Source: a virus (lineage: Duplodnaviria > Heunggongvirae > Uroviricota > Caudoviricetes). Taken from it: a stretch of 24,231 nt of DNA. Shown here piece after piece: positions 1 to 24,231 of the stretch. Numbering within the stretch: the first letter of the stretch is position 1; each line of letters starts with the position of its first letter. The stretch lies in the IMG/VR virus record IMGVR_UViG_2690315980_000001, one strand, 5' to 3'. The notes under the pieces are model-generated. The model had not been told where the DNA came from and searched no databases. It saw only the letters and a program-made list of their open reading frames with translations. The translations under genes and the position numbers were made by a program.

Positions 1-46
1 CTACGGGTTAAAAGCCCGTTGCTCTAACCTACTGAGCTAACGACAC
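1..46 (-). tRNA. tRNA-Lys(UUU), 5' part only, truncated by the window edge
   Basis: Identical to the matching part of the full copy at 809-885; anticodon arm ACGGG-CT TTT AA-CCCGT. Confidence 0.9.
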
Positions 47-50
47 AAAG

Positions 51-127
51 TGGCGGGTGATCTAGGACTTGAACCTAGCACCTGTTGGTTAACAGCCAAC
101 TGCTCTAACCAGATGAGCTAATCACCC
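51..127 (-). tRNA. tRNA-Asn(GUU), copy 2
   Basis: Cloverleaf; anticodon arm GTTGG-CT GTT AA-CCAAC; G73; encoded CCA. Confidence 0.95.
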
Positions 128-133
128 TAAGTT

Positions 134-209
134 TGGTTCCACCTGCTGGACTTGAACCAGCGACCTTACCCTTATCAGGGGTATGCTCTACCAACTGAGC
201 TAAGGCAGA
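134..209 (-). tRNA. tRNA-Ile(GAU)
   Basis: TACCC-CT GAT AA-GGGTA; T-arm GCTGG TTCAAGT CCAGC; encoded CCA. Confidence 0.95.
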
Positions 210-216
210 ATTAAAA

Positions 217-292
217 TGGCGGAGATGACGGGGATTGAACCCGCGACCTCTTGCGTGACAGGCAAGCGTCATAACCACTAGACTACATCTCC
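217..292 (-). tRNA. tRNA-Asp(GUC)
   Basis: CTTGC-CT GTC AC-GCAAG; acceptor GGAGATG/CATCTCC; G73; CCA. Confidence 0.95.
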
Positions 293-297
293 AAATG

Positions 298-373
298 TGG
301 AGCACTGTGGCAGATTTGAACTGCCGAATAATGGATTTGCAATCCACCCTCTTAACCACTTGAGTAACAGTGC
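298..373 (-). tRNA. tRNA-Cys(GCA)
   Basis: GTGGA-TT GCA AA-TCCAT; U73 Cys identity element; CCA. Confidence 0.95.
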
Positions 374-374
374 A

Positions 375-450
375 TGGTGCATCCTACTGGTCTCGAACCA
401 GTGACCTCTTCTTTGTAAGAGAAGCGCTCTCCCAACTGAGCTAAGGACGC
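375..450 (-). tRNA. tRNA-Val(UAC)
   Basis: CTTCT-CT TAC AA-AGAAG; CCA. Confidence 0.95.
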
Positions 451-455
451 GTAAC

Positions 456-531
456 TGGTGGAGGCAAAGGGAATCGAACCCTCGACAACTGACTTGCAAA
501 GCCAGCACTCTACCTACTGAGTTATACCCCC
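456..531 (-). tRNA. tRNA-Ala(UGC)
   Basis: CTGGC-TT TGC AA-GTCAG; G3:U70 alanine identity pair present; CCA. Confidence 0.95.
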
Positions 532-536
532 AAAAA

Positions 537-612
537 TGGTGCCTCGAAGTGGAATTGAACCACTGACGCGAAGATCTTCAATCTTCCGCTCTACCAACTG
601 AGCTATCAAGGC
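537..612 (-). tRNA. tRNA-Phe(GAA)
   Basis: GAAGA-TT GAA GA-TCTTC; CCA. Confidence 0.95.
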
Positions 613-613
613 A

Positions 614-690
614 TGGTTCCCCTTGCTGGACTCGAACCAGCGACCACATGATTAAAAGTCACATGCTCTAACCAACTGAGCTAAAGAGGA
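614..690 (-). tRNA. tRNA-Lys(UUU), second sequence type (A31-U39)
   Basis: TGTGA-CT TTT AA-TCATG; body differs from 809-885; CCA. Confidence 0.95.
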
Positions 691-728
691 ATTATTTCTA
701 AAGCACTCTCGTAAAAGCACTTGAGAAA

Positions 729-804
729 TGGCACTGCCAACGAGGATCGAACTCGTGTTACAAGCTTGAAAGGCTTGTGTCCTAACCAACTAGACGATAG
801 CAGC
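729..804 (-). tRNA. tRNA-Glu(UUC)
   Basis: CAAGC-CT TTC AA-GCTTG; short variable loop; CCA. Confidence 0.95.
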
Positions 805-808
805 GCAA

Positions 809-885
809 TGGTGTGTCGGGCAGGAATCGAACCTGCGACCTACGGGTTAAAAGCCCGTTGCTCTAACCTACTGAGCTAACGACAC
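809..885 (-). tRNA. tRNA-Lys(UUU), G31-C39 type
   Basis: ACGGG-CT TTT AA-CCCGT; U7/C66 mismatch in the acceptor stem; CCA. Confidence 0.93.
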
Positions 886-889
886 AAAG

Positions 890-966
890 TGGCGGGTGAT
901 CTAGGACTTGAACCTAGCACCTGTTGGTTAACAGCCAACCGCTCTAACCAGATGAGCTAATCACCC
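890..966 (-). tRNA. tRNA-Asn(GUU), first gene of the array
   Basis: Same as 51-127 apart from one base (tRNA position 26); CCA. Confidence 0.95.
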
Positions 967-1167
967 ATAATTTATAAGACAACTAAAATCTAATTGCCTT
1001 ATAAATTATTTTTATCTCTAAAAATAATTCAAGGTCGCCTTGGTTACAAATCAAACTATTCCCTTAAATTTAGGTGAAATGGTGTTGATTTAGCGACCTA
1101 ACCCGAATCAAGATTACAAACATTTATATTTATATACTCAATCCGAATTTTACAATCCAAGTTGTTA

Positions 1168-1271
1168 AAGAACAAAAAGCCCAGTGAAACTTAAGGAAGT
1201 CTCACTGGGCTAATCATAGCTTATGTGTAGTTTGAGACTTCCGCCTCAACCACTTTTAAGTATGAGGCAAA
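1168..1271 (-). terminator. Attenuator of leader L1: alternative hairpins plus intrinsic terminator
   Basis: Terminator AGCCCAGTGAGACTT-CCTT-AAGTTTCACTGGGCT followed by TTTTGTTCTTT (stem 1178-1211). Perfect 10-bp antiterminator GGAAGTCTCA (1233-1242) / TGAGACTTCC (1195-1204). Upstream GCCTCA/TGAGGC hairpin (1263-1268/1243-1248). Confidence 0.85.
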
Positions 1272-1397
1272 TCAAGTTGTAATTTCGATCTTATTATCCA
1301 CGTTCATTTTTTTCGCACAGCAAATATCAGCCGCAATTGCGTTAAACATCGCATCGCACTTCTCAATTTTTACTGTCGTAAATGTCGTGATAAACAT
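1272..1397 (-). CDS. Leader peptide L1, 41 aa MFITTFTTVKIEKCDAMFNAIAADICCAKKMNVDNKIEITT
   Basis: Translated by hand; SD AGGA in AGGATTTTATT-ATG; stop abuts the attenuator; not in the ORF track. Confidence 0.8.
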   Translation of the reverse strand: MFITTFTTVKIEKCDAMFNAIAADICCAKKMNVDNKIEITT

Positions 1398-1429
1398 AAT
1401 AAAATCCTGATAAATGGTTTTTTTAATAC

Positions 1430-1523
1430 AAAAAAGTCAGCTTAGCTATCGCCTCGCTGACTATATACAAGAAAATCTTGAAATCTTTGAGGCAACCCTC
1501 AAAGATACAATTATCCTGAAGGT
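1430..1523 (-). terminator. Attenuator of leader L2: alternative hairpins plus probable intrinsic terminator
   Basis: AGTCAGC(14-nt loop)GCTGACT followed by TTTTTG (1430-1462); perfect ATCTTTGAGG-GTTG-CCTCAAAGAT hairpin (1483-1506); competing CCTTCAGGATA/TATCTTTGAGG (1512-1522/1497-1507). Confidence 0.7.
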
Positions 1524-1628
1524 TTAAATATTGTTTTTACAGTCAAATTTCTTGTCTGTATTCTTCTCACAGGCAAACATATTGTCTGTGTTTGTTTCAA
1601 TCGTATTTTTCGCGATGATAATAAACAT
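1524..1628 (-). CDS. Leader peptide L2, 34 aa MFIIIAKNTIETNTDNMFACEKNTDKKFDCKNNI
   Basis: Translated by hand; SD-like AGGT upstream; same restricted amino-acid alphabet as L1; not in the ORF track. Confidence 0.75.
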   Translation of the reverse strand: MFIIIAKNTIETNTDNMFACEKNTDKKFDCKNNI

Positions 1629-1689
1629 AACATTACCTGTGAGTTAAAAAGTAGTTTTAAGTGTTAGGCTCTTGCCTTCCGATGAATTA

Positions 1690-1719
1690 ATAATAAACCT
1701 AAATGTTTTTTCAGGTCAA
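1690..1719 (-). promoter_or_regulatory. sigma70 promoter for the L2-L1-tRNA transcript
   Basis: TTGACC-18 nt-TATTAT on the minus strand, just downstream of the 1755-1786 terminator. Confidence 0.6.
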
Positions 1720-1754
1720 CACTTAATTTTATATTTTTTATGTTTTTTTTGGGC

Positions 1755-1786
1755 AAAAAAAGAAAGAGGGCTGAAAAACCCTCTTT
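1755..1786 (-). terminator. Intrinsic terminator of the 1797-2897 gene
   Basis: AAAGAGGG-loop-CCCTCTTT followed by CTTTTTTT. Confidence 0.75.
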
Positions 1787-1796
1787 ATTCAATTAC

Positions 1797-2897
1797 TTAC
1801 AAAACTTTATTTTTTGCGTTTTTTTCACCAAACTTATAGTTTTTCAACTTGAAGTTGTTTTGTAGTCGCTCTTCCAACACTCCCTCGTCATTAAAAACTA
1901 ACTCTTTTCCTTCATAATACCAGGTAGATGTTCCACCTATTGGTTGAGAAAGATCATATTTAACCGATGGGTCAAACAACTTATAAGGATTAAATCTGGT
2001 AGATTTTGAATGCTCAGTGCGGTCAAATTGATAGTTGTATTCTACTCTTTCTGGCGCACCTAGAGAAAGAAACACTTCAACCTTGTTCATACCATAATTA
2101 ATCTCGCTAGACTTAATGCTGGAGTGGTGAGCCTTATGGACTAAAGGAGACTTCAACGGATCTTTGTATACAATTCTGTTGATATCAAAAGGAACATTTA
2201 CCCTTTCACCATCATCAAGTCTAACCACAAAACTAAATTGTGATTCATCTAATCCATACCCCGTATTTAACGAGTAATCAATTTTTTCAACTTTTAGGGG
2301 TTGGTTATGTGGTACTCTAATGGTATCAGAGCTGTTCGTTCCATATACTGAGGTATTTGTTTTATCAGCCCCTCGCCCTAAGACATAAATCGCCTTACCC
2401 ACATGCTCTTCAGCGGCTTTCAAGTCTGAGTTGTGGATTAACTGTAGTTGTGATTGCATTTGTCTAAATGGAAAAACACCATCCCTATCATCATTATTCT
2501 TATCAAATACTGATGCAAAATTTCCGTATTCAGGAATAACCACTTCAATGGATTTACAATTATCCAAAACACCAGAATAAACACGATAGTATCTAAGCTT
2601 ACCAGGCTCATTAGGATCTTCATCTGTTTTTTGAATGAAACTAGTTGTATCGATTTTTAAATCACGACCATAAATATCTGATTCGGTTAGAGGTGTCTTT
2701 TGATATCTTTCATACAAGTATGAGTAAGAGTCTTGAGGAAGGTTATTCATTCTATTATTGAACTTGAGTTCGGCAGAGACATTCCCCGCTTCGAACTCAA
2801 GCCCACGAATAACTTTGTAATTGCATTCGCTTGCGAATGCTGAAGATGAGATAACGCCAATAGCTAGGGCTATAGTCGTTTTTAGAAATTTATTCAT
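1797..2897 (-). CDS. Exported hypothetical protein with a C-terminal BamE/SmpA-like motif
   Basis: Sec signal peptide ending SAFA-SEC; GMNKVEVFLSLGAP resembles the SmpA/BamE-domain motif. Confidence 0.6.
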   Translation of the reverse strand: MNKFLKTTIALAIGVISSSAFASECNYKVIRGLEFEAGNVSAELKFNNRMNNLPQDSYSYLYERYQKTPLTESDIYGRDLKIDTTSFIQKTDEDPNEPGKLRYYRVYSGVLDNCKSIEVVIPEYGNFASVFDKNNDDRDGVFPFRQMQSQLQLIHNSDLKAAEEHVGKAIYVLGRGADKTNTSVYGTNSSDTIRVPHNQPLKVEKIDYSLNTGYGLDESQFSFVVRLDDGERVNVPFDINRIVYKDPLKSPLVHKAHHSSIKSSEINYGMNKVEVFLSLGAPERVEYNYQFDRTEHSKSTRFNPYKLFDPSVKYDLSQPIGGTSTWYYEGKELVFNDEGVLEERLQNNFKLKNYKFGEKNAKNKVL

Positions 2898-2955
2898 TGA
2901 ATTACCCGTTTATTATTAATTTGAGTAATATAATGGCATAAATAAATTTCCAATT

Positions 2956-3762
2956 CTAGGAGTTAATAACCAACTCTATTCTTTTTTGCATATCTAAAGA
3001 AACGCTGATTCCGTTACACTGTAACATGTCCATCATATCTCTGATTAGCAATACTGCATCACTTTCCACCTTATCTGAAGATGTAATAACTTCACTATCA
3101 ATCTCAGCATCAGGAGAAAGGTCTGTTACAGTACAGGAGAATGCTGTAGCAAGCTTAATTAGCAATTCATTATTTACAGGAGCTTTACCATTAATAATCT
3201 GGGAGAAACCCGCTTGCGTTTTGAGTCCAAGCTTTGACTGACAGAATTCTTGTTGAGTCATACCTGTCATATCTTGGTATTCCTGCCATCTCATTTTAAT
3301 GTTTTTAGCTACCTTTTTCATTTTTTCTGAGCTTAAACCACATTCACTTGAGCGCTTTTCTTTTAAGAAGCTTTTAAACTCTGCATGATTGAAATCATAC
3401 TTGATCATTTGAGGCTCAACATCCAGTCCAGAAGCAATTTTATCAATTACGCTGTCACCAAGTGGAAGTGTACCTTTTAAATAAGCTGAGAAGTTTGAAG
3501 TTGTAGTCCAACCAATGCTTTTACAAAAAGTGCTACGTGTAATATTTTCCCTTTCTGAATACTGCTCCCAAAGAAGATTTAAGTTTTCTCTGGCTTTATC
3601 CTGAATTTTAGATTCAATAAGTGACGCTGAATCAGACTTACTCAGGTACAATGCATTTAAGATAGAGTCTACTGTACGATTTGTAGACATATTGTTCTCT
3701 TTTATTAGAAAATCTTTTACTTCACCACTTTGTATTGCTAAAGCTTTCATTAAATTCACCAA
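2956..3762 (-). CDS. Transcription regulator with two XRE/CI-like HTH domains (probable start at 3690)
   Basis: Two paralogous segments, NLNLLW..ITRSTFCKSIGW..SNFSAYLKG and NIKMRW..MTQQEFCQSKLG..AGFSQIING. Confidence 0.75.
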   Translation of the reverse strand: MVNLMKALAIQSGEVKDFLIKENNMSTNRTVDSILNALYLSKSDSASLIESKIQDKARENLNLLWEQYSERENITRSTFCKSIGWTTTSNFSAYLKGTLPLGDSVIDKIASGLDVEPQMIKYDFNHAEFKSFLKEKRSSECGLSSEKMKKVAKNIKMRWQEYQDMTGMTQQEFCQSKLGLKTQAGFSQIINGKAPVNNELLIKLATAFSCTVTDLSPDAEIDSEVITSSDKVESDAVLLIRDMMDMLQCNGISVSLDMQKRIELVINS

Positions 3763-3821
3763 TGTCTTTAATTAATTAATTAATAAATATTTATTCGTTA
3801 TTCATTTTAAATTTTTTGGGG

Positions 3822-4286
3822 TTAGTACGGTAGTTCGTCTTTGTATTCGAACATATTCTCCCCATCTCTCAACGGATTTTGTTGTTGAGATTCTTGATAG
3901 TCAGATTGCTGAGTCTGGTATCGTTGCTGTTGCCCTGCTGTATTGCCTAGCGCTTTTGATTCATTAATATATTTAGCACCCAGAACAACTTTCATATCAG
4001 CTTGATTGCAAGAAAATCCAAGACCTACAAATCTATTTGTATTTATTAAGTAATGCTTTCCAGATAGCGTGATAATAGCACCTATCCCTATAAGCCCTTC
4101 ATTTATCACATTTTCAAGACTATTTCTGTTAGGAGAAAAAATATTACACTGATACCATTGATCTACAGACCTGCCATTAATGAAGTCATTGACACAAAGT
4201 GGAACTTTTATAAAGTATCCATTTTTCCCTTGTTTTATTTCTGGGTGCTTTCCAACTCTACCTAATATTACTGTATTCTGAGACAT
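3822..4286 (-). CDS. ssb: Single-stranded DNA-binding protein
   Basis: VILGRVGKHPEIK, DQWYQCNIF OB-fold pattern; Gln-rich linker; acidic-aromatic tail KDELPY. Confidence 0.75.
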   Translation of the reverse strand: MSQNTVILGRVGKHPEIKQGKNGYFIKVPLCVNDFINGRSVDQWYQCNIFSPNRNSLENVINEGLIGIGAIITLSGKHYLINTNRFVGLGFSCNQADMKVVLGAKYINESKALGNTAGQQQRYQTQQSDYQESQQQNPLRDGENMFEYKDELPY

Positions 4287-4585
4287 TAATTACCTACTGC
4301 ATTAACTAAATGTAATTTAATTGGTTCATGTTTCGCTTCAATCTTTTGGATTTCACTAATCATGCTAAGAAGCTCGACGGATTCACTTCTTAAAGTTTTA
4401 GGTACACCTTTAGATTGAATAAGTAAGTTTTTAATCAAATCAGAAGATTCAAGTAACAGGTCATTAAAAAGCTGAGCTTTTTCACTATCAGTTAATAATG
4501 ATAAAAAATTGCCTATTTCATTGATGCTGGCTTTACTTGAGTCAGTCGAAGAGATGCTGCTCACTAGCCTTAACTTATTGTCCAT
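4286..4585 (-). CDS. Hypothetical protein, translationally coupled to ssb
   Basis: 99-aa ORF; stop overlaps the ssb start by 1 nt. Confidence 0.7.
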   Translation of the reverse strand: MDNKLRLVSSISSTDSSKASINEIGNFLSLLTDSEKAQLFNDLLLESSDLIKNLLIQSKGVPKTLRSESVELLSMISEIQKIEAKHEPIKLHLVNAVGN

Positions 4586-4745
4586 ATTAAATATTTTCTT
4601 TGATTTTATGATGCTTTAGAGCATTATAACGAGATAAATATTTTCTGCAACCCCCTGATATAAAATTTCTTATATGCATTCTTGTGCTCAGTATACATAA
4701 AATGATAAAATATAATCAATTAAACAATAATAAAGGCAAAAAATC

Positions 4746-5438
4746 ATGGCAAGCTCAAGAAACACAATCATAGCTAAGCTAAGCACTACGCAATCAAACG
4801 TGAGAAGTGTTCGTATCAATGTGCATCCAAAATACAATGAGACAGACTCTGGATATCCAATAACGATTTACGAAACGCTAAACAGTAGAAATCTACCACC
4901 ACAGAAAGCATTTCTAAATCTTAAGGTTGGAGGAAAGGATCAATGGCTATCTATTAGCACATCAGCTCGCGCAACAAATGAGAATGGTGAGTACAAGCTA
5001 GCACCAAAGAGGAATGAACAAGGCTGTCTTGTAAATAGAAAAGGCGATGTTGTTCAAACTGAAGAAGAAGCAGCAAGATCTTTTATTTATGAAAAAGAAG
5101 ATGGTCGTAGCTTTAACATAGAGCTAGGTACATTATCTATTCAAAATACAAACTCTGAGGGTCAGCCGACCAAATGCACTCTGATTAAAGCTAAACTTTA
5201 CAGCGATAAAGAAGCTATTGCTATCCGACAAATGATGAAGGAAGCTAAAAATACTCCTGAAGAGTACAGACAGGCGCAATATGATAAGATTTCCGATTAC
5301 AAGCGTAATCATGGTGACTGGAAAACTTTATTTATTTCAGAAGGTCATGATTTCCTGAGAGGTTTAGGGTTTGAAGTAAGAGAAAACGCTCCTAAAAACC
5401 AACCTGGTAATGACTATAAAGATGACATTCCCTTCTAG
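4746..5438 (+). CDS. Hypothetical protein with an SSB-type C-terminal DDIPF tail
   Basis: 230-aa ORF ending YKDDIPF; followed by a terminator. Confidence 0.75.
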   Translation: MASSRNTIIAKLSTTQSNVRSVRINVHPKYNETDSGYPITIYETLNSRNLPPQKAFLNLKVGGKDQWLSISTSARATNENGEYKLAPKRNEQGCLVNRKGDVVQTEEEAARSFIYEKEDGRSFNIELGTLSIQNTNSEGQPTKCTLIKAKLYSDKEAIAIRQMMKEAKNTPEEYRQAQYDKISDYKRNHGDWKTLFISEGHDFLRGLGFEVRENAPKNQPGNDYKDDIPF

Positions 5439-5456
5439 CTAATTATTATAACTAAT

Positions 5457-5485
5457 AAAAAAGACTGCATTGCAGTCTTTTTTTT
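5457..5485. terminator. Bidirectional intrinsic terminator
   Basis: A-tract, AAAGACTGCA/TGCAGTCTTT palindrome and T-tract between convergent genes. Confidence 0.8.
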
Positions 5486-6224
5486 ACATCGCCAGCGATG
5501 AAATTCGATTGTCTTTTTTCTTTGTCTTTAACTCATAGACATTTCTTTTATCTATTGTTACCACATTACCGACGTTAACATCTATTTTAGTAAGATCTTC
5601 TGTTGTACAAAACATCCAGTCCATATGGTCTTCTTCAATTTGCATGAGTCCTTTAGAAGAGTACCATTGAAGAAGCTTTTCTCTGCTTTTTTCAGGATTC
5701 ATTCCTAATGTTCGATACTGGTACGAAGAGCTTAGATGAGAGCATAGCTGTAATGGACAAGCTTGAAGCACCATTAAACCAAAGCTTTTCCCGTAGTGCT
5801 CAGGGAAAAATTTAAGCAAATATTCACCAAAACCTTTACCCAAAAACCTTGGCTTAACTTTCAATTCCTTAATAAATATTACATTTCTTTTTATTTCTTT
5901 ATTTGAATTTTCTAAATGAGATTTAACAGAATCATGAAATTCCAGATCTAGCTTGTTTGTTCTGTAATCGTAAGTATTATGCTTAGAAAGCCATGAGAAT
6001 GCAGTGGAAAACTCACTATCTGATGAAGCTGATCTAGACATAACTGATAGCGGATTCCCTTCTACTAGTAATTTTTCCAGTTCAAAGCACAAAAATTCCA
6101 CTTCGCAAACCACTTCACCTGTTCCATTTTGCATAAGCTGCGCAACATTATTGGTGAGATACCCGTAACTATTTCGAACCTCTGACAAAACAGTAAGCTC
6201 TATTTTATTCAAAATGCTTTTCAT
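5484..6224 (-). CDS. GNAT-family acetyltransferase-like protein
   Basis: FIKELKVKPRFLGKGFGEYLL (acetyl-CoA motif A) and LLQWYSSKG. Confidence 0.65.
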   Translation of the reverse strand: MKSILNKIELTVLSEVRNSYGYLTNNVAQLMQNGTGEVVCEVEFLCFELEKLLVEGNPLSVMSRSASSDSEFSTAFSWLSKHNTYDYRTNKLDLEFHDSVKSHLENSNKEIKRNVIFIKELKVKPRFLGKGFGEYLLKFFPEHYGKSFGLMVLQACPLQLCSHLSSSYQYRTLGMNPEKSREKLLQWYSSKGLMQIEEDHMDWMFCTTEDLTKIDVNVGNVVTIDKRNVYELKTKKKDNRISSLAM

Positions 6225-6252
6225 GAATTTATTTATTAATGATTTAAAGTTT

Positions 6253-6756
6253 TTACTTTTTCAAATACTCAGAAAAAGTTAGTTTTTCAGTTTTTCCTGA
6301 CGTTGACCAATTTAGAACCCACTTTTCTGAATCTATAATAGGAAAGAAGGTATCAGCATTCTCAACAACCTCATCAACAACAGTAATCAACAACCGATCT
6401 GCTATTGAAATCGATTCTTTATATATCATACCTCCGCCAATAACAAGTAATTCTTGGAAATTATTATCGCTATAAACCTTTGTTATTGCTTCTGGAATTG
6501 AATTTATGCCGCAAACTGTTGCAAACCCTTTATCTGAAAAAAAATTCTTATCTTTTTCACTACAAAGAACAAAGTTGTCTCTATTTTTAAGAGGTGCTGA
6601 ATTGGGCAAAGAACGAGCAGTCCTTGCCCCCATGATGACGGGCTTGTGTAGGGTATTGGTCTTGAAAAACTCCATATCTTCTCTGAATGAGAACAGTAAA
6701 TCATTCCCTTTTCCAATTGCTAAATTTTTAGACACACAAGCGATTAGCGTTATCAT
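6253..6756 (-). CDS. folA: Dihydrofolate reductase (type I fold)
   Basis: MITLIA..AIG, EDMEFFK.NT.HKPVIMG, PLKNR.N.VL, VIGGG.IY, DTFFP. Confidence 0.92.
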   Translation of the reverse strand: MITLIACVSKNLAIGKGNDLLFSFREDMEFFKTNTLHKPVIMGARTARSLPNSAPLKNRDNFVLCSEKDKNFFSDKGFATVCGINSIPEAITKVYSDNNFQELLVIGGGMIYKESISIADRLLITVVDEVVENADTFFPIIDSEKWVLNWSTSGKTEKLTFSEYLKK

Positions 6757-7178
6757 TCAATAACCACTCCCTGGTAGTTACTAATTGCATACAGTTGTGT
6801 GCCAAGATTATTTTGCTTAATCTCTTTTTTTAGTGATTCTGTTATTTCAGCACTATAAGCAAATTTACCATTGTAATAAACGTAAGCCCTACCTTGGAAC
6901 TCATAAGTTAAAATTAACCCCTTAACAGTACCTAACTCCCCAACACCATCATGATAATTTAGCATACCAGATGAATCACTATACATTTTTTCATATACTG
7001 ATATGTTTTCGTAGTCGCCATTTGTTCTAACTTCAAAGTCTGAAATGGATAATGCTGCACTTGATAAAAACACTCGGTTTGACAGTCCTGTTAACTCTTT
7101 ATATTTTGGGTCTGCAAATGAGCTAGTTGAAGCTGTCATAAGCACAATACCAGCTATCATCATGTGTTTAAGTTTCAT
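6753..7178 (-). CDS. Exported hypothetical protein
   Basis: Signal peptide ending SSFA-DP; overlaps the DHFR start by 4 nt. Confidence 0.7.
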   Translation of the reverse strand: MKLKHMMIAGIVLMTASTSSFADPKYKELTGLSNRVFLSSAALSISDFEVRTNGDYENISVYEKMYSDSSGMLNYHDGVGELGTVKGLILTYEFQGRAYVYYNGKFAYSAEITESLKKEIKQNNLGTQLYAISNYQGVVIE

Positions 7179-7383
7179 TATTATTATTCTCCAATAGTTG
7201 TTTTCTTAGTTGTTCTACTTGGTTTATTCTTTCTCTTAATGTTTTATCAATGTCTAATGTCTCAGATAATAATGGAGCTACTATATCCACATCTGGATTA
7301 GTCATGTTTTTTTCAAATTCTTTATGAATTTCATCTAATCGATTCGATAGCTTTGAGTAATTTGTTTGTTCTAAACCTGACAT
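7168..7383 (-). CDS. xseB: Probable exodeoxyribonuclease VII small subunit
   Basis: 71-aa helical protein directly after xseA; Y..L..RL.EI...E...DVD...PL..E......ERI..VE pattern. Confidence 0.65.
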   Translation of the reverse strand: MSGLEQTNYSKLSNRLDEIHKEFEKNMTNPDVDIVAPLLSETLDIDKTLRERINQVEQLRKQLLENNNNET

Positions 7384-7433
7384 TTACTTATTCCTTACAT
7401 TAGTAAAACAGAATATTACATCCCGTTCAATAT

Positions 7434-8945
7434 TTAATCTTGCTTGCTTAATTCGATTCTAGGAAACTCTCGAACTTTTTCAATTTGGTTAATATCAACT
7501 CGCACGATACCATCAGACAAGCTCAGTTTAGCTTCGCCTTCTTTTAGATGATTCACGCTAGTAACAAGTGTTTCATCCTGGTTAACTAATGAGTATCCCT
7601 TATTTAAGATAGCAATAGGGTTGTTCATCATAATCATCATTAGCTTTTCTTTACGAATATTATCCGCTGAAACAAGAGTATCTTTTGATATCGAAGATAT
7701 AGATGTGATTTTTTGGTCAAGAGCGTTTCTTGCTCTCTCAATCACGACTGCACTGTTATCAATAATTCTTGACACCTTACTGTCCAATGCGCTTTTTGCA
7801 AGCAATACGCTTTTTTCGGACAAGCTTATGATTCTTTCGAAATTTCGAGCATCCTTCTCTGATGATGAAATGATTACATCTCTAATCATATTTACTACCA
7901 TCGAAGGTGTTGCACATCTGGTATGTGCAATTTCATCTATAATTGTATTATCTCTTTCATGCCCGATACCGCAGAATATCGGCGCATTAAGACATAGCAG
8001 CGATTTAGCTATTTCATACTCATTTAAGGCATATAAACCTGCTTTATCACCACCACCACGAATCACACATACCGCATCGAATGGATTTCTTTCATGATCA
8101 GCATTTATCTTACTCACTGCTGAAGTGATCGTGTTTATGGAGTTATTCCCCTGGAAAGTTGCAGAATAATAACTGAATTTACATAGACCTAAACTATCCA
8201 AAAGTGATGATTGCGTCTGAAAGTCACCCAAGCCAGCAGCCATATCTGGAGATAGAACAGCAACTCTGAAAAAGTTATCTGGTGCCTTCATTCTCTTGTT
8301 GTTAAGAAATATTCCCTCAGATCTTAATCTATCTCTAATTGCATTTAGCTTTGCTTCCATCTCACCGATAGTAAATGATGGGTTGATATCAATGATGTTC
8401 AGACTTAAGCCGTACTTCTCACTGAACTCAGGCTTTACACAGATTAGAACCTTCATGTTATGAGCCAGCTTCATGCCTGTTGAACGCTCAAATTTGCTAA
8501 TAATGTCTTTTCTCTTGCTCCAAATCATACCTCTAGCTTTCGCCAATTCAGAGCCATTCGAATCATAATCAGAAAGCTCTAGGTACACATGTGAGCTACC
8601 AGTAATATTTGAAATTTCAGCAGTAAGCCATGAGCCTTCAGTGAAGGTTTCTTCCATAAGGTTTTTGATTACACCCAAATATACTGACAAGCTCGATGGC
8701 TTATTGCTCTGCTTGTTCAGCATATGCTGAAACTTGGGTGTCCACCATTTCTTGAAAACGGTAACATCAATGCCTTTTGGTACGTACCAACAAACAAACG
8801 CACCATTACTTGAGTAAGGTAAAGCACCTAGTCTTTTTGCTTCTTCACGCTCCCCATATGGGACTTCGAGCCGTAATTTTCTATCTAGAATCATTGAAAT
8901 CTCCATTTTTAGTAAATTATACATGAAATCTATCCCGTAAACCAC
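7434..8945 (-). CDS. xseA: Exodeoxyribonuclease VII large subunit with an N-terminal DUF5710-like domain (probable start at 8894)
   Basis: WLTAEISN, HVYLEL, YGLSLNI.DI.PSFT.G, AAGLGDF, IRGGG, GIGHERD, TPS; N-terminal LEVPYGEREEAKRLGA; GGAG SD before 8894. Confidence 0.92.
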   Translation of the reverse strand: MVYGIDFMYNLLKMEISMILDRKLRLEVPYGEREEAKRLGALPYSSNGAFVCWYVPKGIDVTVFKKWWTPKFQHMLNKQSNKPSSLSVYLGVIKNLMEETFTEGSWLTAEISNITGSSHVYLELSDYDSNGSELAKARGMIWSKRKDIISKFERSTGMKLAHNMKVLICVKPEFSEKYGLSLNIIDINPSFTIGEMEAKLNAIRDRLRSEGIFLNNKRMKAPDNFFRVAVLSPDMAAGLGDFQTQSSLLDSLGLCKFSYYSATFQGNNSINTITSAVSKINADHERNPFDAVCVIRGGGDKAGLYALNEYEIAKSLLCLNAPIFCGIGHERDNTIIDEIAHTRCATPSMVVNMIRDVIISSSEKDARNFERIISLSEKSVLLAKSALDSKVSRIIDNSAVVIERARNALDQKITSISSISKDTLVSADNIRKEKLMMIMMNNPIAILNKGYSLVNQDETLVTSVNHLKEGEAKLSLSDGIVRVDINQIEKVREFPRIELSKQD

Positions 8946-9059
8946 TGATGATCATAATCAATTGATAAATTATCATTTTTTATCTTTCATACTATATGCT
9001 TTTGATGTAGCATTGGTCATTCTTTTAATAAGCCAATAAATATCAAGAGTAAATAGAAA

Positions 9060-9872
9060 ATGAGCGATAAGTTAAATCAAAAAATCCAAACACTAAACCT
9101 AAAGAAAGATCCAGTAATAATCGACCTGGTTAAGAAAACCGCAATCTCGTTAGAGAAGAAGGGTATTAATCTGGACAAGGACGCTGCCCGAGTTGCTTTG
9201 TGCATGGACTTCTCAGGCAGTATGTATTGGCTAATTAAGAACGGTACTGTCAGTGAGTTAACACAACGATCATTGGCTCAAGGCATCGTTATGGATGATG
9301 ATGGTGATATTGAGGTCTTTGGCTTTGGTTCTGATGCAAAGTACATTGAATCCATCAACGCCGACAACTATGTAGAGTACTGTGAAGGTGTTCAGCGAGA
9401 CATGCCAGATTTCGGTTCAACCTATTACCATAAAGCAATTAATCTAATTGTAAGTCATTATGACCGCATTGGTTATGATAAACCTGTCTATGTCATCTTC
9501 GTAACTGATGGTGATACCTTCAGCAAAACTGCAACTGAGGAAGCACTAAAAGCCGCTTCAGGCAAGCCAATCTTCTGGCAGTTCATTGGTATTGGTCAAG
9601 ATGACTACGATCCTAATCAGGTAGATGCCAAAGTTGTGAAGAAACCTGGAGTAATCGGTCGTTTCCTTGGCGCTAAAGAAAAAGAAGTTCCTAACACTAA
9701 GTTTGAGTTCTTAGTTAAACTTGATGAAATGGAAGGTCGCGTGGTAGATAATGCTGGATTCTTTGCTGTAAAAGATCCAAAGAGTATGAGTGCTGAACGT
9801 ATGTATGACTTGATGCACAATGAATACCCAGAGTGGCTTAAAGAAGTACGAGCTAAAGGCATTCTTCGCTAA
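9060..9872 (+). CDS. vWA-domain protein of the TerF-like (tellurite/stress ter-associated) family
   Basis: MIDAS DFSGS, VIFVTDG, PIFWQFIGIG, LDEMEGRVVDNAGFF. Confidence 0.85.
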   Translation: MSDKLNQKIQTLNLKKDPVIIDLVKKTAISLEKKGINLDKDAARVALCMDFSGSMYWLIKNGTVSELTQRSLAQGIVMDDDGDIEVFGFGSDAKYIESINADNYVEYCEGVQRDMPDFGSTYYHKAINLIVSHYDRIGYDKPVYVIFVTDGDTFSKTATEEALKAASGKPIFWQFIGIGQDDYDPNQVDAKVVKKPGVIGRFLGAKEKEVPNTKFEFLVKLDEMEGRVVDNAGFFAVKDPKSMSAERMYDLMHNEYPEWLKEVRAKGILR

Positions 9873-9891
9873 TTTGTAGATTTAAGCGAAC

Positions 9892-9925
9892 AAAAAGACA
9901 TGGGGAAGCCCATGTCTTTTTTTTT
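9892..9925. terminator. Bidirectional intrinsic terminator
   Basis: AAAAAGACATGGG-GAAG-CCCATGTCTTTTT. Confidence 0.8.
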
Positions 9926-9939
9926 ATTTCAGTTAATAA

Positions 9940-10464
9940 TTACTTTTCAATATTGTAAAGCAAAGCCATCTCACCCAGACCCACAACCAACATTTTGTTT
10001 TCAAAAATCCTGATAGGGAAAACCTGACCCTCCTTTGTCTGAATGGTATAACTGGCGCTATTAGGTAATTCAATTTGCTCTTGGGTGATTTTAGTTATGT
10101 TAAAAACCTTGCTTTCTAATTGAATCTTCTCATTTGATAATTGAATTGCAGGAGGTAAGCCAAGCTGTGTTTTACCTATTACCATACTATGCGGCTTGAA
10201 TGAGACTCCAGATTCAGAACTATTAAATGGATTCACAACTACTTGTTGAGCAATTACTTGTTGAGATTTTGCGCTAATTGCTATATCTTCATCACTTCTA
10301 AATCCATTAAAAAATGCAATTGCTACAAATATATAAAGCACAATAAATGGCAAACTTGTTATTTGTTCAATAAATACTAACTTTGGGCTTAGTTTCCGTT
10401 CCTCTGGTGATGCGCAATCTTCAAAATGACAAAATTTTATTTTATTTTTCATAGGTACACTCAT
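9940..10464 (-). CDS. Hypothetical single-pass membrane protein
   Basis: One hydrophobic segment, IITSLPFIVLYIFVAIAFF region. Confidence 0.65.
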   Translation of the reverse strand: MSVPMKNKIKFCHFEDCASPEERKLSPKLVFIEQITSLPFIVLYIFVAIAFFNGFRSDEDIAISAKSQQVIAQQVVVNPFNSSESGVSFKPHSMVIGKTQLGLPPAIQLSNEKIQLESKVFNITKITQEQIELPNSASYTIQTKEGQVFPIRIFENKMLVVGLGEMALLYNIEK

Positions 10465-10957
10465 GTTTAGAATTTGTATGTTATTTTTATTAATTTCTTC
10501 TGTTAGCTTCCCTGCCTATCCGCACACTCAAACCAAAGCCAAAATTCTAGTAATTAAGTCAGAAAGAGTATTACTACTACTGAAAAACAATAAAATTGCT
10601 AAAGAGTACAAGATCGCTCTGGGAAAGAATCCTGTCGGAGACAAAGTAAAACAAGGAGATAATAAAACACCAGAGGGTAAATATCAAATTGTCAGTAAGA
10701 ACAGTCAGAGTAAATTTTATCTTAATTTGGCAATAAACTACCCATCTAAGTTGGATATTAAAGAAGCAAAAAGGCTAGGCGTTAATCCAGGCGGTAATAT
10801 TGTTATTCATGGCTTACCCAACAAAGCTCCTAGCTTTATTCACGATGAATTAATGAGCGAAGACTGGACAAATGGTTGCATAGCTTTACATAACAGCGAT
10901 ATTAAGGATTTGTTTGATTCAGTTCCTGTCGGAACAAGTATCGATATTCTTCCTTGA
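10463..10957 (+). CDS. L,D-transpeptidase (YkuD family)
   Basis: K..QGDNKTPEGKY, GGNIVIHG, WTNGCIAL (catalytic His and Cys); signal peptide. Confidence 0.9.
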   Translation: MFRICMLFLLISSVSFPAYPHTQTKAKILVIKSERVLLLLKNNKIAKEYKIALGKNPVGDKVKQGDNKTPEGKYQIVSKNSQSKFYLNLAINYPSKLDIKEAKRLGVNPGGNIVIHGLPNKAPSFIHDELMSEDWTNGCIALHNSDIKDLFDSVPVGTSIDILP

Positions 10958-11044
10958 TTCTTAGTCTTTGTTTTTTAAAGGTCTTTTAAATTGAATGAAC
11001 ATGCATTAGACATAATCTATTAATGTGGTAAAATTTGCGCCGTT

Positions 11045-11770
11045 TTGACATACGACTACGGGTTCCATATGCGCACTTTTGAAGAGATCGGAAATATAGC
11101 GATAAATGCATTGCTATCTTATCATTGCTCCCCTGAAAGAATGAAAGTTTCAAAAGAAGCTACAGTAAGACTATATCTTAAGAAAGTGCTATCTCGAAAA
11201 AAGTACAGCAAAAATTCATGTTATTACCTAAAGTCACTCTTACAAAAAGCTACATCATCCTACTCAATGTATAATGTTTTAAGTGGAATTGCTGAAAACT
11301 ACACTAGAGTCATATCTCATGATAAGAAATTTGATGACATTTGCTTTTACGATAGATTTCAATCTTTATTTAAGAAGATGCGTGATCTTGGTTATGAGCT
11401 GCATATAGACATTGAAGGTGATTCACTGTTTCTAAACGAAAACAGTAAAGCTATGGTGATTTTCAAAAATGACTATATCAATTTAGAACCGTCTGGTGAT
11501 CTTACTGGAGTTCTTTATGTCACTGTAGTTAATAAATGTATGTATGATTTTATTGAATCAGCATTTAACTCAGGTCTATACCCAAAACTATTCAAAGAGA
11601 GTAGTAACGTTAGTAAATTTGAGATTCATCCTAACAACAACCCACCAGCACCAATTTCATTTATTTCTACAAAGGAAGATTATCTTCATAAACGCCGAGT
11701 TATGGCTAATGAGAAATCATTATTTGCTGGCAAGGTAAACCCGTTCCAGTTAAAAATGAAGAAATCCTAA
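11045..11770 (+). CDS. Hypothetical protein (TTG start); N-terminus loosely recalls DUF2913, unverified
   Basis: 241-aa ORF; upstream TAGACA-16-TAAAAT with extended TG. Confidence 0.6.
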   Translation: MTYDYGFHMRTFEEIGNIAINALLSYHCSPERMKVSKEATVRLYLKKVLSRKKYSKNSCYYLKSLLQKATSSYSMYNVLSGIAENYTRVISHDKKFDDICFYDRFQSLFKKMRDLGYELHIDIEGDSLFLNENSKAMVIFKNDYINLEPSGDLTGVLYVTVVNKCMYDFIESAFNSGLYPKLFKESSNVSKFEIHPNNNPPAPISFISTKEDYLHKRRVMANEKSLFAGKVNPFQLKMKKS

Positions 11771-11778
11771 ATTTTCTG

Positions 11779-11806
11779 TTGACTTTCCTAGACCAAGAAT
11801 TATAAG
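11779..11806 (+). promoter_or_regulatory. sigma70 promoter for leader L3
   Basis: TTGACT-16 nt-TATAAG. Confidence 0.6.
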
Positions 11807-11842
11807 CTTTAATTGTAAACATACATTTTTAAGGATTTTATT

Positions 11843-11911
11843 GTGAAAGCTAAAACATTTATTACCTCTAAAGTAGGTATCCAGCAACCGTGGCAACAAG
11901 CTTATGTGTAA
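11843..11911 (+). CDS. Leader peptide L3, 22 aa MKAKTFITSKVGIQQPWQQAYV (GTG start)
   Basis: SD AAGGA in AGGATTTTATT-GTG; codons CAG CAA CCG TGG CAA CAA at 11882-11899; stop lies in the first hairpin of the attenuator. Confidence 0.85.
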   Translation: MKAKTFITSKVGIQQPWQQAYV

Positions 11912-11997
11912 GTTTTAGCTTTCGCATGGCTAAAACTTAGGTTTTAGCCACAGGAAAGACACCTAACCCCTGATGGCTCTCCATCAGGGGTTTTTTT
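11909..11997 (+). terminator. Attenuator of leader L3: alternative hairpins plus intrinsic terminator
   Basis: A:B TAAGTTTTAGC/GCTAAAACTTA (11 bp); B:C TGGCTAAAAC/GTTTTAGCCA (10 bp); C:D AGCCACAGG/CCTGATGGCT; terminator AACCCCTGATGG-CTCT-CCATCAGGGGTT followed by TTTTT. Confidence 0.88.
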
Positions 11998-12116
11998 ATG
12001 CTTAAAAAATTCAGATGGAATAAAGTCAACTTATCTCTGCATATCTATGCTGGAGAGGAGGTCTTGTGGTTTTAGTGTAAGTGCTTGATTTTATTGAATT
12101 TTTTTTAATTTTCTTG

Positions 12117-12145
12117 TTGACAGATAAAATGTTCAGGTTTAATAT
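12117..12145 (+). promoter_or_regulatory. Near-consensus sigma70 promoter immediately upstream of tRNA-Pro
   Basis: TTGACA-17 nt-TAATAT. Confidence 0.75.
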
Positions 12146-12169
12146 GTAGTCATACAGTAAAGAAACACA

Positions 12170-12246
12170 CGGTGAATAGCGCAGCCTGGTAGCGCATCTG
12201 CTTTGGGAGCAGAGGGTCGAGAGTTCGAATCTCTCTTCACCGACCA
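12170..12246 (+). tRNA. tRNA-Pro(UGG), copy 1
   Basis: TCTGC-TT TGG GA-GCAGA; C1-G72, A73; CCA. Confidence 0.95.
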
Positions 12247-12257
12247 AATTATATTGT

Positions 12258-12334
12258 TGGGGTGTAGCCAAGTTGGTTTAAGGCAATAGACTTTGATTCT
12301 ATGAACGGGGGTTCAAGTCCCTCCACCTCAGCCA
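12258..12334 (+). tRNA. tRNA-Gln(UUG), copy 1
   Basis: ATAGA-CT TTG AT-TCTAT; U1-A72, G73; CCA. Confidence 0.95.
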
Positions 12335-12346
12335 GAACAACAAAGT

Positions 12347-12422
12347 GTAGAGGTAGCTCAGTTGGTAGAGCATCGGATTCCAAACCCGCTGGTCGGGGGT
12401 TCAACTCCCTCCCTCTATGCCA
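12347..12422 (+). tRNA. tRNA-Trp(CCA)
   Basis: Acceptor GTAGAGG/CCTCTAT; loop TT CCA AA; G73; CCA; anticodon stem has two mismatches. Confidence 0.88.
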
Positions 12423-12426
12423 CATT

Positions 12427-12503
12427 CGGTGAATAGCGCAGCCTGGTAGCGCATCTGCTTTGGGAGCAGAGGGTCGAGAGTTCGAATCTCTCTTCACCGA
12501 CCA
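12427..12503 (+). tRNA. tRNA-Pro(UGG), copy 2
   Basis: Identical to 12170-12246. Confidence 0.95.
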
Positions 12504-12514
12504 AATTACATTGT

Positions 12515-12591
12515 TGGGGTGTAGCCAAGTTGGTTTAAGGCAATAGACTTTGATTCTATGAACGGGGGTTCAAGTCCCTCCACCCCAGCCA
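12515..12591 (+). tRNA. tRNA-Gln(UUG), copy 2
   Basis: One acceptor-stem difference from copy 1 (C12585 vs T12328). Confidence 0.95.
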
Positions 12592-12619
12592 TATTCCTTT
12601 CTGATTCTAAGAGGTTTTT

Positions 12620-12748
12620 ATGTCATATAATAATTATTATCTAATCATGAAATGCTTAGATATTATTGAGAAAGAATTAAACAATATTGCTGCACATGTT
12701 GGTCATCCATCATTCAATGAATTCATGAGAGGAAAGCGCGATGAATGA
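12620..12748 (+). CDS. Small hypothetical protein, 42 aa
   Basis: GAGG SD before the ATG; MSYNNYYLIMKCLDIIEKELNNIAAHVGHPSFNEFMRGKRDE. Confidence 0.45.
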   Translation: MSYNNYYLIMKCLDIIEKELNNIAAHVGHPSFNEFMRGKRDE

Positions 12749-12830
12749 AGATAAAATGATTCATGACCTTGAAAGAATGTTGTTTTTAATCAGAACTCTG
12801 AACACATTACTAAAAAGAAAACTTGGATAA
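12741..12830 (+). CDS. Small hypothetical protein, 29 aa
   Basis: GAGGA SD; overlaps the previous ORF by 8 nt; ends just before a terminator; MNEDKMIHDLERMLFLIRTLNTLLKRKLG. Confidence 0.4.
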   Translation: MNEDKMIHDLERMLFLIRTLNTLLKRKLG

Positions 12831-12838
12831 TTGTTATT

Positions 12839-12860
12839 CCCCAGATATTCGTATCTGGGG
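12839..12860. terminator. Probable bidirectional terminator with UUCG loop
   Basis: CCCCAGATA-TTCG-TATCTGGGG between convergent transcripts. Confidence 0.7.
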
Positions 12861-12872
12861 TTATTTGTTTAG

Positions 12873-13493
12873 CTATTGCAATAGGAATATATCCTCAATT
12901 TGCTTCCAATCTTCAATAGCTTGATAAGTAGATTCTGACCTTGATTTTTGATTGCTAAATAGATAAGAATCAATCCCAAGGTCTATACCCTCTTGAACAT
13001 ATTTTTCGTTAATATCGATCAAACCAGCAATTTTATTCCCAGGTATATCCTTCAACAGTTCCAATACGTGGCTTTTTGTTTCAGATCTTCCTACAAAATG
13101 ATAACCACTAAAAATATCACCAAAAATATCTTCTAGGTTTTTCTCTCTTAACCTCATCTCATGTTCTGAGCGCCCACAAGACATAACAAGCGAAATGTCA
13201 TATCTGTAAGAAAGCTCAATAAGAACTCGCTTAACACCTGGTGAAATAACATCTAATGACCCGATATATTCAGAGTCGCAGTATTCAGCATATAGTAATA
13301 GCGCATCATCAAGAGAATTTGCACCGAATAAATCTACCAACCTTAATGGATTAGAACCCTCTTGGTCTAGCAGGTGATCTGTACAAATTCCTTTATGGTC
13401 GAGAAACTTTTTTATTCCGCTTAAAGCATTCAGAATCACACCCTCGGCATCAAGTATCAAGATATCTTTCTTCTTCTTCATTTTATTTCTCAT
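12873..13493 (-). CDS. HAD-superfamily hydrolase-like protein (phage/plasmid nucleotidase-like)
   Basis: ILILDAEGVI (motif I, DxE variant), LIDINEKYV (motif IV region). Confidence 0.6.
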   Translation of the reverse strand: MRNKMKKKKDILILDAEGVILNALSGIKKFLDHKGICTDHLLDQEGSNPLRLVDLFGANSLDDALLLYAEYCDSEYIGSLDVISPGVKRVLIELSYRYDISLVMSCGRSEHEMRLREKNLEDIFGDIFSGYHFVGRSETKSHVLELLKDIPGNKIAGLIDINEKYVQEGIDLGIDSYLFSNQKSRSESTYQAIEDWKQIEDIFLLQ

Positions 13494-13523
13494 ATTTAGT
13501 TAGTTTTGCAATAAAATAGCAAT

Positions 13524-13553
13524 AAAAAAGCGCCATTGCAATTGTGGCGCTTT
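13524..13553. terminator. Intrinsic terminator
   Basis: AAAGCGCCA-loop-TGGCGCTTT with an A-tract (U-tract on the minus strand). Confidence 0.65.
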
Positions 13554-13579
13554 CAAGTATGGGGATTGATAAACTAAAA

Positions 13580-13765
13580 CTATTTTCGGGTTATTAACTT
13601 AACCCCTGAGACAAAAAATAGTGCTAAAAATGTAATGCCAACAAGGTTAGCTGACTCAGGTGTTTTAATTGCCGTTTGCAACATGTTGGTTCCAAGAACC
13701 ATGATTGTAGTTAGCAATAGAAGCATTGCTCCAATTACATCACTGAACTTTTTAAATTTCAACAT
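13580..13765 (-). CDS. Small two-helix membrane protein
   Basis: 61 aa with two hydrophobic segments. Confidence 0.65.
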   Translation of the reverse strand: MLKFKKFSDVIGAMLLLLTTIMVLGTNMLQTAIKTPESANLVGITFLALFFVSGVKLITRK

Positions 13766-13853
13766 ACTAGTTTCTCCCCAAACTCTATATTAGAGATCTT
13801 ATATTATTCGATACATAAAATCAATAATAGTTCAATTAAAATCTGGTTGTTTT

Positions 13854-14573
13854 TTAGAGATTTATCCAGTTTATTGTCTTTTGATTGCTATCTAAAAGGA
13901 ACTGATTACACTTTTCAAAACATTTTGAACCCAGAAAAGGGACAAAATCTATCCCTTGTTTATTTGCACCAAGAGGGCTTGGGTGAGATGTTTTAATTAC
14001 ACAATGATGAGAACCTTCAGCCAACCTGGTTATTTTATGCGCATCCTTACCCCATGATAAAAACACTAGAGGTTTATTCCTCTTTATCAACGATTGTATT
14101 ACATCATTAGTAAATTCATTCCATCCCAGTTTCTTATGAGAATTTGAACTTCCCTTTCGAACCGTTAAAGTTGCATTAAGTAACAATACATTATCAGCCC
14201 ATTTTGATAAATCACCAGAGCCATTAGGTTGAAAATCTGGATAGCAATTTTTTAATTCCTTATAGATGTTATTCAAGCTTCTAGGAGGCTTTACCCCTTT
14301 AGGAACAGAAAAAGACATTCCCATAGCTTGAGGTATTAACCTTCCATCCACAACCTCCTGATTTATGTATGGATCTTGCCCTATAATCACACATCGAACA
14401 TTATCAATCGAAGTTCTTTTGAAGGCATTAAACACCATTCCCTCAGGGGGATAAACCACAAACTCAGATTTTTCTCTTTCTAGTTTTTCACTTATAGAGC
14501 ATAAAAGCTCATAGTTTGAACTGATAAGAGAATCCCAACCATTAAGTAATTTTAACTCTTCGATAATTGTCAT
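13854..14573 (-). CDS. ung: Uracil-DNA glycosylase, family 1
   Basis: IIGQDPY, GMSFSV, P.SL.NIYKEL, VLLLNATLTV, HPSPL. Confidence 0.95.
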   Translation of the reverse strand: MTIIEELKLLNGWDSLISSNYELLCSISEKLEREKSEFVVYPPEGMVFNAFKRTSIDNVRCVIIGQDPYINQEVVDGRLIPQAMGMSFSVPKGVKPPRSLNNIYKELKNCYPDFQPNGSGDLSKWADNVLLLNATLTVRKGSSNSHKKLGWNEFTNDVIQSLIKRNKPLVFLSWGKDAHKITRLAEGSHHCVIKTSHPSPLGANKQGIDFVPFLGSKCFEKCNQFLLDSNQKTINWINL

Positions 14574-14717
14574 TTAACACTCACTAACATATATAAATAA
14601 AACATTTATTGTGCTTTCTGTCACAAAAACCTTTACATACACGTTGTTTTATTTAAGAATATTATTTAAGAACATTACTAAAAGAAAAACAACAAATAAT
14701 AAAAAAACGAGGCCAGT

Positions 14718-16019
14718 ATGTTAAGAATAAAAAAATCATTTCTTACGATTTCTGTGGTCGCTAGTTTATCAGCTTTTAGCGTGAATTCACATGCTGAAGA
14801 TGCAAACACAGCTCCTGTAACAGCAAATCTAAGGATTCCAATTGCCAACTTAGTTAAGTCTAATGCACTTCCTTCTGATTTTACACCTTGGAAGGAATTC
14901 ACTCCACATCGTGATCACACACCTTGGGAACCATCTACGCCAAGCATTATGGCTTCCACACAAGGTCATCGCGGAGTAATCTTCAAAGATTCAGATGCCG
15001 ATGTTAATGTTCCTGATTATTCTCAAAGCCGAACATTTACGGTAGATGAATTCCGTATGGAACAAAAGAAAATTGAAGATGGTCGAGGTGAAGTCGCAGA
15101 TGATGGTGATCCTATTCGACATGAAAGAACCATCAATAAACAAGAAAGCCGTGTGGTCGCTGTTGACAATACAGCTTGGGAAGATACAAGTGAAGTATCG
15201 TGTACTGAATGGAACTCTGTTGGTTCAGCAAGTAGATATCTGACTCCTTACACTCAAGATGCTGAAGGTCAGGAAAGAACTTGTTCTGTCGAACAAAAAC
15301 GCTCAATTACCTTGAATGACCCAGATGGTGCAGTTACATACGATCAGATGAGAACATACCGTTATATCGAGACATCGACACAGCGCGGTTTGATGGATAA
15401 CAGAAGCTGTAAAACACTACTGGATTTCTACAATGCCAACAAATCCGAAATCTCATCTGCGCAACCAGGCTGGAATCCAAACGGATGGAAACGTTTAGAT
15501 GTTACCCCTAGTAATGCATACGTTACTTACTGCAACAACGGTTGGACAATGGTAGCAGCTCAGCGCGAAAATAGCCCTGTTGCATGGACTGGTGGTAACT
15601 ACCAATACGATCTAGAATCTGTCTACAATAGAGGCGTTGGTTTTGCGATCCCTAATGAAGTATTACCTATCCACACTCGTTGGGGCGTTGGTCAGAATGG
15701 AAGTGTAACTGTCGGTTTCGATAGTGGTAGATACAGTACTGGAAACATGCACGCTACTCTATATTCAGGTGGAAGAGCTTACATAGTACATAGATCTACA
15801 GGAAACCACTTTAGATGGCATAACCCTCGCTCAGATTTGATGTCTGAAGGTCAGTACAATAATACACTGACAGTAGAAGACTATACTGGTCGCTATGGTA
15901 GCTACTACAGATGGGCATTCTCTCCTTGGCACTCAGCAGCATGTTCAAGAGGATACGCTCTAAATGGCGCTAAATATGGCTATGTGACAGGTCAAGCTTG
16001 GACAGTATTCGTTTACTAA
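14718..16019 (+). CDS. Exported protein with a probable C-terminal fibrinogen-like/lectin domain
   Basis: Signal peptide ending SHA-ED; RSCK..L...., YVTYCNNGWTMVA resembles the fibrinogen C-terminal fold start; Trp/Gly/Tyr-rich C-terminus. Confidence 0.55.
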   Translation: MLRIKKSFLTISVVASLSAFSVNSHAEDANTAPVTANLRIPIANLVKSNALPSDFTPWKEFTPHRDHTPWEPSTPSIMASTQGHRGVIFKDSDADVNVPDYSQSRTFTVDEFRMEQKKIEDGRGEVADDGDPIRHERTINKQESRVVAVDNTAWEDTSEVSCTEWNSVGSASRYLTPYTQDAEGQERTCSVEQKRSITLNDPDGAVTYDQMRTYRYIETSTQRGLMDNRSCKTLLDFYNANKSEISSAQPGWNPNGWKRLDVTPSNAYVTYCNNGWTMVAAQRENSPVAWTGGNYQYDLESVYNRGVGFAIPNEVLPIHTRWGVGQNGSVTVGFDSGRYSTGNMHATLYSGGRAYIVHRSTGNHFRWHNPRSDLMSEGQYNNTLTVEDYTGRYGSYYRWAFSPWHSAACSRGYALNGAKYGYVTGQAWTVFVY

Positions 16020-16031
16020 CGAATAACAAAC

Positions 16032-16064
16032 AAAAAAGGATGAGTTTTAAACTCATCCTTTTTT
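16032..16064. terminator. Bidirectional intrinsic terminator
   Basis: AAAAAAGGATGAG-loop-CTCATCCTTTTTT. Confidence 0.8.
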
Positions 16065-16075
16065 AATCCCATCAA

Positions 16076-16396
16076 TTATTGTCGTGACTCGAAAGCACTT
16101 TGAACCTCTGCCTTGAAATTATCCGATGGCGCAAAAGTAACAACGCGTCTCTCAGAGATCATAACTTCATCACCAGTTTTCGGGTTGCGACCTGGACGGC
16201 TTCTTTTATGATTAATATTGAAGTTACCAAAATTAGATAGCTTTAATGGCTCTCCGCTAGCAATTGTTTCTTTAATTTCATTGAAGAACGCTTCTACAAG
16301 TGCAGTAGCATCTTTAGTCGTGAAGTTATGCTGATCAACTAAACGTTGAACTATATCTTTCTTGGTAAGGTTTTTTTCTAAAGTTGTATCGGTCAT
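16076..16396 (-). CDS. ihfA: Integration host factor alpha-like histone-like protein
   Basis: LTKKDI, KLSNFGNF, RPGRNPKTG.EV.ISERRVVTF. Confidence 0.85.
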   Translation of the reverse strand: MTDTTLEKNLTKKDIVQRLVDQHNFTTKDATALVEAFFNEIKETIASGEPLKLSNFGNFNINHKRSRPGRNPKTGDEVMISERRVVTFAPSDNFKAEVQSAFESRQ

Positions 16397-16607
16397 GATC
16401 TTTTCCTTATTTATTTAAAATTAAATATTTGTTCTTTAAGGTAATATTTTAATTTATCTCAATCATAATTTTATGAATCAAAGAGCTAACAGTCAACGAA
16501 TTTTTGATTGAAATTGCTTTAAATCAATAAAATATTCAATAGCTTCTATCTTATATCCCTTGATTTTAGTCTCAATGATAGAATTTGATTAATAAAGGAG
16601 ATAAAAA

Positions 16608-17072
16608 ATGAATTACATGACTTATAACCCTGTGGATTTTATCAATGGCGAAGGCACCAGATGCTCTATCTTCGTTTCAGGCTGCGAACATCATTGTCAT
16701 AAATGCTTCAACGCAAAAAGCTTTCCATTCGATGCTGGCAGTGAATTTAATAGCGAAATAGAGAATGCGATTATCAATGACCTAACAGACACAAGAATAA
16801 AGAGAAATGGATTAAGCATACTTGGTGGTGAACCCCTCCATCCAAAAAATCTAAATTCAGTATTAAAGCTTGTTAAGCGTGTTAGAAGTGAGTCTCCACA
16901 ATCTGATATATGGCTATGGACTGGATATCGACTTGAAGAGTTAGAGAAAGAACAACTTGAAGTTGTTAATTACTTAGATGTATTGATAGATGGTAAGTTT
17001 GACCACAAATTAGCCGACCCATCTCTTAAATGGAGAGGAAGCAGTAACCAACGCGTAATTTATCTTAAATAA
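16608..17072 (+). CDS. nrdG: Anaerobic ribonucleotide reductase activating protein (radical SAM)
   Basis: DFINGEGTRCSIFVSGCEHHCHKC (CxxxCxxC), GLSILGGEP, IWLWTGY, LIDGKF, WRGSSNQRVI. Confidence 0.93.
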   Translation: MNYMTYNPVDFINGEGTRCSIFVSGCEHHCHKCFNAKSFPFDAGSEFNSEIENAIINDLTDTRIKRNGLSILGGEPLHPKNLNSVLKLVKRVRSESPQSDIWLWTGYRLEELEKEQLEVVNYLDVLIDGKFDHKLADPSLKWRGSSNQRVIYLK

Positions 17073-17098
17073 AAAAAGCCATGCTGAGCATGGCTTTT
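17071..17098. terminator. Bidirectional intrinsic terminator
   Basis: AAAAGCCATG-CTGAG-CATGGCTTTT. Confidence 0.75.
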
Positions 17099-17110
17099 AT
17101 TACATCTAAT

Positions 17111-17881
17111 CTACACTTCAGAGAGCATAAAATGTGTTTCTACAGTCAATACATGTGACAACAAGTCAATTTGTTCCATACTCAACAAGTCTTTTGCCAA
17201 AGGTTCGCGTTCAGTTGATTGCTCATCCTCAAAACCAGCAATCATAGCAACCATTGTAAGCGATTCAAGCTCCCTGACTCCTTCTGCTAGTAAATCAAAG
17301 AAATCAAAAGGTACAAAGAAATCTTCATAGCCAGGCTTTGAAACAGATAGAACATTCACTTCAATACCATAGAAATTATGAGAAAAAATCGTAAACACTA
17401 TATCATTAAGGGTGATGACGATATTCTCATTTGAAGTATCAAAATTAAGATGATCAAGATCTTCATCTTTAATCTTCTCAATCATGTTTAATACTAGTTG
17501 ATAATTTTCATCAACCATTTCCAAGTAGCCCACATCTAAAATAGCTTTAGACATGAGTTTATCTACAAGTGCTGGAAGGTGTTTTCTACTATCAAACAAT
17601 TCATTTTTGCCAGATATTTCAATAGCTATTTTTGCTAATAAAGACTGATTAGGCAACAACGTAAAAATTTCATTTTTATCACCAGGTCTTGTTAAAACGA
17701 GACCATTTCCATTTCCGAGTACCCTGTTCGCAACATTAATCTTGAAATCATCCGTTAGACCGCTTTCACCTTTCATATGCTTATTGAAATTGAAACAGCC
17801 CGATTCTCCATCAAGTAAATGAATCATAGTCAAAGCAGGGACTGAAAGAAGCATTGTTGGTAAATTATTAATATTATTCAT
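17111..17881 (-). CDS. Hypothetical protein
   Basis: 256-aa ORF; last of three closely spaced minus-strand ORFs. Confidence 0.75.
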   Translation of the reverse strand: MNNINNLPTMLLSVPALTMIHLLDGESGCFNFNKHMKGESGLTDDFKINVANRVLGNGNGLVLTRPGDKNEIFTLLPNQSLLAKIAIEISGKNELFDSRKHLPALVDKLMSKAILDVGYLEMVDENYQLVLNMIEKIKDEDLDHLNFDTSNENIVITLNDIVFTIFSHNFYGIEVNVLSVSKPGYEDFFVPFDFFDLLAEGVRELESLTMVAMIAGFEDEQSTEREPLAKDLLSMEQIDLLSHVLTVETHFMLSEV

Positions 17882-17884
17882 AAT

Positions 17885-18865
17885 TTATACCCTGCTTTTT
17901 TGCTTGATGATTAAATCATTTACTAATGGAGCTTGAGTGTATCCATATAAACCTTCAAGAACGACCTCAAGATGCACTTCACTTGGAAAACTAAATCTAT
18001 CTAGTAGTAAACTCTTCACAGAAGATCTGACATCGCGACCTAAATTCTTTGCGTCAATAACTACATTAACCAACTCTAATAGAGAGATCGAAGATTGTTC
18101 GTTTGATGCCAACATTGTAGCTCTTGCTTTCTGTAAAACATCTTCACTTAATTGAGGATTCAATAAATATTTATCTTCCTCAATGCATGGTGTGAACATC
18201 ATTTTGCTGCGTTTTAGTTCATCTACAAAGTCAGGATTCCGAGTAGAACTACTATTTTTTGATTTAGTTTTAGCCTTTTCAATCAAATCAAGAAGCAATT
18301 CAGCAGAAGCGAAAAAGTCATTAATTACAATTTCTTGTTTGAACGCTCCAAAGACATTGGCATTAAAATCATAAAGCGTGATCTCTTTAGTGTGACTTTC
18401 TAAATCCAATTTCAACTTGAATGAGCCGAAATCCTGATGACCTTTCCCTAGATATTTTGGAGCAATATGACCATCATCATCAATAAACCCATTCTCTTCT
18501 AAAGCTAGCATGATCAGTTGAAGTAGTTGACGGTCTTCATCAAGATAAGTTGAGTTTAGATGGTACGCTGAGATAGCTTTAAAATAAGCCAAGGTAGATG
18601 GATTTCTAATCTCAATTTTAATGTTTGATTTTACATCACCAGAGTTAAGATCTGTTACATAGTATCCATAATCACCATGTACAGCGACAGCATAATCTTT
18701 ACTCTGATCATCATTGAACACTATCAGAGCAACGGCAGGCCAACACATGACTTCTGAAACATCAAATGACGAACTTTGAGAGAGCGTTTCAAATAGTTTT
18801 TTCACTTCTTCTCTTGTGTGAATTCGAATAATTGTATTCGCATTTTCCGTGTAAATGTTTGACAT
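17885..18865 (-). CDS. Hypothetical protein
   Basis: 326-aa ORF with a GTGG SD-like sequence upstream. Confidence 0.75.
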   Translation of the reverse strand: MSNIYTENANTIIRIHTREEVKKLFETLSQSSSFDVSEVMCWPAVALIVFNDDQSKDYAVAVHGDYGYYVTDLNSGDVKSNIKIEIRNPSTLAYFKAISAYHLNSTYLDEDRQLLQLIMLALEENGFIDDDGHIAPKYLGKGHQDFGSFKLKLDLESHTKEITLYDFNANVFGAFKQEIVINDFFASAELLLDLIEKAKTKSKNSSSTRNPDFVDELKRSKMMFTPCIEEDKYLLNPQLSEDVLQKARATMLASNEQSSISLLELVNVVIDAKNLGRDVRSSVKSLLLDRFSFPSEVHLEVVLEGLYGYTQAPLVNDLIIKQKSRV

Positions 18866-18873
18866 GTAACCAC

Positions 18874-19545
18874 CTAAACCATGAAGAAAATTTTATTAAC
18901 AAGAGCAACTAACTGGTCATTTGGATACTCATAAGAGTTTCCAGTATCCTCCAGCTTCTTGTTGATCATATCTTTAACATCTTCGAAATTTGAGAAATTA
19001 GATTTCGAGAACTTAGCCTTAAGTTCAAACACAATGTCTTCGATTTCTCTTTCCGTAAGAGGTTCATGCTTTGTAGATATACAAACAGATTTTACTGGTC
19101 GATTTGATGTCAAGCATGTGTGCTCGTCAGCAAACACTGGAATCGATAACCCATATGCCAAGCCAGAGAAAACTCTGGTTACGTATTCGGTATTAAGTTG
19201 GTATTTGAAATAATCAATCTCAAGCTTCTCTACAACAAATTGCGGTGACTCTTCAACAATAATTAAGGACAACTGACCAAGATGATCGTTTAGACTCATA
19301 ACTTCAAATGGCTCGATTCTAAAGCCTTCAGGTGCCTTCTCTCCCATGCTGTTTACGATATGAGTTAACTGATCTTGGTCAAGGTTTAAGCACCCTGGAC
19401 TCTTACCATAGATTTCAGTCAGCATCGTGTACAGGGCATTCTCATTCCGAGGAACTATTTTCAAGAGCTTTTTGTCATGCTCATAGACTAAAAAAACTGT
19501 TCCATCAAAACAGTCTCCTAGATAAACATTTCCATTTTTATTCAT
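18874..19545 (-). CDS. Hypothetical protein
   Basis: 223-aa ORF; first of the three-gene run. Confidence 0.75.
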   Translation of the reverse strand: MNKNGNVYLGDCFDGTVFLVYEHDKKLLKIVPRNENALYTMLTEIYGKSPGCLNLDQDQLTHIVNSMGEKAPEGFRIEPFEVMSLNDHLGQLSLIIVEESPQFVVEKLEIDYFKYQLNTEYVTRVFSGLAYGLSIPVFADEHTCLTSNRPVKSVCISTKHEPLTEREIEDIVFELKAKFSKSNFSNFEDVKDMINKKLEDTGNSYEYPNDQLVALVNKIFFMV

Positions 19546-19800
19546 AATATTAATTCTTTAATAGTGATTAGTTTTTACGCAACTGCCTGATCGCGTATAT
19601 GTTTTGTTTTAGTTTAGTTGATAAGAATACATTATAAGAACTAGAAAGTAAATAAAATTGATTATTGAAAATACAAAGTATTTTCTTACTAATCATAGTT
19701 ATAAATATATACTTAATAGTAATTATATATAAATAATATTAATTGATCACAAACCAATTCGTGTCAACTTTTTTTTAAAAAAGATCATCAGAAAAAAGTC

Positions 19801-19828
19801 TTGATCTTCCAGAATGACGATCTATAAT
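19801..19828 (+). promoter_or_regulatory. sigma70 promoter embedded in a GATC cluster
   Basis: TTGATC-16 nt-TATAAT; GATC at 19745, 19783, 19803, 19819, 19831. Confidence 0.65.
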
Positions 19829-19954
19829 CCGATCCGCCTGATTGATACTGATGTGTTTGATTTTTGAACGTTATCTTGAGATAACCGCGACAAGCGCGGA
19901 AAATCAATTCACTGTTTTGTTTACGTTTTTTTGTTGATAATTAATTAAAATAGA

Positions 19955-20482
19955 ATGAATTTCATTGTGAAAGCTGCTGATAGCAAGCTTTTTGTGTTTT
20001 TGTCATACGCCCTAAGTCCGATAGCCATAACTAGCACTTACGTGCTTTTTGTTTTGCTTGGAGCAGGTGTGTGGGCTACTCCACCAGCGATAATCTGCAT
20101 AGGTTTAGCGATCTTTGCTAACTACTGGATCGTTTCGAATGGCTTTGAATGGGAGAGAAAGTCAGCAATCGCATGGCGTTTTCTTCCTCTGACTCCCATT
20201 AAAGAATCAGAAATCAGAGAAAACATCAAAAGAGAATCGAGAGAATTTTCCGATGAGTGGGCTTTTGAAATCGGCAGTGATGAATGCGATAAAATCATAA
20301 ATGATCTCAAAAACAGAATAGAATTTATGATGAATACCTTTGGTTTGTTGAATGAAATCTCACTTCTTATTGAGCTTAACAAAGCACATGAAATCGCTTA
20401 TTCGTCATATTTAAAGAAGATCCAAATGGAAGACGATAAAGTATACGTCGAGTTTATTAGGAAATGGGGATGGCAAGACTAA
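19955..20482 (+). CDS. Hypothetical membrane protein
   Basis: Two N-terminal hydrophobic segments followed by a charged helical tail. Confidence 0.7.
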   Translation: MNFIVKAADSKLFVFLSYALSPIAITSTYVLFVLLGAGVWATPPAIICIGLAIFANYWIVSNGFEWERKSAIAWRFLPLTPIKESEIRENIKRESREFSDEWAFEIGSDECDKIINDLKNRIEFMMNTFGLLNEISLLIELNKAHEIAYSSYLKKIQMEDDKVYVEFIRKWGWQD

Positions 20483-20496
20483 ACCAAATTAGAAAC

Positions 20497-20517
20497 AAAG
20501 GGGGTTTCCCCCCTTTT
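20497..20517. terminator. Bidirectional intrinsic terminator
   Basis: AAAGGGGG-TTT-CCCCCCTTTT between convergent genes. Confidence 0.7.
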
Positions 20518-20518
20518 G

Positions 20519-20983
20519 TTATGCTGCTAATTGTTTTTTAGTTGCTTTCTTTACGTACTTAAAAAGAGAAGCGAAAAGAATTAGCGGTGTAATTGCCAAG
20601 CCAGCAGCTTCAATGATAGAGAAGTTTACTAGAAGGCTTTTCGGTAGCATTGATGTAATGCCTAGAGAGAACATGAACGCTCCCAAACCCAACATTGACC
20701 ATTTATCTTTGTAACCGATGAATTTTACAACATCGTCAGCGACAATGATTAAAGATACAAAACCTAAACTTTTCAGGTATACAACATTTGTTGTGTAAGT
20801 AGGGTTTAGAGATAGGACAACCGAATATACAATAAGAAATACTGTTAAAACGGTTGCGCAATAGATGATGGTCGAAGACATGACCGCCATTGCTAATCGT
20901 GTGTTCATCATAAAAGTTTCCTCTTTAGTTATGTCTTTCCCCAAAGACGAAACAATTATGCATCTATGCGATTCAATTGTCAA
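20519..20983 (-). CDS. Hypothetical multi-pass membrane protein (start may be a later Met)
   Basis: About four hydrophobic segments; Lys-rich C-terminus. Confidence 0.65.
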   Translation of the reverse strand: MTIESHRCIIVSSLGKDITKEETFMMNTRLAMAVMSSTIIYCATVLTVFLIVYSVVLSLNPTYTTNVVYLKSLGFVSLIIVADDVVKFIGYKDKWSMLGLGAFMFSLGITSMLPKSLLVNFSIIEAAGLAITPLILFASLFKYVKKATKKQLAA

Positions 20984-21023
20984 TAAAATAACAAAAGATT
21001 ATTGTCTATTTTTTATAATATAT

Positions 21024-21046
21024 AAAAAAGAGGCTATTGCCTCTTT
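21024..21046 (-). terminator. Intrinsic terminator after the Sir2 gene
   Basis: AAAGAGGC-AATA-GCCTCTTTTTT on the minus strand. Confidence 0.7.
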
Positions 21047-21051
21047 CTTGT

Positions 21052-21849
21052 TCACTCAAACCTTAAGCAGTTTTCAAAAAATTGTGAAGATGTCATCTTA
21101 GCTCTAAAGTGAGGGATATTAGCCTTACTCAAGACATCAAATTTATCACTTGGCTCTACATAAATGATCTTAGCATTGTAAGCTTTATGACAACCCCTTA
21201 TTGGTTCTTCCATATATGGGAATTGAAGTGATGTTCCAATCACAAATACGTGACTGACAGGCTCTCTCAAGAAATCTTCTAGTTGATAGATCTTTTCCAT
21301 ATCAAGCATACCATTGAACGGTACGATGTTTGGTCTCAAATCCGACTTGCAAAATGAACAAGCTGGTGCATTCCTTTTCGTCTTAACATTCAAGTCTATG
21401 TCACTTATGGGAATGTAGCCATGTTTGATTCCTCGAACATTAATGCAGTTTTTGCAATACACAACAGATAAGTTGCCGTGAATATCTATGACGTTTTCCG
21501 ACCCTGCTTTTTGGTGGAGGTTGTCTACTTGCTGAGTGAATACACACGAGTCTTTGACTAGCTTTTGAATCTTTGCAATCTGTGTGTGAGCGATGTTAGG
21601 TTTGTAGGATTCGTAACCCTCAAGCAATGGCGAAATAACGTCCCAAATCACACCAGGTCTTTTATCCATATTGAAGGCTGACAATAAATGCTCAATCTTC
21701 CCCTTCTGGTTTGTATATAGACCCCCTTCACCTCTATAAGTAGGCAATCCACTTGCCACACTGATTCCCGCGCCTGTAATGAATAACACTCTATCTGAGT
21801 TTGAAATCTCAATCTCATTATCATTTAGGCTTATTACTGCTTTTTTCAT
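21052..21849 (-). CDS. Sir2/CobB-like NAD-dependent deacylase
   Basis: GAGISVASGLPTYRG, TQQVDNLHQKAG, IHG, two CxxC, LRPNIV, GTSL. Confidence 0.88.
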   Translation of the reverse strand: MKKAVISLNDNEIEISNSDRVLFITGAGISVASGLPTYRGEGGLYTNQKGKIEHLLSAFNMDKRPGVIWDVISPLLEGYESYKPNIAHTQIAKIQKLVKDSCVFTQQVDNLHQKAGSENVIDIHGNLSVVYCKNCINVRGIKHGYIPISDIDLNVKTKRNAPACSFCKSDLRPNIVPFNGMLDMEKIYQLEDFLREPVSHVFVIGTSLQFPYMEEPIRGCHKAYNAKIIYVEPSDKFDVLSKANIPHFRAKMTSSQFFENCLRFE

Positions 21850-21908
21850 AAGTTATCCTATTTCATTTTTATTCTATCTATACACTATCGTAGCTCATCA
21901 ATCAATAC

Positions 21909-21936
21909 TTGACCCTGCCTCATTTTTATGTATAAT
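21909..21936 (+). promoter_or_regulatory. sigma70 promoter
   Basis: TTGACC-16 nt-TATAAT upstream of 21962. Confidence 0.6.
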
Positions 21937-21961
21937 TAGGATAGTTATCTAGGGGTGTTTT

Positions 21962-22933
21962 ATGTCATTCGAAATCTACAAAACTAAGTATCAATACTGC
22001 ATTTCATCGAAAAACCTACTTCATATCACAAAGCAGAATTTTGGGTATGTTCCTGGCTATGACGAATTTATGAGAAGTGAAGCTGAAACATTAATTCAGA
22101 CAAATGATATTCTTGGTTATAAAACAGACGCAGAAGAGAATTACTGGATTAACAGTGGTTGTCCAACAATCTTTGTAGAGGATAAAGACCTAATCAATGA
22201 CTTGTTTATCGCCAAGTATAAGACAGGTCTGAATGCAATGCTAGCAGCTCCCTTCCCTATCTTCTCCTTTTCGTTTCCTAGTAAGACGGTTATTAATGGA
22301 GTTGAGTTGCCACCTTGCCTAGTATGTCTATCAGGTGAAGCTGACATTTACGAAAACATGACGACACCTTATGACGAAAAATATTTAGGTGCTGAGTTTA
22401 CTCCAAAGCCTTTAACTAATAGGACTTTCCTGTCTATTAGTTATAGGACAAAGGATGGTTTTTTAATGAATAAGTCTGTGATTATTGAAGAGGTCATGGA
22501 CATCATTAATGACATGAACGAAATGGGTGATGCTAAGTGCTTCCTATATGATCAATCTTTGAATGAACTTGAATCAAAGATGATTCTTACCCTTACAAAG
22601 ATTGTTGCAGGATTGCTCATCTATCATTCAGCAACGGAAGGTAAAGGGCTTAGAAAGGGATTCCCATCAAAAACGATTAAACTTCCAAAGCAGACAACCA
22701 GAGTAAACTATATTGGTATGTCATTATCAAACTGCAATGAGTACACTCCGAAGCAAAAAGGGAACAGTAATTCGGGTGGATATAAAATCCTATCTAGAGA
22801 ATCTTTCTTTAGAAACTTGCAGGCTGATCGCTATTATCAAGGAAAATTCCAAAATGAGCCTAAAGGTAGTCGCTGGGTTTACGTTAGTGGAATTAACCGC
22901 GATGTAGATGAGTACACTCAAGGAAAAGCATAG
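21962..22933 (+). CDS. Hypothetical protein
   Basis: 323-aa ORF; GGGGT SD-like sequence; no family recognised. Confidence 0.75.
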   Translation: MSFEIYKTKYQYCISSKNLLHITKQNFGYVPGYDEFMRSEAETLIQTNDILGYKTDAEENYWINSGCPTIFVEDKDLINDLFIAKYKTGLNAMLAAPFPIFSFSFPSKTVINGVELPPCLVCLSGEADIYENMTTPYDEKYLGAEFTPKPLTNRTFLSISYRTKDGFLMNKSVIIEEVMDIINDMNEMGDAKCFLYDQSLNELESKMILTLTKIVAGLLIYHSATEGKGLRKGFPSKTIKLPKQTTRVNYIGMSLSNCNEYTPKQKGNSNSGGYKILSRESFFRNLQADRYYQGKFQNEPKGSRWVYVSGINRDVDEYTQGKA

Positions 22934-23005
22934 GCTAACCACATCTTTTAAGATTGGACATTCAATGCTAAAATTATATTTAATAATAAATATAAGGTGC
23001 ATTAA

Positions 23006-23581
23006 ATGTCCAAATTTACTTATGTAACATCATGTGTTGGGGCTGATGGTGACGACATCAATGAAATGAAGGATGCCCCACTTTCAATTGAAATTGATAA
23101 ATCCGATTTCTTCAAAACTATTGGCTCAGGTATAAAAGACCAAATCGTTGATATATTTGAATTGAATAACATTCAAGAATTTATAGATGACTGGTACACC
23201 AGTTCCTACACTTCTTGTTATCAAGGAATTCCTTGCTTATTCGTACAGCATAGCGGTATTGAACATGTTTTCGTTGACTCCAATCGAGTTCGAGAACTTA
23301 GACACGGTGAAGAGATTGAAGAGCGCCGTGATGCAATTTCAGATATAGAGGACTTGTTAGATGAGTATCAACCTTGGCAGGATGCACAAGGAAAAGCCGA
23401 ATGGTTTAAAGCTCTCTCAAGCTTTGTAAAAGAGAATAAGGCTCAATTCGATGCGCACAACATCTTGCTCAGTTCCATTTACACCAGCGGATACCCATAC
23501 AGTGAAGTTATAGCTGAAATCGATAAAAAACTACTTATAGAACCCAGATCCAAGGAAAGAGTGTCTGGACTTAATCTTTAA
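23006..23581 (+). CDS. Hypothetical acidic protein
   Basis: 191-aa ORF; AAGGT SD; followed by a terminator. Confidence 0.75.
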   Translation: MSKFTYVTSCVGADGDDINEMKDAPLSIEIDKSDFFKTIGSGIKDQIVDIFELNNIQEFIDDWYTSSYTSCYQGIPCLFVQHSGIEHVFVDSNRVRELRHGEEIEERRDAISDIEDLLDEYQPWQDAQGKAEWFKALSSFVKENKAQFDAHNILLSSIYTSGYPYSEVIAEIDKKLLIEPRSKERVSGLNL

Positions 23582-23582
23582 T

Positions 23583-23607
23583 AAAAAAGCCCATCATGAT
23601 GGGCTTT
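23583..23607. terminator. Bidirectional intrinsic terminator
   Basis: AAAGCCCATCATGATGGGCTTT palindrome with flanking A and T tracts. Confidence 0.75.
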
Positions 23608-23611
23608 ATTC

Positions 23612-24139
23612 TTATGATGGACATAAGGTTTGTTCTCTTCTTAAAATTTTCTTCTGTTCTAGATCTGTCCTTGCATCTTTAATTAAAGACGAATCGACAT
23701 CCCAATCGAATACTCGCAATACTATAGCTTCCTTACACATGTATTCCCACGCTGGAGCCTCTGAAGCTTCACCAGACCAGTACTTCAGTGCTGCTTCCTT
23801 AACAACATCACTTTCAACACAGAAGCCTGAATCCATTAACTCAGTCACCTTTGTGCTCCAATACATATCGTGTTTCGTAACATCTCCTTTCGGCACGACC
23901 AAAAAAGTGTATTCCTCACCGCCACCTGCGTATTCAAGATCTTCAAGCTCTTTCACTAAAAACACACTATCTTTATGTGCAGTGAACTTTTTAGGTCTAT
24001 GGTATTCCAACCCCCTATAAAACCCAGCAGCGCCCCACTTTCCTTCATAATCTACACAATTTCTTAGTTTTGTGCCTGGTGGAAGGTAATCATCTGAACC
24101 ATGATAAAATATTTTAGACATATAAATTAATACGAACAT
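23612..24139 (-). CDS. Candidate ADP-ribosyltransferase-fold protein (Arr-like motifs)
   Basis: FYHGS..LPPG..L near the N-terminus, SVFL, YTFLVVPKG; resembles the Arr FYHGT..L..G..L / YIYIVEP.G pattern. Confidence 0.45.
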   Translation of the reverse strand: MFVLIYMSKIFYHGSDDYLPPGTKLRNCVDYEGKWGAAGFYRGLEYHRPKKFTAHKDSVFLVKELEDLEYAGGGEEYTFLVVPKGDVTKHDMYWSTKVTELMDSGFCVESDVVKEAALKYWSGEASEAPAWEYMCKEAIVLRVFDWDVDSSLIKDARTDLEQKKILRREQTLCPS

Positions 24140-24231
24140 AAGGTTTGTTATTTATTAAATAATATCACCATTAAGAATAGATATCTTTCCAAAAGTGAAA
24201 AAGAAGATCTTTTTGATCAAAATTCACATTG

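What the first reader, a model, noticed from the sequence alone, without database searches (positions are those of the whole stretch)
1..12591. The genetic code appears split among separately sensed tRNA operons, which predicts unseen genes
Seen: array 1 and its leaders cover N, K, E, F, A, V, C, D, I; array 2 and its control codons cover P, Q, W; the two arrays share no specificity. Thr (10 codons, ACA/ACG/ACT) and internal Met are in L1/L2 but have no tRNA in the window. Inference: tRNA-Thr(UGU) and tRNA-Met(CAU) lie just off the left edge, and one or more further operons for Leu, Ser, Arg, Gly, Tyr and His with matching leaders exist elsewhere on the replicon.
Basis: inference. Interest (0 to 1): 0.75.

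Follow-up and report, generated by a model that had tools for sequence, protein, structure and literature searches.

The report
Codon-matched leader sensors on plasmid tRNA operons
On a ~0.9-Mb Vibrio plasmid, three blocks of tRNA genes divide 18 amino acids between them. Each block sits behind tiny test genes spelled only in its own amino acids and wired to a switchable transcription stop, so the plasmid probably makes a tRNA set when those codons are read slowly.

Summary
The window carries two tRNA arrays with no shared specificity: N,K,E,F,A,V,C,D,I and P,Q,W. Two tandem leader ORFs sit upstream of array 1 and one upstream of array 2.

The window's own replicon is not held. I tested the predictions on three sequenced relatives, ~0.9-Mb Vibrio megaplasmids 95-99% identical to the window.
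- **Prediction 1 holds in relatives.** Array 1 continues with only the 11 leader amino acids and includes Thr(UGU) and CAU tRNAs.
- **Prediction 2 holds in part.** A third array holds only Leu/Ser/Tyr/His tRNAs. Two leaders precede it, with 13/14 and 16/17 codons in that set, each followed by a terminator.
- **Arg and Gly fail the prediction.** Their tRNAs lie in a loose cluster with a promoter per gene and no leader.

On the 882-kb plasmid, the four full-length leaders are the only top hits among 43,443 small ORFs that are not low-complexity. QQPWQQ is unique in all six frames. Eight unrelated phage tRNA clusters show nothing comparable. Leader codons also favour the arrays' U34 anticodons.

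Best reading: leader-peptide attenuators in which slow decoding gives read-through into the tRNA genes. I found no published account. This scan has noted the same design before, on a sister plasmid and on giant phages.

The parts
1..46 (-). 5' part of a tRNA gene cut by the window edge (identical to tRNA-Lys UUU); array 1 continues beyond the edge
   Evidence: Rfam tRNA 35.8 bits, cut at 3'. Window 1-127 is 100% identical to an Asn-Lys pair of NZ_CP062152.
51..966 (-). Array 1, visible part: tRNA-Asn, Lys, Glu, Lys, Phe, Ala, Val, Cys, Asp, Ile, Asn in transcription order
   Evidence: ARAGORN and Rfam
1178..1211 (-). Intrinsic terminator of leader L1 (15-bp stem, CCUU loop, U-tract 1177-1170); segments D (1211-1197) and E (1192-1178)
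   Evidence: Terminator scan; folds
1227..1268 (-). L1 switch segments A (1268-1263), B (1253-1243) and C (1242-1227). Helices A:B, B:C, C:D and D:E are mutually exclusive in a chain.
   Evidence: Staged folding. Substitutions in relatives keep the helices.
1272..1397 (-). Leader ORF L1, 41 codons, SD AGGA 7 nt upstream; 40/40 codons in the 11-amino-acid set of array 1
   Evidence: Annotated as a 41-aa hypothetical protein in NZ_CP062152. Variants P0003-P0005.
1429..1523 (-). L2 attenuator: alternative hairpins and a weaker U-tailed stem (1461-1436, U-tract 1435-1429)
   Evidence: Folds; 97% conserved in relatives
1524..1628 (-). Leader ORF L2, 34 codons; 33/33 codons in the same set
1690..1719 (-). 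Promoter-like site (TTGACC-18-TATTAT) for the L2-L1-array 1 transcript. It follows the terminator of the upstream gene at 1786-1763.
11778..11805 (+). Promoter-like site TTGACT-16-TATAAG upstream of L3 (read by eye; not listed by the scan)
   Evidence: Sequence
11843..11911 (+). Leader ORF L3 (GTG start, same AGGATTTTATT ribosome-binding region as L1) with control run QQPWQQ at 11882-11899
   Evidence: QQPWQQ is the only run of 6 or more {P,Q,W} residues holding all three in six frames of the 882-kb relative.
11909..11992 (+). L3 switch: A 11909-11920 (includes the stop codon), B 11927-11939, C 11946-11954, terminator D:E 11965-11992 followed by U7
12117..12145 (+). Second, near-consensus promoter-like site (TTGACA-17-TAATAT) between the L3 terminator and array 2
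   Evidence: identical in relatives
12170..12591 (+). Array 2: tRNA-Pro(UGG), Gln(UUG), Trp(CCA), Pro, Gln. It holds 8-20 genes of the same three kinds in relatives.

Best explanation
The window is part of a ~0.9-Mb, 34% G+C Vibrio megaplasmid that encodes tRNAs for all 20 amino acids.

Eighteen amino acids are divided among three dense tRNA operons:
- {F,T,I,N,D,C,M,A,K,V,E}
- {P,Q,W}
- {L,S,Y,H}

Each operon is transcribed through one or two short translated leader ORFs written in that operon's own amino acids. Each leader is followed by a chain of mutually exclusive helices that ends in an intrinsic terminator.

Inferred mechanism. A ribosome that reads the leader quickly reaches the stop codon and masks segment A. 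B:C then forms, C cannot pair with D, the terminator D:E forms, and transcription stops before the tRNA genes. A ribosome that stalls anywhere in the leader for lack of a cognate aminoacyl-tRNA leaves A free. A:B and the antiterminator C:D then form, and RNA polymerase reads into the array. Each operon would thus be a demand-driven feedback loop on the decoding of its own codons.

Arg and Gly tRNAs stand outside this control in a promoter-per-gene cluster, along with extra Ser, Leu, CAU, Asn and Lys tRNAs.

What is shown: the genes, the partition, the codon match, the terminators and the alternative helices. What is inferred: that the leaders are translated, the direction of the switch, and the physiological signal.
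For: **Partition.**
- Arrays 1, 2 and 3 hold only their own amino-acid sets in three plasmids, despite copy numbers of 27/43/33, 11/8/20 and 18/19/19 genes.

**Leader match.**
- L1 is 40/40 and L2 is 33/33 in set 1 (P 1.9e-9 and 6.3e-8).
- The array 3 leaders are 13/14 and 16/17 in {L,S,Y,H} (P 7e-8 and 1e-9). Each has almost no codons from the other sets.

**Whole-plasmid null.**
- Of 43,443 small ORFs, these four are the only top hits that are not low-complexity. Each lies upstream of its cognate array.
- Other hits I checked lie inside annotated genes.
- QQPWQQ is unique in six frames.

**Codon level.**
- In six four-codon boxes, 27/33 leader codons end in A or G (15.9 expected, P 8e-5). 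13/33 end in G (4.2 expected, P 1e-4). This fits the arrays' U34 anticodons.

**Structure.**
- Terminators follow L1 and L3.
- Every leader has a helix that sequesters the terminator's 5' strand.
- In 5 of 5 leaders the energy gain from that helix is larger with a ribosome stalled upstream than with one at the stop. For example, -11.1 against -5.0 kcal/mol for L1 and -10.6 against -5.6 for L4.

**Conservation.**
- Leader and attenuator segments are 93-97% identical to NZ_CP015514 and CP099927, against 84-85% for the spacer to the first tRNA.
- Attenuator substitutions keep the helices.
- 6/6 amino-acid replacements in L1 variants stay in the set, where 56% is expected.

**Controls.**
- Eight unrelated phages with tRNA clusters (Lak-B1, ChrisDB, Milchi, KVP40, Atu_ph07, CcrColossus, GAP32, G) give no upstream ORF better than P about 5e-3.
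Against: - There is no expression, ribosome-profiling or termination data. Translation of the leaders and the direction of the switch are inferred.
- Full-length minimum-energy folds keep the terminator in every scenario. In truncated folds the antiterminator is favoured even with the ribosome at the stop. The model therefore rests on folding kinetics.
- A near-consensus promoter-like site lies between the L3 terminator and array 2. That array may be made regardless of the attenuator.
- L2's terminator is weak.
- Arg and Gly tRNAs have no sensor, so the code is not fully 'sensed'.
- L2 in two relatives carries one out-of-set codon, Asn to Ser.
- A leader sensor cannot tell scarce tRNA from scarce amino acid. 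Making more tRNA would not relieve amino-acid starvation.
- Only one narrow plasmid family was available, so there is almost no covariation.
- The identity of the CAU tRNAs (Met or lysidine-Ile) is unresolved.
Confidence: 0.75

Rival explanations
1. Same parts, opposite sign. Efficient translation of the leader promotes read-through, for example by coupling to RNA polymerase or by unmasking the antiterminator. Stalling then terminates, so tRNA output follows translational capacity rather than shortage.
For: In truncated-transcript folds the antiterminator C:D is the minimum-energy state even with a ribosome at the stop codon. The no-ribosome state of L3 pairs its start region with segment A, which would favour termination without translation.
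Against: In 5 of 5 leaders the gain from antitermination is larger when segment A is free, i.e. with an upstream stall, than when it is masked. A whole ORF restricted to the array's own codons makes sense for detecting slow decoding. It has no evident purpose for reporting fast decoding. Known leader-peptide attenuators work by stall-induced read-through (established knowledge: trp, his, thr, ilv leaders).
Confidence: 0.1
2. The sensors are a counter-defence device. They detect loss of particular tRNAs to anticodon nucleases or other tRNA-targeting toxins and replace them from the plasmid's own arrays. They do not tune supply to the plasmid's AT-rich codon usage.
For: The arrays are amplified and vary in copy number between near-identical plasmids. 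The plasmid also carries tmRNA and SmpB. The leaders cover many tRNA species at once and favour weakly read G-ending codons, which would make them sensitive to depletion.
Against: I tested nothing that ties the arrays to a nuclease. The same anatomy fits simple supply-and-demand tuning. This is a variant of the main mechanism, not an alternative to it.
Confidence: 0.1
3. The small ORFs are untranslated by-products and the hairpins are ordinary terminators or processing sites. The composition match arises from sequence bias near tRNA genes.
For: No direct evidence of translation. Array 2 has its own promoter-like site downstream of the L3 terminator.
Against: The whole-plasmid scan puts the four leaders at the top of 43,443 ORFs, each at its cognate array. 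QQPWQQ is unique. There are Shine-Dalgarno sites at proper spacing. The codon-level bias differs from that of the plasmid's genes. Eight control phages and the plasmid's own Arg/Gly cluster show no such ORFs. The leaders are better conserved than the adjoining spacer.
Confidence: 0.05

Closest known systems
Multivalent leader-peptide attenuators of enterobacterial amino-acid operons (thr leader: Thr/Ile; ilvGMEDA leader: Ile/Leu/Val), from established knowledge
   Same: A short translated ORF rich in codons for several amino acids, alternative hairpins, and an intrinsic terminator before the regulated genes. Ribosome position decides termination.
   Different: The regulated genes here are tRNA genes, not biosynthetic enzymes. 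The whole ORF is the control region, with up to 11 amino acids and no other residue. Leaders come in tandem pairs. The switch has five segments, so a stall anywhere in the ORF could act. No Rfam leader family matches.
pheST (pheM leader) attenuator of phenylalanyl-tRNA synthetase in E. coli, from established knowledge
   Same: Leader-peptide attenuation applied to a component of the translation apparatus.
   Different: It controls a synthetase and senses one amino acid. Here tRNA arrays are controlled and three operons divide 18 amino acids.
Anabaena sp. PCC 7120 trn operon (26 tRNA genes on a megaplasmid), silent until translation is impaired (PMC8421152; repressor TrcR, PMC10272220)
   Same: An accessory tRNA array on a megaplasmid whose expression responds to translational stress.
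   Different: Control there is by a protein repressor binding direct repeats at the promoter. That paper has no mention of a leader, attenuator or terminator. It is one operon, with no division of the code.
T-box riboswitches
   Same: Transcription attenuation that reports on tRNA status.
   Different: T-boxes bind uncharged tRNA directly and need no translation. No T-box match here, and the leaders are ORFs with ribosome-binding sites.
tRNA clusters of cultured large phages (KVP40, Atu_ph07, CcrColossus, GAP32, G)
   Same: Mobile elements with 17-31 tRNA genes in clusters.
   Different: No codon-matched upstream ORFs: best P about 5e-3 among several hundred ORFs.

Membership tests
Ribosome-mediated (leader-peptide) transcription attenuator | Short ORF with a start codon and Shine-Dalgarno site in the 5' leader of the regulated transcript | tested here: met
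   L1, L2, L3 in the window and two leaders before array 3 in NZ_CP062152. SD AGGA/GAGG sits 6-8 nt before ATG/GTG.
Ribosome-mediated (leader-peptide) transcription attenuator | Control codons cognate to the regulated function, enriched beyond chance | tested here: met
   P 1e-9 to 7e-8 for four leaders. They top the whole-plasmid ORF scan. QQPWQQ is unique. There is a codon-level A/G bias.
Ribosome-mediated (leader-peptide) transcription attenuator | Intrinsic terminator between the ORF and the regulated genes | tested here: met
   1211-1178(-) and 11965-11992(+) by scan. G+C-rich U-tailed hairpins follow both array 3 leaders. L2's is weak.
Ribosome-mediated (leader-peptide) transcription attenuator | Antiterminator mutually exclusive with the terminator, its formation dependent on ribosome position | tested here: inconclusive
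   The exclusive helices exist in all five leaders. The energy gain is larger with an upstream stall in 5/5. The decision is kinetic and cannot be settled by folding.
Ribosome-mediated (leader-peptide) transcription attenuator | Regulated genes are amino-acid biosynthesis or synthetase genes | tested here: not met
   Downstream genes are tRNA genes only.
Ribosome-mediated (leader-peptide) transcription attenuator | Read-through rises when the cognate aminoacyl-tRNA is limiting | not testable with these tools
   Needs reporter, Northern or Term-seq experiments.
T-box riboswitch | Specifier loop and T-box sequence (Rfam T-box model) | tested here: not met
   No T-box hit at gathering or at E up to 1 in the leader regions.
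tRNA array unit (at least 20 tRNA genes at 2 or more per kb; definition quoted in the abstract of PMC4758250) | Number and density of tRNA genes | tested here: met
   Array 1 has 27, 43 and 33 genes in 2.3-3.6 kb in the three relatives. In the window only 12 are visible before the edge.
TrcR-repressed L-array (Anabaena type) | [quoted passage not shown] | not tested
   I did not look for the repeats or for a TrcR homologue.

The most novel reading that the evidence does not exclude
A mobile replicon carries a nearly self-sufficient, self-regulating decoding kit. tRNA genes for 18 amino acids are split into three operons, and each is switched on by 'test translation' of its own codons. This would be homeostatic control of tRNA supply by ribosome speed, unknown for cellular tRNA genes. 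If the unchecked notes of this scan on giant phages hold, it is a general design of large mobile elements.
Probability: 0.6. Interest if true: 0.85.

Novelty: new variant of a known kind. Interest (0 to 1): 0.8.

Why it matters
Bacterial tRNA genes are thought to be controlled mainly at their promoters, by growth rate and the stringent response. A leader-peptide switch in front of tRNA operons would be a direct feedback from decoding speed to tRNA supply. It would also be amino-acid-set specific.

The strict division of the code into separately sensed operons gave predictions that mostly came true. That is itself strong evidence of function. The system also offers simple experiments: recode a leader and watch one array respond.

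It bears on how AT-rich megaplasmids and giant phages translate in GC-richer hosts. It also bears on how they might resist tRNA-depleting defences.

Tried and rejected
**Access limits**
- No whole genome is held for the window, so the left flank of this replicon could not be read.
- The nearest virus record, G001, lacks the leader region.
I redid it from references.

**Searches for distant relatives that found nothing**
- The gene next to array 1 against viral, genome and metagenome contigs.
- The gene next to array 2 against viral contigs.
- Distant blastn of the leaders found only the four known plasmids.

So I could not test whether leader content co-varies with array content across diverged elements.

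**Arg/Gly sensors**
- I found none. An ORF ending in Ile-Arg-Arg-Arg upstream of tRNA-Arg(ACG) has no terminator and P = 0.07.

**Other high-scoring small ORFs on the plasmid**
- MWQQVRYWQQ..., MLLHSLSHHY and an Arg/Gly-rich ORF all lie inside annotated genes. I dismissed them.

**CAU tRNA identity**
- None has a 1:72 mismatch. blastn against E. coli was uninformative.

**Weak or negative tests**
- Leader residue counts against tRNA gene copy number gave rho 0.48-0.66 with n = 11. This is too weak to use.
- Rfam gave only sub-threshold chance matches in the leaders.


Full report
**1. What is in the window**

ARAGORN and Rfam agree on 16 complete tRNA genes.
- Array 1 lies on the minus strand at 51-966. 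In transcription order it is Asn, Lys, Glu, Lys, Phe, Ala, Val, Cys, Asp, Ile, Asn.
- A further gene is cut by the window edge at 1-46. It is identical to the Lys gene.
- Array 2 lies on the plus strand at 12170-12591: Pro(UGG), Gln(UUG), Trp(CCA), Pro, Gln.

Upstream of array 1, on the minus strand, the order is as follows.
- A promoter-like site at 1719-1690.
- ORF L2 at 1628-1524, 34 codons, with its hairpins.
- ORF L1 at 1397-1272, 41 codons.
- A 15-bp U-tailed terminator at 1211-1178.

Upstream of array 2 lie ORF L3 (11843-11911, GTG start) and a 12-bp U-tailed terminator at 11965-11992.

All 40 non-start codons of L1 and all 33 of L2 encode F, T, I, N, D, C, M, A, K, V or E. Thr accounts for 10 codons (ACA x6, ACG x3, ACT x1) and internal Met for 3. 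L3 holds QQPWQQ at 11882-11899.

**2. Where the window comes from**

No genome is held for the window. Megablast places it on a family of ~0.9-Mb plasmids:
- NZ_CP062152, V. parahaemolyticus, 882 kb, 98.8% identical.
- NZ_CP097357.
- NZ_CP015514, V. vulnificus, 925 kb, 94.9% identical.
- CP099927, 939 kb.

L1 variants are also recorded from other Vibrio, on contigs of 908 and 925 kb. I used the three distinct plasmids as stand-ins for the replicon and fetched NZ_CP062152 whole.

**3. Prediction 1: Thr and Met tRNAs in the unseen part of array 1**

In NZ_CP062152, array 1 has 27 genes, all from the 11-letter set. They include Thr(UGU) x4 and CAU tRNAs x3.

The other two plasmids have 43 and 33 genes from the same set only. 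The refuting outcome did not occur: there is no Leu, Ser, Arg, Gly, Tyr or His tRNA in array 1.

Two caveats apply.
- The window's first repeat unit (N K E K F A V C D I) lacks the Thr-Met-Met block that NZ_CP062152 has after the second Lys. Its left end looks like the start of a second unit. Arrays differ between plasmids by gain and loss of units, and the position of Thr and Met in this replicon is not shown.
- None of the CAU tRNAs has the 1:72 mismatch of an initiator. I could not tell elongator Met from lysidine-Ile.

**4. Prediction 2: further operons with matching leaders**

NZ_CP062152 has 75 tRNA genes for all 20 amino acids, plus a tmRNA.

A third dense array at 406849-408794 holds only Leu (five anticodons), Ser (three), Tyr and His. 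It has 18 genes there and 19 in each of the other two plasmids.

A promoter-like site (TTGACG-17-TATATT) lies upstream, followed by two tandem ORFs:
- MLHSYLHLSYLSLYN, with 13/14 codons in {L,S,Y,H}, P = 7e-8.
- MSYLSHLHYSLSYSLLST, with 16/17 in the set, P = 1e-9.

Each is followed by alternative hairpins and a G+C-rich U-tailed stem. The last stem ends about 35 nt before the first tRNA. This part of the prediction is met strikingly well.

Arg and Gly are different. Their tRNAs lie at 472281-476818, mixed with extra Ser, Leu, CAU, Asn and Lys tRNAs and spaced 70-560 nt apart. A further Gly gene stands alone at 495119.
- Near-consensus promoter-like sites sit directly before several of these genes.
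- In NZ_CP015514 the cluster is broken up by insertions of more than 10 kb.
- No upstream ORF matches better than P about 0.01, and there are no attenuator-like terminators.

So three sensed operons cover 18 amino acids. Arg and Gly are not sensed.

**5. Is the match more than chance?**

Against the composition of 709 long ORFs of the plasmid, each leader is enriched only for its own array's set and depleted for the others.

I scanned all 43,443 ORF and start combinations of 10-60 codons on both strands for purity in the four sets.
- The four full-length leaders rank 5th to 9th.
- All the other entries among the first ten are homopolymer-like frames (poly-Pro, poly-Gly, poly-Ser).
- Lower hits that looked leader-like lie inside annotated genes.

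QQPWQQ is the only run of six or more {P,Q,W} residues containing all three in the six-frame translation of 882 kb. It lies 288 nt before the Pro-Gln-Trp array.

The same script was applied to tRNA clusters of eight unrelated phages: Lak-B1, ChrisDB, Milchi, KVP40, Atu_ph07, CcrColossus, GAP32 and G. It gives no ORF better than P about 5e-3. Matched leaders are therefore not a by-product of tRNA clusters.

**6. Codon-level match**

I looked at the six four-codon boxes whose array tRNAs mostly carry U34 (Thr UGU, Ala UGC, Val UAC, Ser UGA, Pro UGG, Leu UAG).
- 27 of 33 leader codons end in A or G. 15.9 are expected from the plasmid's genes, which prefer T-ending codons (P = 8e-5).
- 13 of 33 end in G, against 4.2 expected (P = 1e-4).

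So the leaders are tuned to these tRNAs' anticodons, not just to amino acids, and they favour weakly read codons.

One anecdote: the two plasmids that carry an extra tRNA-Thr(AGU) are also the ones whose L1 has an ACC codon.

**7. The switch**

Full-length folds always keep the terminator, as in classical attenuators.

Transcripts truncated before the terminator's 3' strand show a helix in every leader that sequesters its 5' strand.

Staged folding shows a chain of exclusive helices in L1, L3 and both array 3 leaders.
- A:B. Segment A lies at or just after the stop codon.
- B:C.
- C:D, the antiterminator.
- D:E, the terminator.

With a terminating ribosome masking A, the local hairpin B:C forms first, which leaves D for E. 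With A free, A:B and C:D form.

The energy gained by sequestering D is larger with an upstream stall than with a ribosome at the stop in all five leaders:

| Leader | Upstream stall (kcal/mol) | Ribosome at stop (kcal/mol) |
|---|---|---|
| L1 | -11.1 | -5.0 |
| L2 | -4.3 | -2.8 |
| L3 | -4.1 | -2.1 |
| Array 3, distal | -10.6 | -5.6 |
| Array 3, proximal | -8.9 | -6.4 |

This supports 'stall gives read-through' but does not prove it, because the outcome is kinetic.

Two points weaken the case for tight control.
- L2's terminator is weak.
- A near-consensus promoter-like site (12117-12145) lies between the L3 terminator and array 2.

**8. Conservation**

Against NZ_CP015514 and CP099927, the leader ORFs and attenuators are 93-97% identical. 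The 200-nt spacer to the first tRNA is 84-85% identical.

The seven differences in the L1 attenuator fall as follows.
- One is in the terminator loop.
- One turns an A-U pair of the terminator stem into G-U.
- One lengthens the U-tract.
- Three remodel the 5' strand of B:C. By my reading of the alignment the helix is kept and loses its bulge; I did not refold the variant.
- One falls in the linker between C and D.

Across known L1 variants, six of six amino-acid replacements stay in the set (56% expected, P = 0.03). L2 in two plasmids has one replacement in the set and one out of it, Asn to Ser. This is weak but in the right direction.

**9. Comparison with what is known**

The mechanism is that of leader-peptide attenuation. 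The nearest relatives in logic are the multivalent thr and ilv leaders and the pheST leader (established knowledge).

The defining difference is the regulated product, which is tRNA genes. Other differences are the use of the whole ORF as a control region, the tandem leaders, and the division of the code among operons. No Rfam family matches.

Full-text searches found no paper on leader-peptide control of tRNA operons.

The nearest published case is the Anabaena megaplasmid trn operon. It is induced by translational stress, but through the repressor TrcR at the promoter (PMC8421152, PMC10272220).

Earlier notes of this scan report the same design on a sister copy of this plasmid, including the missing Arg and Gly sensors, which I confirmed independently. 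They also report it on several uncultured giant phages, which I did not check. The cultured large phages I tested lack it.

**10. Verdict**

I rate it a new variant of a known kind of control. It is of high interest because it would link decoding speed directly to tRNA gene expression, and because its predictions were borne out.

Noticed in passing
window 456-531 (-) versus NZ_CP062152 319826-319901: The tRNA-Ala gene has anticodon TGC in the window. The matching gene of the 98.9%-identical array has AGC. The two other plasmids also carry tRNA-Thr(AGT). A34 tRNAs other than Arg(ACG) are unusual in bacteria (from memory). Anticodons seem to change by point mutation inside these arrays.
   Followed up: partly
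L001 14244-16591 and 27792-28727; L005; L006: Array sizes differ widely between near-identical plasmids: array 1 has 27, 43 and 33 genes and array 2 has 11, 8 and 20. The change is by gain and loss of repeat units, yet the amino-acid sets never mix.
   Followed up: yes
L004 1440-1812 (NZ_CP062152 about 494740-495111): A promoter-like site is followed by about 300 nt of possibly structured RNA (not folded). It ends in a weak tRNA-like element (Rfam tRNA, 35 bits) just before the lone tRNA-Gly. ARAGORN calls no tmRNA there. A separate tmRNA (tag ANDEHFTAIAA) lies at 444567-444943, and smpB lies 5.7 kb from the distal end of array 1.
   Followed up: partly
L003 (NZ_CP062152 472281-476818): The unsensed cluster holds tRNAs for Arg AGA/AGG/CGN, Gly (UCC), Ser AGY, Leu UUA, CAU (possibly Ile AUA), Asn and Lys. 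Several of these codons are typically rare in GC-richer genomes (not checked against Vibrio) and common on the plasmid; AGA is 40% of Arg codons. It may be a constitutive 'rare-codon' set.
   Followed up: partly
L002 2367-2453: A gap in array 3 of NZ_CP062152 holds a degraded tRNA-like sequence (sub-threshold tRNA and tRNA-Sec hits). The other two plasmids have a tRNA-Tyr at that place.
   Followed up: no
window 1797-24231: Annotation of the near-identical NZ_CP062152 shows the surrounding genes are replication and repair functions typical of a phage-like or very large plasmid backbone: SSB, DHFR, XseA, uracil-DNA glycosylase, IHF-alpha, NrdG, Sir2, 3'-5' exonuclease. There are many hypothetical proteins. 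The gene next to array 1 (1797-2897) has homologues only in this plasmid family.
   Followed up: partly

Follow-up and report, generated by a model that had tools for sequence, protein, structure and literature searches.

Putative tandem leader-peptide attenuators matched in codon content to a tRNA gene array on a Vibrio megaplasmid

We present evidence that the 41-codon open reading frame (ORF) L1 likely belongs to a pair of ribosome-dependent transcription attenuators arranged in tandem (promoter, L2, terminator, L1, terminator), of which it is the second. The pair would gate an array with as many as 43 tRNA genes, carried by a low-GC Vibrio megaplasmid of about 0.9 Mb; this proposal derives from sequence comparison and RNA folding models. 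A sequence-only reading of the window (the whole 24,231-nucleotide stretch of DNA analyzed here) had put forward the idea that L1 acts over its entire length as a sensor for a whole set of tRNAs. The computational results support this idea on three counts: the amino acid alphabet of the leader and that of the array coincide (11/11), the same rule recurs at two other tRNA arrays, and the predicted switch behaves as required in folding models spanning codons 1-39.

The window aligns at 95-99.4% identity with four plasmids (0.88-0.94 Mb; GC content approximately 34%) of V. parahaemolyticus and V. vulnificus. The locus is also present on a contig of Vibrio sp. V15 (908 kb), as well as in a Logan assembly. 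Searches of PLSDB (blastn-distant and tblastn) returned these four plasmids with the locus and no others, and a protein search with L1 yielded three clusters, all at least 88% identical. Conservation was assessed on six relatives differing by about 8% across the leader region; the whole family lies at 88% identity or above, so that it affords no real covariation test and deep tests of composition are not possible. In the nearest virus record both leader regions are missing, and a search of genome contigs with the product of a neighboring gene (366 aa) detected no homologue. The window region of the plasmid encodes DHFR, xseA, UDG, IHF-alpha, nrdG and a Sir2 gene, and just past array A the sister plasmid (L001 5240-10354) carries its own smpB, a gene with a GatB/YqeY domain and a NUDIX hydrolase. 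This gene set, from smpB to the Sir2 gene, is chromosome-like or phage-like, and the replicon is typed as non-mobilizable.

The elements of the locus, all of them on the minus strand of the window, are the following:

1..966, minus: first part of tRNA array A (Asn Lys Glu Lys Phe Ala Val Cys Asp Ile Asn ...), continuing past the window edge
967..1167, minus: structured 200-nt spacer from the L1 terminator to the first tRNA gene; it includes a weak promoter-like site (1032..1005) and, adjoining tRNA-Asn, a 19-bp hairpin
1168..1211, minus: intrinsic terminator of L1, a 15-pair stem (1211..1178) and a U-rich tail; conserved
1195..1204, minus: 3′ strand of the antiterminator, UGAGACUUCC, within the 5′ arm and loop of the terminator; invariant in six relatives
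1227..1253, minus: anti-antiterminator hairpin, predicted to sequester part of the antiterminator 5′ strand and to form first as the transcript grows
1233..1242, minus: 5′ strand of the antiterminator, GGAAGUCUCA; invariant in six relatives
1263..1268, minus: segment a, GCCUCA, 4-9 nt past the stop codon; complementary to UGAGGC (1248..1243) and masked by a ribosome that has reached the final codons or the stop
1272..1397, minus: leader ORF L1, 41 codons plus TGA, 11 residue types; hypothetical protein WP_021485665.1 in a sister plasmid
1398..1408, minus: ribosome-binding region of L1, AGGATTTTATT; an identical 11-mer precedes the array-B leader
1429..1523, minus: switch region of L2, with ACCUUCAGGAUA directly after the stop codon, the hairpin CUUUGAGG/CCUCAAAG, and a 7-bp U-tailed terminator stem (1462..1435) followed by T6
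1524..1628, minus: first leader ORF L2, 34 codons plus TAA, written in a 10-letter subset of the L1 alphabet (no Val), with the Shine-Dalgarno sequence AGGT 6 nt upstream
1690..1719, minus: promoter-like site TTGACC-18-TATTAT (10/12 matches), the only candidate promoter upstream of L2 and L1

Codon content of L1 and gene content of array A

Array A comprises, within the window, 11 tRNA genes (966..51) on the same strand as L1, representing nine specificities (Asn, Lys, Glu, Phe, Ala, Val, Cys, Asp and Ile) with anticodons GUU, UUU, UUC, GAA, UGC, UAC, GCA, GUC and GAU. The ribosome-binding site of L1 (AGGA) lies 7 nt 5′ of its ATG, and the array is located downstream (966..1). Recounting the residues of L1 gave exactly the composition previously reported (M3 F3 I6 T6 V2 K5 E2 C3 D3 A5 N3), with 11 residue types, and the claim that nine of these types are the nine specificities visible in the window array was borne out by the 11 tRNA genes. 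Every L1 codon for these nine specificities can also, as had been stated, be read by the array anticodons under standard wobble rules. The reported lack of ATA codons in L1 holds as well and extends to L2, with none among the 11 Ile codons of both leaders, as compared to 23% ATA in plasmid genes, a difference that on its own is weak (P ~0.06).

Thr and Met have no tRNA gene visible in the window, and their tRNA genes are found further along the same array in sister plasmids. The array in the V. vulnificus plasmid contains 43 tRNA genes, with specificities for Asn, Lys, Glu, Thr, Met, Phe, Ala, Val, Cys, Asp and Ile, and the arrays of two V. parahaemolyticus plasmids contain 37 and 33 genes with the same 11 specificities. 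Once the sister plasmids are included, the alphabet of L1 is the full alphabet of array A (11/11). In the comparison of leader composition with array content across homologous replicons suggested by the earlier reading, the 11-letter match is kept in the 43-, 37- and 33-gene arrays and changes in L1 stay within the alphabet, with one exception: array A of Vibrio sp. V15 (L009 6425-7854) has 17 genes and no tRNA-Val, yet L1 contains three Val codons there. The spread of array sizes (17, 33, 37 and 43) reflects rapid recombination among repeat units, with arrays changing faster than leaders. The window's own array lacks a Thr-Met-Met block that in sister plasmids comes after the second Lys gene. 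A34 anticodons, which are unusual in bacteria outside tRNA-Arg(ACG), occur in these arrays in tRNA-Thr(AGU) and tRNA-Ala(AGC) (L001 11660-11735 and 13336-13411; L002 12660-12735).

The 11 residues of the alphabet make up 59% of the plasmid proteome. Taking this fraction as the base, the probability of 40 consecutive codons falling within the alphabet by chance is 7e-10, to be set against approximately 48,000 codon positions in the window. A six-frame scan of the window for uninterrupted in-alphabet runs yields L1 as the longest (44 codons, including three in-frame codons before the ATG), followed by L2 (36 codons) and then by a run of 16 codons; in the 41-kb sister locus, the next-longest run reaches 22 codons. 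Six distinct amino acid changes are seen in L1 among the relatives (I3T, D15N, A22V, A23T, C26F and K29E), and all of them remain in the alphabet. For L1 and L2 together, 7 of 8 changes are in the alphabet, as compared to an expected fraction of 0.57, a deviation that is not significant. The ratio of nonsynonymous to synonymous changes is high (8 to 3), with the alphabet kept.

The leaders (window 1275-1397, 1527-1628 and 11885-11887) over-use NNG codons that are rare in plasmid genes. GCG accounts for 4 of 7 leader Ala codons versus 11% in genes, ACG for 3 of 10 Thr codons versus 10%, and the sole Pro codon is CCG, versus 8%. All of these NNG codons are read by U34 tRNAs of the arrays, and their use may serve to tune sensitivity.

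The L1 switch and its tandem partner L2

The sequence-only reading had placed a 15-bp terminator and a perfect 10-bp antiterminator after L1, and both elements were recovered. The terminator stem (1211..1178) has 15 pairs, including one G-U, with a loop of 4 nt, and is followed by TTTTGTTCTT; it is invariant in the six relatives. The antiterminator strand GGAAGUCUCA (1242..1233) is fully complementary to UGAGACUUCC (1204..1195). All strands of the L1-switch helices are invariant in the six relatives.

The effect of ribosome position was modeled by moving the A site along the ORF and allowing the RNA to fold only from 13 nt downstream of the A-site codon. For A-site codons 1-39, the antiterminator stabilizes the terminator 5′ arm by -10 to -11 kcal/mol, and this stabilization falls to -6.5, -2.4 and -5.0 kcal/mol at codon 40, codon 41 and the stop codon, respectively. 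The full-strength antiterminator (-10.9 kcal/mol) compares with -5.4 +/- 2.2 kcal/mol in shuffled controls, with 2 of 100 dinucleotide-shuffled spacers being as strong, and the in silico loss of 8.5 kcal/mol at the last codon or stop is equaled by none of 100 shuffles. Because the antiterminator stays strong at codons 1-39, a delay anywhere in the L1 ORF would be expected to give read-through. In the model, the antiterminator persists whenever the ribosome is held up ahead of the final two or three codons, which provides a reason for restricting the composition of the whole ORF.

A minimum free energy (MFE) series computed on the growing transcript gives a similar picture. With GCCUCA free, the antiterminator is favored by about 8.5 kcal/mol just before the 3′ arm of the terminator appears, and with a ribosome on the stop codon it is favored by only about 1.4 kcal/mol; the predicted exchange of helices is seen along the path. 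The equilibrium fold of the full-length leader RNA with a ribosome mask always yields the terminator, and masking makes no difference to it, so the model relies on the usual kinetic assumption that the antiterminator forms first.

L2 displays the same layout upstream. The probability of its composition arising by chance is 3e-8, and in 4 of the 6 relatives it contains a Ser codon (Ser32), which lies outside the alphabet. The ribosome dependence of its switch is not distinguishable from that of shuffled controls, with 13 of 100 shuffles equaling it. L2 is probably an attenuator unit, weaker than L1. The promoter-like site at 1690..1719 is unchanged in the six relatives except for a T to C substitution just after the first hexamer in one of them. 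No promoter-like sites were found between L2 and L1, which implies that L1 would be transcribed only through read-through of the L2 terminator. Both ORFs and both terminators are kept across six sequences.

The spacer between the L1 terminator and the array (967-1167, minus strand) is highly structured, partly conserved and contains a long AGGUCGC/GCGACCU hairpin with a variable loop. Its 19-bp hairpin ends 2-3 nt before tRNA-Asn and shows one G-U to A-U change among the sequences compared. These structures could constitute a processing signal or a third switch.

Arrays B and C and the scattered tRNA genes

A second dense tRNA array in the window is preceded by a leader of its own:

11843..11911, plus: array-B leader, 22 codons, with QQPWQQ at 11882..11899
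11912..11999, plus: array-B switch helices and a 12-pair terminator (11965..11992) followed by T7; 100% identity among four plasmids
12117..12145, plus: near-consensus promoter TTGACA-17-TAATAT, between the array-B terminator and tRNA-Pro; conserved in four plasmids
12170..12591, plus: tRNA array B (Pro Gln Trp Pro Gln)

The chance probability of QQPWQQ is 2e-7. The first 13 codons of this leader are of unrestricted composition and do not fit the model neatly. The 227 nt of the leader region, from promoter to terminator, show no differences among four plasmids whose overall identity is about 95%. The array-B antiterminator shows a late drop in stabilization right after the last Gln codon, matched by 4 of 100 shuffles. 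An AT-rich upstream tract and a near-consensus sigma-70 promoter occupy the interval (window 12085-12145) between the array-B attenuator and tRNA-Pro. From this arrangement of sites, array B seems to be served by both direct and attenuated promoters.

The sister plasmid contains 84 tRNA genes in all. Its third dense array (array C) has 19 genes, all of them for Leu, Ser, Tyr or His, and ahead of it two mini-ORFs, MLHSYLHLSYLSLYN and MSYLSHLHYSLSYSLLST, stand in tandem. A separate terminator follows each of them, and the second terminator ends 40 nt before the first tRNA gene. Both mini-ORFs are written in L, S, Y and H except for the last codon of each (Asn and Thr), with chance probabilities of 9e-9 and 1e-10. 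In the plasmid closest to the window both array-C ORFs are present, with one synonymous change. The two leaders exhibit a late drop in stabilization, matched by 4 of 100 and 6 of 100 shuffles, respectively. The ribosome-position effect is moderate for the array-B leader and for the two array-C leaders, and not significant for L2. No promoter-like sites were found between the two array-C leaders or from the second terminator to the first tRNA gene, so the second unit would be reached only by read-through of the first. Out-of-alphabet codons occur in the tail of the leaders, where stalling is predicted to have lost its effect: as the last codon of both array-C leaders, as A-Y-V behind QQPWQQ, and, in four relatives, as Ser32 of L2.

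The scattered tRNA genes of the sister plasmid (Arg, Gly, extra Met, Ser, Asn and Lys) are not preceded by leaders and have TTGACA-type promoters of their own instead. A 60-codon ORF ending in RRR (AGA CGT AGG; L005 1401-1583), 250 nt 5′ of tRNA-Arg(ACG), was considered as a leader and rejected, given that no terminator follows it and a promoter intervenes. ARAGORN also reports, beside a tRNA-Gly, a 91-nt tRNA-like gene with a two-base anticodon call (L006 1951-2041). As a negative control, the small annotated ORFs located among the tRNA genes of Stenotrophomonas phage Mendera were analyzed, and their composition is unconstrained.

Proposed mechanism, alternatives and comparison with known attenuators

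L1 displays the sequence features of a leader-peptide attenuator (an ORF with a ribosome-binding site, matched codons, a terminator and an antiterminator), and selection between structures by ribosome position is reproduced in silico. In the mechanism we propose, a ribosome located anywhere in codons 1-39 would leave GCCUCA free to pair with UGAGGC. This pairing would release GGAAGUCUCA, which would in turn pair with the 5′ arm of the terminator and let RNA polymerase read into the tRNA genes. A ribosome reaching the last codons or the stop would instead cover GCCUCA, so that the local hairpin would hold the antiterminator strand, the 15-pair terminator would form and transcription would stop. 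The L1 ORF would thereby operate as a timer, with a delay at any of its codons, each of them read by tRNAs of the array, switching the array on. The plasmid, as its sequence suggests, probably makes the array-A tRNA set when L1 codons are read slowly, and the expected outcome is negative feedback on the supply of the array's charged tRNAs. The quantity sensed is decoding speed, that is, the supply of charged tRNA, and not amino acids as such. The other dense arrays, with matched leaders of their own (Pro/Gln/Trp and Leu/Ser/Tyr/His), would split the tRNA complement into separately gated sets. The promoter-like sites located between attenuator and array (the weak site at 1032..1005 for array A and the near-consensus site at 12117..12145 for array B) may mean that the attenuators add to direct transcription and control only part of it. 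In array C there is no room for a promoter between the second terminator and the first tRNA gene.

The same attenuator might serve mainly as a sensor of amino acid starvation, responding to uncharged tRNA for any of the 11 amino acids instead of providing feedback on tRNA abundance. The device would be identical in both cases, and leader-peptide attenuators, as established for trp, his, thr and ilv, respond both to how much tRNA there is and to what fraction of it is charged, a response that the sequence-only reading also takes for granted in predicting induction by amino acid starvation. We nonetheless consider this alternative unlikely, since starvation would not be relieved by more tRNA, leaving the output unable to correct the input, and since the genes under control encode precisely the tRNAs by which the leader codons are decoded, so that the loop closes only for tRNA supply. 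We find it harder still to credit that the leaders and terminators act other than by read-through, as stand-alone small RNAs or peptides or through transcriptional interference on downstream promoters, with the arrays driven by promoters of their own. The conserved near-consensus promoter before tRNA-Pro fits such a scheme, as does the 200-nt structured spacer with its weak promoter-like site after the L1 terminator; array C, however, has only 40 nt, with no promoter-like site, from the second terminator to its first tRNA, and the tandem units follow one another in series within a single transcript. The match in codons with the downstream array would moreover be left unexplained unless the output concerned those tRNAs.

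The explanation to which we assign the least probability is that L1 and L2 are chance ORFs or ordinary genes for small proteins, their composition being a coincidence or a product of local base composition. RefSeq does call L1 a hypothetical protein, and L1 and L2 may be paralogues (both start with MF) and thus not fully independent observations. Against this stand the chance probability for L1 alone (~7e-10), with the next in-alphabet run stopping at 16 codons, and the presence of three arrays with three alphabets and a matching leader at each. The 8 to 3 ratio of nonsynonymous to synonymous changes with the alphabet kept, and a 10-bp antiterminator and switch that outperform shuffled controls, point in the same direction, and a reading of the leaders as ordinary genes or chance ORFs is effectively refuted by the statistics.

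Beyond attenuation of array A itself, we lean, with less assurance, towards a broader interpretation in which the megaplasmid distributes the genetic code over three tRNA regulons under separate control, covering 11, 3 and 4 amino acids, with leaders whose alphabet equals that of the regulon they govern. The tandem leaders would act as whole-ORF timers with a default-on, five-segment logic, in which only timely completion of the leader shuts the array off, and they would embody a general and unpublished principle of on-demand tRNA supply in megaplasmids and giant phages. Such a supply could compensate for a mismatch in codon usage with the host (34% versus approximately 45% GC) or replace tRNAs that anticodon nucleases destroy. 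The prevailing view is that bacterial tRNA genes are regulated at the promoter, through growth rate and the stringent response, and through gene dosage. If confirmed, our results would place tRNA genes under codon-specific feedback exerted through translation itself, with one attenuator integrating 11 amino acid channels and the code divided in modular fashion into independently supplied sets. They would also offer a directly testable explanation of how a mobile element whose codon usage is foreign, or whose host tRNAs are under attack, tunes its own tRNA supply without constant expression of 80 or more tRNA genes, and would provide synthetic biology with compact natural parts in the form of codon-addressable timers. 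In full-text literature searches, and in a survey of prokaryotic tRNA arrays, we found no description of attenuator-controlled tRNA genes or of the arrays of this plasmid family.

The type of device is known, namely the leader-peptide attenuator, and what appears to be new is the use of tRNA genes as the regulated output. The similarities to the ilvGMEDA, thrL, hisL, trpL and pheL leaders comprise a short ORF with a Shine-Dalgarno sequence, control codons that correspond to the pathway under regulation, an intrinsic terminator with an antiterminator that excludes it, and a decision made by ribosome position; the array-B leader further resembles his in having an extra helix from the start of the ORF to segment 1. 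In contrast to the leaders of amino acid operons, the regulated genes here would be tRNA genes and not biosynthetic enzymes, the whole ORF is restricted and not just a codon cluster, and the units stand in tandem. The genes downstream are tRNA genes only, and in an Rfam scan no leader family reached its gathering score, with nothing above sub-threshold noise, which sets these elements apart from classical amino acid operon attenuators. The sequence-only reading had contrasted L1 with classical leaders that sense one or two amino acids, a contrast that needs correction inasmuch as the ilvGMEDA leader senses three (Ile, Leu and Val), while thrL senses Thr and Ile. To our knowledge, three amino acid types is the maximum for leader-peptide attenuators, as compared to 11 for L1. 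The parity of the switch also differs from that of trp and his: untranslated trp and his leaders terminate, whereas the five segments of L1 are predicted to give read-through when the ribosome is absent or late.

Control according to the state of specific tRNAs is itself well known from the pheST attenuator, with its pheM leader, and from T-box riboswitches, which regulate aminoacyl-tRNA synthetase genes. In those systems the output is a synthetase and not the tRNA itself, and T-boxes bind uncharged tRNA directly, with no need for a ribosome. The elements described here are built around ORFs and carry no specifier-loop or T-box signal, with no T-box match at E <= 1 in the Rfam scan. A further parallel is that of Salmonella hisR mutants, altered in the tRNA-His gene, in which the his operon is reportedly derepressed, indicating that a leader attenuator reports tRNA abundance as well as amino acid supply. 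In that case the tRNA gene is an input only, whereas in the Vibrio arrays the tRNA genes would also be the output, closing the loop.

What the first reader, a model, noticed from the sequence alone, without database searches (positions are those of the whole stretch)
1178..1522. All three leaders share an inverted five-segment logic: stall anywhere gives read-through
Seen by eye in each leader: segment A at or just after the stop pairs with B; B alternatively pairs with C; C alternatively pairs with terminator segment D. L1: A:B 1263-1268/1243-1248; B:C GTGGTTGAG/CTCAAACTAC 1245-1253/1227-1236; C:D 1233-1242/1195-1204. L2: A:B 1512-1522/1497-1507; B:C 1497-1506/1483-1492; C:D GTTGCCTC/GAGGCGAT 1489-1496/1448-1455 (pairs into the terminator loop). 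L3: A:B 11909-11919/11929-11939; B:C 11927-11936/11941-11950; C:D 11946-11954/11969-11978. Inference: a ribosome that reaches the stop masks A, so B:C and the terminator form. A ribosome delayed at any earlier codon leaves A:B and C:D, so transcription continues. Classical attenuators need the stall to sit on segment 1. This parity removes that positional limit and would explain how a long leader can poll many tRNAs.
Basis: partly seen in the sequence, partly recalled or inferred. Interest (0 to 1): 0.87.

Follow-up and report, generated by a model that had tools for sequence, protein, structure and literature searches.

The report
Default-on attenuators before plasmid tRNA arrays
On a giant Vibrio plasmid, tiny test genes in front of tRNA gene blocks are followed by a chain of competing RNA hairpins that, in folding simulations, stops transcription only if a ribosome finishes the test gene in time; this is a variant of the classic attenuator that could sense slow decoding of many codons at once.

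Summary
All nine helices are at the stated coordinates. RNA from the stop codon to segment D folds as A:B + C:D. RNA that includes the terminator 3' arm folds as B:C + terminator. Both folds are far more stable than shuffles.

I wrote a cotranscriptional folding simulation. It reproduces E. coli hisL well, and trpL and thrL roughly.
- L1 and L2 (the stretch 1178-1522) terminate when the ribosome sits on the last two codons or the stop.
- They read through when the ribosome is stalled at 30 of 40 (L1) or 18 of 33 (L2) sense codons.
- They also read through when untranslated, the opposite of the E. coli controls.
- This is robust to footprint, rate constants, transcription speed and three other haplotypes.
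- Mutating A in silico abolishes read-through.

L3 has the same chain plus upstream segments that capture A. It terminates when untranslated or stalled early, and its result depends on the parameters. "All three" and "anywhere" are therefore overstated.

The chain equals segments B-F of the his attenuator without the protector segment. It is a new variant of a known kind. Only about four near-identical haplotypes exist, so covariation cannot be tested.

This scan has already noted tRNA-array leader attenuators on other DNA.

The parts
1690..1719 (-). Promoter-like site TTGACC-18-TATTAT in front of L2. No promoter-like site lies between the L2 terminator and L1, so L1 is probably reached by read-through of L2.
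1524..1628 (-). Leader ORF L2, 34 codons plus stop (MFIIIAKNTIETNTDNMFACEKNTDKKFDCKNNI). AGGU lies 7 nt before the AUG.
1512..1522 (-). L2 segment A, starting 1 nt after the stop codon. It is covered by a terminating ribosome.
1497..1507 (-). L2 segment B. It pairs with A (10 pairs, one mismatch) or with C (perfect 10 bp).
1482..1496 (-). L2 segment C. 1483-1492 pairs with B. 1489-1496 pairs with D. 1482-1485 pairs with 1459-1462.
1448..1462 (-). L2 segment D. GAGGCGAU (1448-1455) lies in the terminator loop, and AGUC (1459-1462) overlaps the terminator 5' arm.
   Evidence: G1450 to A in other haplotypes turns a U.G pair into U-A.
1430..1461 (-). L2 intrinsic terminator: GUCAGC...GCUGAC followed by a U tract.
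1272..1397 (-). Leader ORF L1, 41 codons plus stop. It uses only M F I T V K E C D A N, exactly the tRNA specificities of the downstream array.
1263..1268 (-). L1 segment A (GCCUCA), 3 nt after the stop codon.
1243..1253 (-). L1 segment B. 1243-1248 pairs with A. 1243-1253 pairs with C.
1227..1242 (-). L1 segment C. 1227-1238 pairs with B. 1233-1242 pairs with D.
1195..1204 (-). L1 segment D (UGAGACUUCC), the antiterminator 3' strand. It overlaps the terminator 5' arm.
1173..1211 (-). L1 intrinsic terminator: 15-pair stem followed by a U tract.
1..966 (-). Start of the tRNA array controlled by L2 and L1. The near-identical plasmid has 37 tRNAs here: N K E T M F A V C D I.
11843..11911 (+). Leader ORF L3 (GUG start; VKAKTFITSKVGIQQPWQQAYV) plus stop. 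11843-11856 also pairs with 11912-11925 and acts as a protector of A.
11909..11919 (+). L3 segment A. It begins with the stop codon.
11927..11939 (+). L3 segment B. It pairs with A (11 bp) or with C (10 bp).
11941..11954 (+). L3 segment C.
11965..11999 (+). L3 terminator and U tract. Segment D (11969-11978) lies in its 5' arm.
12170..12591 (+). Pro-Gln-Trp-Pro-Gln tRNA array downstream of L3.

Best explanation
L2 and L1 are two ribosome-dependent transcription attenuators in series in front of a tRNA array on a ~0.9-Mb Vibrio plasmid. Each has five RNA segments after the leader ORF. A starts within 6 nt of the stop codon. B, C and D follow, and E is the terminator 3' arm.

Hairpins form in the order they are transcribed:
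- If A is free, A:B forms. C then pairs with D and the terminator cannot form, so transcription reads through.
- If a ribosome is on the last two codons or the stop codon, it covers A. B then captures C, D stays free and D:E terminates.

There is no coding-region 'protector' that sequesters A. The untranslated or slowly translated leader is therefore 'on' by default. Termination needs a ribosome to finish the ORF before D has emerged, about 75 nt of RNA past the stop. The leader thus works as a race with a deadline. It adds up delays at most codons of the ORF, which is written only in the amino acids of the downstream tRNAs.

L3 has the same chain but also upstream partners for A. It behaves more like a classical, position-dependent attenuator, as do the two leaders before the Tyr/Ser/Leu/His array.

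Shown: the helices, their significance, and the two alternative folds. Simulated only: the order of folding, the effect of ribosome position, and the deadline. Inferred: translation of the ORFs, regulation in vivo, and the feedback on the tRNA supply.
For: Helices and folds:
- The helices are at the stated coordinates.
- Stop-to-D RNA folds as A:B + C:D. Full RNA folds as B:C + terminator. Both have z between -3.5 and -7.6.

Cotranscriptional master-equation simulation (my script):
- L1: P(term) = 1 at codons 40, 41 and stop, and 0 at codons 1-4, 11-18 and 22-39. Thirty of 40 sense codons give read-through.
- L2: P(term) = 1 at codons 33, 34 and stop, and 0 at codons 5-9, 16-19 and 25-32.
- With no ribosome, L1 = 0 and L2 = 0 (0.18 after 5 s).
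- Same method on E. coli controls: hisL reads through only at His codons 11-13 and terminates when untranslated; trpL reads through at W11/R12; thrL reads through at its Thr/Ile codons. All three terminate untranslated. This matches the published trp model (PMC4615214).

Robustness for L1 and L2: footprint 9-15 nt, k0 2e4-2e6, 10-50 ms/nt and three other haplotypes.

Role of A: A mutants give P(term) 0 to 1.0 in L1 and L2.

Barriers: A:B to B:C costs 8.7-12 kcal/mol. Antiterminated to terminated costs 10.6-18.7 kcal/mol.

Late-arrival runs: a sharp deadline at stop+~75 nt (L1) and stop+~72 nt (L2).

Out-of-sample leaders: L4a and L4b on the same plasmid also have A just after the stop, then B:C, C:D and a terminator.

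Context: the L1 alphabet equals the set of array tRNAs. All amino-acid changes among L1 haplotypes stay in that alphabet.
Against: - There are no experimental data. The simulation is home-made: static ribosome, RNA behind it removed, no RNAP pausing, no Rho, 37 C nearest-neighbour energies.
- The controls are reproduced only qualitatively. thrL codons 10 and 14-16 and trpL W10 come out wrong or weak.
- At equilibrium the full-length RNA always forms the terminator.
- For L1, masking A does not change the pre-terminator equilibrium fold. Everything rests on kinetics.
- Some stall positions terminate: L1 codons 5-8, and L2 codons 2-4, 11, 14 and 20-22, with intermediates.
- L3 and L4a depend on the parameters.
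- No covariation is available. A, B-core, C, D and E are invariant in the ~4 haplotypes, and the L3 leader is 100% identical in them.
- Only the outer part of L1 B:C varies, without clear compensation.
- The L1_Cmut change (GGAA to AAUU) did not abolish read-through.
Confidence: 0.5

Rival explanations
1. These are classical, position-dependent attenuators. Only stalls in the window just upstream of A matter in vivo, roughly the last 8-10 codons before the final two. RNAP pausing and coupling keep ribosome and polymerase in step. The restricted alphabet further upstream only avoids sensing unrelated tRNAs. The 'default-on' state of untranslated RNA is never met, or is prevented by Rho or by structures the model misses.
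For: - L3, L4a and L4b behave this way in the same simulation. Their read-through windows are codons 13-15, 9-11 and 14-15, and they terminate when untranslated.
- L3 and L4b have explicit upstream partners for A.
- L2 has several terminating positions.
- The robust read-through block next to A spans codons 22-39 in L1 and 25-32 in L2.
Against: - L1 and L2 have no coding-region partner for A. They read through when untranslated and at most early codons. hisL, trpL and thrL do not.
- L1 uses only the array's 11 amino acids over all 41 codons, and substitutions keep to that alphabet. This points to selection on all codons.
Confidence: 0.27
2. The hairpins are not a translation-sensing switch. 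They are constitutive partial terminators, or processing and stability elements of the tRNA precursor. The short ORFs are not translated, or their translation is irrelevant.
For: - There is no experimental evidence for translation.
- A consensus-like promoter (TTGACA-17-TAATAT, 12117-12145) lies between the L3 terminator and the tRNAs, so that array may not depend on L3.
- No Rfam family matches.
Against: - Five leaders on one plasmid are each written in the amino acids of their own array.
- Shine-Dalgarno-like AGGA or AGGU lies 7 nt before the starts.
- Two mutually exclusive folds are each far more stable than shuffles.
- A sits within a terminating ribosome's footprint in all five leaders.
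- Shuffled spacers rarely switch.
Confidence: 0.1
3. The sign of the logic is reversed or mixed. Stalling uncouples the ribosome from RNAP, exposes naked RNA and causes Rho-dependent or hairpin termination. Slow decoding would then lower tRNA transcription.
For: Some early stall positions terminate in the simulation. Rho was not modelled.
Against: - It would be a positive-feedback collapse with no obvious use.
- The leaders are A/U-rich and C-poor, so they are poor Rho loading sites (sequence).
- The antiterminator C:D is strong and forms when A is free.
Confidence: 0.05

Closest known systems
his operon attenuator (hisL; Rfam RF00514), E. coli/Salmonella
   Same: It is a chain of overlapping hairpins after a leader ORF. 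The first post-stop segment (his B) is covered by a terminating ribosome. Stalling gives B:C + D:E (antiterminator), and completion gives C:D + E:F (terminator).
   Different: L1 and L2 lack the his A segment, the protector that overlaps the control codons. Eleven amino acids are sensed instead of one. The product is tRNAs, not enzymes. There is no sequence or Rfam match.
trp operon attenuator (trpL; Rfam RF00513)
   Same: It has a leader peptide, an antiterminator that overlaps the terminator 5' arm, a ribosome at the stop that favours the terminator, and a kinetic, cotranscriptional decision (PMC4615214).
   Different: trp has four segments. The stall must cover segment 1, and stalls one codon upstream or downstream do not work. 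No translation gives termination (PMC4615214). L1 and L2 have an odd number of segments and the opposite default.
Multivalent attenuators ilvGMEDA (ilvL) and thr (thrL; RF00506)
   Same: One leader senses several amino acids, and control codons are spread over many positions. thrL shows a broad read-through window in my simulation (codons 4-12 and 17-19).
   Different: thrL still terminates when untranslated. For ilvL I rely on my own knowledge. They sense 2-3 amino acids against 11. They control biosynthetic enzymes.
pheST (pheM leader) attenuator of phenylalanyl-tRNA synthetase
   Same: A leader-peptide attenuator controls a component of the translation apparatus according to the supply of charged tRNA (own knowledge, not tested here).
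   Different: It senses a single amino acid, has classical parity, and regulates a synthetase, not tRNA genes.
Leader-peptide attenuators in front of tRNA arrays of giant phages and megaplasmids, noted earlier by this scan (unpublished as far as searched)
   Same: The overall arrangement is the same: a short ORF written in the array's amino acids plus a switchable terminator.
   Different: None of the earlier notes I retrieved addresses the number or parity of segments, or the untranslated state. That is what was tested here.

Membership tests
Leader-peptide (ribosome-mediated) transcription attenuators | Short ORF with a start codon and ribosome-binding site upstream of the regulated genes | tested here: met
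   L2 is 1628..1524, L1 is 1397..1272 and L3 is 11843..11911. AGGU or AGGA lies 7 nt before the start. Translation itself is not shown.
Leader-peptide (ribosome-mediated) transcription attenuators | Control codons match the regulated product | tested here: met
   The L1 and L2 alphabets lie within the tRNA set of the array, N K E T M F A V C D I. L3 has QQPWQQ before Pro/Gln/Trp tRNAs. L1 haplotype substitutions stay in the alphabet. One exception: Asn to Ser in L2 of other haplotypes.
Leader-peptide (ribosome-mediated) transcription attenuators | Intrinsic terminator between the leader ORF and the regulated genes | tested here: met
   The L2 terminator is weaker: a 6-bp outer stem, not found by the pattern scan, but folded.
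Leader-peptide (ribosome-mediated) transcription attenuators | Antiterminator helix mutually exclusive with the terminator | tested here: met
   C:D overlaps the terminator 5' arm by 6-9 nt in L1 and 8 nt in L3. In L2 the antiterminator is composite.
Leader-peptide (ribosome-mediated) transcription attenuators | Covariation or conservation of the alternative helices among homologues | tested here: inconclusive
   Only about 4 haplotypes exist, 92-100% identical. The helix cores are invariant, and one U.G to U-A change occurs in L2 C:D. No relatives were found in genome or viral contig scans.
Classical (trp/his-type) parity | A protector segment overlapping the control codons sequesters the next segment, so an untranslated leader terminates (superattenuation) | tested here: not met
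   In simulation only. Untranslated L1 and L2 give P(term) 0, against 0.96-1.0 for trpL, hisL and thrL. The feature is met for L3 (0.81), L4a (1.0) and L4b (0.69).
Classical (trp/his-type) parity | Read-through only when the stall covers one defined segment | tested here: not met
   L1 reads through at 30 of 40 sense codons and L2 at 18 of 33. For hisL the figure is 3 of 15. In simulation only.
Rfam leader families (His_leader, Trp_leader, Thr_leader, Leu_leader and others) | Match to the covariance model at the gathering threshold | tested here: not met
   Only tRNA hits in the whole window.

The most novel reading that the evidence does not exclude
L1 and L2 are protector-less, default-on leader-peptide attenuators. 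They act as timers: transcription of a 37-gene tRNA array is shut off only if a ribosome crosses a 34- or 41-codon ORF, written in the array's 11 amino acids, before the polymerase has made segment D. The summed decoding delay over many different codons would then set tRNA synthesis, not a stall at one site. This would be a distinct design principle for multi-input sensing by attenuation, applied to tRNA genes of a mobile element.
Probability: 0.4. Interest if true: 0.8.

Novelty: new variant of a known kind. Interest (0 to 1): 0.6.

Why it matters
If it holds in vivo, it shows how one attenuator can poll many tRNA species. Dropping the protector hairpin and placing the first switch segment under the terminating ribosome turns a position-specific stall sensor into a sensor of total transit time.

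It also gives a sharp and simple test. Abolishing leader translation should raise expression here, whereas it lowers expression in trp, his and thr.

Finally, it would explain how a 0.9-Mb plasmid with 87 tRNA genes matches its tRNA output to demand. The design rule could be reused for synthetic multi-input attenuators.

Tried and rejected
- Equilibrium tests were not decisive. The full-length MFE always has the terminator. Masking A in pre-terminator RNA flips L2 and L3 but not L1, L4a or L4b. I therefore moved to kinetics.
- My first automatic terminator picker mis-assigned L4b, so I defined the terminators by hand.
- More distant homologues for covariation were not found. Plasmid BLAST found only 4 records. 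Scans with the neighbouring 366-aa protein found nothing in genome contigs or viral contigs. The nearest virus record G001 lacks the leaders. A protein search with the L1 peptide found 3 clusters at 88-93% identity. R-scape-type analysis is therefore not possible.
- The whole genome is not held.
- Background jobs do not survive between script calls. One scan timed out.
- Literature searches found no paper on leader peptides before tRNA operons or arrays.
- The L1_Cmut change (B:C loop GGAA to AAUU) did not remove read-through. The C:D helix tolerates loss of 4 of its 10 pairs in the model.

Full report
CONTEXT

The window is 99.9% identical to a 0.88-Mb Vibrio parahaemolyticus plasmid, NZ_CP097357. 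That plasmid carries 87 tRNA genes in a few arrays.

On the minus strand, a promoter-like site at 1719-1690 is followed by:
- leader ORF L2 (1628..1524, 34 codons) and a terminator at about 1461-1430;
- leader ORF L1 (1397..1272, 41 codons) and a terminator at 1211-1173;
- a tRNA array starting at 966.

In the near-identical plasmid this array has 37 tRNAs for N, K, E, T, M, F, A, V, C, D and I. These are exactly the 11 residues used by L1.

On the plus strand, L3 (GUG 11843 to UAA 11909-11911, with QQPWQQ) and a terminator (11965-11999) precede Pro/Gln/Trp tRNAs. No Rfam family other than tRNA matches the window.

This scan had already noted such leaders here and in several other phage and plasmid genomes. 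My task was the specific claim about a five-segment 'inverted' logic.

OBSERVATION

They range from 6 bp (L1 A:B) to perfect 10-11 bp (L1 C:D, L2 B:C, L3 A:B and B:C). A begins 0-6 nt after the first base of the stop codon, inside the 9-13 nt that a terminating ribosome covers.

Consecutive helices share 4-10 nt, so they exclude one another. A second short helix (1482-1485/1459-1462) covers the 5' arm.

With the standard folding tool:
- RNA from the stop codon to the end of D folds exactly as A:B + C:D in all three leaders (z -4.8, -3.5, -3.9).
- RNA including the terminator 3' arm folds as B:C + terminator (z -7.6, -5.7, -7.2).

The two alternative states are both real and non-random.

EQUILIBRIUM IS NOT ENOUGH

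The full-length MFE always contains the terminator, whether or not A is free. In RNA cut before the terminator 3' arm, masking A flips L2 and L3 from C:D to B:C. It does not flip L1, where the 10-bp C:D wins either way. As in trp, the decision has to be kinetic.

KINETIC TEST

I wrote a small cotranscriptional simulator with these properties:
- a master equation over local minima;
- new minima generated by constrained refolding;
- barriers from findpath, with k0 = 2e5 per s;
- 20 ms per nucleotide;
- RNA up to the ribosome's leading edge removed;
- read-out: terminator occupancy 0.16, 1 and 5 s after its 3' arm emerges.

The P(term) values below are the 0.16-s read-out unless another time is given.

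E. coli controls came from NC_000913.3. The method gives the textbook logic:
- hisL reads through only at His codons 11-13.
- trpL reads through at W11/R12.
- thrL reads through over most of its Thr/Ile codons.
- All three terminate at the stop codon, and all three terminate when untranslated.

The controls are noisy (thrL codons 10 and 14-16, trpL W10), so single positions should not be over-read. The published trp description agrees: no translation or smooth translation gives the terminator, and stalls one codon away do not help (PMC4615214).

RESULTS FOR L1 AND L2, THE STRETCH IN THE FINDING

L1:
- P(term) = 1 at codons 40, 41 and stop.
- P(term) = 0 at codons 1-4, 11-18 and 22-39.
- It terminates at codons 5-8.
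- Codons 9, 10, 19 and 21 are intermediate.
- Overall, 30 of 40 sense codons give read-through.

L2:
- P(term) = 1 at codons 33, 34 and stop.
- P(term) = 0 at codons 5-9, 16-19 and 25-32.
- It terminates at codons 2-4, 11, 14 and 20-22, with intermediate values (0.55-0.76) at 12, 13, 15, 23 and 24.
- Overall, 18 of 33 sense codons give read-through.

Untranslated L1 and L2 read through: P(term) is 0, and for L2 0.18 after 5 s. This is the opposite of the three controls.

The switch survives footprints of 9-15 nt, a 100-fold change in k0 and a 5-fold change in transcription speed. It also holds in the three other haplotypes.

Replacing A in silico turns read-through into termination: L1 0 to 1.0, L2 0 to 1.0 or 0.9, L3 0 to 0.92 or 0.83. 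One complement mutant of L1 gave 0.29. Shuffling the stop-to-terminator spacer gave switch-like behaviour in 1/20, 1/20 and 0/20 cases.

Direct-path barriers explain the trapping:
- A:B to B:C costs 8.7-12 kcal/mol.
- Leaving the antiterminated state costs 18.7 (L1), 14.4 (L2) and 10.6 (L3) kcal/mol.

In runs where the ribosome arrives late at the stop, L1, L2 and L4b still terminate if A is covered before D has emerged. The limits are stop+~75, ~72 and ~90 nt. After that they read through. The device is therefore a race with a deadline, and any delay that makes the ribosome miss the deadline counts.

L3 AND THE TWO EXTRA LEADERS

L3 has the neatest chain, but it also has upstream partners for A:
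- small hairpins from 11899-11908 also take A.

L3 terminates when untranslated (0.81) and for stalls at codons 1-11. It reads through at codons 13-15 and 18, but not at 16, 17 or 19. The pattern shifts with footprint and k0. Its antiterminator is not locked against a late ribosome. I call L3 inconclusive and closer to classical parity.

As an out-of-sample test I looked at the rest of the plasmid. The Tyr/Ser/Leu/His array is preceded by two more tandem leaders, MLHSYLHLSYLSLYN and MSYLSHLHYSLSYSLLST. Both have A just after the stop, then B:C, C:D and a terminator. Both terminate with the ribosome at the end.
- L4a reads through only for stalls at codons 9-11.
- L4b reads through at codons 14-15 robustly and at codons 2-11 partly.
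- Both terminate, fully or mostly, when untranslated. In L4b a UACGUA...UACGUA hairpin takes A.

The five-segment chain is general on this plasmid. The protector-less 'default-on' version is specific to L1 and L2.

COMPARATIVE EVIDENCE IS THIN

Only about four haplotypes exist.
- In L1, segments A, the B core, C, D and E are invariant. Changes fall in loops, spacers and the outer 5' strand of B:C, which varies without clear compensation.
- In L2, one change in D turns a U.G pair of C:D into U-A.
- In L4a, one change turns a G.U pair of the terminator into A-U and another breaks an end pair of C:D. L4b changes are all in a loop.
- The L3 leader is identical in all haplotypes.

This is compatible with constraint, but it is not covariation.

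WHAT IT IS LIKE

What L1 and L2 lack is his A (or trp 1), the protector that overlaps the control codons. The protector makes the untranslated leader terminate and ties the effective stall to one place.

'Inverted parity' is a fair shorthand, but the mechanism is a variant of a known kind, not a new kind.

I found no paper on leader peptides before tRNA operons. I did not find, and do not know of, a described natural leader-peptide attenuator whose untranslated state reads through. That last point rests on my own knowledge and a limited library.

CAVEATS
- There is no experiment.
- The simulator is home-made and ignores pausing, Rho, trailing ribosomes, ribosome release and temperature.
- A promoter-like site (TTGACA-17-TAATAT, 12117-12145) sits between the L3 terminator and its tRNAs, so that array may not depend on L3 alone.

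VERDICT

It is a new variant of a known kind. The decisive experiment is simple: knock out the leader start codon and see whether expression goes up or down.

Noticed in passing
window 12117-12145 (+): A consensus-like sigma-70 promoter (TTGACA-17-TAATAT, 10 of 12 matches) lies between the L3 terminator and the first tRNA-Pro (12170). The Pro/Gln/Trp array may be transcribed independently of the L3 attenuator.
   Followed up: partly
L005 (NZ_CP097357 105000-108600), minus strand about 2822-2420: Two more tandem leader ORFs, MLHSYLHLSYLSLYN and MSYLSHLHYSLSYSLLST, each with its own terminator. They sit before an 18-gene Tyr/Ser/Leu/His tRNA array and have the same A/B/C/D/E chain.
   Followed up: yes
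L004 (NZ_CP097357 37000-43200): The Gly/Arg/Ser/Met/Asn/Lys/Leu tRNA array shows no obvious leader ORF. TTGACA...TATACT lies directly before tRNA-Arg(ACG). Long gaps inside the array were not examined.
   Followed up: no
window 1535-1537 (-), L2 codon 32: In the other haplotypes AAC (Asn) is AGC (Ser). No tRNA for Ser is in the downstream array. This is the only exception seen to the restricted alphabet.
   Followed up: partly
window 1511-1633 (-): An overlapping 40-codon frame (MLCLLSSRK...) starts 5 nt upstream of the L2 AUG and ends with UAA inside segment A. Its AUG is only 2 nt from the AGGU, so it is probably not used.
   Followed up: no
window 1272-1280 (-) with 1186-1192 (-): The last L1 codons plus the stop (CAACUUG) can pair with the terminator loop and the start of its 3' arm (UUAAGUU). 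This adds a lock on the antiterminated state that a terminating ribosome would also cover.
   Followed up: partly
window 1797-2897 (-): A 366-aa ORF just upstream of the leaders has no Pfam match and no relatives outside these plasmids in the genome and viral contig scans.
   Followed up: partly
window 7434-8945 (-): A plasmid-borne exonuclease VII large-subunit homologue has an N-terminal DUF5710 domain.
   Followed up: no

Follow-up and report, generated by a model that had tools for sequence, protein, structure and literature searches.

The locus considered here raises the question of whether tRNA genes can be controlled through the translation of a leader peptide. The features of classical leader-peptide attenuators are well established, and their targets are amino acid biosynthesis or aminoacyl-tRNA synthetase genes. 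In the window, the whole 24,231-nt stretch of DNA that was analysed, a short ORF carrying a block of Gln, Pro and Trp codons stands ahead of tRNA genes for the same amino acids. We consider that ribosome-mediated leader-peptide transcription attenuation probably acts on these tRNA genes. This reading appears strongly supported, by comparison rather than by experiment, and draws on the anatomy of the leader, the statistics of its codons, the pattern of its conservation and its alternative folds. From these we infer that the ORF is translated, in which direction the switch works in vivo, and what may trigger it.

The window is part of a Vibrio megaplasmid of ~0.9 Mb. The region is found at 98-99% identity in four complete PLSDB plasmids of 882-938 kb, and the 241-aa protein encoded next to the leader belongs to a single 90% cluster drawn from V. 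parahaemolyticus, V. cholerae, V. vulnificus and V. antiquarius, on contigs of up to 938 kb. A phage origin was considered and rejected, as searches of phage collections returned only tRNA matches or distant matches to the XseA-like protein of the window; the 241-aa protein had no relatives among viral contigs.

The array in question, Pro(UGG)-Gln(UUG)-Trp(CCA)-Pro(UGG)-Gln(UUG), lies on the plus strand at 12170-12591 and was called by ARAGORN and Rfam. Upstream on the same strand is a 22-codon ORF (11843-11911; GTG start at 11843, TAA stop at 11909-11911) with the C-terminal residues QQPWQQAYV, preceded 7 nt upstream of the GTG by the Shine-Dalgarno sequence AAGGA (11832-11836). The AGGATTTTATT context of this Shine-Dalgarno sequence also precedes the start codon of a second leader in the window, at 1272-1397 on the minus strand. 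The candidate regulatory codons, CAG CAA CCG TGG CAA CAA (Gln Gln Pro Trp Gln Gln; 11882-11899, plus strand), include a single Pro codon and a single Trp codon. The initial annotation had described an unannotated 22-codon ORF with a Shine-Dalgarno sequence and this codon block, and had matched its three amino acids to the downstream tRNAs (UUG, UGG, CCA); ORF, AAGGA and block were all located as described, and the Gln, Pro and Trp tRNAs are present. The locus therefore has the short 5′-leader ORF with start codon and ribosome-binding site that an attenuator requires, as well as clustered control codons that match the regulated function.

A putative leader promoter, P1 (TTGACT-16 nt-TATAAG; 11780-11808, plus strand), was read from the sequence; it is absent from the output of a consensus scan, as its -10 hexamer ends in G. 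Downstream of the ORF, a repeat finder identified a chain of overlapping and mutually exclusive helices on the plus strand, A:B, B:C and C:D, ending in the terminator. Segment A (11842-11856) holds the start codon and pairs with 11912-11926 of segment B over 15 nt at 93% complementarity, a helix that is part of the minimum-free-energy fold; the GTG thus sits within A:B. Segment B (11909-11926) holds the stop codon and can pair with either A or C. Segment C (11927-11939), which is invariant in the homologues described below, can pair with B, in a perfect 11-bp helix that includes the stop codon (11909-11919/11929-11939), or with D (11919-11936/11941-11958). Segment D (11941-11958) in turn has two alternative partners: C, and the 5′ arm of the terminator, to which it pairs through 11947-11954 to form an antiterminator. 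The intrinsic terminator itself (11965-11999) has a perfect 12-bp stem (arms 11965-11976/11981-11992), a CTCT loop and a T7 tail. No other strong plus-strand terminator lies in the interval from the upstream gene to the tRNAs, and an intrinsic terminator thus does separate the leader ORF from the genes it would regulate. An earlier claim that the stop codon lies in a helix chain ending in a 12-bp U-tailed terminator is thus borne out, with four overlapping helices and the stop codon within the 11-mer of B:C.

The leader RNA folds far better than shuffled sequences (z = -6.95; none of 200 shuffles was equally good). When stalling was modelled with the Trp codon in the ribosomal A site, by folding the RNA from 11907 to 11980, B:C and the antiterminator formed at -25.2 kcal/mol. 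The antiterminator (11947-11954/11970-11978) covers 7 of the 12 nt of the terminator 5′ arm and was seen only with B unoccupied. When the ribosome was instead placed at the stop codon, a constrained fold gave C:D and left the terminator 5′ arm largely free, and without a ribosome A:B, C:D and the terminator all formed. An overlapping antiterminator that depends on the position of the ribosome is thus found computationally, in the constrained folds and in the overlapping repeats. It is a modest one, of 8 bp with a bulge, and because the terminator fold wins at equilibrium (-40.5 vs -25.2 kcal/mol) the switch must be kinetic. Classical attenuators likewise switch kinetically.

These elements suggest the following mechanism. 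Transcription from P1 would produce a leader RNA of ~180 nt, on which a ribosome would translate the 22-codon ORF. When Gln, Pro and Trp codons are decoded rapidly, the ribosome would reach the stop codon and cover B, C:D and the terminator would form, and transcription would end at ~11995-11999. A stall at any of the six Q/P/W codons would instead place the front edge of the ribosome just before B. By our own arithmetic this edge reaches 11910 at the latest, for a stall on the last Gln codon, and B begins at 11909-11911; all six control codons should therefore leave B available. Unblocked, B would pair with C, D would bind the 5′ arm of the terminator, and polymerase would read into the Pro/Gln/Trp array. 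In the absence of a ribosome, A:B, C:D and the terminator would keep the switch off. The circuit would place the supply of usable tRNA-Gln, tRNA-Pro and tRNA-Trp under negative feedback. Anticodon nucleases or codon demand may be what triggers it.

Another account would be that the hairpin merely terminates transcription of the upstream 241-codon gene and insulates a promoter of the tRNAs, the ORF and its QQPWQQ block being accidental. The terminator does follow that gene (11045-11770) with no other terminator between, the gene and the leader share RNA contigs, and the leader matches no Rfam family: nothing but tRNAs reached the gathering threshold, the best non-tRNA match being PyrR (33 bits vs a threshold of 54), which rested on hairpins and the terminator, and matches to His_leader and Phe_leader being weak and far below threshold. 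The codon statistics, however, argue against an accident. A six-frame scan of an 882-kb sister plasmid found only four runs of at least six P/Q/W codons, and QQPWQQ is the sole one of them to contain all three residues; by our own arithmetic, the chance of such a run within the ~390 codon positions ahead of the Pro/Gln/Trp array is ~1 in 1000. The same design also recurs at eleven or more other arrays, and in homologues the ORF length, the reading frame, the Q/P/W block and the overlapping helices are conserved although the flanks have drifted to 41-64% identity. We therefore regard a chance match as highly improbable, and it is already disfavoured by the present data.

The conservation of the leader can be followed at two distances. 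Among six replicons that were compared, the leader is 100% identical from promoter to terminator, and the spacer at 12060-12090 is variable among the same six. More diverged homologues were reached through a neighbouring L,D-transpeptidase (60-63% identical), which led to two assemblies with conserved synteny, L100 and L106. Both have a 22-codon leader in the same place (at 7757-7825 in L100), with an ATG start. Seven of the first 13 residues differ from those of the window, and the C-terminal half is retained. In one homologue it reads QQPWQQAYV, with a synonymous change of CAA to CAG; in the other it reads QQPWQPAYV, where CAA to CCA replaces Gln with Pro and so stays within the Pro/Gln/Trp set. 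Identity to the window is 94% in the QQPWQQ block, 100% over AYV and the stop codon, 83-86% across the switch from B to D (the differences being mostly a loop indel that lengthens helix C:D) and 91% in the terminator (L100), against 62-64% for codons 1-13, 30% for the linker and 41% for the spacer. The check on homologous loci that the initial annotation had proposed, retention of the Q/P/W codons with synonymous variation, is thus passed: both diverged homologues keep the block, and one of them carries a synonymous change. The -35 hexamer of P1, TTGACT, is invariant in both as well, and L100 has TTGACT-17-TAATAT.

The helices are nearly invariant in these homologues and show no compensatory covariation; support of the covariation type is limited to a single C to U substitution, resulting in a G-U pair, and to the loop indel lengthening C:D. 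The L100 leader can adopt the alternative folds as well, its antiterminator being weaker than that of the window. In a third relative, represented by a 182-kb contig, the syntenic site lacks an array. Matches further afield were fortuitous: the exact 18-mer of the block had 11 matches among viral contigs, all by chance and with dissimilar flanks, and a 20-mer spanning the stop codon and segment B had none in genome_contigs and two chance matches in metagenome_contigs.

The attenuator is unlikely to act alone on this array. Between the terminator and the first tRNA lies a second promoter-like site, P2 (TTGACA-17-TAATAT), which together with an A/T-rich upstream tract spans 12085-12145 on the plus strand (hexamers at 12117-12145) and matches the consensus at 10 of 12 positions. 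Ahead of the Arg/Met array on the replicon, the tract is found again together with the -35 hexamer, and both hexamers of P2 are retained in L100 despite only 41% identity in the preceding spacer. The Pro/Gln/Trp array therefore very probably has its own promoter. Because P2 is conserved and lies after the terminator, the attenuator cannot be the sole control of these tRNA genes, and transcription solely by read-through from the leader promoter, as in a strict attenuator, does not apply here. The earlier claim that leader attenuation controls the tRNA genes is thus supported by the homologues, the folds and the sister and Pseudomonas arrays described below, but not in the form of exclusive control. 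P2 would act as a second, attenuator-independent input, with read-through boosting expression rather than gating it.

RNA-seq contigs from four runs in two studies, two of the runs possibly representing the same data, offer a weak hint in favour of the attenuator. The contigs cover the leader up to 11962-11970 in all four runs, with a mean depth of 46-170 for the leader contig; depth is 0-5 in the spacer and 169-206 over the tRNAs. In two runs there is no contig cover at 12004-12141, a gap to be read with the caveat that hairpins can break assemblies. Upstream, the gene at 11045-11770 and the leader lie on common contigs. The pattern fits efficient termination and separate expression of the tRNAs, although contigs cannot show RNA ends, and the high tRNA depth beside a near-empty spacer fits activity of P2 or the stability of mature tRNAs alike.

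The presence of P2 also allows for a sensor with a different output, in which P2 drives the tRNAs, read-through is minor, and the main product is the terminated RNA of ~180 nt or the leader peptide, either of which would work in trans. Sinorhizobium offers a comparison in rnTrpL, an sRNA derived from an attenuator, and in the peptide peTrpL. A precedent for trans-acting attenuator products has been described (PMC7968998). The conservation of P2, the highly structured leader RNA, and the RNA contigs of two runs, in which the mean depth of the leader contig (170) is comparable with that of the tRNA contigs and the spacer is near-empty, would all be in keeping with such an output. However, no target or partner of the RNA or peptide was identified, and the replicon has no other copy of the leader: on three sister plasmids no paralogue was found, and only the upstream tract of P2 recurs. 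Moreover, other arrays of the replicon and those of Pseudomonas have no promoter between terminator and tRNAs, so that read-through must be the output there. We consider an output in trans unlikely for this leader.

It might also be supposed that the ancestral order was promoter, leader, terminator and tRNAs, that P2 was gained later, and that the leader is now a decaying remnant. The combination of a leader with a downstream promoter, which no other array of the replicon has, would suit this history, as would the cognate block of six codons, the shortest among all leaders. A remnant would not be expected to show the conservation seen here, however: with the neighbouring protein at a mere 60-63% identity, no intergenic parts are better conserved than the block, stop region, switch and terminator; across six replicons the leader is unchanged despite a variable spacer; and the one amino acid change in the block stays within P/Q/W. 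Decay of the leader is thus very unlikely, and a working attenuator remains our preferred reading.

The other arrays of the replicon provide a further view of attenuation as a means of controlling tRNA genes. The whole sequence of sister plasmid NZ_CP062152.1 (882 kb) carries 75 tRNAs, made up of four arrays and one lone tRNA-Gly, with the amino acids divided among the arrays: Asn/Lys/Glu/Thr/Met/Phe/Ala/Val/Cys/Asp/Ile, which corresponds to the minus-strand array at the start of the window; Pro/Gln/Trp; Leu/Ser/Tyr/His; and Arg/Met/Ser/Gly/Leu/Asn/Lys. The first of these, with 11 amino acids, is preceded in the window by two minus-strand leader ORFs, one of 41 codons (1272-1397), followed by a terminator at 1178-1211, and upstream of it another of 34 codons (1524-1628), which lies behind a promoter at 1690-1719. 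Every residue of both leaders falls within the 11 amino acids of the array (100% cognate). They represent the two longest cognate runs, of 44 and 36 codons, in a six-frame scan of 1.76 million codon positions, where the next longest is 26.

The Leu/Ser/Tyr/His array has two upstream ORFs. As called, 81% of the residues are cognate in the first and 94% in the second; starting the first at its second ATG brings the pair to 93-94%. Plasmid-wide, these leaders hold the longest run for this set (16 codons) and one of the two next-longest (13 codons). A U-tailed hairpin follows each sister leader, and three of the four have a 9-12-nt complement to the 5′ arm of the terminator. At the Leu/Ser/Tyr/His array only ~25 nt separate the end of the second terminator from the first tRNA, too little for a promoter, so that these tRNAs can be transcribed only by read-through. 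For three sister leaders, minimum-free-energy folds of truncated RNAs give the antiterminator both with the ribosome stalled and with it at the stop codon, and their switch can therefore be argued only on kinetic grounds. No restricted-alphabet ORF was found upstream of the Arg/Met/Ser/Gly array or in its internal gaps. The Pro/Gln/Trp array is the only one of the replicon in which a leader and a downstream promoter occur together.

Comparable leaders are found outside Vibrio. The XseA-like protein of the window led, at 34-42% identity, to three Pseudomonas megaplasmids of 0.9-1.2 Mb, one of them pBASL58 of the pMPPla107 family, which carry 41-56 tRNAs in arrays. Eight of these arrays are preceded by mini-ORFs matched to their own array. 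Arrays for Glu, Asp and Arg have leaders with blocks of acidic residues and Arg, e.g. ERRDDRDDR, and arrays for Ser, Thr, Pro, Leu and Met have leader peptides rich in those residues. The large mixed arrays have three leaders that are homologous but diverged, each 88-93% cognate to its own array vs 4-17% to the others. The own-set match is 0.78-0.93 for the two larger sets and 0.42-0.48 for the three-member Asp/Glu/Arg set, where it is carried by a block of 7-9 codons. Each leader has a promoter-like site before it and a strong terminator after it, 20-40 nt ahead of the first tRNA. In several sister and Pseudomonas arrays the terminator lies too close to the tRNAs for a promoter to fit between them, and a layout that would allow transcription solely by read-through from the leader promoter is thus found at the Pseudomonas arrays and at the Leu/Ser/Tyr/His array. 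The published description of the pMPPla107 family counts the tRNAs and does not mention leaders or attenuation.

The two groups of plasmids differ in how their arrays are composed. The Pro/Gln/Trp grouping of the Vibrio plasmid is absent from the Pseudomonas plasmids, where Trp and Gln belong to the large mixed array and Pro is placed with Ser, Thr, Leu and Met, and the Vibrio array has an extra promoter after the terminator. Taking the arrays together, we tentatively propose that these megaplasmids carry a modular, demand-sensing tRNA supply, an idea that we hold to be possible but doubtful as it stands. The code would be split among separately sensed arrays, each induced by stalling at its own codons, and the element could remain translationally self-sufficient if the tRNA pool of the host were inadequate or under attack, e.g. 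by anticodon nucleases or other tRNA-depleting defences. For Pro/Gln/Trp, a basal promoter and an attenuator would together give a two-level response.

The leader resembles trpL, hisL, pheL, thrL, leuL, ilvL and pheM (pheST) in having a short ORF with clustered codons, alternative helices and a terminator ahead of the regulated genes, and as in the classical attenuators a stall would lead to an antiterminator and the state without translation would be off. The multi-amino-acid leaders of the other arrays are reminiscent of the multivalent thr and ilv leaders. Unlike in the classical cases, the genes regulated here would be tRNAs, so that the loop would feed back on tRNA supply itself. The architecture also differs, with five segments and a start-codon helix, and with control codons that precede a stop codon placed inside the first switching segment. 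In addition, the residues used in the leaders reflect those of entire tRNA arrays, up to 11 amino acids in number, and the Pro/Gln/Trp array has a second promoter after its terminator.

A second comparison is with the T-box riboswitches of Gram-positive bacteria, in which the charging state of tRNA, sensed directly, also controls read-through of a terminator. T-boxes control synthetase, biosynthesis and transporter genes. The present leader has no specifier loop or T-box motif, and no T-box was matched in Rfam at the gathering threshold or at E values up to 10; sensing would instead take place through the translating ribosome. Codon-matched small ORFs were also sought in the tRNA region of phage T5, a candidate that was dropped, as none of the twelve ORFs translated had a restricted alphabet.

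No account of tRNA genes or arrays under the control of a leader peptide was found in a full-text literature search, and the initial annotation knew of no described case. If confirmed, the leaders described here would show the textbook logic of attenuation closing a feedback loop on tRNA abundance, in leaders that mirror whole arrays. This would explain how dozens of tRNA genes are regulated in very large mobile elements, why these genes are grouped by amino acid, and how such elements respond to codon-specific failures of decoding, whether due to a tRNA mismatch in a new host, starvation or a tRNA-cleaving defence. It would also provide a rule for annotation, namely a codon-matched mini-ORF and a terminator ahead of tRNAs, as well as compact natural codon-specific sensors for use in synthetic biology.

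The tRNA content of the replicon also extends beyond what the window contains. A tRNA-Thr and a tRNA-Met that had been predicted to lie just outside the window are both present in sister plasmid NZ_CP062152.1. The Pro-Gln-Trp unit, of 257 bp, has been amplified, giving five tRNAs in the window and 8, 11 or 20 in the sister plasmids.

Putative attenuator mini-ORFs also precede tRNA arrays other than the Pro/Gln/Trp array. At the start of the window, two leader ORFs (1272-1397 and 1524-1628, both on the minus strand) stand in tandem before a tRNA array on the same strand, which begins at 966, and their residues are drawn only from the 11 amino acids served by that array. Across the whole 882-kb plasmid these tandem leaders are the two longest codon runs of the 11-amino-acid set. 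A promoter (window 1690-1719) and two terminators (window 1178-1211 and about 1429-1461) accompany them.

The Leu/Ser/Tyr/His array of the sister plasmid NZ_CP062152.1 is likewise preceded by two leaders of Leu, Ser, Tyr and His codons (406413-406467 and 406638-406695), and its first tRNA is directly adjoined by the second terminator. Between them the two putative leaders sample TTA, CTA, CTT, CTG, TCT, TCG, TCA and AGT, and therefore, judged from their codons, would probe most isoacceptors of the array. On three Pseudomonas megaplasmids (L087, L090 and L095), which are distant relatives, the large mixed arrays have three mutually homologous leaders, placed 114-273 nt ahead of where the tRNAs begin; the leader sequences have diverged, yet each is 88-93% cognate to its own array.

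The Arg/Met/Ser/Gly array of NZ_CP062152.1 (from 472281) has a promoter resembling P2 (the probable promoter between the terminator and the Pro/Gln/Trp tRNAs), but no clear attenuator was found upstream (about 471847-472030). A 60-codon ORF in this interval ends in Arg-Arg-Arg, encoded by AGA CGT AGG, one codon for each Arg anticodon that the array holds (UCU, ACG and CCU); no U-tailed hairpin follows this ORF.

The Pro/Gln/Trp array itself (window 12170-12591) varies among sister plasmids (L014-L017) in the copy number of its 257-bp Pro-Gln-Trp unit, giving 5, 8, 11 or 20 tRNAs, and in two plasmids the final tRNA-Gln has the anticodon CUG rather than UUG. In a more distant relative, a 182-kb Logan contig (L102), the flanking YkuD-like gene and UDG neighbour are kept, and both array and leader are absent between them (8946-9123); this suggests a Pro/Gln/Trp module that is inserted or deleted as a unit.

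A 71-kb IMG/VR 'provirus' record (G001) starts directly after this array (window 12620 onward), with 94% identity to the window across its first 81 nt. Megaplasmid gene content in this region is phage-like (DHFR, SSB-like, XseA-like, UDG, NrdG-like, Sir2 and many orphan genes).
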